NCBI GenBank assembly: GCA_951406725.2
Contig: OX597827.1
Coordinates: 8,494,001 to 8,558,000 of the forward strand
DNA from: Octopus vulgaris
Taxonomy: Eukaryota
Length of the DNA: 64,000 bases
Reading direction: 5' to 3'
This document shows positions 1 through 64,000 of the stretch, in pieces. The notes beneath the pieces were generated by a model, which had not been told where the DNA came from, searched no databases, and worked only from the letters and a program-made list of their open reading frames with translations. The translations under genes were made by a program, and so were the position numbers. The first letter of the stretch is position 1. The number at the start of each line of letters is the position of its first letter.

Positions 1-20
1 CTTCTTTATTTCATGTTCCT

Positions 21-427
21 CAGGAGTGGCTGTGTGGTAAGTAGCTTGCAAACGAACCACATGGTTCCGGGTTCAGTCCCACTGCGTGGCACCTTGGGCG
101 AGTGTCTTCTGCTATAGCCCCGGGGCCGACCAATGCCTTGTGAGTGGATTTGGTAGACGGAAACTGAAAAGAAGCCTGTCGTATATATGTATATATATAT
201 ATGTGTGTGTGTGTTTGTGTGTCTGTGTTTGTCCCCCTAGCGTTGCTTGACAACCGATGCTGGTGTGTTTACATCCCCCGTCACTTAGCGGTTCAGCAAA
301 AGAGACCAATAGAATAAGTACTGGGCTTACAAAGAAAAAGTTCCGGGGTCGATTTGCTCGACTAAAGGCGGTGCTCCAGCATGGCCGCAGTCAAATGACT
401 GAAACAAGTAAAAGAGTAAAAGAGTAA
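21..427 (+). mobile_element. tRNA-derived SINE, family A (resembles octopus OR-type CORE-SINEs)
   Basis: A-box-like TGGCTGTGTGG, B-box GGTTCAGTCCC, CORE-like CCTTGGGCGAGTGTCTT, central (TA)/(TG) microsatellite, tail GGTGCTCCAGCATGGCCGCAGTCAAATGACTGAAAC then (AAGAGTA)n. More than 10 similar copies in the window. Confidence 0.9.
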
Positions 428-590
428 GTCAACTTAGCTGGCAAAAATGAGAATTAGAATTGACAGAGCATCTGGTGTGCATTGTACTAGCACAATAGTG
501 TTAAGGAGTTTATGAACATCCACAAGCTGGTTCATGGATTATATCTAATCTATTCTTCCTAGTACAGTAACAGTCCTTCCAATGAGTAAT

Positions 591-767
591 GGGTAACGGG
601 GAATCAGGGTTCGATTCCGGAGAGGGAGCATGCGAAATGGCTACCACATCCAAGGAAGGCAGCAGGCACGCAAATTACCCACTCCCGGCACGGGGAGGTA
701 GTGACGAAAAATAACGACGAGGGACTCTGTCGAGGCCCCGCGATCGGAATGAGTACACTTAAAATCC
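591..767 (+). pseudogene. 18S rRNA gene fragment (dispersed pseudogene)
   Basis: Conserved eukaryotic SSU motifs GGTAACGGGGAATCAGGGTTCGATTCCGGAGAGGGAGC, GGCTACCACATCCAAGGAAGGCAGCAGGC, AAATTACCCACTCCCGGCACGGGGAGGTAGTGACGAAAAATAAC, GGAATGAGTACACTT. Only about 177 bp, AT-rich non-rDNA flanks, CpG-decay changes. Confidence 0.92.
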
Positions 768-873
768 GTAGTATCAATCAATCAAATTTTTTTCTTACAC
801 GAGTTTAATAAACCCCAAATCTATGTCCCAAGGATTAACAAACATTTGATCAGATTTGCTTTGCTCATTTTAA

Positions 874-1895
874 CACTTTGGCATTCATATTACTCTGTTG
901 ACTGAAATGTTTATTTATCCACATTGTTTGGAATTAAACATTCATTACCTCATACCTATTTCTTTATTACCCACAAGGGGATAAACATAGAGGGGACAAA
1001 CAAGGACAGACATAGGTATTAAGTCGATTACATCGACCCCCCAGTGCGTAACTGGTACTTAATTTATCGACCCCGAAAGGATGAAAGGCAAAGTCGACCT
1101 CTGCGGAATTTGAACTCAGAACGTAAAGACATACGAAATACCCATTTCTTTCTTACCCACAAGGGGCTACACATAGAGGGGACAAACAAGGACAGACATA
1201 GGTATTAAGTCGATTACATCGACCCCCAGTGCGTAACTGGTACTTAATTTATCGACCCCGAAAGGATGAAAGGCAAAGTCGACCTCGGCGGAATTTGAAC
1301 TCAGAACGTAAAGACAGACGAAATACCTATTTCTTTACTACCCACAAGGGGCTAAACATAGAGGGGACAAACAAGGACAGACATAGGTATTAAGTCGATT
1401 ACATCGACCCCCAGTGCGTAACTGGTACTTAATTTATCGACCCCGAAAGGATGAAAGGCAAAGTCGACCTCGGCGGAATTTGAACTCAGAACGTAACGAC
1501 AGACGAAATACCTATTTCTTTATTACCCACAAGGGGCTAAACATAGAGGGGACAAACAAGGACAGACATAGGTATTAAGTCAATTACATCGACCCTCAGT
1601 GCGTAACTGGTACTTAATTTATCGACCCCGAAAGGATGAAAAGCAAAGTCGACCTCGGCGGAATTTGAACTCAGAACGTAACAATAGACGAAATACCGCT
1701 GAGCATTTTGCCCGGCGTGCTAACGTTTCTGCCAGCCCGCCGTCTTATTACCTCATACCTTTGAGATTTCAATAATGTGGTTGTTTAGTTTTAGAATGAC
1801 ATTGTAGGGTAGGTAGGAGAAGCTGGATCAGATCAGTTTGGCCATTAAACAGGCAGAATATTTTGGCTGGATACAGTCAGTTTACATTTAAAGGG
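874..1895. mobile_element. Old TTAA-flanked (piggyBac-type) MITE hosting the family B array
   Basis: TTAA-CACTTT at 870 and AAAGGG-TTAA at 1890-1899. The short TIRs are degenerate. Confidence 0.4.
958..1746 (-). mobile_element. Family B SINE (tRNA-like head, Meta-like domain) as a tandem tetramer
   Basis: One head at about 1700-1746 plus four about 185 bp units. 14 bp TSD ATTACCTCATACCT at 944-957 and 1747-1760. The domain CTTTCATCCTTTCGGGGTCGATAAATTAAGTACCAG resembles the MetaSINE domain (from recall). Confidence 0.88.
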
Positions 1896-2425
1896 TTAAG
1901 GAATGTGACTATAAGCTGCTTGTTCTACCTGTGTGTTCAATATAGAAGGATTAGATTCATTTTAGCGTTTGAATATTATTTTGGCAACTCTTGTTGGAAA
2001 TCACTGACCAACATCAACTTAAAAAGCCATTTACAAAAAAATATAACTATTTCTCCGCTAATGCACAGATATGCACAAATATACACTGACACTCACACAA
2101 CAAGCTCATACACATACATACACACACATGCATGCATACACACATGCACACTCACACACAAACACACAAACACACATGCACACACACATTGATGTGGATA
2201 GCTATCTGCCTATCTATTTCTTTCATTCTGTGTGTGTCTGTGTGTGTGTGTGTATAGACACACACAAACGCTTACACATAAAACACTCAAATGCACACAC
2301 ACATATATACATATACATGCATTTAAATACAAACACATACACACAAAACCCTAACATACACATACACACACTAAATGTTATTTACATCACTCTAAATGTT
2401 AGTTCCATTCATTCATTGATTCCTT

Positions 2426-2489
<64 letters not shown>

Positions 2490-2534
2490 CATATATATAT
2501 AAAGGAAAGGAAAACATACATATATATATGTGTG

Positions 2535-2591
<57 letters not shown>

Positions 2592-3166
2592 GTATTTATA
2601 ATAAGGAAACATTCTAATATATTATAAATGTTTCACTGTTTCATAAATGAACAAAACATAAATATATATAACAAAAAAAAACATCAATGCTGAGTAAGAA
2701 AGCAACATTGTTCTTTTCCAAGGTGTTTTCTTTCTTTTTAATATATTTCCATAATATTATTTTATCCTAGCAGGTGTTAGATGTCACTATAAATTTAAAT
2801 ATCTGCATAGGATTTTGAAACTTGAGATTTATAGCAAGGCGATGTTTTCCCTGGCTCACTATGAAATAATGGTAGCGTTGCCTTTGTTCACAACTGATAT
2901 GTTTTTCTCTGACAATATTCATTTACTGATTTTAGTCGTTGGACTGTGGACATGCTGGGGCACCACAGTTATAATGACTGAGAAGAACAGAGAACATAAT
3001 TTAAATGTAAGGTGAGTGAGTTCCTACTTTAGTCATTCATTCTTCCCTTTGTTGCAGTTAATGGACTGTGGTCAGGCTGCAGCAACGTGGAGTAAAAAAG
3101 AGAGTATAATTCTAAACAATGATCAGTAGGTTCCTAATTTAGTCTTATATACTTCTACCTGTTTCT

Positions 3167-3401
3167 TATTTCTTTATTGCCTACAAGGGGCTAAGCACAG
3201 AGGGGACAAACAAGGACAGACAAAAGGATTAAGTCAATTGCATCGATCCCCGTGCGTAACTGGTACTTGATTTATCGACCCCGAAAGGATGAAAGGCAAA
3301 GTCGACCTCGGCGGAATTTGAACCCAGAACGTAGTGGCAGACAAAATACCACTAAGCATTTTGCCAAGTGTGCTAACGTTTCTGCCAGCTTGCTGCCTTA
3401 A
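3167..3401 (-). mobile_element. Family B SINE monomer
   Basis: Full head and tail. 16 bp TSD ACTTCTAC(C/T)TGTTTCT at 3151-3166 and 3402-3417. Confidence 0.9.
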
Positions 3402-3489
3402 ACTTCTACTTGTTTCTGTCATTGAAATGTGGCCATCAGGGGCACTGTCTTAGAGTTTTAGCTGACTCCTTAATAATTATTTCAAGTGT

Positions 3490-3733
3490 GAAGTGGTTGG
3501 CATTTGGAAGGACATCCAGCTGTAAAAACTATGCCAAAATTGGCCTTGTCTGTGCTGGTGCCATGTAAAAAGCTTTCAGTTCATTCTGTTGGGTGGTTGG
3601 TGTTAGGAAGGACATCCAGCCATAAAAACCATGCCAAAACACACAGAATCTTCTGCTTGGACAGCTCTTGTCAAACCGTCCAACCCATGCCAGAATGGAA
3701 GACAAATGTAACACGATGATGATGATGATGATG
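3490..3733 (+). mobile_element. Family C retroposon fragments (RTE-type tail, (GAT)n end)
   Basis: GGAAGGACATCCAGC motif twice, then CCGTCCAACCCATGC...(GAT)n as in the other copies. Confidence 0.7.
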
Positions 3734-4686
3734 ATTCACTTTGTCAAAATGCTACAGAATAGAGATGCAAACAAACCAACATTGGTTGTCAAGCAGCAGG
3801 ACACACGCATACGCACACATGATAGGTTTCTACTTCTACAACAGAAGACACTCACATAAGATACCACATGACGAGATTCAACCTGAAACCTCACGGTTGT
3901 GAACTTCTTAACCATGAAGCCATAACTGCTACAATAAGTGTACTGACAGTAACTTATACAAGTACAATGAACTTAAGCCAGATGGTACATACTTATGAGC
4001 ATGCATGTTCATCTGTATGTGTGTGTGTGCATGCAGGAATGTATGAAATGCATATATGTAATGAGTAAAGATATGGCAACTGTTGTATTGATGAGGCTTA
4101 ATGAGACAGAAACATGTGACTGTAGCCACCTGCCTTTTGTTTCCAGATAAAACATTCCAACTTTCTCTACAAGAATGCTTATTCTGGAAAATGTTTCATT
4201 GTCTCTTATTCCCTTTTCAGTCAGTTACAGTTACCACCAGACATTCGTTTGCAGTTTCTCAAAGCAAAAAAATAATTTCAGTTAACCAAGTATTTAATTA
4301 GTATAGTATTTAAAATATCTCTTTTCATCTGTGTATGTATATATGTGTATATCTACACACAAATGTATGTGTATATATATATATATGTAAGTACCTCCCC
4401 CCCACACACACACACACGTGTTTGTGTGTGAATGTATATGTATGCACATATGTATTTCGTATAGGCCAGCAAGTCCAGTGCTGAACTGGTATTTATTTTG
4501 TCAAACCCCAAAACGATGAATGGCAAAGATGAATGACTTCAGCAGAATAAAATTGAAATGAAACCTTGATAACAGACTTGGAGATAGGTGCTGCTCAGCC
4601 CTTCAGAAAAGGAATGTACTAAGTGGACCCATTTTGGCATCAATCCATTTGGTCACATATTTTTTTGATACTAGAAATTAACATAT

Positions 4687-5097
4687 AGGCGTAGGAGTGG
4701 CTGTGTAGTAAGTAGCTTGTTTACAAACCACATGGTTCCGGGTTCAGTCCCACTGTGTGGCACCTTGGACAAGTGTCTTCTACTATAGCCTCGGGTCGAC
4801 CAAAGCCTTGTAAGTGGATTTGGTAGATGGATACTGAAAGAAGCCCATCGTATATAGTATGTATATATGTGTGAGTGTATATGTTTGTATTTATGTTTGT
4901 CCCCACCAACATCACTTGACAACTGACGCTGGTGTGTTTACCTCCCTGTAACTTAGCGGTTTGGCCAAAGAGACCGATAGAATAAGTACTAGGCTTACAA
5001 AGAATAAGTCAATTTGTTCGACTAAAGGCAGTGCTCCAGCATGGCCGCAGTCAAATGACTGAAACAAGTAAAAGAGCAAAAGAGAGAGGAAAGAGTA
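4687..5097 (+). mobile_element. Family A SINE
   Basis: Same head, core and tail as 21-427. Confidence 0.9.
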
Positions 5098-5840
5098 TGT
5101 TTTAATAATTAGTTATTAACCAAAAGTTTAAGTAAAAAGAGATATATAAAAATTTACCTATATATGTATGTATTAGTATGTACTCAAAAGCATTGCTTTA
5201 ATTTGCGCAAAGCTTGGAGCTAAAAAAAATAACATTATATCATTTTGTAGTATCAATTCTTGAATTTAAGATTATGTAGAATAAAAATTATCTATCCACA
5301 TGAAAATTTTTGCTGAATCTTCATTTTGCAATGAAGAGTTAAATCTTACACTTAAATGGAAGCACCAAAAATTCACCTGACACCATCAGATATTTAATTT
5401 CTGCTAAATGCAAGCAAGCTACATGGTAAAGAAGTTTGCTTCGGAAGCTACATGGTTTCCTTTCAGTTCTGCAGCACATCCAGTACTTTGGACAAATACC
5501 ATTGAGCAATTGTCTGAGATTGGTCAGTGCCATATAAGGGATATCCCATAGATAGAAACTGTATGAAAGCCTGCTTGCTTCTATGTATGTGTGTGTAAAC
5601 ACTATATATATATAATTTACAATATAAGGGCAAAAGAAGACGCATAAATTATAATGGTTAATTGACAATTTTTGTCTTTTTTTTGGCATATTTGGCATCA
5701 GAATTTTTCTTTTGCCCTTATATTGTAAATTATTTATAAAATTAACCTTTAAAGGTATTTTTTGATAGGCTGGCCATTGATAAAATTTTTTTCCTGAAAA
5801 AAATTTTATTCTACATTAGTTACATATATATATATATATA

Positions 5841-6055
5841 TACTCTTTTTACTCTTTTACTTGTTTCAGTCATTTGATTCAGTCATTTGACTGTGGCCAT
5901 GCTGGAGCACCGCCTTTAGTCAAGCAAATCGACCCCAGGAGTTATTCTTTGTGAGCCTAGTACTTATTCTATCGGTCTCTTTTGCTGAACCGCTAAGTTA
6001 CGGGGACGTAAAAACACCAGCATCGGTTGTCAAGCGATGTTGGGGGGGACAAACA

Positions 6056-6127
<72 letters not shown>

Positions 6128-6291
6128 CGATGAGCTTCTTTCAGTTTCCGTCTACCAAATCCACTCACAAGTCTTTGGTCAGCCCGAGGCTATAGTAGAG
6201 GACACTTGCCCAAGATGCCATGCAGTCGGACTGAACCTGGAACCATGTGGTTCGTAAGCAAGCTACTTACCACACAGCCACTCCTGCGCCT
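5841..6291 (-). mobile_element. Family A SINE
   Basis: Reverse-complement full-length copy. Confidence 0.9.
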
Positions 6292-6818
6292 ATATAATCA
6301 TCTTTTAACTTCCACGTGCCATTGTGGAACACACACACACACCACGCACACACACATACATATACACATATATATATATAATTTGATAACAGTTTGACTG
6401 AAATCCATGTCTAAAAGTCTCATTGGCTCCTTCCCTCATATCATTGTTCACTTATTTAGATTCTTTCAAGAAAAAGGAATTAAGTTCCACTCAAAATACT
6501 AAGGTTAATATAATCAACTAAGAAAATTCTTGAAAGTGGTGCTTCCAACTTGTTCACAGCCCTTTAACTGAAACCAGTAGAAGACAAAAATAAATGTGAA
6601 ATATACCTTTGAATCTTTCCGTTTCCTTTCAACCTAAAGATGAGACAAAGTGAGGGGCCAGTATATAAGTTGTTCAATCTGCAAGAAATAGTGGCTAAAA
6701 TTCCCTCAAAATCACTTCTAAGAGTTTTTAAAAGAATAACACATTTGATAGTGTAGTCCCATGTGAACTATGCCTAAATAAAGGACAGGTCAGGCACAAC
6801 TGAAATATTTTTGCTCAT

Positions 6819-7232
6819 AGGCACAGGAGTGGCTGTGTGGTAAGTAGCTTGTTTACCAACCACATGGTTCCGGGTTCAGTCCCACTGCATGGCACCTTCG
6901 GCAAGTGTCTTCTACTATAGCCTCAGGTCGACCAAAGCCTTGTGAGTGGATTTGGTAGACGGAAACTGAAAGAAGCCCGTCGTATATATGTATATATATA
7001 TGTATGTGCGTGTATGTTTGTGTGTCTGTGTTTGTCCCCCTAGCATTGCTTGACAACCGATGCTGGTGTGTTTATGTCCCCGTCACTTAGCCGTTCGGCA
7101 AAAAAGTCCGATAGAATAAGTACTGGGCTTACAAAGAATAAGTCCCGGGGTCGAGTTGCTCGATTAAAGGCGGTGCACCTACATGGCCGCAGTCAAATGA
7201 CTGAAATAAGTAAAAAGAGAAAGAGAAAGAGA
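6819..7232 (+). mobile_element. Family A SINE
   Basis: Full-length copy. Confidence 0.9.
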
Positions 7233-7314
7233 TATGTTGGACTACATATAGGACTAAACATCTACAACTATAACAATATCACCAACAACTAAATACATCT
7301 ATGTTTATATAGTA

Positions 7315-7706
7315 CTAGCAGTATCGCCTGGCGTTGCTCGGGTTTGTAAGGGAAATAACTATATAAGCATTTTTAGAGAGTTATAGCCAAAAAATAGCAA
7401 AAAAATGCATTAAAAATGGGAAAAAAATTATGGTAATTTTTTTTTTAAATCGTTGACTCATCGTAGACATTTTTAGAGAGTTACTTCCCTTAGCGAAAAA
7501 AATGCATTAAAATGGAAAAAAATGATGGTAAATTTTTTTTTAAATCGTAGACTCATCGTAGACATGCACTAATATCCAGAAGAGCTCGATATGAATCACG
7601 ACTATAAGATACCCGGTTTTGGTTAAACTACACCGCAAAATGTGGGAGTAGTTAGGAATCTAAATCATAGGAGACAGACACACAACTTCTCTTTTATATA
7701 TAAAGA
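7315..7706 (-). mobile_element. Non-autonomous Helitron
   Basis: On the minus strand it starts TCTTTATATATAAAAG and ends with a subterminal GC hairpin plus CTAG, inserted between A and T with no TSD. Second copy at 63038-63434. Confidence 0.85.
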
Positions 7707-8381
7707 TTACGTACATATTCAAAATACTACACGATAATTCTAATCAATAAAGCATTGATGTTTAGAAGTTAGGTACAATCTTGAGCTAAAATGCAATTTT
7801 ACTCTATCCTCATTTTCCTGTTGAAATATTACAAAAAACCCGAAAATCTGAGTTAATGTATTTGGTCTGAATCATTTGAAATATTGTAAGTAGTTCTGGC
7901 TTGTCAGTCAGTGGAAGTGTAAAGTAAAATTATTGCAGTCATGAATTGATGTTCTGTCATCTTAAATAAAATACAGTTTGACAATACTTATTAATTTTAC
8001 AGCCTAACTCTCTGAAATATTATTATAATGGAACCTAATATAATATATATATTCTAAGAAACGGAAAGGAAAAAAAATAAAGGTAGTTCAAAATAATTCC
8101 ATAACCATCTAATATTTTTCGTTCTAATCCCCGTTAATCCTCTTCAACTGTCAGTGATAATTTGTAACCTTATTGTCAAAATATAACATTGATGAATTTC
8201 TTTGTTTATTATCTGAAAAGTAAATAAATAACATTAACCGGGGGATTATTTTAACTCCTAAGAATGATTGACATGGAACAAATGTTACTTTATTGTCAAA
8301 AATTTATCAAAGATAATCTGTCATTGTCAACGTATCAAATAATTATGAGGAATAAATTCTCACAACACAGGGCCTATATTA

Positions 8382-8415
<34 letters not shown>

Positions 8416-8441
8416 CATTATTATTATTATTATTATTATAC

Positions 8442-8486
<45 letters not shown>

Positions 8487-9530
8487 TATCATCATCATAA
8501 AACAAGGGGAACAAATATCTTTATCTCATCTAATTTCACAGAAATATTTATATTAAATTTCAAAACAGTTTATCTAATTACAGTAGAAGAAGATTCCTTT
8601 TACAGATTCAGAATTATTATCTGATTACACCAAATACTCTATTTCTATTTCAATTATAATAAACTTATCTTATTCATCTGGAATATCTCATTTCAAACAC
8701 TAGCCTCCTCGTCATTTCACATCACTAAATTATTTTGTTTTCTATATAAGAATCTGCTACCTTTCTACTCTCATTAATATTTCCTTTCGCATGCAACGAA
8801 ATGTTATCTAAACCCTTAAAATATTTCATTGGAAATTTCCGTGTTAAGTCAGCTCTCCATAGGAATATATTTTATTTCAACTTATAAGTTATCTCTCATT
8901 TCCCCAGAATATTTTATACCGAATTATCTGTTATCTCATTCTTATTTGGAATATATCATTTTTATTTTCATTTTCCCCCAATTTTTTTTTTGTTAATTTA
9001 GGAAGATTAAATATTTCTTTTTCCCAAAATATTTCATTTCAAATTGTAAAATATGTTATCTCAATAATTTCCAATAAAGTTTAAGTCAGTTTGATCGTAA
9101 TATATTGATCTGCAGGCAATTTTATTACTGTTTTTATATCTCTTTTCGACTGATCAACTTTTTCTAACTCAGTTTATTTCCTTTTCAATAACCCCAAATT
9201 ACAGCAGATAATATTTATCAAGTAGCCTTTCTCTCAATCACATGGGTTTCCCCGCTGATTCTTCATCATAGTATCACAGCCATTGCATCAGTCTTTGAGT
9301 CAACTGACATGAGCTTGCATTAAAAAAATGGAATCTGATAGGAATAAGCTCAGCTCTTCTTTCTCTCCCACTCTCTCACTCTCCCCTCTCTCTTTTTCAC
9401 CCTACAGACCTACCTACACTTACCTCTCTTTATCTGCCTTTCATTATATGTGTGTGTGTGTGTGTGTATTTGTGTGTGTGTGTGTGTGTGTGCATGTGTG
9501 TATGTGTGAGAGAGAGTGTGTGTGTGTGTG

Positions 9531-9564
<34 letters not shown>

Positions 9565-9698
9565 TAATGTGACTAAGACTGCTGACACACCTACATTGCT
9601 AGTGGCGATGACTGACTTTTTCCTTTATGATATCACATTGCGCATAAGCTGTTTATATTAATTTATATGTGTGTGTGTGTGTGTATGCATGTATGTAT

Positions 9699-9740
<42 letters not shown>

Positions 9741-10089
9741 TGAGAGATACACATATATATATATTATATATATGCATATATATATATAACACACACACAT
9801 ATATTATCTATATGCATATATATATGTATATATATTCATATTTATATATATATGTAAAAATGCATACATACATACATACATACATATCTTAAGAAATTAA
9901 GCTTCTTGAAACCAGAAAGGAGAAAACTGATTTGAAGACTACAGATCAGAGCCATCCCTAGAACAGTAAAAATCGGTAAAATTTTCCAGAAGTTTATCAT
10001 TTAAGTATATACGAGTATATCTAGACCTGCGACTATATTCATGAGAATACATAAAACAAAACATACAAACCTGCACATATACATTCATA

Positions 10090-10671
10090 CAGGGTGAACA
10101 CCCCCACCCAAAAAAGCAAAAAACAGAACCCATAAAAATTTTATTAAATCCTACAAAGGCGCAGCAACTTTGGACTTAAACTTCTGTCTGTGTACAATTT
10201 ATTCTCCTTGCATAAAAGTCATGCTCTTTTCAAAATCTATTCCAAATGGCATATGTCATGCAACTACTTGCATACGTCACGCAAAATTGTCAATTACTCG
10301 AACACGTTCCTCTTTGAGGATTTCCCTGGTTTCTGCTGCGATTGCTGCCTTCAGTTCACCAATCATTTGAGGGTTGTTCTGGCAAACATTATCCTTGAGA
10401 TACCTCCCCACAGATAAAAATCGAGGATGGAGAAGATGGTTCAAGTCTGGTGAATGCGGTGTCCACTCAGTGTTACACTTCCTGCTGATCAGTCTCTCCT
10501 GAAATCACTCTCTCAACCAGGCTAGCGAGTCGTTTGATGCATGTGGAATGGCCCTTCTCTTGCTGGAACCACTGTTTCCTCTCGATCTATCCTTCTGCAT
10601 CGTTTTATTCAAATGGTTTTATGCAAAGATTTGTGGGTTCTGTTTTGTTTTGCGGGGTGGGGGTCACCCTG
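10090..10671 (-). mobile_element. Internally deleted Tc1/mariner element (DD41D rosa/Visitor-like transposase remnant)
   Basis: About 40 bp TIRs CAGGGTG...CAGAACCCA with TA on both sides. The minus strand encodes frameshifted QWFQQ..AIPHASNDSLAWLRE*FQERLISRKCNTEWTPHSPDLN..DFYLWG.YLKDNV..NNPQMIGELKAAI. Confidence 0.85.
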
Positions 10672-10793
10672 TACATACATACAAAAATACCCTGTTGTTG
10701 ATGATGAAATTCCCAAGAAAGAGCCTTGGATCTAGATTAGAAACTGACTCTTTCTCTATGGACAAGAAATCTTGAAATAAAACTGAACAATGA

Positions 10794-11314
10794 CATACAC
10801 ACACACACACACATACATACATACATACATACATACATACATGCATACATACTTACATACATACATGCATACACACATACATATATACATACATACATAT
10901 ATACATACATATATACATACATACATACATACATACATACATACATACATACATACATACTTACATACATACATGCATACACACATACATATATACATAC
11001 ATACATATATACATACATACATACATACATACATACATACATACATACATACATACATACATACATACTTACATACATACATACACACATACATATATAC
11101 ATACATATATACATACATACATACATACATACATACATACATACATACATACATACATACATACATACATACATACATACATACATACATACATACACAC
11201 ATACATATATACATACATACATATATACATACATACATACATACATACATACATACATACATACATACATACATACATACATGCATACATACTTACATAC
11301 ATACATGCATACAC

Positions 11315-11347
<33 letters not shown>

Positions 11348-11597
11348 CATATATACATACATACATACATATATACATGCATACATACATACATGCATAC
11401 ATACATACATACATACATACACACATACATACATACGCATACATACATATATACATACATATATGCACACATATACTGACATACATACATACACACATAC
11501 ATACATACATACATACATACATACATACACACATACATACATACATACATACATACTTACATACATATATGCACACATATACAGACATACATATATG
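10794..11597. repeat. (TACA)n tetranucleotide microsatellite, about 800 bp
   Basis: Direct inspection. It explains the long MYVC/HTYI pseudo-ORFs. Confidence 0.97.
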
Positions 11598-12005
11598 TGG
11601 AACTGGAGTACACTTATTTGCAACTCTTGTATTATGCTTTTTTCTTTCCTCTGTATTCCTCCTCCTCCTCCTTCTCCTCTCTCTCTCTCTCTCTCTCTCT
11701 CTTTGTTTTCTTTGCAATGTTAGCAATATTTGAACCACAGCATATGTTGCAGACAGGTCAATAATGTCCTTCTAAATGTTAACTGTAGTAAGGCAGTATT
11801 GGACTGATGATGTTCAATAAGGGAGCAGGGAACTAAACTTAACCTTTCTTGTTAAAACTATGTTGCAACACAAAGAACTGAACTAAGGTCTGCTTATTAT
11901 TATGAGTATTTAAGTTGGAAGTGTTCTTAACAAATTAGCGTACTTAATAAATTATTTAATATTCTTGTAGTCCATGTAAATTTTATGGTTCTTTTAGGAT
12001 ACATA

Positions 12006-12223
12006 GAAGGAGGTGCTGGAAAGTTCCTGGCTCTGGATAAAAGAAAATACAGGAAAATCACTTAATTATGATTTTATTGAACATATTCCCCCTCTCAGAT
12101 TCAAACGCTTGTTGCAGTGGCCCTTCAGTTTTTCAAAACCCTGTAAAAGAACTCAAAAGATCAGGCCCTCAACCAGGCTTTTCACATTACCCTTAAAGCT
12201 GGAAACCTTTCAGCACCCACTCG
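12006..12223. mobile_element. Mariner-type MITE
   Basis: TA-GAAGGAGGTGCTGGAAAGTTCCTGGCT and AGCTGGAAACCTTTCAGCACCCACTCG-TA form imperfect TIRs with a TA TSD. Confidence 0.75.
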
Positions 12224-13121
12224 TATTTTATTCAACTAATCTTTAACTCAAAAATGAATCTTTTTGTTTTCAATAAACGAATCATATCCTTTGTTTGCAT
12301 TTAAATTATTTTTGTAAGTTCTTGATATTTCAGCATTTTTTGTTTGTTCAACTTTCAATAATGATTAAGACACCTATATAAATAACTTTGGCACAGCTTT
12401 TGTCTGTGTACAGTATCAAAGTATATTCCTCAATATTCTTGTGTTCTTTTATCAAAGAAATGCCCTGTTTAAGATACTGAAATACTTTTTACTTCACAGC
12501 ACATAAGCTTATTTTATTTTATAAATTCTATTAACACAAATATCTTTCTTGTTGTTACCTATGATCCAACATAGAAAGACATTGCAAATGCTGTATCAAG
12601 TAACATTAGTCCTTTCTATGTCACAAGTCACAAAAGCTTTCAATCGCATTTACTGCCAAATACTAATGAATTTATATATTACCTGAGAGATTTCCACACG
12701 TGAAAGTAACTTTCTTAACACTATAACCCAGTTTATCAATTCCAATACTCTAAGTCATGAATATTATAAGAATTTAAAGAACTCAAGAAAAATAAATTCA
12801 TAATTCATTGAGAAGGTAGCTTCATCTGATATAAAAATATTTGTCTAAAAACACTTTGAACAAAAGGTAAAAATTATTGATTTTTTTTTTCTCTTTTTTT
12901 TTTTATGTAGACACAAGGCCTTGAATTGTTAAAATAAGAAAAATACGATTGTATGACATAGATGCCTTTCTCAAGGGCATTAGAGATGTTTTAACATAAC
13001 ATAAGATTTAACACAGGATCAATAAACATCTGCTGGTTCTCAATTTTGATGTATCTATAAAACTTCGCCATGAAATATTTTCGGTAGAAAAACAAAATAA
13101 CACACACACACTATATATATA

Positions 13122-13175
<54 letters not shown>

Positions 13176-13826
13176 TGTGTTATTCTCAGTCTTCAAATGT
13201 ATGGATGAATATATCATCGCCATCATTGTCATTGCAACTAAGCTTTAATACTTTTATCCAATTGCGAGCAAGGAGAGCTTCGTAGACTAGATAGCAAGTT
13301 CCTGGCAAAAATAATTCATATCTTATTTTTCAATTCTTCGATTTAACCATTTTCACTTCATTTACATCACTAATACTCTATAGAAAGGCATGAAGACAAT
13401 TTCATTTCACTTCCCTTATAAATATGAAGAATTGTAACAATGTGAGAAATCAATATTCTTTAGCCTGAAGCCACAGCACAACTCTCCCATCTATTTCCAG
13501 GTAATATATTCTACGTATTAGAAAAGCTATAGCAATGAATGTATTTATATTTTCTACTCTAACTCTAATTTTCCTTATAGAAATGATAAAATTATGCTGT
13601 GGCTCAAACTTTGTATACAATAAAAGATCCCAAACTTGTATTAAATCAGAGTTGATTCTATAAAAGTATATTGCTTAACCCTTTTGTGATTGTATTTTTA
13701 ATGACAGACACCAACACACATGTAGGCTTAGCTGCATGGTTATGATGTTTGCTTCAGAACCATGTGGCTTTGGGATTGCTCCTACTTCATGGCATCTTGG
13801 GCGAGTACCTTATATTATAACTCTGA

Positions 13827-15161
13827 AGGCGGTGAGCTGGCAGAATCGTTAGCACGCCAGGTGAAATGCTGAGCGGTATTTTGTATGCCGCTACGTTCTG
13901 AGTTCAAATTCCGCCGAGGTCGACTTTGCCTTTCATCCTTTCGGGGTCGATAAATTAAGTACCAGTTTCGCAATGGGGTCGATGTAATCGACTTAATCCC
14001 TTTGTCTGTCCTTGTTTGTCCCTCTAAGTTTAGCCCCTTGTGGGTAGTAAATAAATAGGTATTTCATCTGCCGCTACATTCTGAGTTCAAATTCAGCCGA
14101 GGTCGACTTTGCCTTTTATCCTTTCGGGGTTGATAAATTAAGTACCAGTTTCGCACTGGGGTCGATGTAATTGACTTAATCCCTTTGTCTGTCCTTGTTT
14201 GTCCCCTCTATGTTTAGCCCCTTGTGGGTAGTTAATAAATAGGTATTTCGTCTGCTGTTACCTTCTGAGTTCAAATTCCACCGAGGTCGACTTTGCCTTT
14301 CATCCTTTCGGGGTCAATTAAATAAGTACCAGTTTCGCACTGGGGTCGATGTAATCGACTTAATCCCTTTGTCTGTCCTTGTTTGTCCCCTATATGTTTA
14401 GCCCCTTGTGGGTAGTAAATAAATAGGTATTTCATCTGCCGCTACATTCTGAGTTCAAATTCCGCCGAGGTCAACTTTGCCTTTCATCCTTTCGGGGTCG
14501 ATAAATTAAGTACCAGTTTCGCACTGGGATCGATGTAATTGACTTAATCCCTTTGTCTGTCCTTGTTTGTCCGCTCTATGTTTAGCCCCTTGTGGGTAGT
14601 AAATAAATAGGTATTTCATCTGCCGCTACATTCTGAGTTCAAATTCAGCCAAGGTCGACTTTGCCTTTCATCCTTTCGGGGTCGATAAATTAAGTACCAG
14701 TTTCGCACTGGGATCGATGTAATTGACTTAATCCCTTTGTCTGTCCTTGTTTGTCCCCTCTATGTTTAGCCCCTTGTGGGTAGTTAATAAATAGGTATTT
14801 CGTCTGCTGTTACCTTCTGAGTTCAAATTCCGCCGAGGTCGACTTTGCCTTTCATCCTTTCGGGGTTGATAAATTAAGTACCAGTTTCGCACTGGGGTCG
14901 ATGTAATCGACTTAATCCCTTTGTCTGTCCTTGTTTGTCCCCTCTATGTTTAGCCCCTTGTGGGTAGTTAATAAATAGGTATTTCGTCTGCTGTTACCTT
15001 CTGAGTTCAAATTCCACCAAGGTCGACTTTGCCTTTCATCCTTTCGGGGTCAATTAAATAAGTACCAGTTTCGCACTGGGGTCGATGTAATCGACTTAAT
15101 CCCTTTGTCTGTCCTTGTTTGTCCCCTCTATGTTTAGCCCCTTGTGGGTAGTAAATAAATA
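13827..15161 (+). mobile_element. Family B SINE as a tandem heptamer, nested in a decayed family A SINE
   Basis: One head plus seven about 184 bp units. Perfect 16 bp TSD TATATTATAACTCTGA at 13811-13826 and 15162-15177. The host SINE halves (about 13722-13826 and 15178-15208) rejoin across the insertion. Confidence 0.92.
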
Positions 15162-15210
15162 TATATTATAACTCTGAGCCAACCAATGCCTTATAAGTGG
15201 AATCAGTACT

Positions 15211-15383
15211 CATCATCATCATCATCATCATCATCGTTTAACGTCCGTTTTCCGTACTAGCACGGGTTGGATGGTTGGACCGGGGTCTGGGAAGCCAGGG
15301 CCTGCACCAGGCTGCAGTCTGATCTGGCAGTGTTTCTACAGCCGAATGCCCTTCCTAACGCCAACCACTCCGCGAGTGTAGTA
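15211..15383 (-). mobile_element. Family C retroposon, 5'-truncated
   Basis: (CAT)n CGTTTAACGTCCGTTTTCC...GCCCTTCCTAACGCCAACCACTCC. Confidence 0.8.
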
Positions 15384-15405
15384 CTGTATGGGAATATTTG
15401 TTCAC

Positions 15406-15440
<35 letters not shown>

Positions 15441-15679
15441 GATTTCCCATCCCTTCATAAACGAGATTTGAAGAGAAGCAGTGATGATGTCTCTATTCTA
15501 TTAGTAAAGGTAAGGTAGTTCAGTGGTATGTTTCGACGAGTGAGGGACCAGAGGAATGAAGATACCTCAATTATGAAACAAGTGGAGCTTGGTAAGAAGA
15601 AAAGTCGTTCAGGTATAGAAAAATCTGCTTCAATATGTCGTGTATCCCCGATGGATAAACAAACATAAAAAGAACAACA

Positions 15680-15830
15680 TTGAAGATGAAGATGATGATG
15701 ATGACGGTGGAGATGATGATAATGATGGTGATGATGATGATGATGATGATGACGATGGTGGAGATGATGATAATGATGGTGATGATGATGATGATGATGA
15801 TGACGATGGTGGAGATGATGATAATGATGG

Positions 15831-15878
<48 letters not shown>

Positions 15879-16030
15879 CGATGGTGGAGATGATGATAAT
15901 GATGGTGATGATGATGATGATGATGATGATGACGATGGTGGAGATGATGATAATGATGGTGATGATGATGATGATGATGATGACGACGGTGACGACAACG
16001 ACAATGACAACAGCAACAATAACAACTACA

Positions 16031-16064
<34 letters not shown>

Positions 16065-16100
16065 CAATGCTGACAGTGATGACAATGCTGACAATGATGG
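15680..16100. repeat. Compound (GAT)n microsatellite with a higher-order unit
   Basis: The unit GAC(GAT)GGTGGAGATGATGATAATGATGGT(GAT)n recurs five times. Confidence 0.95.
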
Positions 16101-17966
16101 GCAGTAGAAACGACAACAATAACAGCGATAACATTGTATAAATACTGCAATTAATTTTTTTTTTTTAATAATTAAGAATTTGAATGAATTTAAAATAAAA
16201 AATAACTAACTATGACAAGCTGGTTTGAAACATAAATTAGCAACAATATTCTTGCATAAAATTATAAAGGATGCTTTTAATCTAAATATAAACACTTTAA
16301 AATGAATAATTATTTTGTATAATAGAAACAGAACCAGTCTCAGGTGAAATGGTGTCAAAAAGGCTAAAGAGAGTTAGTCATTCAAGTCAGAGACATTTCT
16401 AAACTTATAAGACACTTTATGGTAGTTATTTTTCCATAGATCTAAGCTACTGGTGTTAGGCACAAATTAGACATCACTCAGCAGTAATTTGGTTGTTGAG
16501 AATTATAACCGTCATTAAGCTTACTAATACTTTCGAATCGATGCTGTATGTGTAACTTTGCATTATAGAGTTTGGTTGTGTGGTTAAGAAGCTTGCTTTG
16601 CAGCTGCATGGCTTCAGGTTCAGTCCTACTCCATGGCACATTGGACAAGAGTCTTCTGTTATATCACAGGGCCAACCAATATCTTGTGAGTGAATCTGCT
16701 AGACAGAAACTATGTAGAAGCCTGTCATGTATGCATGTAACTTGTCTTCTGAACCTACTAATCCAGTCTCTCTGCAGGTGTTCTATTGTTTTCAGTACAG
16801 CGAGAATAGCATACAAGGCAAAATATATATATATTTATAAAGCAAAATAAGTCCTCTGGACATTACTGCTTTGAATCCCAGTATTCATAGGGCTGGGAAC
16901 CCATATTCTTCTTGGACAGAATGCCAGTCCATTTTGGTTCAAGAATGCAACACAAGCACACCACCCAGTTTAGGAATCGAACCCACAGTTGTGCAATTGT
17001 AAGTGCAGCATGTTAACCACTAATCTACATGCTTTCACTAACACACATGGAAATAAGGGCAGAAAGTTAGCCACAGTGCTATATGTGTGGACTTTATTGA
17101 AATGGAGAACTTCAGAGAGTGATTGATGCCTTTCTATATTACAGAACAAAATACATAACAGATTTATTGAGCAATGTAACTCAGCCGAAAATTCGAAAAA
17201 TCATAGTGCCTAATTTACATATTTGAGATTTGAATATATAATTAGCTCATTTGCATATTTGATTGGAATTGAATAGGTTGTTAAAAAAAATACTGCTTAA
17301 TACAAATAACCAGCATACCAAGTTTTATCAGTGGATACTTACAGAATTCAAGATATTTCATTTATGCATGTTAATTAGCTACACACAATCATTTATTGAT
17401 TACCTATATATTTGCTGATAAAAATTTTTCTGCAGACCGTATTTTCAAAAGTCTGTCATACATACAGGCAATAAATTACACGTTTTGATTTGTTTATAAG
17501 CTAAAACACTTGTGATATGCTTTTTCAGTCAATTTATGAACCAATTTCTTTAAATACAAGGATTTTTAAAAACAGGAAAAAAAAAAAACGCCCTAGCTTT
17601 TTCTAGTAGTTTCTTTATTTTGAAGTAAGTCCAAAGTATGCTAATTCCAGAATGAGTTGTCCAATTCTTACATTCTCTTATTCTTTTACTTGTGTCAGTC
17701 ACTGATCAATATAATGCTGGTGGTAGTCCTGGTAGGAGGGTGGTTGATCAAATTAACCCCAGTTACTGATTCTTTTTAAACCTGGTGTTTATTCTATCAG
17801 AAAGGGTATAAACAAACCAACACCTGTTGTCAAATAGTGAGAGACAAACAAAAAAACAAAAATTATACACAAACACACACACACACACACATGCACTCAC
17901 CTGAGGTGTTGTACTGTGGGAGTAAATACAAAGTCTTAAACATACAAACATGTCTGCATCAATATA

Positions 17967-18190
17967 TACTCTTTTACTTGTTTCAGCAATTTGACTGCGG
18001 CCATGCTGGAGCACTGCCTTTAGTTGAGCAAATCGACCCCAGGACTTATTCGTTGTAAGCCTAGTACTTATTCCATCGGTCTGTTTTGCCGAACCGCTAA
18101 GTTACAGCAATGTAAACACACCAGCATCGGTTGTCAAGCGATGTTCGCAGGGACAAACACAGACACACAAATATATACACACACACATAC

Positions 18191-18230
<40 letters not shown>

Positions 18231-18394
18231 GACGGGCTTCTTTCAGTTTCCGTCTACAAAAAACCACTCACAAGGCTTTGGTCAGCCCGAGGCTACAGTA
18301 GAAGTCACTTGCCCAAGGTGCCACACAGTTGGACAGAACCCGGAACCATGTGGCTGGTAAGCAAGCTACTTACCCCACAGCCACTCCTACACCT
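17967..18394 (-). mobile_element. Family A SINE
   Basis: Reverse-complement full-length copy. Confidence 0.9.
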
Positions 18395-18541
18395 ATATGT
18401 AATATTTTTTCACCAGGCATTGCTGGTTTTGGGTTCAGTTTCCTTGTGTGGCACATTGAGCAAGTGCCTTCAACTGTAGACTCAGGCTGACTAATGCCTT
18501 GCATGGGAATTTGGTCAATGGAAGCTACAAGGAAGTATGTG

Positions 18542-18573
<32 letters not shown>

Positions 18574-18776
18574 TGCACATATATATATACATACATGTTG
18601 GCACTCTTAAGTTTCAAGCACAATGCTAGTCATTAGTCATCATGCTTGAAACTCAAGAGCACCAATGGATTTGAATCAAACTATTGTGATTCATACATGT
18701 AACACCCAATAAATTAGTTGAGTGGCCTTCTTTTGTTTGTCCACTCATTGTATATATATATATATATATATATGAT

Positions 18777-19060
18777 AGCTCTCCAGAGGACCACAGCTCT
18801 TTAACATCCTCCCTAAATGCCTGAGAGACTTGCATGGTGTGGATGTGGGTTTCTTTAAAACTAAACTGGATCTCCTCTTGTCGGGGCCCCAGATGAACCT
18901 ACCTCATGACTGGAGACACAGATGCAGGCAGTGGCATTGAACTCCCTTGTTGACCAAGTGCCACGTATCAGACGTGGATTCACATATTAGTGTAGCTCAT
19001 TCAGTGATGGTGCCCCAGCATGGCCGCGCCTTCAGGCTAAAATATTTTTAAGGATTTGAG
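18777..19060 (+). mobile_element. 3' end of a CR1/Jockey-group LINE (ORF2 C-terminus plus 3' UTR)
   Basis: Translates RGPQLFNILPKCLRDLHGVDVGFFKTKLDLLLSG..PDEPT, matching the WN.LP...FK..LD C-terminal pattern, followed by a short tail. Confidence 0.8.
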
Positions 19061-19076
19061 GATGTTTATATATATG

Positions 19077-19121
<45 letters not shown>

Positions 19122-19246
19122 TAATCAAAATAAAAACATGATGCCAAGGATTTGACATCATGTTTTTATTTTGATTAATTTACTCCACCACCTACACCAC
19201 CAAACGGTATATACAGGTGCTTACAATTATCAAGTACTCACCCTGA

Positions 19247-19284
<38 letters not shown>

Positions 19285-19744
19285 TGATTGCAAATACTGA
19301 TAGGGCACAGAAAGTGTGTCAATGGCATATTCAGATTGTTTAAAAAATCGATAATAGGACCCTGAAAGGGATCCTTATATATATATTATATATTTCATTC
19401 CAAAAACTAAGGGAAATAACCCATTCACCACTGAAAGGGATCCTTATATATAGCCAAGGGAAATAACCCATTCATTTTCCTAAATTATTTGCTAAAAATG
19501 AAATTGAGTAAACTTTGTTTAAACTTACATCAGCCCTTAATCGGCAATAATGCTACAGTCTTTATCACCCCAGCTTTTTAACGTTTTTCTTGTTTTTTTG
19601 TATATCATGGATAACATTTCCCAATGTGTTCTTCCGTACTTTAATCTTCTTTCAAACATTACTGTGTGATTAGAAAACTTGTCTGAAATTTCTCTCCATT
19701 CAAATGACTACAAAAATGTTCTCTCAGTTAGGTAGACATGGCTG

Positions 19745-20065
19745 TGAAGGGTAGTAGTAGTAGTGGTGATACTGCTGGTGGTGGTGGTGTCGGCGGTGAT
19801 GGCGTTGGCAGCAGTGGTGGCGGTGGTGATGGCGGTGGTAGTGGTAGTGGTGGTGGCAATGGTGGGGGCAGTGGTTGTGGTGGTATCAGTGATGGTGGTT
19901 GTGATTGTGGTTGTAGTTGTAGTGGTATCAGTGGTGGAGGTGGTGGCGTTGGTGGTGTTGGTTGTAGTCATGGTGGCATCAATGGTGGTGGTGGTGGTGG
20001 TGGCAACTGCTGTTGCCACCACAGCAGTGGCAGCAATTGTAGTAGTAGTAGTAGTAGTAGTAGTA
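19745..20065. repeat. (GTG/GTA)n low-complexity trinucleotide tract
   Basis: Direct inspection. Confidence 0.9.
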
Positions 20066-20417
20066 TAATCAAGTGTTCCAGCCATGGCCATACAGTCTAT
20101 ATACATATCTAGCACCAGAGAGTTCAATGTATCCTACTTATTATATTCTAAGATGTAATCTGAGGGAGACTGTAGTGGCTGTTTCTAGGGGTTGAGCACT
20201 TTCATAAACATACTCACACACACACACACATTGTTCTGTCTTGGTCAAGGTTGACCTGTGGTTAAACGAAAACCACTTAATTTAGTACCTTAATTGAAAG
20301 ATAGGTAAAGTTTATATACATACTTGTAAACATACCTACATACATACACATCATGTATATATATACATACACATATACACATATATGAATATATATATAT
20401 ATTCATATATGTGTATA

Positions 20418-20456
<39 letters not shown>

Positions 20457-20514
20457 AGAGAGAGAGAGAGCACGATTTTTTCGTGATCAGAGGTGTTCGT
20501 AAACTGAGGTTCTA

Positions 20515-20611
20515 CTGTATGTATGTATGTATGTATGTATGTATGTATGTATGTGTGTGTGTATGTATGTGTGTGTGTATGTATGTATGTATTTATGTAT
20601 GTATGTATGTG

Positions 20612-20642
<31 letters not shown>

Positions 20643-20687
20643 GTATGTATGAACGTACGTATGCACGTATGTATATATGCATGTATG

Positions 20688-20733
<46 letters not shown>

Positions 20734-20940
20734 CGTACGTATGCACGTATGTATGTATGTATGTGTGTAGTATGCATGTATATATGTACGTATGTATGTA
20801 TGTATGTATGTATGTATGTACGTATGTATGCACGTATGTATGTATATATGTATGTACGTATGTATGCACGTATGTATGTATATATGTATGTACGTATGTA
20901 TGCACGTGTGTACGTATGTATGTATAAATGTATGTATACA
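20515..20940. repeat. (TATG)n / (TA)n compound microsatellite
   Basis: Direct inspection. Confidence 0.95.
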
Positions 20941-21778
20941 TACACACACCCACACACGTTCACACACGAACACACAAACACACATAAATATATATGTAAA
21001 CGCACAGGTATGAATAACGTACATGCGTGTGTGTGTTCGATATTCACCCGAACACACACACATACACACGCACATTATCCATGCCTGGCTTTTCTAACGT
21101 TGCAGCTAGTATCGACACAGTTATTTCCCTTCATTCTAAGCTCACTTCACACAAAACTGTTCTTTCTCTATATCCACTACTCCCAAACAGGTTCAAAGCT
21201 TGCACTAAATTCTGTTTGTCCTCTACTGAGCATATTTTTCTGGCAATATATACAAATATGCTACTAAACTTCTGGTAAGAATGCAATTCCTAAATTTATA
21301 TGCTACAAATGATTGTGGTAACTGACAGAGAAAAAAACCCGACAAAACTGCAAGACCTTCTTAAAATTGAACAGATGATGAACAAAACTAGATGCTTTTC
21401 TTCATCAGGTGGCTGGGCAAAATTAACAGTAAATTAAAAAGAGAAAAAGAATATACATACATACTTACATACGTACATACATAAGTACATACATACTACA
21501 TATGTACATGTATACATACATACGTACGTGGGTACATATGTATGTACATATGTACATACATATGTACGTACATACATATATACATACATATCTATATACT
21601 TTATCACAACTAGAATGCATACGATCATAGGTATACTTGATCAGAGGTTGACCTAGGGCTAAACAAAAAAAAAACAAACTCAACAGCATCCTGTCCTTGT
21701 GCACAAACTAAAAGAATCTGAATAAATAATGGATAAATGTATAAGATGACTTTGTCCAGCATGTTCTTTCCTTTGACA

Positions 21779-22106
21779 TGCTGAGACCCCCTTCGGTCAT
21801 GACTGCACCTAGAAGGTTACCCTCCCAGGCACAAGTCCGGGCAAGGTTGTTTACGGAAGACCAGCAGCCACCCATGCATACCGGCCTCCCATCTCCACGC
21901 CATCAGTGTTATCCAACGGAAAGGCAAAGGGCCCGATACAGCTTGGCACCAGTGACATCGCAACTCATTTCTACAGCTGAGTGAACTGGAACAACGTGAA
22001 ATAAAGTGTCTTGCTCAAGAACCCAACATGCAGCCCAGTCCAGGATTCGAACTCACAACCTCACGATCGTAAGCTCGACGCTCTAACCACGGAGCCATGC
22101 GCCTTC
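21779..22106 (-). mobile_element. tRNA-derived SINE, family D (CORE/V-like central domain)
   Basis: Head GAAGGCGCATGGCTCCGTGGTTAGAGCG...GAGTTCGAATCC with A and B boxes, domain CTTGAGCAAGACACTTTATTTCAC...CTCAGCTGTAGAAATGAG, TSD CTTTGACA at 21771-21778 and 22107-22114. Second copy at 46618-46957. Confidence 0.88.
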
Positions 22107-23370
22107 CTTTGACAAAGCTGTAGAATATTATTTGTTAAGGTTTTTCTACAGATATTTCTATAGAAATCATAGCTGGCACTGATTTTATCTGAGAAAGTTT
22201 TGGCTGCTATTTTTAGAGGGTTAAGTGTTTAATTAGAAATTACCTTGTTTCATGATTAAGAACTAATTGTTTTTTACATTCGTTGTTGTTATCGTTTAGG
22301 TCTAAGTCAGTCTAGATCTAGTAGACCCTTGATTAAAAGCTTTCCAGCCATGAACGACCATCCTGCTTTTCCCTCTTTTCAGACTCCGTTAACCAATGTT
22401 TCTTGTTTCAAGACAACAGGATTTGATCTAAAAGAGATCTGGTTATTGTTTCTAACAGATAAAAAAAACCATGTTGTGATTTCCTGTACTGGATTCTACT
22501 GTGAAGTGACCGAAAGTAGTATATAAAAACAGTGGAATAATTTGTTTTGTTTTTTTCATGAGGAAGGGCCTTACTCAAAGAATCGAATATTCATAGCAAG
22601 CTAATTTATTTCCCTTTGGAAACTGAAGCCATCACAAGTTTCCACAAGCAGAAACTTGGAGACAAGCAGAGTTACCTACCTTACACATATGCACAAGTCA
22701 ATGACTGTTTGAAAAATTTGTTCTAAAGTCTATGGGATCAGCGATCCATTCCCCTATCCTTAACAGACACTGCCTTTAATCGTTTATCTGACTGTTATAG
22801 GGTAATTATCTATGGAGCAGTAGTTAATCACTAGCGATTATTTGAGCATTGAGTCCTCGCAAAGTAAATCACTGTAGACGTCATTTACTTACTTATACAA
22901 GGGACACTACTGTAATATTTGTGTCCCGTTCTCTTCCACTCCGTCTTAATAGAGACATCTAATTAACCCTTTCGACACTGAACCTGTCTGAGACCGCCCC
23001 TCACGTTCGATGTTACAAAAAAACTGGTAATTCTAAAGCGTTCATTAATAAATAAATAAACACTTTCCGCAGTCGTTTTTCCAATTAAAATAATTCGTTA
23101 GTTTATCTTCAAACTTTCATTTCAGGTATTGGCCGATGCCCATGCTGGGGCACCACCTTGACGCTTTTAGTTGAACATATCGATTTCAGTACTTAATTTT
23201 TTAAAGCCTGGTATTTATACTAGGGACAACTTATTGCCGAATTGCTAAGTTATGGGGACGTAACCAAACCAATACTGGTTGTCAGGTTATAGTAGGGGAC
23301 AAAACACAAACACACACCACACAGACACTTGCACACACACGCACACACACACATACACACACATCATCAT

Positions 23371-23413
<43 letters not shown>

Positions 23414-23437
23414 GTGTGTGTATATATATATATATAT

Positions 23438-23653
23438 AAAGTTAATCCAAACAAGAAAACACAAATAAACAAAAAAAACACAACAATGCAAGGACGTAGA
23501 ACAAATATAGTATTATTGGACGCTCAGGAAAGAAGGGAAGAAGGAGGGTTTAACGTTTCGAGCGGAGCTCTTCGTCGGAAACATAGGAGAAGGAAAGATC
23601 CCGAGAAGGGAAGACAGAGGAAAAAAAATCGCCAGCGGTACTCCCGAGGTCAC
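23438..23653 (-). mobile_element. About 215 bp hammerhead-bearing element in (TA)n (Penelope-like pLTR-type remnant), family H1
   Basis: Flanked by TA runs and homologous to 61796-61995 in the opposite orientation. Carries a hammerhead motif. Confidence 0.7.
23548..23582 (-). ncRNA. Minimal type I hammerhead ribozyme motif
   Basis: GTTT CCGACGA A GAGC tcc GCTC GAAACGTT AAAC. The core has U4C and stem III is the palindrome ACGT. Confidence 0.65.
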
Positions 23654-23689
23654 ATATATATATATAGCCACAGGTACGATGAAAATGGC

Positions 23690-23870
23690 TCAAACGGGAA
23701 GGAAGAGCCATTTTCATTGTACTTGTGGCTATGGCGAAGGAATGTGTATGGTGGACGCATCTGAAAGGATTAGAGACAAACACTTTCCTCTCTGGTCAAT
23801 CTCTCATCAACTTCTTCAAGTATCACTTGAAGAGGAAGGTGAGAGTAGAGAGGAAAGTTTTGTCTAGTAA
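23690..23870 (+). mobile_element. Tx1/L1-group LINE ORF2 C-terminal fragment
   Basis: Translates EGRAIFIVLVAMAKECVWWTHLKGLETNTFLSGQSLINFFKYHLKRKVRVERKVLS, resembling the post-zinc-finger L..AK..IW..R motif. Confidence 0.6.
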
Positions 23871-23966
23871 ATGTTGTGTGTACTGCATATACTCTATACG
23901 CACTTTCTGACAAGTTGTGGTGCACCTGAGCACTGTATACAATAATTTCATGATTATTATTATTAC

Positions 23967-24022
<56 letters not shown>

Positions 24023-24406
24023 GCTGGAATATGTCCCCACTCATTCACAACTGATTTATTATCTAACATTCTTTCACTGACTTAAACATTTTGTTCCATT
24101 TCGTGCTACTTCCATCTTTATCCTTTAACCTATATAAATTGGACATGACCAGTACTTCTTTTTATTAAAACCTGGTATGTATTTTATTGGTTCCTTTTGC
24201 CGAACTGTTAAGTTAGGGGAATGTAATCAAACCAATACCAGTTACCAATCAGTGTTGGAGAACAAGCATACACACAAACACACACACACACACCATGCGC
24301 TTCCTTCTTTTTCGTTACAAATCCACTCATAAGGCTTTGATTGGTCTGGAGCTAACAGTAGAAGACACTTGCCTTAGATATTATGCAGTGGGACTGAACC
24401 CAGATG

Positions 24407-25158
24407 GCACTTAACATATTTTTATCAAAATTATTGAGAATTTTTTTATTGAAGTTTTAAAGTATTTCTTTGATTGAGTTACTTATTAACGTTTTGATGT
24501 TAGAGTTTTAATGTATGGCTGTATGGTAAGAAGCTTGGTTTGTAGACAAGCTTCTTATATTCATATAATTTGCCACAAGGGCATTACATAGAAGGGAAGC
24601 TGCAGGCTGGACATTTACATTAATGAGATGAAAAGGTGAACGAAATTATGAGGAGCAAAACGACGCCCACCAATTGAAGCCCCTCAATAACACTGTTCTT
24701 TTTTCCTTTTTTCTTTTTATTTAAAAAACAAAAAAAAATACACACAAATGTGGTAATGAACCTCTTACATAGATTGAGATGCTAAGCCCCTTATCAATCA
24801 TCCCTGATCAAATCTCTTGCCACCTGCAGGCAATCCCGCAGCATCAAGTTGGGGACCCAGAAAAGATAATTACAATTTTCCTTCGGAAAGGAATCCGTTA
24901 TTTGGAAAAAATCCCTTTCTTCCATTACCAGCGCAGCCACCTGTGGAGGCCAATCTGGACTATCAATACAGGTCGAGTCCATCAGTACCCGACCTTCAAG
25001 AAAACTTTCTACCGAGTTGTCTACAAACCAAGCTTCTTACCACACAGCCATACATTAAAACTCTAACATCAAAACATTAATAAGTAACTCAATCAAAGAA
25101 ATACTTTAAAACTTCAATAAAAAATTTTCAATAATTTTGATAAAAATATGTTAAGTGC
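24407..25158. repeat. About 143 bp inverted duplication (24407-24549 / 25017-25158) around a 467 bp spacer
   Basis: The arms are near-perfect reverse complements, and the structure interrupts a minus-strand family A SINE. Confidence 0.9.
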
Positions 25159-25722
25159 AATCAGAGCAACAGTAGGAAATAAAAGTTTTATTGATAAATT
25201 TTCTTTTGTACTTATGATCTTCTAGGTGACCTGAGAGGGGTGGTTTTGTATCCTTTTTCATAGTTTTGAAAACCTGAGTTTTAATCAGTCCTTTATTTAT
25301 TGTTATTAAAAATAAGCTGTATATGACAGAATTTTACAACAGAAATGAATTAACTGGTAAACTTAAGCCAAAATGAACTTGAACTGAGTGAGTCTGAGAC
25401 AAGAGAGCTTGAACAGAGATAACTAGTGTGGAGCCAGTTTGAGCTAAGAGAACTTGAGCTGAAAGAATTTGAACTAAGAGAGTGTGAGCTAAGAGTGTTT
25501 GAGCTGAGAGAGAGAGAGAGATCTAAGAAATTTTGGGATTAGAGAACTTGAGCTGAGACATGTTGAGCTGAAGAAGACTAAGTGAAAAAACTTAAATCTT
25601 GATCAAAACGATTTTTACTGTAAATACTCTACCTTTATGAGGAAATGTTCTCTTGTGATTCTTAAACTGACTTTAAATAAAAGACAGTCTGTGTGTGTGT
25701 GTGTGTGTGCACTAAAACAAGT

Positions 25723-26120
25723 GGATCATTTCGGTTTGAATGGCAGTTTTTCTAGCGCTGTCATAGGAAATTGTCACCCATAATTATGACCCTAGTATCG
25801 ATCTATTGCATTTCAATCTGTTTTAGGGTTAGGGGTGGCAGGAAGGGTATCTTTTTTTCTTCAGAAATGTAAATAAACCCAATCTGTTTCTTAAACGAGG
25901 GACAGAATGTTTTCACCTCAATAGACGTCATTGATTGGTTGAAATTGCAGAAATTGAAGAAAAAAAAACAACAAATATCTTACAAACTATAGAATTTTCT
26001 CAATAAAGCCAAGAGAAAAAGATGTTTTATAAACACGTTCTACCAGTATACGAAGTTTAAAAGTGTTTATTTACGTGGAAATTATTTTTAAAAAAACTGC
26101 CGTTCAAACCGAAAAGATCC
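25723..26120. mobile_element. MITE with 28 bp TIRs (MULE- or Merlin-type)
   Basis: GGATCATTTCGGTTTGAATGGCAGTTTT / AAAACTGCCGTTCAAACCGAAAAGATCC. Degenerate 9 bp TSD AAAACAAGT / GGAATAAGT. Confidence 0.8.
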
Positions 26121-26846
26121 GGAATAAGTACTAGAAATAATCTGAAATAAAACTCATCTTATGTTTAGCTATCAACTGGAAGTAGATTCAATATATGAAA
26201 TAGTGAAGAAAACGAAGATTTTGGTCAGAAATCGTGATAAGAGATTAATCTATAACAAGCATTTAAAATCTGAAAAGTTTTCGGAAAAGATATTTGAAAA
26301 ACGCATGAAGTCGAAACAAGCCAAGAGGAAACAACTCATGTCAAACTAAAATCAAATTTGCTTATACAGCAATGCTTTTTAATCGGAGCTGGAATCGAAT
26401 GCAGAAATCTATGTTCGTGTGTTCGCTGGGGCATATCAGCACAAGGTGCTTTCTCTTGCTCTCCTTCGCTTCCTGTCCTCTGCCTCTTACTCCAAACACA
26501 CACACACGCACGCGCGCAGACACACGCGCTATCACTATCATTACAACTATCATTAGCTATCAAAACCACATTTCCATACCGGCTTTATTTTAACGATAAA
26601 CTTGCACACAACAGCATATTTTCGTGTGTCTTTCTCTATATCTTGTAGCATCTCATGTGTGAAGCGTAATGTTTTTAAGATTTGATCTAAATATCTTGTC
26701 CAGATCTCCTTCAGCCTATCTCTCCTTTGTGTACACTCCAACTCCAATCTCGTGACACTTTTTCCGCCCAGTACATATCATCGATTCACATGATATATGT
26801 GCGTATCACTACAGTCATCAAATCTTCCATTACATTTCATTCACTT

Positions 26847-26877
<31 letters not shown>

Positions 26878-27095
26878 ACCTTTGTTTCATTCTCTTTTTA
26901 CATCATCTCTCTCTCTATCTATCTCTCACTCCTTCTCTCTGTTGAGACCAAAACTGAACCGTCTCTTATCTCAACTTATATTTCTTAAAGTCAATGCCAA
27001 AGATATTTTTCTTCCTACTTATCACACAACACTCGTTTTCGTAAACACACACATATATTTATGTATGCATATATTTGGTGTGAGTGTGTGTGTGT

Positions 27096-27140
<45 letters not shown>

Positions 27141-27175
27141 CATATATATTAGAAAGTTTGGAGATGATGTACAGG

Positions 27176-27212
<37 letters not shown>

Positions 27213-27418
27213 AGAAAGTTTGGAGATGATATACAGGTATTTTATATTAGAAGAAATGAGGTACTCAGAAATTCGGATGGTTTTATATTTACAGATATTT
27301 ATTTGTATATTACATGTTTTTATACATCATATAACTTATATCACATATCATATATTAGCGCTTTCGTCCATTCTGGTGGACATATATATATATGTGTGTG
27401 TGTGTGTGTATATATATA

Positions 27419-27635
27419 TTCTTTTATTTGTTTCAGTCATTTAACTTCGGCCATGCTGGAGCACTGCCTTTAGTCGAGCAAATCGATCCCAAAACTTAAT
27501 CTTTGTAAGCCTAGTACTTATTCTATCAGTCTCTTTTGCCAAACCACTAAGTTATGTGGACATTAACACACCAGCATCGGTTGTCAACTGATGTTGGGGA
27601 GGACAAACACAGAGACACAAACACATATATAAACA

Positions 27636-27668
<33 letters not shown>

Positions 27669-27827
27669 GATGGGCTTCTCTCAGTTTCTATCTACCAAAT
27701 CCACTCACAAGGCCTTGGTCGGCCTGAGGCTATGGTAGAAGACACTTGCCCAAGGTACCATGCAGTGGTACTGAACCCGGAACCATGTGGTTGATAAACA
27801 ACTATTTATCACACACCCACTCCTGCA
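27419..27827 (-). mobile_element. Family A SINE
   Basis: Reverse-complement copy, followed at 27836-27988 by a family C 3' fragment. Confidence 0.88.
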
Positions 27828-28622
27828 TATATACATGTTAGGAAGGGCATCCTACCATAGAAACCATGCCAACTCAGACTGGAGTCTGGTGCATCTCGCC
27901 AGCTTGCCTGCCCCGGTCAAATTCTCCAACCCATGCATGCCAGCATGGACAACAGACGTTAAATGACGGTGATGATGATGATGATGATTGATGTGTGTTT
28001 GTGTGCATGCACCTGTGTGTGTGTCTGTATTATCGGCATCATTGTTTAATGCCCTGCATGGGTCAGAAGGAATTTGTTAAGGTAGATTGTTGTTATACAA
28101 CAGCAGTCACAATGCACTTCCAGTCTTCCCCTCATTGCAAATCTTTCTACTATTTGGGCCCTGTGACTTTGAATATGTCTTTGAAATGCTCTCCTCTGAT
28201 CTCTTGGCTACCAATCTACAACTGAATGAGTCTTTCTGCCAATTATAAGCTTTAAAACATGAGCAGTCCAAAATAACTTCTGCTTTCGGTATTTTGCAGT
28301 TATACCGCTTACTGCGTTCCATTCTCAAATTATTTTAGCTTGGATATTCTTCCACAATAACGTGCCTAGCAAGGATCTTACCATGGCTGCTCTGTATCAT
28401 AGTCAGTGTCTGTTTTTGTGTGGATATAAATGTGAAAGGCTGGAGGTTGGATACTATTGAAGAATTGACGAGATTGGTACATTTTTAATCAAGGCAAACC
28501 ACTTTGAACCTGCTTTTATTCTATTTGAGATTTTAACATTTACATCTTGACATATATTTATCATCTGCCCCAACTAAAATTACACTTTCACCTTCTTAAT
28601 TTCTTCACTTTCCTCAAAGAAC

Positions 28623-30235
28623 TAATTTACTTTATGAATTCACTTTCCCTCAACACATTATTTTAATAAGGGATACCTTTATCAAAGGTTGCATTATTCA
28701 ATAATAAATCAGAAATGATTTTACTCATATTACTTTTTACTTGTTGCAATCATTGAACTGCAACCATACTGAGGTATTACCTTGTGGGGGTTTAGTCAAA
28801 CAAATCAGCCCCAGTACTTCAATCTGGTATTTATTCAATCAGTCTCGTTCACCAAATTGCTGAGTTACAAGGTCAATTAAGAAACCAACACATGTTGTCA
28901 AACAGTGGGGCAATGGGTAATATAGATACAAACACATACACACACATACAAACACACACACTTTATTTTTCTATAGGTAATTTTGAGACCTACTTATGAA
29001 ATCTGGGTGTCAAGCTCTGCTAGCATGGTCAGCAGCTAATCTGAGGTTTCTGCAATATACATTATGTAATCTACAAATCAGATGGGTGTTGATAGATCAT
29101 GGTTGATGTTAACATATGGTAGTGGAAAATAAATGCCCACCTGGAGAAGTAGGGTGAATCTTTCATTAAAATGTAGAAAGTTATGTATCTTGATATACAT
29201 GATATATCCTCTCTTGGGTCCTTTGCCTATTATGTTCCAGTTAAAGTGGTCATCACTTTAACCAGGAACTATTACCCAATTATACAGTGCTAAAAGAAAT
29301 TTACAGACATTTCTATTTTTGTAAAAAGTTTTAACTGCTTTGTTTGGATAAGGTATTTCTCTGTGATGCACAGATTATAATGTTTGGGCCCAATAGTTTA
29401 TAAAGTACTATGATCCATAAATCCTCATATAAATGATACTTTACTTTTTACCTTAAATATATTTGAGAGCAAAACTGTGGCATTATGTTTCATTTCAAAA
29501 GAGTGAAGTATGATCAATATCACATTTTATAAATTTAACATATAAAATCCTTTGTAATGCTTCATCATAATTTTCTGACCTATAATTGAACCGATGAAGA
29601 ATTTGTTTAGCATTTCCAAATTAAAGGGCCATAACTTTTTATTTCTACAACATGATATTATCAGCAATTTTATTAGTTGACTCTTTTATTAGAATTTGTT
29701 TTATGCAGCTATTTACAGACCTTAAATTGATTCTATTAAATGATTTTCACTATCTATAATCAATAAGAAAATGTTCGATTATTAGGGCTAACTACTACTT
29801 TTCTTTATTTTGTGATATTGGATTTTATGCTTGAAGAGACGCAGATGTTAAACCAGATTTTTCAGTATCTTTACTTCATAAAACATTTTGGAAGTTTTGG
29901 TCTACAAGTAATTTACTTTATGAATTCACTTTCCCTCAACACATTATTTTAATAAGGGATACCTTTATCAAAGGTTGCATTATTCAATAATAAATCAGAA
30001 ATGCTTTTACTCATATTACCGTTTACTTGTTGCAATCATTGGACTGAAACCATACTGAGGTATTACCTTGTGGGGTTTTAGTCAAACAAATCAGCCCCAG
30101 TACTTCAATCTGGTATTTATTCAATCAGTCTCATTCACCAAATTGCTGAGTTACAAGGTCGTTAAGAAACCAACACCGGTCGTCAAACAGTTGGACACTG
30201 AGGTAATATAGATACACACACACACACACACACAC
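28623..30235. repeat. Local direct duplication of about 330 bp (28623-28960 and 29909-30235)
   Basis: About 110 bp of near-identical unique flank (TAATTTACTTTATGAATTCACTTTCCC...) plus the adjoining part of a decayed SINE occurs twice. Confidence 0.9.
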
Positions 30236-30473
30236 AGAGTCTCTCTCTCTCTCTCTTGCACTCTCTAACATAGACACGCATATGATGGGTATCCACACAA
30301 GGCACTGGTCAGCTTGGGGCTATTGTAGAAGACACTTGCTCAATGTGTTGCACAGTGGGACTGAACCCAAAGCCATATGGTTGCAAGGCAAGTTTCTCAA
30401 CCACACAGCCAGTGTTATCCTGTAATAACAGAAATAGGAAAATGTGCAACTGGACGCCTTCAAGTAGTTAGTT

Positions 30474-30998
30474 CATCATCATCACTATCATCATCATCAT
30501 CGTTTACCACCTGCTTTCCATGCTGGCATGGGTTGGACGATTTGACTGAGGGCTGGTGAACCATATGGCTGCACCAGGCTCCAATTTTGATCTGGCAGAA
30601 TTTCTACAGCTGGATGCCCTTCCTAATGCCAACCACTCCAAGAGTTAGTCAGTGCTTTTACATGCCACCAGCATGAGGGCCAGTCAGGCAGTACTGGCAA
30701 TGGCCATGCTCAAATGGTGCTTTTTATGTGCCACCAGTACAGGAGCCAGTCCAGCAGCACTGACAACAACCTCGTTTGAATGCTTTTTCACATACCACCG
30801 GCACAAGTGCCAGTAAGGCAATGCAGGTAACAATCACGCTCGAATGGTGCTTTTTACATGCCACCAGCACGGAGGCCAGGCGAGGCTGGCAAACGGCCAC
30901 GATCGGATGGTGCTTTTTACATGCCACCGGCACGGAGGCCAGGCGAGGCTGGCAAACAGCCACGATCGGATGGTGCTTTTTACGTGCCACCGGCACGT
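30474..30998 (-). mobile_element. Family C retroposon with 63 bp internal tandem units
   Basis: (CAT)n tail. Units starting ATGGTGCTTTTTAC at 30844, 30907 and 30970. Confidence 0.82.
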
Positions 30999-31099
30999 AA
31001 AAAAAAGACGGAAAGCATAGTCACAATCCTAAAAAGTAACAGGTATAAGAAACATTCCTTCAACCCAATTCCACTTGTAAGGTATTACAAAGTAGAAAA

Positions 31100-31330
31100 G
31101 GCAGCGAGCTGGCAGAATCATTAGCACGCCGGGTGAAATGCTAAGCGATATTTCGTCTGCCGTTACGTTCTGAGTTCAAATTCCACCGAGGTTGACTTTG
31201 CCTTTCATTCTTTCGGGGTCGATAAATAAAGTACCAGTTACGCACTGGGGTCGATATAATCGACTTAATCCTTTTGTCTGTCCTTGTTTGTCCCCTCTAT
31301 GTTTAGACCCTTGTGGGCAATAAAGAAATA
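31100..31330 (+). mobile_element. Family B SINE monomer
   Basis: 17 bp TSD TATTACAA(A/G)GTAGAAAA at 31083-31099 and 31331-31347. Confidence 0.9.
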
Positions 31331-32271
31331 TATTACAAGGTAGAAAACACTTGTCTATGGTGCTGTACAGTGGGATTGAACCTGGAGCCCTATGGCTGCA
31401 AAACAAACTTCCTACACCTATGACTATATTCTCAATTCAAATCCAATAAGAATCGACTTTCCACAATCTCAGGTCAGTCAATAAAACAAGTTCCATTTGA
31501 TTCAGCGAACCACATTCTCAGTTCAAATCCAGTAAGGATCAACTATGATCCCTCTAGGGTCAGTCAATAAAATAAATACCAATTGATTTGGTGAACTACT
31601 GTGTACTCTAGCTAGTTAGTAACTTGTGTATCTTTCATTGTCACTTTTGTGTAGTTCTTCGTATTTGTTCCCCTGCAAAATATCATTACTATAATTGGGA
31701 ACATGGCAAGTGCTGTTTTATAGCCGTAAGTTTTCAGTGAACTGAATCTACCACTTAATTTCAATTCTCTAATGAATCTACAATGAATCTACTCTCTGAT
31801 GTGAATGGTCCACTTCAGAAAAAAATATGAACAATTTCTTTTTCCCTACCTACTATTCCTCTTTAAAAAAAAACCCAAAGTTCTGATACATCATTCCTGA
31901 CAGTAGGAATCATTATTATAATTGATATAGTGTAAATTGTCAGTGAATAGGCATAGATATATGTATGACAAAACATTTGACCACTTAATAGTATATGTTG
32001 CTATTAACAGATGAAACAAATGTGACTATATTGTTATATATTTGTGTGAAGTAACTTTCACGATATCTCAGGACAACACAAGAGCATAAGTCAAGTCAAA
32101 TACTTGGTAAGCATGTACAATGCTAAGGTATACATGCACACACACACACACAATCATAAATTCATGGGGTATGAGAGATGAATATACATATATTTTTAAC
32201 CACATGATTTTCTTTGGATTACTAAGTGAATTGCTACGCAAGTTCATAAGATGAACTTTTTGTGACAGAGT

Positions 32272-32312
<41 letters not shown>

Positions 32313-32934
32313 TTGCTATTATGTTAAACTGTCGTATATCCAAATTTGGCCAAATACTTTTGTTTTAATATTTATTTTTGCTTGTAATGGCTGTTTCTTT
32401 TGGTCAGACTATCATATCTGCAGCTACTTCAAATGCCAAGATATCAAAATTGTCAAAGTGTAGTACAACAGTTTTGTTATGGAATGGTGAAACTATTATA
32501 TACAGAAACACTTATACATACATATTTATATGTATGTATATGTTTATATATACATTTTAGAAACTCAGCCTTTAACCTATCTCACATGAGTTTCATGCTA
32601 TTGTGATCTTCAGGTCAGAACTGCTGCAGCTCAGTTTTGGTGTGTATTTATATTCAGTGGTGTGGGTCTGTTTCTAAGTTTGTGTCTATTCATTGTTTTC
32701 GTTTTGTCTGTTCATTGTTTTCATTTTTGTTTTGTTTGTACACCCTTCCTGCAGGACAAGTGGTATGAACCAGCCAATATAAAGTGAGACGACATCAACC
32801 AGTATACAGTGTGGTGTGTTAGTCATTGTAGAGTTGTTGTATGAGATCTCAGTTGGAGTTAAGTGTCAGTTACAGGTTAATTGAGGTAGACTGTTCAAAG
32901 TGTTTCACTGTGTTAATATGTTTGTGTTTGTACA

Positions 32935-33921
32935 CTCAGTTTATGGGAAAGAATGCTTGAATGAAAGAACTTGCAGAAGAGCATTTGCAAAATTCAGAAG
33001 TAGAGATTTCAGCCCTAAAGATGAAGATCAAACAGGACATCCAGTTGAGTTTGATGATAAGCTCTTCGAGGCATTACTTGAAGAAAATCCTGCATTGTAT
33101 AGTTCAAACTATATAACTGTTCATTGTCACCTTCAACAACTTGGAAAGGTTCCTAAACTTGGAAAATGGGTGCCTCATGAATTGTTCGAAAGCAATCGCA
33201 AATCCCAAGTTGACATCTGCTCTTCTCTCCATTTGCGTGAACTCATTTCACCCTTTTTGGATAGACTTATGACTGGTGATGAAAAATAGATCATCTAACG
33301 AAATGTTAAATGTTGTAAACAGTGGCTTGGGAAAAGGGGAAAAGCTTGAACACAACTGAGAAGGGAACTTCATAGGAAAAAGGTTCTTCTCTCTATCTAG
33401 TGGGATTGCAAAGGAGTAATTCACTTGTTACCACCTAATGCAACAGCAATCAATGCTCAAGTCTATTGTCAGCAACTAGAGCATTTGAACCAAGCTTTGA
33501 AGGTAAAAAGACCCACTTTAGTGAATTGAAAAGGAGTGATGTCTTATCAGGAAAATGCATGACCCCACCCTGCAAAGATCTTATCACAGAAGATCGAAGA
33601 GCTTGGTTGGGAAAAAATTCCTCATCCATCTAATTCTCCCAACCTTGTTCCTTCAGAATACCATTTGTTTCGTAGTTTACAGAATCATTTGGGGAACATA
33701 ACTTTCACAAGCCAGGAGGTCGAAACTGACATTTCAGAGTTCTTCACTTTGAAACCAAAAGAGTTTTACATTGATGGGATTAAAAAGATTGTAAATAGAT
33801 GGAAGGAAGTCATAGATAATCTGGGAAAGTACATTGATGATTAAATTTCAATTAAATATAAAATTTGATCACTTGCTTTCTTTACTCAAAATTCGGACAG
33901 AACTTATGGGATGACCTGATA
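32935..33921 (+). pseudogene. Decayed mariner (DD34D) transposase with right TIR, 5'-truncated
   Basis: VYGKECLNERTCRRAFAKFRS, the WVPHEL motif, TGDEK, and SPNLVPSEYHLFRSLQNHL (YSPDLAP-like), with many stops. Terminal CGGACAGAACTTATGGGATGACCTGATA. Confidence 0.92.
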
Positions 33922-34990
33922 TATATGTGTGTATGTGTGTGTGTGTGTATACATAAACACATAGAAATGTTTTATCATTGCAATGAGTAATAAATTTTTT
34001 TAAACATGTAGTAAAAAGCTTCATTTTTTTTCCCCCAATATATTCAGCTATGTATACAGACTCGCTAAATTCCCTAAATGGCTAACCATCTTAATAAATA
34101 AATTTCTGGTATCATTGCAATAATGCACCTTCCTTGGAGTATATTCTACAAACAATACGTCGTGTGACTTGCTGAGTTTATACCACTTAACTATACAATT
34201 TAACCTTCACCCCCGCTACCACTAGCGACTAAAAGGCAACCCATAAATATGTTTTTAAAAATGTTTTATGAATAGTGTTACCCATAACTTTCCTCCTCCC
34301 CCTCCTCCTCCTCCTCCTCCTCTCCTTCTCCTTTCATTCATGTATGTATGTATTCACACAAGCACAAACATACACTCAGATGAATAAAACAATCAAGCGA
34401 TTAAACACACACATATGCGTGCGCATGTGCACACACACACACACACATATGTTCGTACATTCACGCATACGCATACAAGCAAATGAGTGCACAAACACAT
34501 ACATGCACATGATAAATCATACAAGCATACATATCCAAATATGCAACCACATAAACACATACATACACACACACACACACACATACATGCAAATACATAC
34601 TTGTGCACAAATACATACTAATACACACACACACACACACACACATATACAAATACACACATGCATATAATAAAATATTCATGCACGCAAACATGCACAC
34701 CTCCAAATATGTAAACAAATGACAACATACAGACACACTGAACTAGGTATACACACATATAAACCACTACATATATGCATGTAAATACACATACACCCAT
34801 GCACACACACACACACACACGTAAACAAAAATACACACATGCAAATACATACATGAACATAAACACGCATACCTCCAAATATGTAAACACATAAAACATA
34901 GAAACATACACATACACATGCAAATAAATACACATACACAGACAGATACATCCACACACATAAACAAACATACTCAAATACATACACAGC

Positions 34991-35022
<32 letters not shown>

Positions 35023-35192
35023 AACACACACATACCTCCAAGTATTCAAACACATAACATACTTATAAAACACTAACATAAAAACACATACAAATGCAGA
35101 AATGCATAGACATACAATGCAACACACATTCATACACATACACACACTCGCACAAATGCACAAACGCAAACGTATTAACACAGTGAAACACT

Positions 35193-35223
<31 letters not shown>

Positions 35224-35574
35224 GCGCATGAAGAAAACCCTCTGGACTATGAGTCTTTCAGCGGTGTTGGTTCAAGTTATCATTCTGCTATTTACTGTTA
35301 AAATGACATTATGTATATACATGTGTAAAAAAAAAAAAAATCATGGACAAAGTTCAAATGTGAAAGTGAAAGTAAACAACCAAACAAACAATACTAATAT
35401 AACAAAAGATAGTATATATATATATATAACAAAGATAATGGGATAATGAAATAATGTAATAGCAAATATAAATCTATTAGAACAGACATTATGTCAATTA
35501 GGAGCAATCAAAAGGAAGTGTAACGGCTTCCGGGAATATCAAAACTGGATTTGCGAACCCAAGTTCAGTGTGAT

Positions 35575-35638
35575 AATGATGACAATGATGACGACGATGA
35601 TGATGATGATGATGATGATAATAATTATAATAATAATA

Positions 35639-35670
<32 letters not shown>

Positions 35671-35823
35671 AAGATCATGATCACGATCATGATCATGATT
35701 TCTTTATTTGCCACAAGGGCATAAGGTATCAGATGATGGGAACACTACAAAGACAGTTTACAATTTGAGTTGAGGTTTACATAAAAGATAAAGGGGAATG
35801 AATTGAAAGGAGGATGAAATGAG

Positions 35824-35903
<80 letters not shown>

Positions 35904-35952
35904 AATAATGATGATGTTGATGATGATGATGATGATGATGATGATAATAATG

Positions 35953-35986
<34 letters not shown>

Positions 35987-36009
35987 TAATAATAATAATG
36001 ATAATAATA

Positions 36010-36058
<49 letters not shown>

Positions 36059-36120
36059 TAATAGTAATAATAATAATAATAATAATAATGATAATAATAA
36101 TGATAATAATGATAATAATG

Positions 36121-36151
<31 letters not shown>

Positions 36152-36236
36152 TAATAATAATAATGATAATAATAATAATGATAATGATAATAATAATAAT
36201 AATGATAATAATAATAATAATGATAATAATAATAAT
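35575..36236. repeat. (TAA)/(TGA)n compound microsatellites
   Basis: Direct inspection. Interrupted by about 120 bp of non-repeat at 35700-35820. Confidence 0.93.
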
Positions 36237-36571
36237 TCACAAAAATAACATACTCTACACAATATGCATCTAATAAAATAAACAACCCCCACCCACGATG
36301 TGTACTTTACAGGATGGATACCCAACAGAATAACATAACTCGCATTACACACACACAATATACAATAGAAACACTAATACAACAAAAAGCCTCGACCCAA
36401 ACCTCATAACAAAATAAACTGATGCAGTACAGTAACAGGTAGAGTTAGTACTCCCACACAACATCAAGGAAAACAAAAATACACAACGTTACACACCCCT
36501 TTAGGGCCCTGGCAATGTACAAGGTGATTTAGTAGAAATTTGCCTGAAACTATCAAATAACGATGATGATG

Positions 36572-36618
<47 letters not shown>

Positions 36619-37168
36619 TGATGCAGTACCAGGCAGTGGCTCACATGGCTTCTGATCTTAACTGATTGGAAGTGTTATCATGTACATTGTTTTGTCTTGG
36701 TATAAAAGATGGGCTACAGCAAATATTCTGCTCAATACCACAGATTTGCTTGTCAGTTGTTTGACCGTAACCCGTTGAGCATGTCCCTTAGTGGCTGACG
36801 ATATGTGCATCTCTGATCACGAGCAGAAGTAGTGGGGGAGCATCATAGCCATGTGTTGAGAGGGATTCTTTGGGGTTTGAATAGTTCACCTCTGGAAACA
36901 TGGGTGGTCTTTCAACATCCTTAAACAACCCTTATTCAGGGACCGTTTGAGCGGGATGGGCTACTCAACCTGAAGAAAATTCTAACTGGGCCCCACCTGC
37001 AAGGTCATGTGCTGTTTATCTTGATATGAGATCACCATGTCGCACACATATGGTTGTGATGCATGTGCCTGGTGTACCTTTATCAGACAGGTAGTCATGA
37101 TGGGTATATTGGGCTTCGTATATTTTACCCCAGTGTCACTTTGATAGCATGAACTGCTCTCTCACTCA
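36619..37168. mobile_element. About 550 bp unclassified insertion within a (TAA)n tract
   Basis: GC-richer block with sharp ends, in-phase (TAA)n on both sides, no TIR. Confidence 0.5.
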
Positions 37169-37194
37169 ATAATAATAATAATAATAATAATAAC

Positions 37195-37972
37195 AATCCT
37201 TTTCTTTTCTACTATAAGCACAATGCCTGCAAATTTTGGAGGAGGAGGCTAGTCGATTACATGGAGCTTAGTACTTGACAGATACTCTACTTTATTAACC
37301 CCGAAAAAGATGAAAGACAAAGTTGACCACAGTGGAATTTGAACTCAGAGTGTAGCGGCTGACGAAATACCTATTTCTTTACTACCCACAAGGGGCTAAA
37401 CACAGAGAGGACAAACAAGGACAGACAAACAGATTAAGTCAATTATATCGACCCCAGTGCGTAACTGGTACTTATTTAATCGACCCCGAAAGGATGAAAG
37501 GCAAAGTCGACCTCGGCGGAATTTGAACTCAGAACGTAGCAGCAAACAAAATACCTATTTCTTTACTACCCACAAGGGGCTAAACACAGAGAGGACAAAC
37601 AAGGACAGACAAACAGATTAAGTCAATTATATCGACCCCAGTGCGTAACTGGTACTTATTTAATCGACCCCGAAAGGATGAAAGGCAAAGTCGACCTCGG
37701 CGGAATTTGAACTCAGAACGTAGCAGCAAACAAAATACCTATTTCTTTACTACCCACAAGGGGCTAAACACAGAGAGAACAAACAAGGACAGACAAACAG
37801 ATTAAGTCGATTATATTGACCCCAGTGCGTAACTGGTACTTATTTAATCGACCCTGAAACGATGAAAGGCAAAGTCGACCTTGGCGGAATTTGAACTCAG
37901 AACGTAGCGGCAGACAAAATACTGCTAAGCACTTCGCCTGGCGTGCTAACGATTCTGCCAGCTAGCCACTTT
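37195..37972 (-). mobile_element. Family B SINE array: head, three young units and one old unit with a different tail
   Basis: GTCGACC at about 37506, 37690 and 37874. Diverged terminal unit at 37195-37371. Confidence 0.88.
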
Positions 37973-38014
37973 CAAATGATAATAATAATAACGACGATGA
38001 TGATGATGATGATG

Positions 38015-38226
38015 GTTTCAAATTTTTTCACAATGCCAGCAATTTCAGGGAATGCATCAATCAATTACATTGATCCCAGTGCTCGACTAGTACTTAGTTT
38101 ATTGGCCCTGAATTGATGAAAGATAACGTCAACCGCAGAGGAATTTGAACTCAGAATGCAATAACAGACAAAAATGCCACTAAACATTTTGCCCTGTGTG
38201 CTAAGGATTCTGCCAGCTCCCTGCCT

Positions 38227-38261
<35 letters not shown>

Positions 38262-38476
38262 CCTTTCTACTAAAGGCACAAGTCCTGAAATTTTGGGGGA
38301 GGGGACTAGTTGATTACATTGGCCCCAGTGTTTCACTGGTACTTAATTTATTGATTCCAAAAGGATGAAAGGCAAAGTCGACCTCAGTGGTATTTGAACT
38401 CAGAACATAGTGGCAGATGAAATACTGCCGAGCATTTTGTCCAGTATGCTAGCAATTATGCCAGCTCGCCGCCTTT
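38015..38476 (-). mobile_element. Two older family B SINE monomers with the alternative tail
   Basis: Copies at about 38015-38227 and 38260-38476 share head and Meta-like domain but end in ...CAAAATTTCAGG.CTTGTGCC...(ATT)n-type tails. Confidence 0.8.
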
Positions 38477-38484
38477 TTTAATAA

Positions 38485-39385
38485 TGATATGGATGATGAT
38501 GATGATGAGGAGGTTGAGGAGGCAGAAGAGGAGGAAGGTGATGATGAAGAGGAGGAGGAAGGGGGTGATGATGATGATGATGAGGAGGAGGAGGAGGGGT
38601 GATGATGATGAGGAGGGAGGTGGGGGGTGATGATGATGATGAGGAGGAGGAGGAGGTGATGATGATGATGATGATGATGAGGAGGAGGAGGAGGTGATGA
38701 TGATGATGATGAGGAGGAGGAGGAGGAGGGGTGATGATGATGAGGAGGAGGAGGTGGGGGTGATGATGATGATGAGGAGGAGGAGGGGGTGATGATGATG
38801 AGGAGGAGGGGGAGGAGAGGTGATGATGATGATGTGGAGGAGGAGGAGGTGATGGTGATGATGATGATGAGGAGGAGGAGGAGGAGGAGAAGGGTGATGA
38901 TGATGATGAGGAGGAGGAGGAGGAGGTGACGATGATGATGATGAGGAGGATGATGATGATGATGAGGAGGAGGAGGAGGAGGAAAATTGCCACAACAACT
39001 ACAACAACTGGCAAAGTATGGATATATCTGAAAAAATAGTAGTTGCTGTTGCTAGTAGTGATGGTGGTGAGAGGATCAAGGGATTAGTTTTTAGCCCTAG
39101 GTCAATCTAGTCTTGACCAAGCAGAGCTACAATCAAAGGCAAACTATTTCAAACCATCTCATCTTTTTAAAGGCATAAGAAAATTATATTATTTATATGT
39201 GTTGTTTATTTATTTAAAAAATAAGGTGTCATTTTATTTATTTCAGACAGTAAGCTGCTATTTCTAGCAGGTCAAGCAACCACACGGAGGGTTTTCATGG
39301 GGAGCTTAGTAGTGACAGCATCAGCTGCAATAGTAGTTTCATCATATCTGCTGATCCCTTATATTTGATACATAGACTACAGCAC

Positions 39386-39448
<63 letters not shown>

Positions 39449-40009
39449 GGTGGTGGTGGTGGTGGTGGTGGTGGTGGTGGTGGTGGTAGTGGCTGTAGTA
39501 GTAATAGTAGTAGTAGTAGTAGTAGTACTGGTGGTGGTGGTGGTAGTAGTAGTAGAAGTAGTAGTAGTTGTAGTAGTAGCAGCAGCAGTTATAATGAGGT
39601 GGTGGTGGTAATAATGGTGAGTGGTGATAGTTGTCATAGTAGTGATGACTGGTGGTGGTGGTGATGGTGGTGGTGGTGGTGGTGGTGGTGGTGGTGGTGG
39701 TAGTGTAAGTAGTAGTAGTAGTAATTATTCTCATTGTTTTCATTGTCCTTGTAGCGATTGTTGTTGTGATCATCATCATCATCATCATTGTTATCGTAAT
39801 AGTAGTAGCAGCAGTAGTCATTGTAGTTGTCATCATCATCGTTGTTGTTGGTAGTATTGGCAGTGGTGGCAGCACTCCTCCTCCTCCTCCTCCTCCTCAT
39901 CATCATCATCATAGTAGTAGTAGTGTTAGTGGTGGTGGTGGCAGTGGTAGTGATGGCGGTGGTGGAGGCAACAACGGCAGTAGTAGTAGTTGTAGTGGTG
40001 GTATTGGTT

Positions 40010-40077
<68 letters not shown>

Positions 40078-40198
40078 GGTGGTGGTGGTGGTGGTGGTGG
40101 TGGTGGTGGTGGTGGTAGTGGTGGTGGGAGTGGTAGTGGTGGTGGTAGTAGTAGTAGTAGCAGTAGTAGTAGTAGAGGTGGTGGTGGTGGTAGTTGTG

Positions 40199-40254
<56 letters not shown>

Positions 40255-40305
40255 GGTGGTGGGAGTGGTGGGAGTGGTAGTGGTGGTAGTTGTAGTAGTA
40301 GAGTA
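38485..40305. repeat. Trinucleotide fields: (GAT/GAG)n 38485-38985 and (GTA/GTG/CAT)n 39387-40305
   Basis: Direct inspection. Confidence 0.95.
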
Positions 40306-41060
40306 GTAACAGCAGGTTTTTATTATTTTATTTTTTTCTCTTGTCGCTGGACATACAATTACGTCCATTATTATATCAATACCAGAATTCGATTCAGCAT
40401 AAAAAGAAAAAAAATAAATAAAAAATAAATAAAATAAAATAAAATAAAATAAAATAAAAACCCCAGAAAATCGTCTTTTAAAAGAGTGCACCAAAAAAAA
40501 AGAAAAAGAAAAGAAAAAGAAAATAAGAAATAAAAAGAAAAAGAAAAAGAGAACACCAATATTGCAAACTACAATCAGCAGAAAAATGAACAATTCACAG
40601 CAGAAATAGCCATAAATCATGTACAATTAGTGGAACATGTCAATAACAGAATCACATTTGTCCAATCACAGAAGCCAATAATGATGATTGGCAGAAAGAG
40701 AACATTTAGAAGCAATAATATCCTCAATCAACAAAAGGTGTACGTACTTTTGATATTTTTCTCTGATCTGAAACATTATGCAATAAAATAATTAAGAAAG
40801 TGGTCTTTATATCTAACTCACTAACGAACGATGCATGATGGAGTGTATTACAATTGTACCGAGAGATTTGTTATTAGTGCTTACCTTCAAGCCAATATGT
40901 GCGTGTGTTTGTATTCTTGTATTCTTGTATTCTTTTATTCTTGTATTCTTTTATTCTTGTATTCTTTTATTCTCTTTATTCTCTTTATTGTTTCAGTCAT
41001 TAGACTGCAGACATACTGGGGGACTACCTTCAAGAATTTTGGTTGAATGAGTCAACTCCT

Positions 41061-41604
41061 GTCTTCACCCACATAAGGTGTTGTTATTTGTTTGGTGGGA
41101 TATGAAGGGTTTATGTCCACTTTGAATTTTTAAACCCAAACCAAATGATAACAAAGGAGATCTACTGTGAGTAGCTTGAGTGGCTCAAGTCAGTGCTAGA
41201 AGAAAAATGACCATCTTTGGTTTCAAGACGAAAGGTGTTCTTCCATCTGGATAATGCTTGGCCACATACATTCCAAAGACTGGAGCAATTTGAATGGGAA
41301 ACGATGCCCCACCCACCAATTCGCTGGACATTGCTTCATCTGATAATCATTTATTCTGTAGTCTTCAAAATCATTTGGATGGAAAAAATATGAATTCTGT
41401 AGACGAGGTCAGAATAGTACTGGAAGAGTATTCTTCATCATGGACAACTGAATTTTTGGAAGAGGGGCATTGCAAGTCTACCAGATAGATGGAAGAGCAT
41501 TGTAGAAAATGAAGGAGTGTATATTTTAGATTAAAAAAGAACTTTGTTTAACTTAATTTTCAAAAATAAAAGAAGTATAAGAAAACCGCCTTATTTATGG
41601 GATA
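41061..41604 (+). pseudogene. Decayed mariner transposase 3' half with right end
   Basis: HPHKVLLFVWWDMKG, FHLDNAWPH, SLDIASSDNHLFCSLQNHLDGK, with frameshifts. TIR remnant CCGCCTTATTTATGGGAT. Confidence 0.88.
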
Positions 41605-41698
41605 TTTATGGTATATATATATATATATATATATATATCTATACAAATATATACATATATATATATACATATATATATATACACACACACATATATAT

Positions 41699-41970
41699 GG
41701 TGGCTGCCCCCTCGTTAAGCACAAAGCTTAATCAATGTTGTTATCATGCAATGCCTGTGCAAGAAGTTTTTTTTAAAGTGAGGAAAGGCTGTGCACTGAG
41801 TCAATCCCACTCACTAAGCAACAGCAGCCATAATCCGAAAAGAAGAACAAGTCAACATCATCGGTAACCACTGAGCTGCAGGTTTTATGTCGGAGTTATC
41901 CCAGTTACCTGAGTTACCTTCTCCTAGAAGGATGCCCGAACAAAGACTAGGAGTCCTTCACTCCCAATGG

Positions 41971-41975
<5 letters not shown>
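41699..41975 (-). mobile_element. Possible RTE-type LINE 5' fragment between TA runs
   Basis: Minus-strand GGGCATCCTTCTAGGAGAAGGTAACTC resembles the RTE 5' motif TCTAGGAGAAGGAAAACTC (from recall). Confidence 0.35.
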
Positions 41976-42010
<35 letters not shown>

Positions 42011-42013
<3 letters not shown>

Positions 42014-42198
42014 AGAGTTTACGAAAAAACAACAAAAGACGAAGACAGGTGGTGCACAAAACAAACAGATGTATTAGTATAACGCTCAGGAATAGAAAAA
42101 GTCTTTAACATTTCGAGCCTATGCTCTTCTACAAAAAGGGACACAGAAAAAACAAGGAGAGAAAAAAATGTGTGTAGTGGCTAACGATCTATCATTGC

Positions 42199-42201
<3 letters not shown>
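42011..42201 (-). mobile_element. About 190 bp hammerhead-like element in (TA)n, family H2
   Basis: Bounded by pure TA runs and homologous to 62502-62676. Degenerate hammerhead at 42103-42138. Confidence 0.7.
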
Positions 42202-42232
<31 letters not shown>

Positions 42233-42930
42233 TGTCTTTATATATTATATGAGTGTTGGTTGTTGAAACTACATGATAAAGGCAGTAAAATTTGAAATAC
42301 TTAACAAAAGAACCACCAGTCACTAAATACTATGAAATCAAAAGACAATAAAAGGAAATACTATTGCAATACGTTTCATAGAGAAATATATTCAATTGCT
42401 AAAATTATGAATATACAGACATACGTAATGAAATTGTTCAAGGGAATTAGTTATAGGATAGATTCATGTCTTTATGAAGATAAATTGTTTTGTTTTCTGT
42501 GTGTTTTTTTTTTATTTGATGTAGGTATCTTACTGTGTCGTGTTTAAAGTATTTTTATAGCAGTAATATATCCTGTCTGTTTTAGTTAAGTAACTACTTA
42601 GATATGGGAGTTATGTTGCTACTGGGAGTTAACACATTAATAACTAAAATAAAATAAAATATGGACAACGGTATCCATAATTTCATTTTCTCTCTCCCTA
42701 CTTTCTCTTTCCCATGTGCTCACACACACACACACACATACACATACACATATGCAGATATGTGTGTCTCTCTATATATATATGGATATATGCAGAATAC
42801 ACACATTATTAAATATATATATATACATATATGTATATATATATTATTCTCATGCACATATACGCACACATAGATGTGTGTGTGTATATATATGTGTATA
42901 TATATATATATACATATATATATATACATA

Positions 42931-42977
<47 letters not shown>

Positions 42978-43675
42978 TATATGTATGTATGTATCTATGT
43001 ATGTATGTATATGTACACACAACTATGTATATATATGTGTGTGTGTGTTGGTGTGTGGAAAACATAAATCCATTATGTTGCACAGTGGAAGTTATCTTAA
43101 AAGTAAAGCTATTATATTAGTGAAAGACAAAACAAATATTATAAGAAATATCAAATGTAATGCAATTTGTCAGGCTAATAAATAAAAATGGAGAGCCGAG
43201 TCATACTAAATAGAATAGAAAGGAGCTGAGAACAAATTGTTCCAGGAAAACCAAGCAGGCTTCCTAGAAAGAAAATTATATACAAATAAGAAAACTACAG
43301 AGAAGTTTGCAATTGTGCCATAAATAAAATAGAACTCCTAAGTGAAACACCAATGGCTTAAAATTGTCAAGAGATCCAGTCAGCAAGGTAAACTCTTGCT
43401 AGATATAATAGCAAAATGTCTTTCATATTACATTGTATTTTCTAAAAAAAAAAAGTGGAAGGAGACATTGAATGTTTTTTTTTTTTTCGATACACTATGC
43501 CTGAAAAAAGTATTATGTCAGCCTGTATGGTGACTTGAGGAGTGCTGGCACCACAAGAAGAAAAAGCACCCAATGGGTTACATTATTTCTAGTCAAAACA
43601 GCAAAATTTCTTATAAATCCTCACAAATTACCATTTCTTTCTGTTCCTTTAATAAAAAATATATTAACATGTTTC

Positions 43676-43978
43676 CGGTAGCACGTAAAAGCACCATGCA
43701 TTGCCAGCCTCGCCTGGCCCCCGTGCCGGTGGCACGTAAAAAGCACCATCCGTCCATGGCCATTTTGCCAGCTCCGTCTGGCACCTTGTGTGGGTGGCAC
43801 GTAAAAAGCACCCACTACACTCACGGAGTGGTTGGCGTTAGGAAGGGCATCCAGCTGTAGAAACACTGCTAGATCAGACTGGGCCTGATGCAGCCTTCTG
43901 GCTTCACAGACCCCAGTTGAACCGTCCAACCCATGTTAGCATGGAAAATAGATGCTAAATGATGATGATGAGGATGAT
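43676..43978 (+). mobile_element. Family C retroposon
   Basis: Repeated GGTGGCACGTAAAAAGCACC units, GGAAGGGCATCCAGCTGTAG, (GAT)n tail. Confidence 0.85.
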
Positions 43979-44250
43979 TTAGATAGAGAATACAGAAATA
44001 AAACCATACTTGTATATTATAAGTTTAACCTTTTTAATACGACCCTCCAGCCCAAGGGAACTTTTCTGAAAACTTCTTCACTTTGGAAGGTATTGTGTGA
44101 GTTATTTTCATTTGGGTTTCTTTATTTTTCTTGTCCTTATAAAGTGGAACTTTTAGACATGTAATCTAATACCATGGCTTGCCAATTAGTGTTCAAATTA
44201 AGAAAATAAAGAACAATAATTACTTATTTAGTTGTTTGAATCAATAATTT

Positions 44251-44639
44251 CACAGGAGTGGCTGTGTGGTAAGTAGCTTGCTAACCAGCCACATGGTTCT
44301 GGGTTCAGTCCCACTGCGTGGCATCTTGGGCAAGTGTCTTCTGCTATAGCCCCGGGCCGACCAATGCCTTGTGAGTGGATTTGGTAGACGGAAACTGGAA
44401 GAAGCCTGTTGTATATATGTATATATATATATATGTACGTATGTGTGTGTGTGTTTGTGTGTCTGTGTTTGTCCCCCTAGCATTGCTTGACAACCGATGC
44501 TGGTGTGCTTATGTCCCCGTCACTTAGCAGTTCGGCAAAAAGAGACCGATAGAATAAGTACTGCGCTTACAAAGAATAAGTCCTGGGGTCGATTTGCTCG
44601 ACTAAAGTAGGTGCTCCAGCATGGCCGCAGTCAAATGAC
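44251..44639 (+). mobile_element. Family A SINE
   Basis: Near full-length copy, very similar to 21-427. Confidence 0.9.
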
Positions 44640-45864
44640 ACCTTATGAGAGAAGTTATTTGTCATATATTAATATCTCTGTTTATATTGTGTCTTTATAA
44701 CCCAAACCCAAGGCTTAGTGTTCAAACAACAATAGAGTACAGTACAGTTAGTACCATTAAAAATAAGTTCTAGGGCCAGTATGATCCCTCAAAGTCTGTG
44801 CTCCAGTATGACCACAGGCCAATGATTTAATCCACAAAAAAAAAGGAAATATAAAAGAGCATAACTGGAAAGGCAAAGCTCAATACTTCAAATTCTAAAA
44901 TAATTCACATGAAAGAGAAGCTATTATATTTTTGGTACAGAATAGATGAAGTATACAATGAGAAATCAAAGAGTATTGCAACAAAAAATATTCTTGAAAT
45001 AAGTTTGATTAAAGAAAGTATTAACTACATGGAACTTTTAAATGGAACTATAGCCATTTATGTAACCCTTAAAGGAACTAGCTAGGAAAACATCAGGTTA
45101 CAGATACTAAAGCCAAACTACAGATTATTGTATAAATATAGCATTTACTGCCAGAATCAAATTGAATCTTTGAAAACTTAAAAAAAAATCCCAACTTTTC
45201 TTAATGCTAAAATAACCATTTCTATATATAAAAACAATTGTTAACAAATAAATAAAGAATTGAACAAATAAATAAAACATTCAACGAATCTCTCAGATTC
45301 TCATCTGTAGCACATATTTCCTAAAAAAAAAATCAATAACAACTTGAATTTAATGGTAATTAGTAGGGTTATTTGACATTTTTGGATGGAAAGAAATTTA
45401 ATGCAGTTTAAATTGATTTTAAAAATACCACTAACATTTAAAAAAAAAAAAGGTAAAGAAAGGAATCTCTTTCTTTCAAATGTTATAAGCCATCACCTTT
45501 CCAGAATTAATAATACTTTCACTAAGATGTATTATTTTCCAATAATGCTGCCTATGTAGTCTGATAGAGAATCAGAGATAGTTATCTAAACAAAGCTACA
45601 GTTTATAATTAGAGTTTGCTAAATTAGCTGCAAGATGGGTTTTACTGTGTAATGTTATGTTTGAAAGAAAAAGCATTAATAAACAAAAACTCAGTGACAG
45701 GTATGGCTGTTTGAGGTAAAGGTTTTACAACCCTTTGTTTTCAGGTTTGATTTCTTGATCTCACTTCACAGAACCTTGGGCAAGTATCATCTACCAAAGC
45801 TTGGAGTTGAGATGGCAAATACATGGCCATTGTAAGTGAAATTAGAAGGAAACATATTATATAT

Positions 45865-46223
45865 ACTCTTTACTCTCTTTTACTTGTTTCAGTCGTGTGA
45901 CTGTGGTCATGCTGGAGCACCACTTTTAGCCGAGCAAATCAACTAGTACTTATTCTATCGGTTTCTTTTGCCGAACCACTAAGTTACAGGGATATAAACA
46001 CAACAGCATCGGTTGTCAAGCGATGCTGGGGGGACAAACACAGACACACACACATATACATATATACGGCGGGCTTCTTTCAGTTTCCGTCTACCAAATC
46101 CATTCAGAAGGCTTTGGTCGGCCCAAGGCTATAGTAGAAGACACTTGCCCAAGGTGCCACGCAGTGGGACTGAACCCGGAACCATGTGGTTCGTAAGCAA
46201 GTTGCTTACCACATAGCCACTCC
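45865..46223 (-). mobile_element. Family A SINE
   Basis: Reverse copy with a small deletion, followed by a decayed plus-strand copy at about 46230-46540. Confidence 0.88.
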
Positions 46224-46617
46224 CACCAACAATGTGCTTTTGAGTTCAGTCCCACAGCATGGGGCATTGGGAAAATGTCTTGGGCTAAAGCTTTGCAAGA
46301 AGATTTGGGAGATGGAAACTGAAAAAAGTCTGTCGTGTGTACGTGGAGGGGGGGGGGTGTTCTTTTGTCTGCGTTTCTCCCCCATCACCACTTGACAACA
46401 GGTGATGATAGGTTTATGTTCCTGTAAATTAGCAGTTCAACAAAGGAGATTGATAAGATAAGTACTAAGCTTTGCAAAAAAAAATAAAGAAATATTGGTA
46501 TATTTATTCTTCAAGGCAGTACCCAGCATAGCTACAGTCAAAATGTATACACACACACACATATGCACACACACACACACACAGATAAGCATACACAGAT
46601 ATACACACACACACATA

Positions 46618-46957
46618 TGCTGAGACCCCCTTCGGTCATGACTGACCATGGGATTGCACTTAGAAAGTTACCCTTACAGCCACAAGCCCTGGCAAAGTTG
46701 TTTATGGAAAACCAGCAGTCGCCCATGCATACTGGCCTCTCCTCTCCATACCATTGATGTTATCCAAGGGAAAGGCAAAGGGGCCGATACAGCTTGGCAC
46801 CTGTGACGCCGCAATTCATTTCTACAGCTGAGTGAACTGGAGCAACGTGAAATAAAGTATCTTGCTCAAGAACACAACACGCAGCCCGGTCTGGGATTCG
46901 AACTCACAACCTCACGATCGTAAGCTCAAAGCTCTAACCACTGAGCCATGTACCTTC
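46618..46957 (-). mobile_element. Family D SINE
   Basis: Homologous to 21779-22106. Confidence 0.88.
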
Positions 46958-46965
46958 ACATACAC

Positions 46966-46996
<31 letters not shown>

Positions 46997-47823
46997 CACA
47001 CACAGACACATGCACACACATACACACACATAGAAGCATACACACACACACACATATATATGTATATATACATACACACACATGGACACATGCACACACA
47101 TACACACACACATATATATGTATACATACACACACACGGACACATGCACACACATACACACACATAATAGATAGTTTTCTATCTTTTTTGACTTTATGAG
47201 ACATTGGATTTCAAAATAGAATTCCAGCACACTCTGCAAGTAAAGTTTAAGAAAAGCAACAAAAACAAAAAAAATGTTTTAAAATTTAGAAAACATGTAG
47301 ATAACTATTGTTTTATCTTGTTTTATTAATCATACCTGTGTACAACAAAATTATGAATGTTTTTCAAAAGGCTTAATCATTAATATGGATTTTCTAAAAC
47401 CCTAAATTGCATTTTTGAAAATACACAGTGCACCTGGTACCTCTTCTAGTGCACAGTCGAAGCACCATGCATACAGATGCACACACACATACACACACAC
47501 ACACACACCTAGATCCTTGGATCTTACCTTTACACACATATATTTATGTGTGTGTGTGTGCGTGCATGTGTGTGTATGTGTGTGTGCATGTATTTATTTA
47601 TATATGCATGCAAGTATGTAATTATGTATGTATGTATGAAATAGCTAAGGTTTTTTGGCTGCTATTTCTAAACTTCGGTATGTGGTAAAGCAAATCTTTG
47701 CTGAACCCTAATTATTAAGTATAAAATTTTATATATATATATATATTTTTATACCTTCTATGGACTACTCGAAGCTTGCTAACTTTCTAAACCTGGATCC
47801 TTCGGATCTTACCATTACATATC

Positions 47824-48058
<235 letters not shown>

Positions 48059-48456
48059 CTGTGTGTGTGTTTGTGTGTGTGTACATGTTTAAAAATTAAT
48101 TGTTGTATATCATTAAAGCATGTAGATACTGATAGAAACAAAACAAAGCAAAAAAACAATAGAACGGTTACTTAGGATCACTCTTTCTCCCCATTGAAAA
48201 CTCAATGAACCAATAACTTGTCCATTGGAAAACCTGTAGCCAACAATGATGGACCCTCTGTTGGTCAAGGTTGACCATGCCTCTGCACAAGATTTTTTGA
48301 GGAAAATTGGCTGTTACGCATACTTGCAGGTTCCTCTTTTACTTGACTTTGATGTTTTTTCCAATGAAAAGTTCACCAACTTGGACTGCCAAAGCTTGGT
48401 ACCAATGTTTTGCAAAGAATTGGAACAAATGCTGTGAGATATCTTACCTGTACCAT

Positions 48457-48870
48457 AGGCACAGGAGTGGCTGTGTGGTAAGTAGCTTGTTTACCAGCCA
48501 CATGGCTCTGGGTTCAGTCCCATTGCGTGGCACCTTGGGTAAGTGTCTTCTACTATAGCCTCGGGCCGACCAAAGCCTTGTGAGTGGATTTGGTAGACAG
48601 AAACTGAAAGAAGCCCGTCGTATATATATATATATATATATATATGCATGTGTGTGTTTGTGTGTCTGTGTTTGTCCCCCTAGCATTGCTTGACAACCGA
48701 TGCTGGTGTGTTTATGTCTCCGTTACTTAGCGGTTCGGAAAAAGAGACCGATAGAATAAGTACTGGGCTTACAAAAGAATAAGTCCCGGGGTCGAGTTGC
48801 TCGATTAAAAGGCGGTGCTCCAGCATGACCACAGTCAAATGACTGAAACAAGTAAAAGAGTAAAAGAGTA
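48457..48870 (+). mobile_element. Family A SINE
   Basis: Full-length copy. Confidence 0.9.
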
Positions 48871-50340
48871 CCTCTAATATTTCTGCTCTAGATTGAAACA
48901 TTTTATTGAACTGTAAATGATAAAAGGTAAAGTTAATCGAGGCAGCATTTGAACTCAGTGTGCAGAGATTTGGAACGAATATGGTGAGACGTTCTACCTA
49001 ACGACTCTGCCACTTTGGAGCCTTAAGGAAGAGTGAATTTATAATGACAAGAACCTACATTCTAAATGCTAGGAGTCCAATACTTTAAAAATCCTTCGTT
49101 GAGTAGGTAATAAACAAGGGAACAAATAAATATCTAAATAAATAAATAAATAAATAGGGGAAGCCTTTCAGTAATAAATATTTCTAACTACTACTTAAGA
49201 CTTCAAAAACTTTTAAATAAATAACATTTAATCCATCATTCTGTAACACATACACATAGACACACACATTCACACACGTAAGCTCACTAATATACATACA
49301 TAGAGACATACACACATATTTACTTATACATATAAGCACGCTAATATACATACATACACACATACACACTGATTCAGATAGGTACATACACACACATATG
49401 TGAACATGTACAAGCACATTCATTCCTTTGCACACAAAGAATGATACGTAATTTTCATTTTTTTTTTAATTTTGGGAAATTAGATTTAAGAGGAAAATGT
49501 AGTAATAATTTGATATATCAAATTTAACTCATCTCTCTCTTTCTTTACCTCTTTCTCTCTTTCTCTCTGTCTCTCTGTCTCCCTCACTCTCTTTTTCCTC
49601 TCTAACACACATGCATATACACACTAATACACACACATAGACATTATATACACTTGAAAGTTATTAGAAATATTTATGATTGAAATATTGCATGAAATGT
49701 TGACTGAAATGCCATATATGTATATTAAATTTAAAACACAAAAAGTATAAAACACAATATATAATAATAAAAATAAAAACAAAATTAGATGTAGTGTTAT
49801 GTTGAAAACACGTTACACATGACTAACAAAATTCTTGTTTCAATAGAAAAACCCACTTATGGAGTATCTGTGGATTATATCAGATGAGATACCTTGTGGT
49901 TGTTATTGATAATGTTGTTGCTGGTGATGGTGGTGATGGTGTTGTTATTGTTGTTAGGGGTGGAGGGTGAGGTTTCTTGATGCTGCCATTGCTGTTTAAC
50001 CCAAGTCAGCCTTGACTGAATAGACACATGATAAAGGGGTTTCACATCATGGCCATCCAACTCCTTTATTCTTCTTCTAGGTTTGTTGTACTCCTACCCA
50101 ATGTGTCCCTTTATAAGATGGTACAGTATGGTTCTGAAGGAAATTTGATTGTTATTTCTAATAGGGTGAGCATTCCTGTAGAGCAGGGGGTTCTCAACCC
50201 TTCTTTATTTATTGACCCCTTTGACTGCTTTTTTCTTCTGGTGGACCCCCCCCCCCCCCATAGCCATTCGATGTTTAAAAACTAACAAAAAATAGAAAAA
50301 TATAGACAGGTATCTTCAACCAGCTAGCAATCCATGCTAC

Positions 50341-50383
50341 TCCAGACTGATGAAGGGCAAGACTCAGAAACAATGTCTCTGGA
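50341..50383 (+). ncRNA. Type I hammerhead ribozyme
   Basis: TCCAGA CTGATGA A GGG caaga CTC A GAAAC aat GTC TCTGGA: 6 bp stem I, intact core, GUC cleavage triplet at 50375-50377. Stem II is weak. Confidence 0.78.
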
Positions 50384-50550
50384 TGCAGGCTTAGCTGGAT
50401 GGGGGTGCTTGTCTCCCCTTTGTAAGCATAAGGACACAGGAAATGTGTCAAGGCCGACAGGAAGCGTTGGTGCTTCCTAGGATTAAATAGCGATGGTGTG
50501 ATTCCTTTTATGGGACTGTCACGTTAAGTAGACGGTATACAACTGTATAA

Positions 50551-50780
50551 GGCGGCGAGCTGGCAGAAACGTTAGCACGCCAGGCAAAATGCTTAGCAGT
50601 ATTTCGGCTGTGTTATATTGTGAGTTCAAATTCCGCCGAGGTCGACTTTGCCTTTCATCCTTTCGGGGTCGATAAATTAAGTACCAGTTACGCACTGGGG
50701 TCGATGTAATCGACTTAATACCTATGTCTGTCCTTGTTTGTCCCCTCTGTGTTTAGCCCCTTATGGGTAATAAAGAAATT
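50551..50780 (+). mobile_element. Family B SINE monomer
   Basis: 17 bp TSD GGTATACAACTGT(A/T)TAA at 50534-50550 and 50781-50797. Confidence 0.9.
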
Positions 50781-51074
50781 GGTATACAACTGTTTAAAAC
50801 CTAGTTTTATAGAAACTTCTTTCAAAATTCCTATTTTATTTTTCACACATTAACTTGTGTAGGTTGATCTATGTGAAACAAGCCTAGCTGATTCTTACAT
50901 TACATACCAATACATACATCTAAAGTAAATTTTTCTCAGGGGCCCTTAAAATACTATTGTCGATCCCCAATTTGTTATTGTGTTGCATGGAACCCTAAAA
51001 ATTTTATACGGACCCTCACGAGTCATATGGACCCCAGTTGAGAACCACTGCCATAGAGCTTCTCCCATTGGTTT

Positions 51075-51450
51075 TATCTTTTACTTGTTTCAGTCATTAG
51101 ACGGCGACCATGCTGGGGCACCCACTTGAAGAATTTTTAGTTGAATGAATTGAATCTAGAACTTATTATTTTTGAAGCCTGACACTTATTCTATCAGTCT
51201 CTTTTCCCAAACTACTAGGATAGAGGGATGTTGTCAAGAGGTGGCAGGGGACAAAGACAGACACAAAGACACACACACACATAAATATATATATGACGGG
51301 CTTCATTCAGTTTCCAACTCCCAAATCCACTCACAAGGTTTTCATCAGTCCGAGGCTATAACAGAAGCCACTTTCTCAAAGTACCATGCAGTGGGACTGA
51401 ACCTGCAACCACATAGATGTGAAGCAAGCTTCTTATCACACAGCCATGCT
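51075..51450 (-). mobile_element. Older family A SINE
   Basis: Diverged reverse copy. Confidence 0.8.
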
Positions 51451-51843
51451 CAGATTTTCCTTTTAACAGATCAGATTAAGGAAGCCCAAAGCACCAACTT
51501 CAATCTTGAGCAACCCTTTAGAAAGAAATGTTTTGATGAGGTAACCAATAATTAAATACACACAAACATCCTGGACAGCATAGAGTAAAAAAAATCCATT
51601 TGATGTGATTGGTATAAAATCACTCACAAATGCATTCCATGGCTGCCTCCTCTTTGCATCTGAGCTCAGTATTATAATGGTCTCTGTTCCTTAGACTTAG
51701 CTGGTTTTGCACCTCCTCTCCTCAAATACTCCTGACTTACTTGCCACTCCTCCTTTATCACTACTGTAGTGTTCAGCTCTCCAGTAGAAGACGCTTGCCC
51801 AAGGTGCCACACAGTGGGACTGAACCTGGAGTTACTTACCACA

Positions 51844-51876
<33 letters not shown>

Positions 51877-51878
<2 letters not shown>

Positions 51879-52131
51879 TCATCATCATCATCGTCATCAT
51901 TTAACGTTTCTACAGCTGGATGCCCTTCCTAACACCAACCACTCCAAGAGTGTAGTGGGTGCTTTAACATGCTACCGGCACGAGGGCCAGTCAGGTGGTA
52001 CTGGCCACAACCATGCTCAAAAGATGTACTTTAGGTGCCACCTGCACAGGAGCCAGTCCAGTGGCACTGGCAATGACCACGCTTGAATGTTGTTTTTCAC
52101 AAGCCACCGGCACATGTGCCAGTAACGCGAC
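51877..52131 (-). mobile_element. Family C retroposon, internally deleted
   Basis: (CAT)n, TTTCTACAGCTGGATGCCCTTCC and degenerate tandem units. Confidence 0.78.
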
Positions 52132-53226
52132 ATGTGTGTGTGTGTGAGGGGTAGCTGAACAGTTTTAATGCACAAGACACTGGTCAAACTGGGGTTACAG
52201 TAGAAGACACATGTCAAAGGTTCCACACATTGGTATTGAACCCAAAGCCATGCAGTTGCAGGGCAAGATTCGTAACTACCCCTTGTGTGTGTGTGTGTGT
52301 ATGCATGCATGTTTGTTTGTGTGCATATGTGTGTATGTATATTATACATACATACAAACACTCATATATACGTACATTAAAACATACATAAATACATACA
52401 TAATATTTAACACACCTGCAAAGCTAAGATTTTCAGGAGAAAAATCTTGCTGTTCAACATTTACATTGTAAATGCAAACTGTAAGGTGGAACAGTAAAAT
52501 ATACAAGACTTTTCTAAAGTTTAGCAGGCAACACTTATTATTTGTTATCCAAAATTTATAAATAGACCTTTGTTTCTTTGTTAGAAATGAGTTCCTTCTT
52601 TGTCAGAAAAATTCAAATAATTGAAAAAGAAAGAAGTTAAACCATATATTTGGAAAGTGAGACAAGTACTAAATTTAAAAGCAAGAAAGACTGGAATTAT
52701 AATCATATGACCCCATGATCTTTATAATTTGAGGCCAATATATTATGATCCTTTACTGAGGAAGAAATAAATAAATAAATAAATAAACAAATAAAACATT
52801 TTTGTAACCTTAAAGCATTTGAAAGAATCAAAACGTTCAAATGTTAGTTTTTTTAACCAATTTAAACTGCATTAAATTTCTTTCTTTCCAAAAAATGTCA
52901 ATTAACCCTTCTAATTAATGAATCAATGAATTTCCTGCAATGAGCATATACAGAGAATCACACGAATGTATGTGGTATAAACATGCACATACATGCACCA
53001 ATATATATAAATACTTTGGAGAGTAATTGCATACACTTAGACATGTAAAAAGAAGCCCATTCCTGTGTGTGAGTACGTTCATATATGCATCAAGATACTC
53101 CTATATGCACACATTAATTCACACATCTGCAAATTCTTGGGAATGTCTTCACTGAGGCAAAAGATGCTTTCTCAATTTTAACTGGATTGAATTCTGAGAA
53201 CTTAAATAAACTCAAAGAAAAAGTTA

Positions 53227-53265
<39 letters not shown>

Positions 53266-53412
53266 GTGAATGTGTGTGCGTGCGTGCGTGTGCATGCACA
53301 GATATGCATGTAAGTGCTTTTGTTTGAATATGCATATATGAGTGTGTGTGTGTGTGCATGTGTGAGTATGTGTGTCTATGTGTGTCTATGTGTGTATATG
53401 TATGTATGTATG

Positions 53413-53461
<49 letters not shown>

Positions 53462-54040
53462 GTGTGTGTGTGTGTATGTATATATACATATATACTTGTA
53501 TACTTATATACATACACAAATACAAACAACACACTTATTGGTTACTGCTATATATCACATGAATCCTGGCTCAGCTAATGGTAGTTAATAAGTAAGAATT
53601 ATAAGAATCTTTCTTCTTTCATACATATTGTTATTGACACCATGTCTGGCAGCAAATCCATTTAGAACAGGGTAAAAATACTAACCAGCTTTTTAAACAA
53701 TAAAAAAAAGCAATGTTAAAACAACATGAAAAATATATGAATTATTCTCATGAAATAAAAATATAATTTGGTGAAGAAGCCTTTAAGTAAAAGCTTTTAA
53801 AGATTAAAAAAAAGTACTATTGTTTTTTAAAATACGCTATGAAAGCTAACACTGTCACTTTGTACATTTTTTATTGCATTTCTTTTTGCTTGCTTTTTTT
53901 TTTTATAGATATGTCTATATTTTGGCAAAAAAAAAAACCTCAAAAAAATTTTAATTCCTTGAACTGAAAGCATATATTCACAAATATACTCATAAATATA
54001 CAAACCCATACAGACACATATACACCAATATTTATAAACA

Positions 54041-54153
<113 letters not shown>

Positions 54154-54980
54154 TACCCATTGTGTGAGCACACAGATTTTAAGTTCTGTAACCTGTTTAT
54201 GTTGATGCCATGAGGTGTGATTTAGGTTGTTTGTTTAAAAAATACTTGAATTCTGTCTAGAGAGATCACTAAGATTTTCAATTACACCTTGGATATTCTT
54301 CAGCCTCTTAAATAAATTTGAAGAATCATTGAAGAAGGCAAACTTAGTGGTAGGCTTTTTTCTTTTAATTTCTGCCAATGTTGTATTGGTTCCAAATATT
54401 TTTCAGCAGGGTGCTGAATTCAATATATTTAACTATTCAACCAATTTTATTTACTTTTATACATTTATTTGTTTATTATTTTTTTTTTTTTTTTGAGGGA
54501 TGGTGGGGAAGGACTTAGTGCTGAAAAAAAATAAATAATTTCTTTTATATTTTTGTGATGAAGTTTGCTTAAGTATCAATCATGCTGTTATTATTGATGT
54601 AAAAAAAAAATGTATGTGAAACACACGACATACATTCTAGCTAACATCACTTATGTCAATACCATTAATACTCCAGAAACAGGGAAATAACATAAGCAAA
54701 TTATATGAAGAATCCGTGAAAAAGCAAGCAAAGATTTGCGTGCATAGCAAATACAACTCCCCTGGAGTCTTGTGAACTAGCAGAGCCAAATAATCCGTAA
54801 TGAAGAAATCCTCACAAAAGTTTTAACGTGATTATAAAAGGGTCACATAGTAGAAAATCTCGTGAAATAGAAGATTATATCACAAATTCTGCTAATTTTT
54901 TTTTTACCATTTTCTTTTCTGTTCAAAACAGAAGTATGATTTCTCATACTGCTATATTAAATAATTAATTTAATACCTAC

Positions 54981-55037
<57 letters not shown>

Positions 55038-56035
55038 TGTATGTAAATATGTATGTATACATATATGTATATATACACACACATACACACATATATATTA
55101 GATCAGAATAATTAATAAATTATATTATGCATGTGTATATGCTTATATGCATGTCCCCATTTAGATTGTAAGACATAACACACTTGAATACACATTATAA
55201 ACATGCAAATCCATATGTAAATGTTCATACATACAAATGTATATGTATGTAAGCAAGCTTGTATGTATGATGTATGTATATATATTTGCATATACATGTA
55301 TGTATGTGAATATATATATATATATATACACATACATACATATATGTATGTATGTGCATGCATATACATATACATATATGTGTGTATATATATATATACG
55401 TACAAGAGAATATGCATCATTACATACCCTAATCTACAAAAATGAATATTGAATATGAAATTACAATTATACCAGTAAGAAAATATATTATGCATAAAGT
55501 ATTCTGATTCACCTTTGATAACACGTTTTTTTTTAAGGTAAAAATTTCCTCAGCAAATATTCAATGAATGTAGAACTTACAGCCCCCCAAAAATATATAT
55601 ACCTATATATCAGTATTATCAGTATATGCGCGTAAGTACACACACTAACGTGTGTAAATGCATGAATACATGCACACACACATAAATATATAAAAGACAA
55701 AAGCTAATTCCCCATTCTTCAATCACAAACTACCATATTGCTTAATTAGTTCCACATCTCTGAATCTATGGAACAATTCTTTAAAAAAAAAATACCAACA
55801 ACAACAACATGCAACGTTCAGCTTTAGTTATATGGCAGGGTTGTAACCACACCAGAAGAACAAACTGGAAATTATTCAAGAGTGACAACATCATTTGGTA
55901 GAAAACAATAAAAAAAAACGTATGACTAAGTTCTACCAAAAAAAAAAAAAGAAAAAGTAATATGCTCATTTTCTCCAAAGACCAATCAGTAGAAGAGAAA
56001 AATATTGTCAAGGAATGTGCAAACTGATTCAAGAT

Positions 56036-56111
56036 ATGCACCACGTTTCATTTTTGCTTTTAACTTCTTTGATAACCTTCATCACCTCCGAAGGAAAATC
56101 GAACAAACTCT
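56036..56111 (+). CDS. Candidate first coding exon encoding a signal peptide (secreted or membrane protein, identity unknown)
   Basis: ATG with G at -3. MHHVSFLLLTSLITFITSEGKSNKL has a hydrophobic core and a small-residue S-E-G cleavage pattern, followed by a phase-1 donor T|GTAAGA. Unique sequence. No homology evidence. Confidence 0.4.
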
Positions 56112-56929
56112 GTAAGAAGCTGTTTGTTTTCTTTCTCAGTTTCATCATTTGATTATACGCTTAATTAGACTTTTGGAAGGTAATTAATCTGCCAATTAAT
56201 CTACTCTGATAAAAAACCTAAGCTAGTTATAACATTAATTAATTTTTTAACACCATCTATTTTATTTAATTATATTATTTTATTTTATTATATATTCATT
56301 TATATCTTTATATTTTTATATATTTTTATATATTTATTCATTTAATCATTTATTTATTGTAATGTTTCTGGAAGAAAATCAGGGCAAATTAGATTTTGGA
56401 GTGTAAAGATACTTCATGAGACTTCTAACAGTATTATCTTCGATAATATGTTCTCTATAATATTGTACTTAATTACATATTAAATCAATGACTCCCAAGC
56501 TAAAACCATGACCTGCATACATCAAGCATTCCAGTGAAAGAAATACACATCAATAAAGTATTATTACATTTGGCAAAGTTTGGTCAATAATATTATATCC
56601 AGTTAACAAGATAAGGCTGCTTGTTGGTTAAATTTCTATTATGATCTCATGGTAATATTATGCAAAGTCATCATCAGAACTGTAACTACATAATTGTAAG
56701 TTACATATGTATACATCTGTACTGTGACTTTATACACTAAAGTTTCAGTATAATTTCCTGATAACTGAAGAAAGAGAATATTAGAAAAATAAAATATTGG
56801 AAAATCAAAAACAGCTTGATAAACTTAATATATGGAAATTTTAAACATGTGATATCTCTAAGAAAATGCTAAAATTAATCCATAAAAATGATAAAATAGT
56901 TTAAAAGTCTGTGAAGTATAGATCTGTTT

Positions 56930-57240
<311 letters not shown>

Positions 57241-57432
57241 ATACACTCATATATATACACTCACACATATATATATGTGTATGTTTACACACACAAACAC
57301 ATACACACACGAGAGAGAGAGAGAGAGAGAACAGTAAAGGAGTCTAATGATTGTTTGCTAATGTGTATTATACTTATTGCAACTATTTAGTCTGTGGAAC
57401 TATGTACTAATTGTATTTAGTGGCTGAGTATT

Positions 57433-57467
<35 letters not shown>

Positions 57468-59118
57468 CACACATATATATACATATGTACACTTTCAATA
57501 TAATTCTCAGAAAATATTAACATGCATAGTTTCTTACAAAGCTGGCCCTTTTGATTACAGGCACAGCCCTCCCTGCAACATCCGTCCACACTGTGTCCAT
57601 CAACCCAATTTATCTATACATGTTACAAGGTATAACACTGAGTCAGATAAAGTGCATATTATGTTTAGTTCCCCATTATTATGTATTATTTTCTAATTAA
57701 CTAAACTTCAATCTATTAGATAAAAGTGATAGGTTACCAATATAACTAGATTCACGCAAGTCATATCTTCAACATGTAATGGAAAATAAATTATTAACCT
57801 TGGCTTCACCTTAGATCAGTGATAAAATGAATTATTTGAGATTTAGATTGCTTATGGCTCTCTTACAATAATCATATTTCTATCAAATTGCAATTACTTA
57901 GATAAGAGCTACAGAATGTGCATTTGGAAGTGTGTTAACTAGAGGTGCTCACTAAATTAATATATCCATAAAAGAATTCAATCATTTGTTAATATTAATT
58001 CTAGAAGTAGAAGTATTTTAATTTCTTTTCTCATTACTTAAGTATGATAACATGCTTTGGTGGTAAGTGGGTGACAGATAGCTGGGCAACAGGCAACTAG
58101 ATGGCAGTGTGTATAACCAGAAATCAGTGATATTGGCCAACAAACAGCCAAAGTGACTGGAACACTAGAATTTAGTTTGTGAGGAGTGTAAGTGTTGTTT
58201 GTTGTTGGGTCAGCAGTGATCAAGCAAAACTGAAAAATGTTCCAGTGAAGGTCAATTCTCATTTTACACATAAAGAGTATTTTGGCAAAATAAAAATATA
58301 AAAAAAATATTAAAAAATTTTTTAAATAGGATGGTTATTGTACAAATGTCTTTTATAAAGGGCTGCATCAATCACAGTTGACTAGAGTTTGAACAACTGC
58401 AACAATTATTCAGACCTGAAGCAGACCTTGAGTAGATAGAGAATGTCATTGATGAGATCACAAATATTAAGTGAAAGGACTTTGACAAACCAAACTAAGT
58501 GATTCATTGACCGAATGATTAATCAAATAATCAATTAGCTAATTGGTTAAACGTTAACAAATTGACTTATAGAATCAATGCATGTGTTTATTACTAGTGA
58601 AATGACCCTCCGGAGATACAACAAAATCTGTTTCAACATATGAGATCACATCAAGAATCTTGCAAACCAAATACAAAAAGCAAAACAATAATACCTTTCC
58701 TTGAATTAATTCTCAGTGTTTCGGTCATTTAGGCTGTTAGCTGGTCCTTCTAATTGCTTAGTTCTCTGTTTGTCTAGTTACCCTATTACCTAGTAGTCTG
58801 TAGTCCAATTATTCTGTCAGGTAGTTGACCTTAAATTGATTACAGGCATTTCCACAATCCTATATTGCCTAAAAATTACATAAAAAGAAGTATTCAGTCA
58901 CCACTTAACTGACCGTCATTCATAAGAAGCAAAAAGATGCAACTACGCCTTTATTTCTCAACTGTTTATGTCCAATGCCATTCTTAGATTTTCCAAAATA
59001 AATGTTGGGCACCTTATCATAAACAGACAAAATTATTATTTACCATAGATGTGTCTGTTTGTGAGTGGATCTGCTAGACAGAAACTTAAAGATAACCATC
59101 ATATATATATATACATAC

Positions 59119-59165
<47 letters not shown>

Positions 59166-59182
59166 AATATATATACATATAT

Positions 59183-59215
<33 letters not shown>

Positions 59216-59297
59216 ATATATATATACATACATAAATATATACATATATATACACATATATATATATATGTGTGTGTATATATGAATATATATATAA

Positions 59298-59329
<32 letters not shown>

Positions 59330-59793
59330 CATGTTTGCCCCTCACCACCACCACCACCACTTGACTATTGGTGTTACTGCACTTACATCCCTGTAGCTTA
59401 GCAATTCAGCCAAAAGGACTGATAAAATTGGTACCAGGCTTAAGAAAATAAGTACTGGATTCGATTTGCTGGGGTAAAATTCTTCAAGGCAGTGTCCCAA
59501 CATTGCCACAATGTAAATGATTGAAACAAGTAAAAGATAAAAAATATGTATATATATATATGTATATATTTAAAAGAAATTTTATTCACTTCTAACTTAC
59601 TTACATCCTATTCGAAAATAATTCATGCTGCATCAAAATATTGAATTGCCCCTACAGTGTGTGCCCCATCTTAAAAAAACACTACCCTCTGCTGAAAAAG
59701 CATCCAAATCCTGAGAACATACTCAGTGTCTACAAATAAAGACACATTCGCTAATATAGTCCCAGATATATTATGATGCAAAATGAAATGCTA

Positions 59794-60059
59794 ACCAATG
59801 TCGCCTTACTGGCACCTGTGCTGGTGGCATGCGTAAAAAGATTCGAGCGAGGTCATTGCCAGTACTGCCTGACTGGCCCCCATGCCAGTGGCACGTAAAA
59901 AGCGCACCCACTACACTCTCAGAGTGGTTGGCGTTAGGAAGGACATCCAGCTGCAGAACCTCTGCCAGATCAAGATTGGGGCCTGGTGCAACCATGTGGT
60001 TCGCCAGCCCTCAGTCAAAATCGTCCAACCCATGCTAGCATGGAAAGTGGACATTAAAC

Positions 60060-60103
<44 letters not shown>
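59794..60103 (+). mobile_element. Family C retroposon
   Basis: Homologous to 43676-43978, with a (GAT)n tail. Confidence 0.85.
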
Positions 60104-60925
60104 CAAAATATATGGTGTAGCCAAGGCTGAAATGGTTACTCTTGAGTTTGGAACAATTGCTCTGTTATATCAGATTTGGTCTAAGCCTCCACAACAACAG
60201 AAACTTAACTGACATTCTTCAACTACTTGATAACTGCCAGCCAACTTGCTCTATCGTAGTTAAATGTAGAACAAATAACCTTAAAATTTCATTTGTTTGT
60301 CTATTTAAGTTAATCTCGATAGAAGATCTGTTTAAATGTCACTAAAAGTAATGACTAAAATTTTCTTTCGATATCTGCCAATGAAATTTAATGCAAAGAT
60401 AGATAAATATATAGATCTTGTCTATTCTTTAAAATAGATTAAAAAGAAACAACAGGAAAAACTCCAATTAATCTTAGAATGGTCACCAAGGCAACATCTA
60501 TAAGCTAGTAAAGGTATGTAGCCGGAATATAATTGATGGCACATAATGAAACAATATAATCTTTATAGATACACACACACACACGTATGTACATATGTAT
60601 GTATGCGTGTATGTATGCATGTATGTATGCATCTACGTATGTATGTGTGTATGTATGTATGCATGTATGTGTGTGTATGTGTATGTATGTGAGTGTATAT
60701 ATGTATGTATATATAAGTATATATATGTATACATATATATATGAATATATGTGTATGTGAGTATATATATATATACTATATATATATTGTGTATATATTC
60801 ATATGAATAATATATTGCACACACTCACACATATATATATATATTCATATGAATATATATATGTACACCTTTACATATTACAACACACACAAATATGCAA
60901 GCCTGTATAAGTGTTTGTGTTTGTA

Positions 60926-61003
<78 letters not shown>

Positions 61004-61388
61004 TATGCATGTGTGTATGAGTGTATTTAGAAAGCACTGTAAAAGTAGCTCAGAAGTAAATTTAGAAAACTGATATTTAAAAATATGAAAATGATGGTAG
61101 TTATAGTGTTTCTAAGAAATAAGTTTCTCTCTCAGCCAACATTTATGTTTCCATTGACAAAAATGTTTCTGTCTTGGCTAACATTTATGAGCATTCAATG
61201 TTACAGCACCACTTTTATCAAACAGAAGAATTTTCCCATATAAAGCTTTTTCTGTAGATCTTGATAGTCGTCCATCCCATTAAATATATCATGGTGGTGA
61301 TGACGATGGTGGTGGTGGTGGTGGTGGTGGTGGTGGTGGTGGTGGTGATGGTGACAGTGGCTGTGGATTGCTGTTGTTGTTGTAGTGG

Positions 61389-61433
<45 letters not shown>

Positions 61434-61690
61434 CTGTAATGATTCATTTTCTTGGTACAAGACCTTCAAAGTTTCGGGGAAACAACATTGATACAAACCT
61501 AGGCATATGTGTGTGTGTATATATATAATGTGTGTTGTGTGTATACATACATGCATACATACCTTCATATATATGTACATATATAAATATGTAAATATCT
61601 ATATTTTTATATATGTGTGTATACATACGGATATACATATCTATTTATCTATCCATCTATCTATCTATCTATCCTTCTATCCATCTATCC

Positions 61691-61732
<42 letters not shown>

Positions 61733-61737
61733 ATATC

Positions 61738-61775
<38 letters not shown>

Positions 61776-61795
61776 TATATGTATATATATATATA

Positions 61796-61995
61796 TGACC
61801 GCATGTGTATTGTTGGTGGTTTTCTTTCGCTGTCTCCCCTTCTTTGGATTATATTTCTATATTTCTGATGAAGAGCTCTGCTCGAAACATGAAATCCTCT
61901 TTCTTTTCTTTCCTTTCCTGAGCATCCAATAATACTGTACTTATTCCACATCCTCACGTTGTTGTTTTTTCTGGCTTGCTCATGTTTGGATTAAG
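61796..61995 (+). mobile_element. Family H1 hammerhead-bearing element in (TA)n
   Basis: Homologous to 23438-23653, with TA runs on both sides. Confidence 0.7.
61861..61895 (+). ncRNA. Minimal type I hammerhead ribozyme motif
   Basis: ATTT CTGATGA A GAGC tct GCTC GAAACATG AAAT. The core is canonical but stem III and the cleavage triplet are mutated in this copy. Confidence 0.65.
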
Positions 61996-62000
61996 TATAA

Positions 62001-62055
<55 letters not shown>

Positions 62056-62243
62056 TATATGTCTGTGTAAATGTGTGTGTGTGTGTATGTGTACTCTATA
62101 GACAGAAAAAAGGAGCCAACACTATAGGCATATTTTTACCCAATTTTCTAAAGCTATTCTCATGGCTGTTCTCCTGCATTGAAAATTTTCTAAAATTTCT
62201 AAAAGTATGCCAACTCACTTGACACTTAATACTTGCTTGTATA

Positions 62244-62953
62244 TCTTTTATGTTTCAGCCATTTGACTATGGCCATGATGGAGCACCACCCTGAAGAGCC
62301 TTTACTTGAATAAATCGACCCCAGTACTTATTTCTTTTAGATTTTAAGCCTGGTACTTATTCTACCGGTCACTTTTTGCCAGACTGCTTAGTTACAGGGA
62401 TGTAAACAAACCAATACCAGTTGCAAAGCAGTGGTGGGGACAAACACAGACACAAGTACACATACACGCACACATACACACACACACATTCACACAGATA
62501 TGTGTAGCCACTATATCTTTTTGTATTTCCTCTCCATTTATTTCTGTGTTCCTTTCTGTCGAAGAGCAAAGGCTCGAAACATAAAAGACTTTCTCACTTC
62601 CCGAGCATTAAACTAAAACATCTGTTTGTTCTTTACACACTTGTCTTCATCTTTTATTTTTTTGTAAATTCTCACTATATATATATATCATTTGCTAAAT
62701 TTTCTTGAGAACATTCCCTTCTTAGGGGTAAGACCATAGCGTATCTATTTCTAGCATAATGAATGTCTACGTAGTGGTCATCCCTCTTATATGTATGTAA
62801 TATATATATATATATGATGAGCTTCTTTCAGTTTCCATCTACCAAATCCACTCACAAGGCTTTATAATTGACCCAAGGCTGTAGTAGGAGACACTTATTC
62901 AAGGTGTCATGCAGTGGGACTGAACCCGGAACCATGTGGTTGGGAAGCAAGCC
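62244..62953 (-). mobile_element. Family A SINE interrupted at its central microsatellite
   Basis: Tail part 62244-62490 and head part 62815-62953 flank inserted sequence. Confidence 0.8.
62502..62676 (+). mobile_element. Family H2 hammerhead-like element
   Basis: Homologous to 42011-42201. Motif CTTT CTGTCGA A GAGC aaag GCTC GAAACATA AAAG at 62552-62587. Confidence 0.7.
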
Positions 62954-63037
62954 TATAGGGTATAGAAGTGTTGAGGCTCTTTTTTGTAACGAATAGAGCC
63001 AGCTTGTGATAGAACCAGACTGAAGAAGTTAAGGTCA

Positions 63038-63434
63038 TCTTTATATATAAAAGAGAGGTTGTGTGTCTGTCTCCTACGATTTAGATTCCTAACTACTCCC
63101 ACATTTTGCGGTGCAGTTTAACCAAAACCGGGCATCTTATAGTCGTGATTCATATCGAGCCCTTCTGGGTATTAGTGTGCATCTACGATGAGTCTAAGAT
63201 TTTTAAAAAATTTACCATAATTTTTTCCCATTTTTAATGCATTTTTTTGCTATTATATAAGGGAAGTAACTCTCTAAAAATTTATTATTAAATCTAAGAA
63301 CGTAAAAAGCTACAGTAAGACCCCCCCCCTTTGTGGTTAACCATATTGAGATGGCTATTATACTTTACATCTCTAAAAATGCTTATATAGTTATTTCCCT
63401 TACAAGCCCGAGCAACGCCGGGTGATACTGCTAG
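63038..63434 (+). mobile_element. Non-autonomous Helitron
   Basis: A|TC start, subterminal hairpin CCCGAGCAACGCCGGG, CTAG|T end. Homologous to 7315-7706. Confidence 0.87.
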
Positions 63435-63554
63435 TATATAATAAGAATGCTAGACTTTTGTGAAAGAACCAAATTGAAGAAACAGTGAGGTCAGATAATA
63501 AGAATGCTGGTTTTCACAGATGAGGCGATGCAAATTCAAGACATTTGCTTATCA

Positions 63555-64000
63555 TGGTATGGTGATGACGATGGTGGTAGTAATAGTGATTGTGGTAGTG
63601 TGGGGTAGTGGTGGTGGTCGATAGTGGTAGAGAGGGATAGTGGTGGTGGTGGTGGGGGATAGTGGTGGGGTGGGATAGTGGTGGTGGTGCGGTGGATAAT
63701 AGTAGTGGTAGCAGTGGTGGTGATGGTGGTGGATAATAGTAGTGGTAGCAGTGGTGGTGATGGTGGTGGCAGTGGCCATGGTGGTGGTGTTGGTGGGTGG
63801 TGGTGGTGGTGTGGGATAGTGGTGGGTTGGGATACTGGTGGTGGTGGGGTGGATAATAGTAGTGGTGGCAGTGGTGGTGGTGGTGGTGGTGGTGGTGGCG
63901 GCGGTGGTGGTGGTGGTGGTGACAGTGGTAGTGGTGGTGGTGGTGGTGGTGATGATGACGATAACAAAGAAATAACAACAACGACGACGACGATGATGAT
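63555..64000. repeat. (GTG/GTA)n low-complexity tract
   Basis: Direct inspection. Confidence 0.93.

Follow-up and report, generated by a model that had tools for sequence, protein, structure and literature searches.

Among the closest described systems, SINEU-3 of crocodilians is mobilised by Tx1-Mar LINEs and has Mariner as its target, according to the available part of the source (PMC4494074). For R2Ol, read-through into the target raises efficiency, 100 nt doing so more than 4 nt (PMC6795142), and annealing of R2 cDNA to the upstream sequence gives junctions without duplication (PMC11331408), as described in the accessible parts of these papers. The accessible text on the B2 and Dip SINEs places 40-49% of copies in multimers of up to eight units (PMC8466645). 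A literature search, covering mainly open-access main text, returned neither self-insertion by an octopus SINE nor a self-targeting SINE that drops its head. The array considered here lies in a stretch of 64,000 nt from Octopus vulgaris (GCA_951406725.2, contig OX597827.1, positions 8,494,001 to 8,558,000), referred to below as the window. Self-insertion is likely to build thousands of head-to-tail SINE arrays of this kind, with no sign of an RNA circle.

The array occupies the minus strand at 1746-958 and consists of one head followed by four 185-bp units within one perfect 14-bp TSD, ATTACCTCATACCT, with the same letters at 944-957 and 1747-1760 (Table 1); TRF returns a period of 185 and a copy number of 4.0. 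These coordinates, together with the identical TSD copies, agree with an earlier note on this DNA, in which four units, one head and one 14-bp TSD had been described. The units begin again at GGTATTTC, or nt 50 when the monomer is counted from its AAG start; the note, counting from a different start, put this same place at about nt 47. The spelling it gave for the junction is indeed fixed, except that the third junction reads AAAGAAATG and does not end in ATA. Its single Pol III-type head stands insofar as there is one head with one A-box-like motif, the sole motif in single copy, but a B-box-like motif is present in every unit.

The tetramer units show 4-9 pairwise differences and have in common a rare run of five G (5-G), matched exactly at 159 places in the genome; none of the five other 5-G arrays compared carries the same unit pattern. 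Since its four units derive from one source lineage, the tetramer was most likely, after formation of the first junction, either extended by local duplication or delivered as a whole by a multimer RNA with priming at the AGGTAT site, reiterative reverse transcription being a less likely route. Furthermore, because the units are homogeneous and the TSD is perfect at a non-SINE AGGTAT site, the tetramer itself gives no evidence of serial insertion by unrelated copies. An 18S rRNA fragment lies ~150 bp from the tetramer, at window ~560-790 (Rfam hit 1-810), and is probably a retroposed or dispersed piece of rDNA.

Two further arrays had been placed at 13827-15161 and 37195-37972. The former is present with its junction, seven units and a 16-bp TSD, and only its start needs a small correction, to 13826; variants are shared in blocks spanning the junction, which are signs of DNA-level duplication or of a multimer source. 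The latter does contain three family-B units, and its units 2 and 3 are identical, but it starts at 37200, its fourth unit belongs to another tail family and its end is (ATT)n. Together with two older A-type SINEs, this third array forms a head-to-tail stack in an ATT/ATC microsatellite (window 37200-38475); A tails favour (ATT)n sites. Elsewhere in the window, a GC-rich tandem repeat (30652-30997, 63 bp in 5.4 copies) has no relation to the SINE, and the few reads of run X22 on 31040-31400 show short tandem units holding nt 50-62 plus the tail only (54-73 nt).

Table 1. Features of the tetramer, other SINE arrays and monomers in the window, and arrays elsewhere in the genome
Feature	Position	Strand	Remarks
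Downstream TSD copy	944..957	-	sense AGGTATGAGGTAAT; first letters agree with the junction sequence AGGTAT
3' tail, ~42 nt, in all units	958..999	-	83-93% to RT/zf-RVT (L1/Tx1-type) LINE 3' ends of the same genome
Unit 4	958..1142	-	no head; adjoins TSD
Unit 3	1143..1327	-	no head; tail end AAAGAAATG
Unit 2	1328..1512	-	no head
Unit 1	1513..1697	-	nt 50-234
Private T4 run in unit 1		-	nt 105
B-box-like motif of unit 1	1670-1660	-	by consensus
Self-insertion site GGTATTTC of unit 1	1697-1690	-	
SINE head	1698..1746	-	nt 1-49, single copy in array
Secondary self-insertion site in head	1730	-	nt 17
A-box-like motif in head	1734-1723	-	by consensus
Upstream TSD copy	1747..1760	-	identity 14/14
Family-B monomer	3167..3399	-	GGGC-type tail; TSD start AGAA (class of nt-17 junction)
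Second array	13826..15161	+	head + 7 units; 16-bp TSD; junction variant AAATAAATA
Family-B monomer	31098..31330	+	GGGC-tail subfamily; TSD start TAT
Third array	37200..37972	-	head + 3 family-B units + one older family-A body; (ATT)n tail
Family-B monomer	50549..50780	+	TSD start GGTAT; same guide-like start, non-SINE site
L386	G000:C5:135572600-135576600		head + 15 near-identical units; one TSD; non-GGT site
L391	G000:C14:84690400-84691700		run of 65-66-nt head repeats, full copy behind
L392	G000:C20:9686700-9688400		array of 217-bp units on nt-17 junction

The SINE monomer is ~233 nt long with TSDs of ~13-17 bp, and 241 elements of its superfamily are found in 1.264 Mb. Head and core (nt 1 to ~168) are common to the superfamily, and four tail types occur on this core: A1 and A2 (both old), A3 (younger) and B. 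In family-B copies the TSD begins directly behind AAAGAAATA. The head is putatively of tRNA-type Pol III origin, from A- and B-box-like motifs matched to their consensus; ARAGORN and Rfam detected no tRNA in the head or the array. The unit consensus contains no T4 run, the fold of the whole monomer is unremarkable (z -0.45), Rfam at E<=1 gives no ribozyme hit in the unit, and the hammerhead core CTGANGA is absent from both strands across a junction. The last 27-46 nt of the B tail match the 3' ends of many RT/zf-RVT LINEs at 78-93%, the clade label L1/Tx1-type being provisionally assigned to these LINEs by Pfam. A family search in which 150 of 25,804 LINE candidates were scored recovered tail-sharing LINEs, the exact partner family not being among them, and a local ORF scan found no partner LINE. 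The SINE is short, dispersed, of high copy number and flanked by TSDs and shares its 3' tail with LINEs, which are the features of a LINE-mobilised element; the L1/Tx1-type LINEs with like tails are presumably what mobilises it. Several poly(A)-less LINE families (L297, L318, L322, L326; L306, L310, L312; L300, L337) each have their own recurrent landing sequence, and some poly(A)-less LINEs stand in tandem at a spacing of ~5.4 kb.

Across the 2.8-Gb genome, one junction spelling is matched exactly 33,435 times and its reversed control 0 times, and therefore the junction does not arise by chance; its presence in contigs from other public runs also shows that it is not an assembly artefact. Among the contigs of those runs that were listed, none spans both the flank and the tetramer array, nor was an allele with an empty site seen, and the raw runs gave 9 (X21), 227 (X22) and 0 (X23) reads, too few for a junction census. 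The listed junctions are spread over many contigs. In a 1.264-Mb sample, which comprised the window with its neighbours plus seven more regions (one picked as junction-rich), 60 of 137 tails continue into more SINE, a figure inflated by later duplication and obtained after leaving out 12 of 149 tail matches that were weak or near an edge. Duplicates from overlapping searches (L012, L013, L021, L025, L027, L157, L190, L201) and 11 of the 241 elements, cut by locus edges, were also left out before counting. The register is exact in 53 of the 60 junctions, and the remaining 7 mostly represent the same junction with small indels. At the level of loci, the junction is present in 33 of 98 with a B tail; 1, 2, 3, 4 and 6 junctions occur at 21, 7, 3, 1 and 1 of these, respectively, corresponding to a ~threefold drop per added unit. 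Both proportions (33/98 loci, 60/137 tails) lie above the mark of >20% of copies in one target used in the available part of PMC4494074.

This fixed register bears out the proposal of a reproducible mechanism instead of random slippage, and the scattered junction positions that the earlier note had named as evidence against such a mechanism are not seen in this sample. The junction is not unique: a second fixed junction, at which the tail meets nt 17, is matched exactly 2,685 times, and 86 of the first 100 matches listed have GGGC tails. The GGGC-tail end repeats AAGAAA, and the association of these tails with the nt-17 junction points to a dependence of the junction on what lies behind the tail. 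The junction hairpin, proposed as a mimic of the head hairpin, does exist, but it is marginal at -1.4 kcal/mol, the head hairpin reaching -3.2; it is too weak for a mechanism and inapplicable to the nt-17 junction. As separate observations, a family-B copy with a TSD has landed at GGTAC in the antisense strand of a further SINE (L193), and two headless arrays (L014, L030) have nt 52 as their first letter, L030 being inside a local duplication.

Two-headed nested insertions, with 75 exact matches genome-wide, show that insertion occurs at nt 50 of older copies. At 23 of the 29 distinct two-headed loci read, nt 1-65 of the old head precede a full copy, behind which come an A, nt 50-65 once more and the old body; by our count, non-consensus letters are common to both sides at no fewer than 9. 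At these loci, a genomic SINE has received an ordinary target-primed insertion, with nt 50-65 of the older copy as the TSD. A 5'-truncated tail of 28 nt at nt 50, likewise with a TSD, is present at L303.

Chimeras in which a B unit precedes an A1 body (B+A1) have 213 exact matches; 28 of the 30 read are one-headed and 2 two-headed, and 32 of 33 sampled junction loci are also one-headed. The A1 body differs by 0.148 from the B consensus, vs 0.161 for A1 monomers, and the B unit by 0.060. Compared with A1 heads, those of the chimeras are far younger (p 3e-5); they are slightly more diverged than B monomer heads (p 0.024), with a target-derived look in 3-5 of 25. The outer TSD mismatch, scored as the best 13-nt window with unscorable loci dropped (6/25 chimeras, 16/30 A1, 28/68 B) and thus on n = 14-40 per class, is 13.8% in the chimeras (19/25 scorable) and 12.1% in matched A1 monomers (14/30 scorable; p 0.53), compared with 5.8% in B monomers (40/68 scorable; p 2.5e-4) and 6.2% in age-matched young B monomers (20/36 scorable; p 0.002). 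Since the outer TSD has decayed like that of A1 and not like that of B, the old element was present first, and the young unit was added in place, most likely with replacement of the head. This dating of young-on-old chimeras by TSD and head is new evidence. Insertion of the whole chimera, as read from an unmatched TSD comparison, was overturned by the matched control. Over all loci, the TSD score of chimeras is 10.4 vs 9.3 for A1 monomers (p 0.087), a trend toward better kept chimera TSDs that would allow a minority of whole insertions; perfect TSDs also occur in some mosaic arrays whose last tail is the younger A3 (L016, L024, L208), and some chimeras may have inserted whole.

Of 26 B+A1 chimeras, 25 have donor-type letters at nt 57-68 of the new unit and only one has target-type letters. 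On this count, simple annealing of the overhang left by the TSD (nt 50-65) was rejected, and the whole head has to be taken as replaced. A uniform deletion between the two heads after insertion predicts an old 5' head in most chimeras, which is not observed; a deletion biased to the extreme 5' end could still be a route of head loss. The units of 18 B-B dimers differ at 6-35 sites, with a mean of ~18 vs 17.6 for random pairs, and the 38 clean arrays divide into 20 B+A and 18 B..B (two of the 20 being damaged B tails). Because dimer units are unrelated and arrays often end in non-B copies, a single RNA, a circle or a single master is excluded as the usual origin. Collectively, the two-headed insertions with their nt 50-65 TSD and the young-on-old chimeras in old TSDs support self-insertion at nt 50 of older family copies, one of the options that the earlier note had listed.

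Array growth leaves a different pattern. SINE arrays mostly contain 2-7 units, one having 15, and in those of at least three units internal neighbours show 9.2 differences vs 17.6 for random pairs, with a rare variant shared in 14 of 28. At L391 and L392, duplicated blocks have their register inside the units, which points to DNA-level expansion; up to six head repeats of 65-66 nt precede a full copy at L391, L156 and L166. Some arrays have thus been duplicated in place at the DNA level after junction formation. The 15-unit array (L386), whose units differ mainly in a 4- vs 5-G run, is the best candidate for reiterative reverse transcription or fast expansion.

Regarding the choice of landing site, a TSD starting with GGT is seen at 19 of the 39 insertions with a GGGT tail and at 0 of the 10 with a GGGC tail (p 0.004), a link between subfamily and target that could equally stem from different Tx1 endonucleases. 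At ordinary sites the match to GGTATTTC extends 3-7 nt from the nick with a gradual decay (19 cases), and the base preceding GGT is T in 10, A in 5 and C in 4 of the 19, never G. SINE nt-50 sites have been landed on in ~33 of 92 cases vs 3 of ~220 other GGTATTT sites, a ~25x preference that represents an upper bound, because arrays can also move whole. The short match and the preference for SINE sites fit pairing by read-through RNA. None of 70 LINE ends read lies at nt 50, and none was retrieved there via four tail patterns in this incomplete census, which fits a guide made of SINE RNA. An L1/Tx1-type LINE has its 3' end at nt 17 of a family-B SINE (1/10; L379, G000:C1:105508352-105511386).

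Taking into account the sequence patterns described above, it is probable that the SINE inserts at nt 50 of older family copies under the guidance of read-through RNA, that the old head is replaced and that the arrays then lengthen. Pol III read-through would place GGUAUUUC... (GGUAUUU...) 3' of the SINE tail, so that the transcript would read AAAGAAAUA and then GGUAUUUC; since the unit consensus is without a T4 run, array transcripts are expected to pass the junctions. The read-through would act as a heritable 3' guide that pairs with the nicked target, a 3-7 nt match being enough at ordinary sites and 100+ nt of homology favouring family copies. With L1/Tx1-type LINEs of like tail as the putative mobilising machinery, the head of the new cDNA would anneal to the old head and replace it, as in the R2 'anneal' junction, leaving a single head and headless units. 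From the dimer stage on, the array would be lengthened and homogenised, either through duplication at the DNA level or because multimer RNA is copied. A further-reaching proposal, possible but advanced only tentatively, is an RNA-guided self-homing SINE, in which the guide is the sequence behind the source tail, one landing in its own head founded a homing lineage, and reverse transcription in young arrays may re-copy one RNA. Such a lineage would overwrite the Pol III promoter of decayed copies with a fresh one and thereby create new multimeric sources.

The same self-insertion and head replacement could also proceed at a site set by a sequence-specific Tx1 endonuclease, one family per site, with only a minor part for read-through. 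Tx1 clades are often target-specific via their endonuclease, as the accessible part of PMC4494074 describes, and the recurrent targets of several LINE families in this genome, the LINE end at nt 17 and the lack of G before GGT at ordinary targets are all in line with this reading. It is nevertheless unlikely, considering that the GGTATTT match begins exactly at the nick and decays gradually from 3 to 7 nt, that SINE sites are taken far more often than other GGTATTT sites, and that no LINE end falls at nt 50 among the 70 read or in the four tail patterns, with 150 of 25,804 candidates scored. A switch of the reverse transcriptase between RNAs in one event, with a jump at nt 50 (or 17) and insertion of the mosaic as a whole, is a decidedly poor prospect: it would explain the young head and donor-type nt 57-68 of the chimeras, the mosaic arrays in a single TSD, some of them perfect, and the enrichment of A3 tails in arrays, but the outer TSDs of B+A1 chimeras are as old as those of A1, unlike B, and such a switch is unable to make two-headed copies with an nt 50-65 TSD.

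A route through DNA only, by ectopic gene conversion or unequal crossing-over from multimers or from one multimer master, is very improbable. In-place duplication at L391, L392 and window 13826-15161, as well as the unequal recombination invoked for reptile SINE-derived satellites in the available part of PMC10702118, speak for such a route, but it accounts for growth and not for origin, and the TSD-bearing two-headed insertions largely refute it as the latter. In nearly all chimeras the body is A-type from ~nt 57-63 on, in place of crossovers anywhere in 120 homologous nt, and the tetramer's unit pattern does not recur in the other 5-G arrays. One dimer master, the other finding that the earlier note had held to be damaging, was likewise rejected, given that dimer units differ like random copies and the two junction types combine with many subfamilies. 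The slightest probability of all is assigned to arrays made by copying one RNA, or a 184-nt circle, over and over, by retrozyme-like rolling circle or programmed jump-back. Homogeneous arrays such as the tetramer and the 15-unit L386, together with the closeness of internal neighbours and their shared rare variants, speak for this process, and for such arrays reiteration on one RNA could still have played a part. As the origin of the junction, both a circular template and a programmed jump on one RNA, put forward in the earlier note, are not supported: the units of the 18 B-B dimers are as different as random pairs, the last unit frequently belongs to another family (20 B+A vs 18 B..B), and the unit gives no ribozyme hit and has no hammerhead core; moreover, the head is kept in nearly all arrays and junction-crossing blocks show DNA-level duplication.

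Read-through-guided self-insertion with head replacement would represent a dated, genome-scale natural case in which a passenger RNA uses homology at both ends to steer and seal its insertion, the same principle as in engineered R2 insertion but here with an L1/Tx1-type machine. It would also provide a concrete path by which a dispersed SINE turns into a tandem repeat, a transition for which the work on reptile satellites relied on unequal recombination. Because old copies would gain a young promoter head, age estimates for the family and its repeat annotation would be distorted.

By analogy, the system appears to combine Tx1/SINEU-like targeting with R2-type homology at both ends, while its products look like the sSat arrays of reptiles. 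The following comparisons hold for the available parts of the sources cited. Non-LTR retrozymes also form tandem short units at dispersed loci, but they involve hammerhead ribozymes, circles and a Penelope partner (bioRxiv 10.64898/2026.07.22.740005), none of which was found for the octopus SINE; units from one monomer, as in retrozymes, are seen only in homogeneous arrays such as the tetramer and not in the dimers, and the octopus SINE array is no retrozyme. The head-to-tail multimers of B2, Dip and Ves are built of full-length units with heads and have no internal fixed junction, their origin being left open (PMC8466645). Squamate sSat arrays share with the octopus SINE the tandem part-SINE units with one longer terminal unit and a homogeneity that increases with length; they differ in the unequal recombination invoked, in taxon-dependent unit limits and in a subtelomeric location, and the accessible text describes neither TSD-defined self-insertion nor two-headed intermediates (PMC10702118). 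With R2 of 28S rDNA, the likeness lies in target sequence flanking the RNA on both sides, which yields precise priming and a seamless 5' junction; R2 is autonomous, with a restriction-like endonuclease and an rDNA target, whereas in the octopus SINE, for which the steps are read from sequence, the passenger's own head and read-through would supply the homology and the target multiplies too. SINEU-3 resembles it in the Tx1-type mobilisation presumed for the octopus SINE, a fixed spot in an abundant repeat and tandem copies by sequential insertion. In contrast to SINEU-3, where whole tandem copies sandwich a TSD and the target is another element, the octopus SINE targets itself, and ~93-97% of its junction loci have lost a head (two-headed 2/30, 1/33).

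Follow-up and report, generated by a model that had tools for sequence, protein, structure and literature searches.

In the 64,000-nt stretch of the Octopus vulgaris genome analysed here (contig OX597827.1, positions 8,494,001 to 8,558,000; hereafter the window), a tandem array at 37195..37972 probably arose when an old SINE with a B2 tail was hit at nt 48/49 by a young SINE with an A tail through target-primed reverse transcription, after which the units multiplied locally. The age contrast between the units, the fixed join, the identity of units 2 and 3, the family-wide preference for the site, and two-head intermediates duplicating nt 49-65 were directly observed. The array and its surroundings are laid out as follows.

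37924..37971, minus strand: the only SINE head of the array (nt 1-48), bearing an A-box-like motif
37740..37923, minus strand: unit 1, young A-tail, a core with a B-box-like motif and a LINE-like tail; 6/118 private core changes
37556..37739, minus strand: unit 2, young A-tail; 4/118 private core changes
37372..37555, minus strand: unit 3, young A-tail, same sequence as unit 2, probably its local duplicate; 4/118 private core changes
37195..37371, minus strand: terminal unit, the old B2-tail resident SINE from nt 49 onwards; 17/118 private core changes
37168..37197, minus strand: (TTA)n run, 3′ of the B2 tail
38012..38226, minus strand: old C-tail SINE monomer, 20% diverged, whose (ATC)n/(TTA)n tail flanks the array upstream
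38258..38474, minus strand: old B2-tail SINE monomer, 11% diverged, with the tail type of the terminal unit

Units 1-3 are 184 nt each, and every unit consists of a 118-nt core and a tail. The young A-tail units are 3-5% diverged and the old B2-tail terminal unit is 14% diverged, while the head has 5 private changes in 48 positions. Thus, the preliminary description of three young units and one diverged terminal unit behind one head is borne out by the core changes (6, 4, 4 and 17 of 118). It also named a standard AAATA junction. All unit junctions read AAATA/GGTATTT and lie at nt 48/49 of the element, but the full GGTATTTCGTC occurs only at the last one, the other two having GGTATTTTGT. Likewise, the terminal tail type ascribed to the older neighbours is found in the monomer at 38258-38474, whereas the nearer one at 38012-38226 has a third type, C. 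The array lies inside an ATT/ATC repeat, a setting shared by 8 of 30 B2 monomers but by none of 70 A elements, and no TSD in unique sequence was found around the array at this locus. Directly after the B2 tail, a young repeat of about 550 bp lies between ATT runs (36620-37167); its 3′ 200 bp has many copies of 97-99% identity genome-wide.

The SINE is a short, non-coding, high-copy interspersed element of about 230 nt. I analysed a random sample of 160 evenly spaced 10-kb stretches (1.6 Mb, mostly from large chromosomes, of a 2.8-Gb genome), in which 328 cores were found and one head and core are common to four tail types (A, B1, B2, and C). The median monomer divergence is 5.4% for A (n=46), 10.4% for B1 (n=16), 13.9% for B2 (n=25), and 16.3% for C (n=49). 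The motifs in the head and in the unit, which I take to be A-box-like and B-box-like, respectively, were recognised by eye against the consensus. No tRNA or Rfam match for the SINE was obtained with ARAGORN and Rfam, and folding of the A tail was not significant (z 0.23). In 34 of 62 A elements, TSDs exceeding the 99% null were detected; they vary in length, with a mean of 15 bp. The SINE presumably shares its host group and head type with OK, OR1, and OR2. These are tRNA-derived SINEs of Octopus named in sections of PMC4824008 and PMC4758252.

Among 296 loci of the random sample, 27 are arrays, of which 11 are mixed, seven are pure A, and nine have an unresolved terminal tail. Most have two units (22/27) and the others three (5/27). 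Extrapolation of the 27 arrays and 11 mixed arrays in 1.6 Mb to the whole genome gives roughly 47,000 arrays, about 19,000 of them mixed-age. The window has pure-A arrays at 958-1745 (minus strand, four units) and 13827-15161 (plus strand, seven units). Each has one head, a perfect TSD of 14-16 bp around the entire array, and units homogenised within the array.

Where do the young A copies land? Of 87 A-tail ends in the 1.6-Mb sample, 32 join nt 49 of the SINE and three join nt ~15, while the others lie before GGTA-like words elsewhere (15), TAT (13), AGAA (9), or other sequence (15). SINE nt 49 accounts for 89 of 8434 GGTA words, and the odds for A insertion there, counted by locus, are about 170 times what the frequency of the motif would give. 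A genome-wide search for two-head intermediates, in which a head is followed by nt 49-65 and then by a new head, gave 47 exact matches and 0 in the control, although the exact pattern favours young copies. Thirteen of the 14 distinct two-head loci that were read hold an A unit and the junction. Non-consensus letters are present in both copies of the nt 49-65 duplication at five loci (L219, L222, L225, L228, and L231), whereas the two copies disagree at three (L218, L229, and L230). At the self-site of another locus (L289:125-243), a whole 5S rRNA copy lies between the SINE head and a full-length A unit. This reverse-transcription chimera points to template switching. The likely route is retrotransposition at a fixed site.

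Several other features of the head were noted. A second self-target exists at nt ~15, where A copies join a resident head before AGAA (L062, L083, L126, L225, and L292). The targets differ among tail subtypes, A1 being mostly at AGAA (8/16), A3 at GGTA (9/10), and A4 at TAT (4/7). At least three tandem heads with a 65-bp period precede the first unit at L220 and L226. On the minus strand of another sampled locus (L078), near 4334-4361, a 27-nt tail fragment is joined to head nt 44-47 by a 4-nt microhomology without a TSD. Joins of the head to AGGTC were considered as 5′-truncated insertions and set aside; in three of eight the upstream copy mismatches the resident, and these joins may be deletion variants.

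The order of ages was assessed in a set of 53 one-head mixed arrays, 43 of which, including the array described here, came from similarity searches. Arrays with an unresolved terminal tail, nine of them in the random sample, were left out, as were the two-head loci L194 and L217 from the head-origin and age tests and simple-repeat flanks from the TSD counts. In 40 arrays the oldest unit is the last one, whereas in eight the last is younger than the others and five are tied (p=4e-6). In the random sample, the last unit is the oldest in 9 of 10 mixed arrays. No head-less A unit was found behind a B or C tail (0/105). The predicted position of the oldest unit at the 3′ end is thus seen in mixed arrays, but pure-A arrays have no age order (6 vs 7 of 14). 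The polarity is that of an old resident standing last, not a ladder of ages.

Outer TSDs are detectable in 19 of 41 mixed arrays, 34 of 62 A elements, and 21 of 87 B/C monomers. Their mismatches amount to 39/321 in mixed arrays, 29/518 in A elements (p=0.001), and 34/361 in B/C monomers (p=0.27). Since the outer TSDs of mixed arrays are as decayed as those of old B/C monomers, the site is older than the insert. The earlier proposal that insertion took place at about nt 47 of a resident old copy is therefore well supported, with the join placed at nt 48/49. That young A units inserted into a pre-existing old B2-tail copy is the reading followed below.

If the head and all the units had instead moved as one composite SINE whose internal units were homogenised afterwards, a single B-type TSD around each mixed element and a head usually of the incoming type would be expected. 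Both are seen, and some terminal units are indeed as young as the A unit. However, decay of the outer TSDs is double that in A elements. The terminal units share at most three private changes (62 units) and form no families; since no set of such changes recurs among them, they were not copied from a composite master. The terminal unit of the present array has no paralogue above 86% among 40 scored. In addition, its last 61 nt are present with one difference in run X2, where the summed junction depth relative to the core is about 20-fold below that of runs X1, X5, and X16, although summed contig depth is not copy number. This pattern hints that the resident predates the A burst. A composite origin is therefore very improbable. 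No empty orthologous allele was seen in runs X1, X15, X2, X16, and X5, in which no contig spanned the junction and paralogues flooded the search.

Some observations do not fit a simple insertion. Terminal units are younger than free monomers of the same type (7% vs 10-16% in the random subset), which counts against the proposed explanation. In a change-point fit, 79% of the 3′ switches fall after nt 97 and not at nt 49 as simple insertion predicts, although this fit is confounded (32% in the B1 control) and the loci were selected by BLAST. The last two units share private changes in 12 of 53 arrays (null 4.1), which indicates that later local exchange blurs the record. These anomalies may be due in part to such exchange, to intact targets being preferred, or to a degree of DNA-level conversion. 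At L010, L082, L123, and L211, the private changes common to the last two units lie close together, in about 20 nt of the core, the size of a TSD. Such clusters could stem from short conversion tracts or from insertion guided by homology to internal positions.

The sharing of private changes by the last two units, together with the many terminal units that remain A-like well past nt 65 in the change-point fit, would also be expected if a break in an old monomer had been repaired by gene conversion from an A array elsewhere, without reverse transcription. This is improbable as the main route. The 5′ switch never lies after nt 66, and reverse transcription is required to explain both the 5S chimera and the 17-bp duplications of the two-head loci. 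Moreover, the resident of the present array is 14% diverged, a poor substrate for conversion, and it looks old from nt 49-96 on.

If a complete A copy was inserted into a resident SINE, why is only one head left? Among 79 headed arrays, only two or three keep two heads (the third is just under the cut-off), and 76-77 have one. According to the head change-point fit, 83% (90% interval 64-91%) are wholly of the incoming type, 17% switch in nt 25-66, and none switches after nt 66; control A monomers are scored as wholly incoming-type in 79-86%. The proportion is 63% for B2/C residents, which have real markers, and 54% for 10 random arrays. In the present array, head nt 25-48 are A-like, that is, of the incoming type, while nt 1-24 are equally likely to be resident or incoming. 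Thus, the old resident head has usually been overwritten by the incoming head. The preliminary description had the 5′ end resolved by homology to the resident head, which is likely given the one-headed arrays, but the head that survives is mostly the incoming one. Its suggestion that new units are kept behind an existing promoter head is not supported by these heads, nor by the B-box-like motif, which lies within the unit and not in the head.

An insertion that first made two heads, one of which was later deleted between the adjacent repeats of about 65 bp, is unlikely, though less so than gene conversion. Two-head loci do exist (the 47 exact matches), and the mosaic heads have switch points inside nt 1-66, as a between-head deletion would give. 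On the other hand, two-head inserts are no younger than one-head inserts (0.035, n=14, vs 0.040, n=53; p=0.99, n=14 for the two-head loci) even though the pattern favours young copies, and first units of 0-2% divergence are already one-headed. The lack of an age difference mildly favours homology-primed joining during insertion over slow later collapse. A head-less circular template was also considered and rejected. It would require the 5′ and 3′ switches to coincide at nt 49 or later, and its relative likelihood for this array is 0.004. The earlier argument that a single circular template cannot give the pattern stands, since the 5′ switch is never beyond nt 66 and most heads are of the incoming type. 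Unit 1 has a T4 run at nt 53-56. Pol III terminates at such runs and may now stop at this one, so the array is probably not a donor.

How did one insertion become three young units? Units 2 and 3 do not differ at any position, unit 1 differs from them at 9 of 184 positions, and no identical copy of units 2/3 was found elsewhere among the 40 best candidates scored (best 98%). Judged from the assembled sequence, unit 3 is probably a recent local tandem duplication of unit 2, although it may be an assembly artefact. Units 1 and 2 share two CpG-type changes that occur together in only 2 of 190 other A units and in 0 of 23 of the same subtype, and 8.8% of same-subtype A pairs are as close as these two. 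It is likelier that units 1 and 2 are of one origin than that they represent two insertions. Serial insertion of all three units was thus rejected for unit 3 and is unlikely for units 1 and 2, and the serial, polarised growth formerly proposed for this locus does not hold; the pure-A arrays are likewise unordered. Of the 38 neighbouring A-A pairs, 12 do not exceed the 1st percentile of the between-locus distance, while 14 are no closer than unrelated copies. Both growth routes therefore occur across loci.

LINEs that encode endonuclease and RT domains have 3′ ends about 80% similar to the A tail. The best match of the LINE ORF2 among solved structures (PDB) is L1 ORF2p, and from this match the A-tail-like LINEs would be L1-like. 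None of 40 loci of LINE relatives fetched by protein search is at the SINE site, most being in (CTAT)n, and two guessed tail patterns retrieved no LINE. A second tail family with an A-like 3′ end (the L275-L282 repeat family) is at the SINE site in 0 of 7 other loci, and no LINE was found in the 16 of 44 matches read for a head-plus-foreign pattern. An L1/Tx1-like LINE family (L235-L274), which has a tail similar to the A tail and some members with an open ORF2 of about 1130 aa, is nearly always located in (CTAT)n.

The following mechanism may account for the array. An L1/Tx1-type LINE protein would nick the head at nt 48/49 and again about 17 nt downstream (~nt 65). Because the SINE contains its own target, the upstream end matches the end of the new cDNA, and the cut upstream strand would be complementary to it. 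This strand would pair with the cDNA end and prime second-strand synthesis. Such pairing would leave no second head, and the incoming head would usually overwrite the old one. Units 1 and 2 probably derive from one event, either a dimeric RNA, re-copying of one RNA, or an early duplication, and unit 3 would have been added by the recent tandem duplication.

Comparable systems are described in the available parts of several papers. The crocodilian SINEU-3/Tx1-Mar has a site preference inside another repeat, attributed to Tx1-type LINEs, and its tandem insertions arise sequentially (PMC4494074). SINEU-3 and the octopus SINE are alike in preferring a target sequence within a repeat. However, the SINEU-3 target is a Mariner and whole tandem copies are split by TSDs, whereas the octopus SINE targets its own head, with a partial preference (32/87 ends), and yields head-less units (cf. 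sections of PMC4494074). Drosophila R1 arrays grow when a new element enters the TSD that lies 5′ of a previous one, and for R1 and R2 it was proposed, in the portion of PMC2718515 consulted, that the 5′ end of the RNA includes target sequence, whose annealing to the cut target makes the junctions precise. The growth of the octopus arrays and the proposed homology-primed 5′ joining resemble these cases. In contrast, as far as that portion of PMC2718515 goes, R1 and R2 are autonomous, reside in 28S rDNA, and use 6-27 nt of homology, while the octopus SINE is non-autonomous, with about 65 nt of self-homology and tens of thousands of dispersed sites.

Squamate SINE-derived satellites (PMC10702118) and the TSD-(SINE)n-TSD of Scapharca broughtonii (PMC11481361) are attributed, in the sections consulted, to duplication or recombination within one SINE. 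Like the octopus arrays, they have a single head, repeats truncated at the head, a terminal unit that differs from the rest, and homogenisation within the locus. Unlike in these squamate and clam arrays, as described there, the first octopus junction brings together, at a fixed retrotransposition site, two subfamilies that differ in age. A SINE-derived satellite would have at least four middle monomers and within-locus homogenisation. The present array has two middle units; homogenisation is seen in the identity of units 2 and 3 and in the 12 of 38 close adjacent A-A pairs. The open literature searched yielded no account of a SINE that targets its own head for insertion, and the consulted sections of PMC13282606 do not mention such arrays.

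The 5′ end joining and second-strand priming of non-LTR elements are poorly understood. I lean, if only somewhat, toward the view that a SINE carrying its own landing site homes into its old relatives, where pairing over about 65 nt of cDNA overwrites the head and pushes the old body in the 3′ direction, seeding the arrays extrapolated above. Site-specific non-LTR retrotransposition itself is known; what is new is the testing of a self-targeting SINE by age, target duplication, and head origin. Here the cDNA end equals the cut target in tens of thousands of natural events, and subfamily markers separate the old strand from the new one, which makes 5′ joining and second-strand priming testable from genome sequence alone. 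The pattern also suggests an origin for one-headed SINE arrays other than recombination, and it is a warning that repeat dating is misled by such arrays, which are chimeras of mixed age. If this view is true, decayed copies would be rejuvenated and SINE satellites would have an origin driven by retrotransposition.
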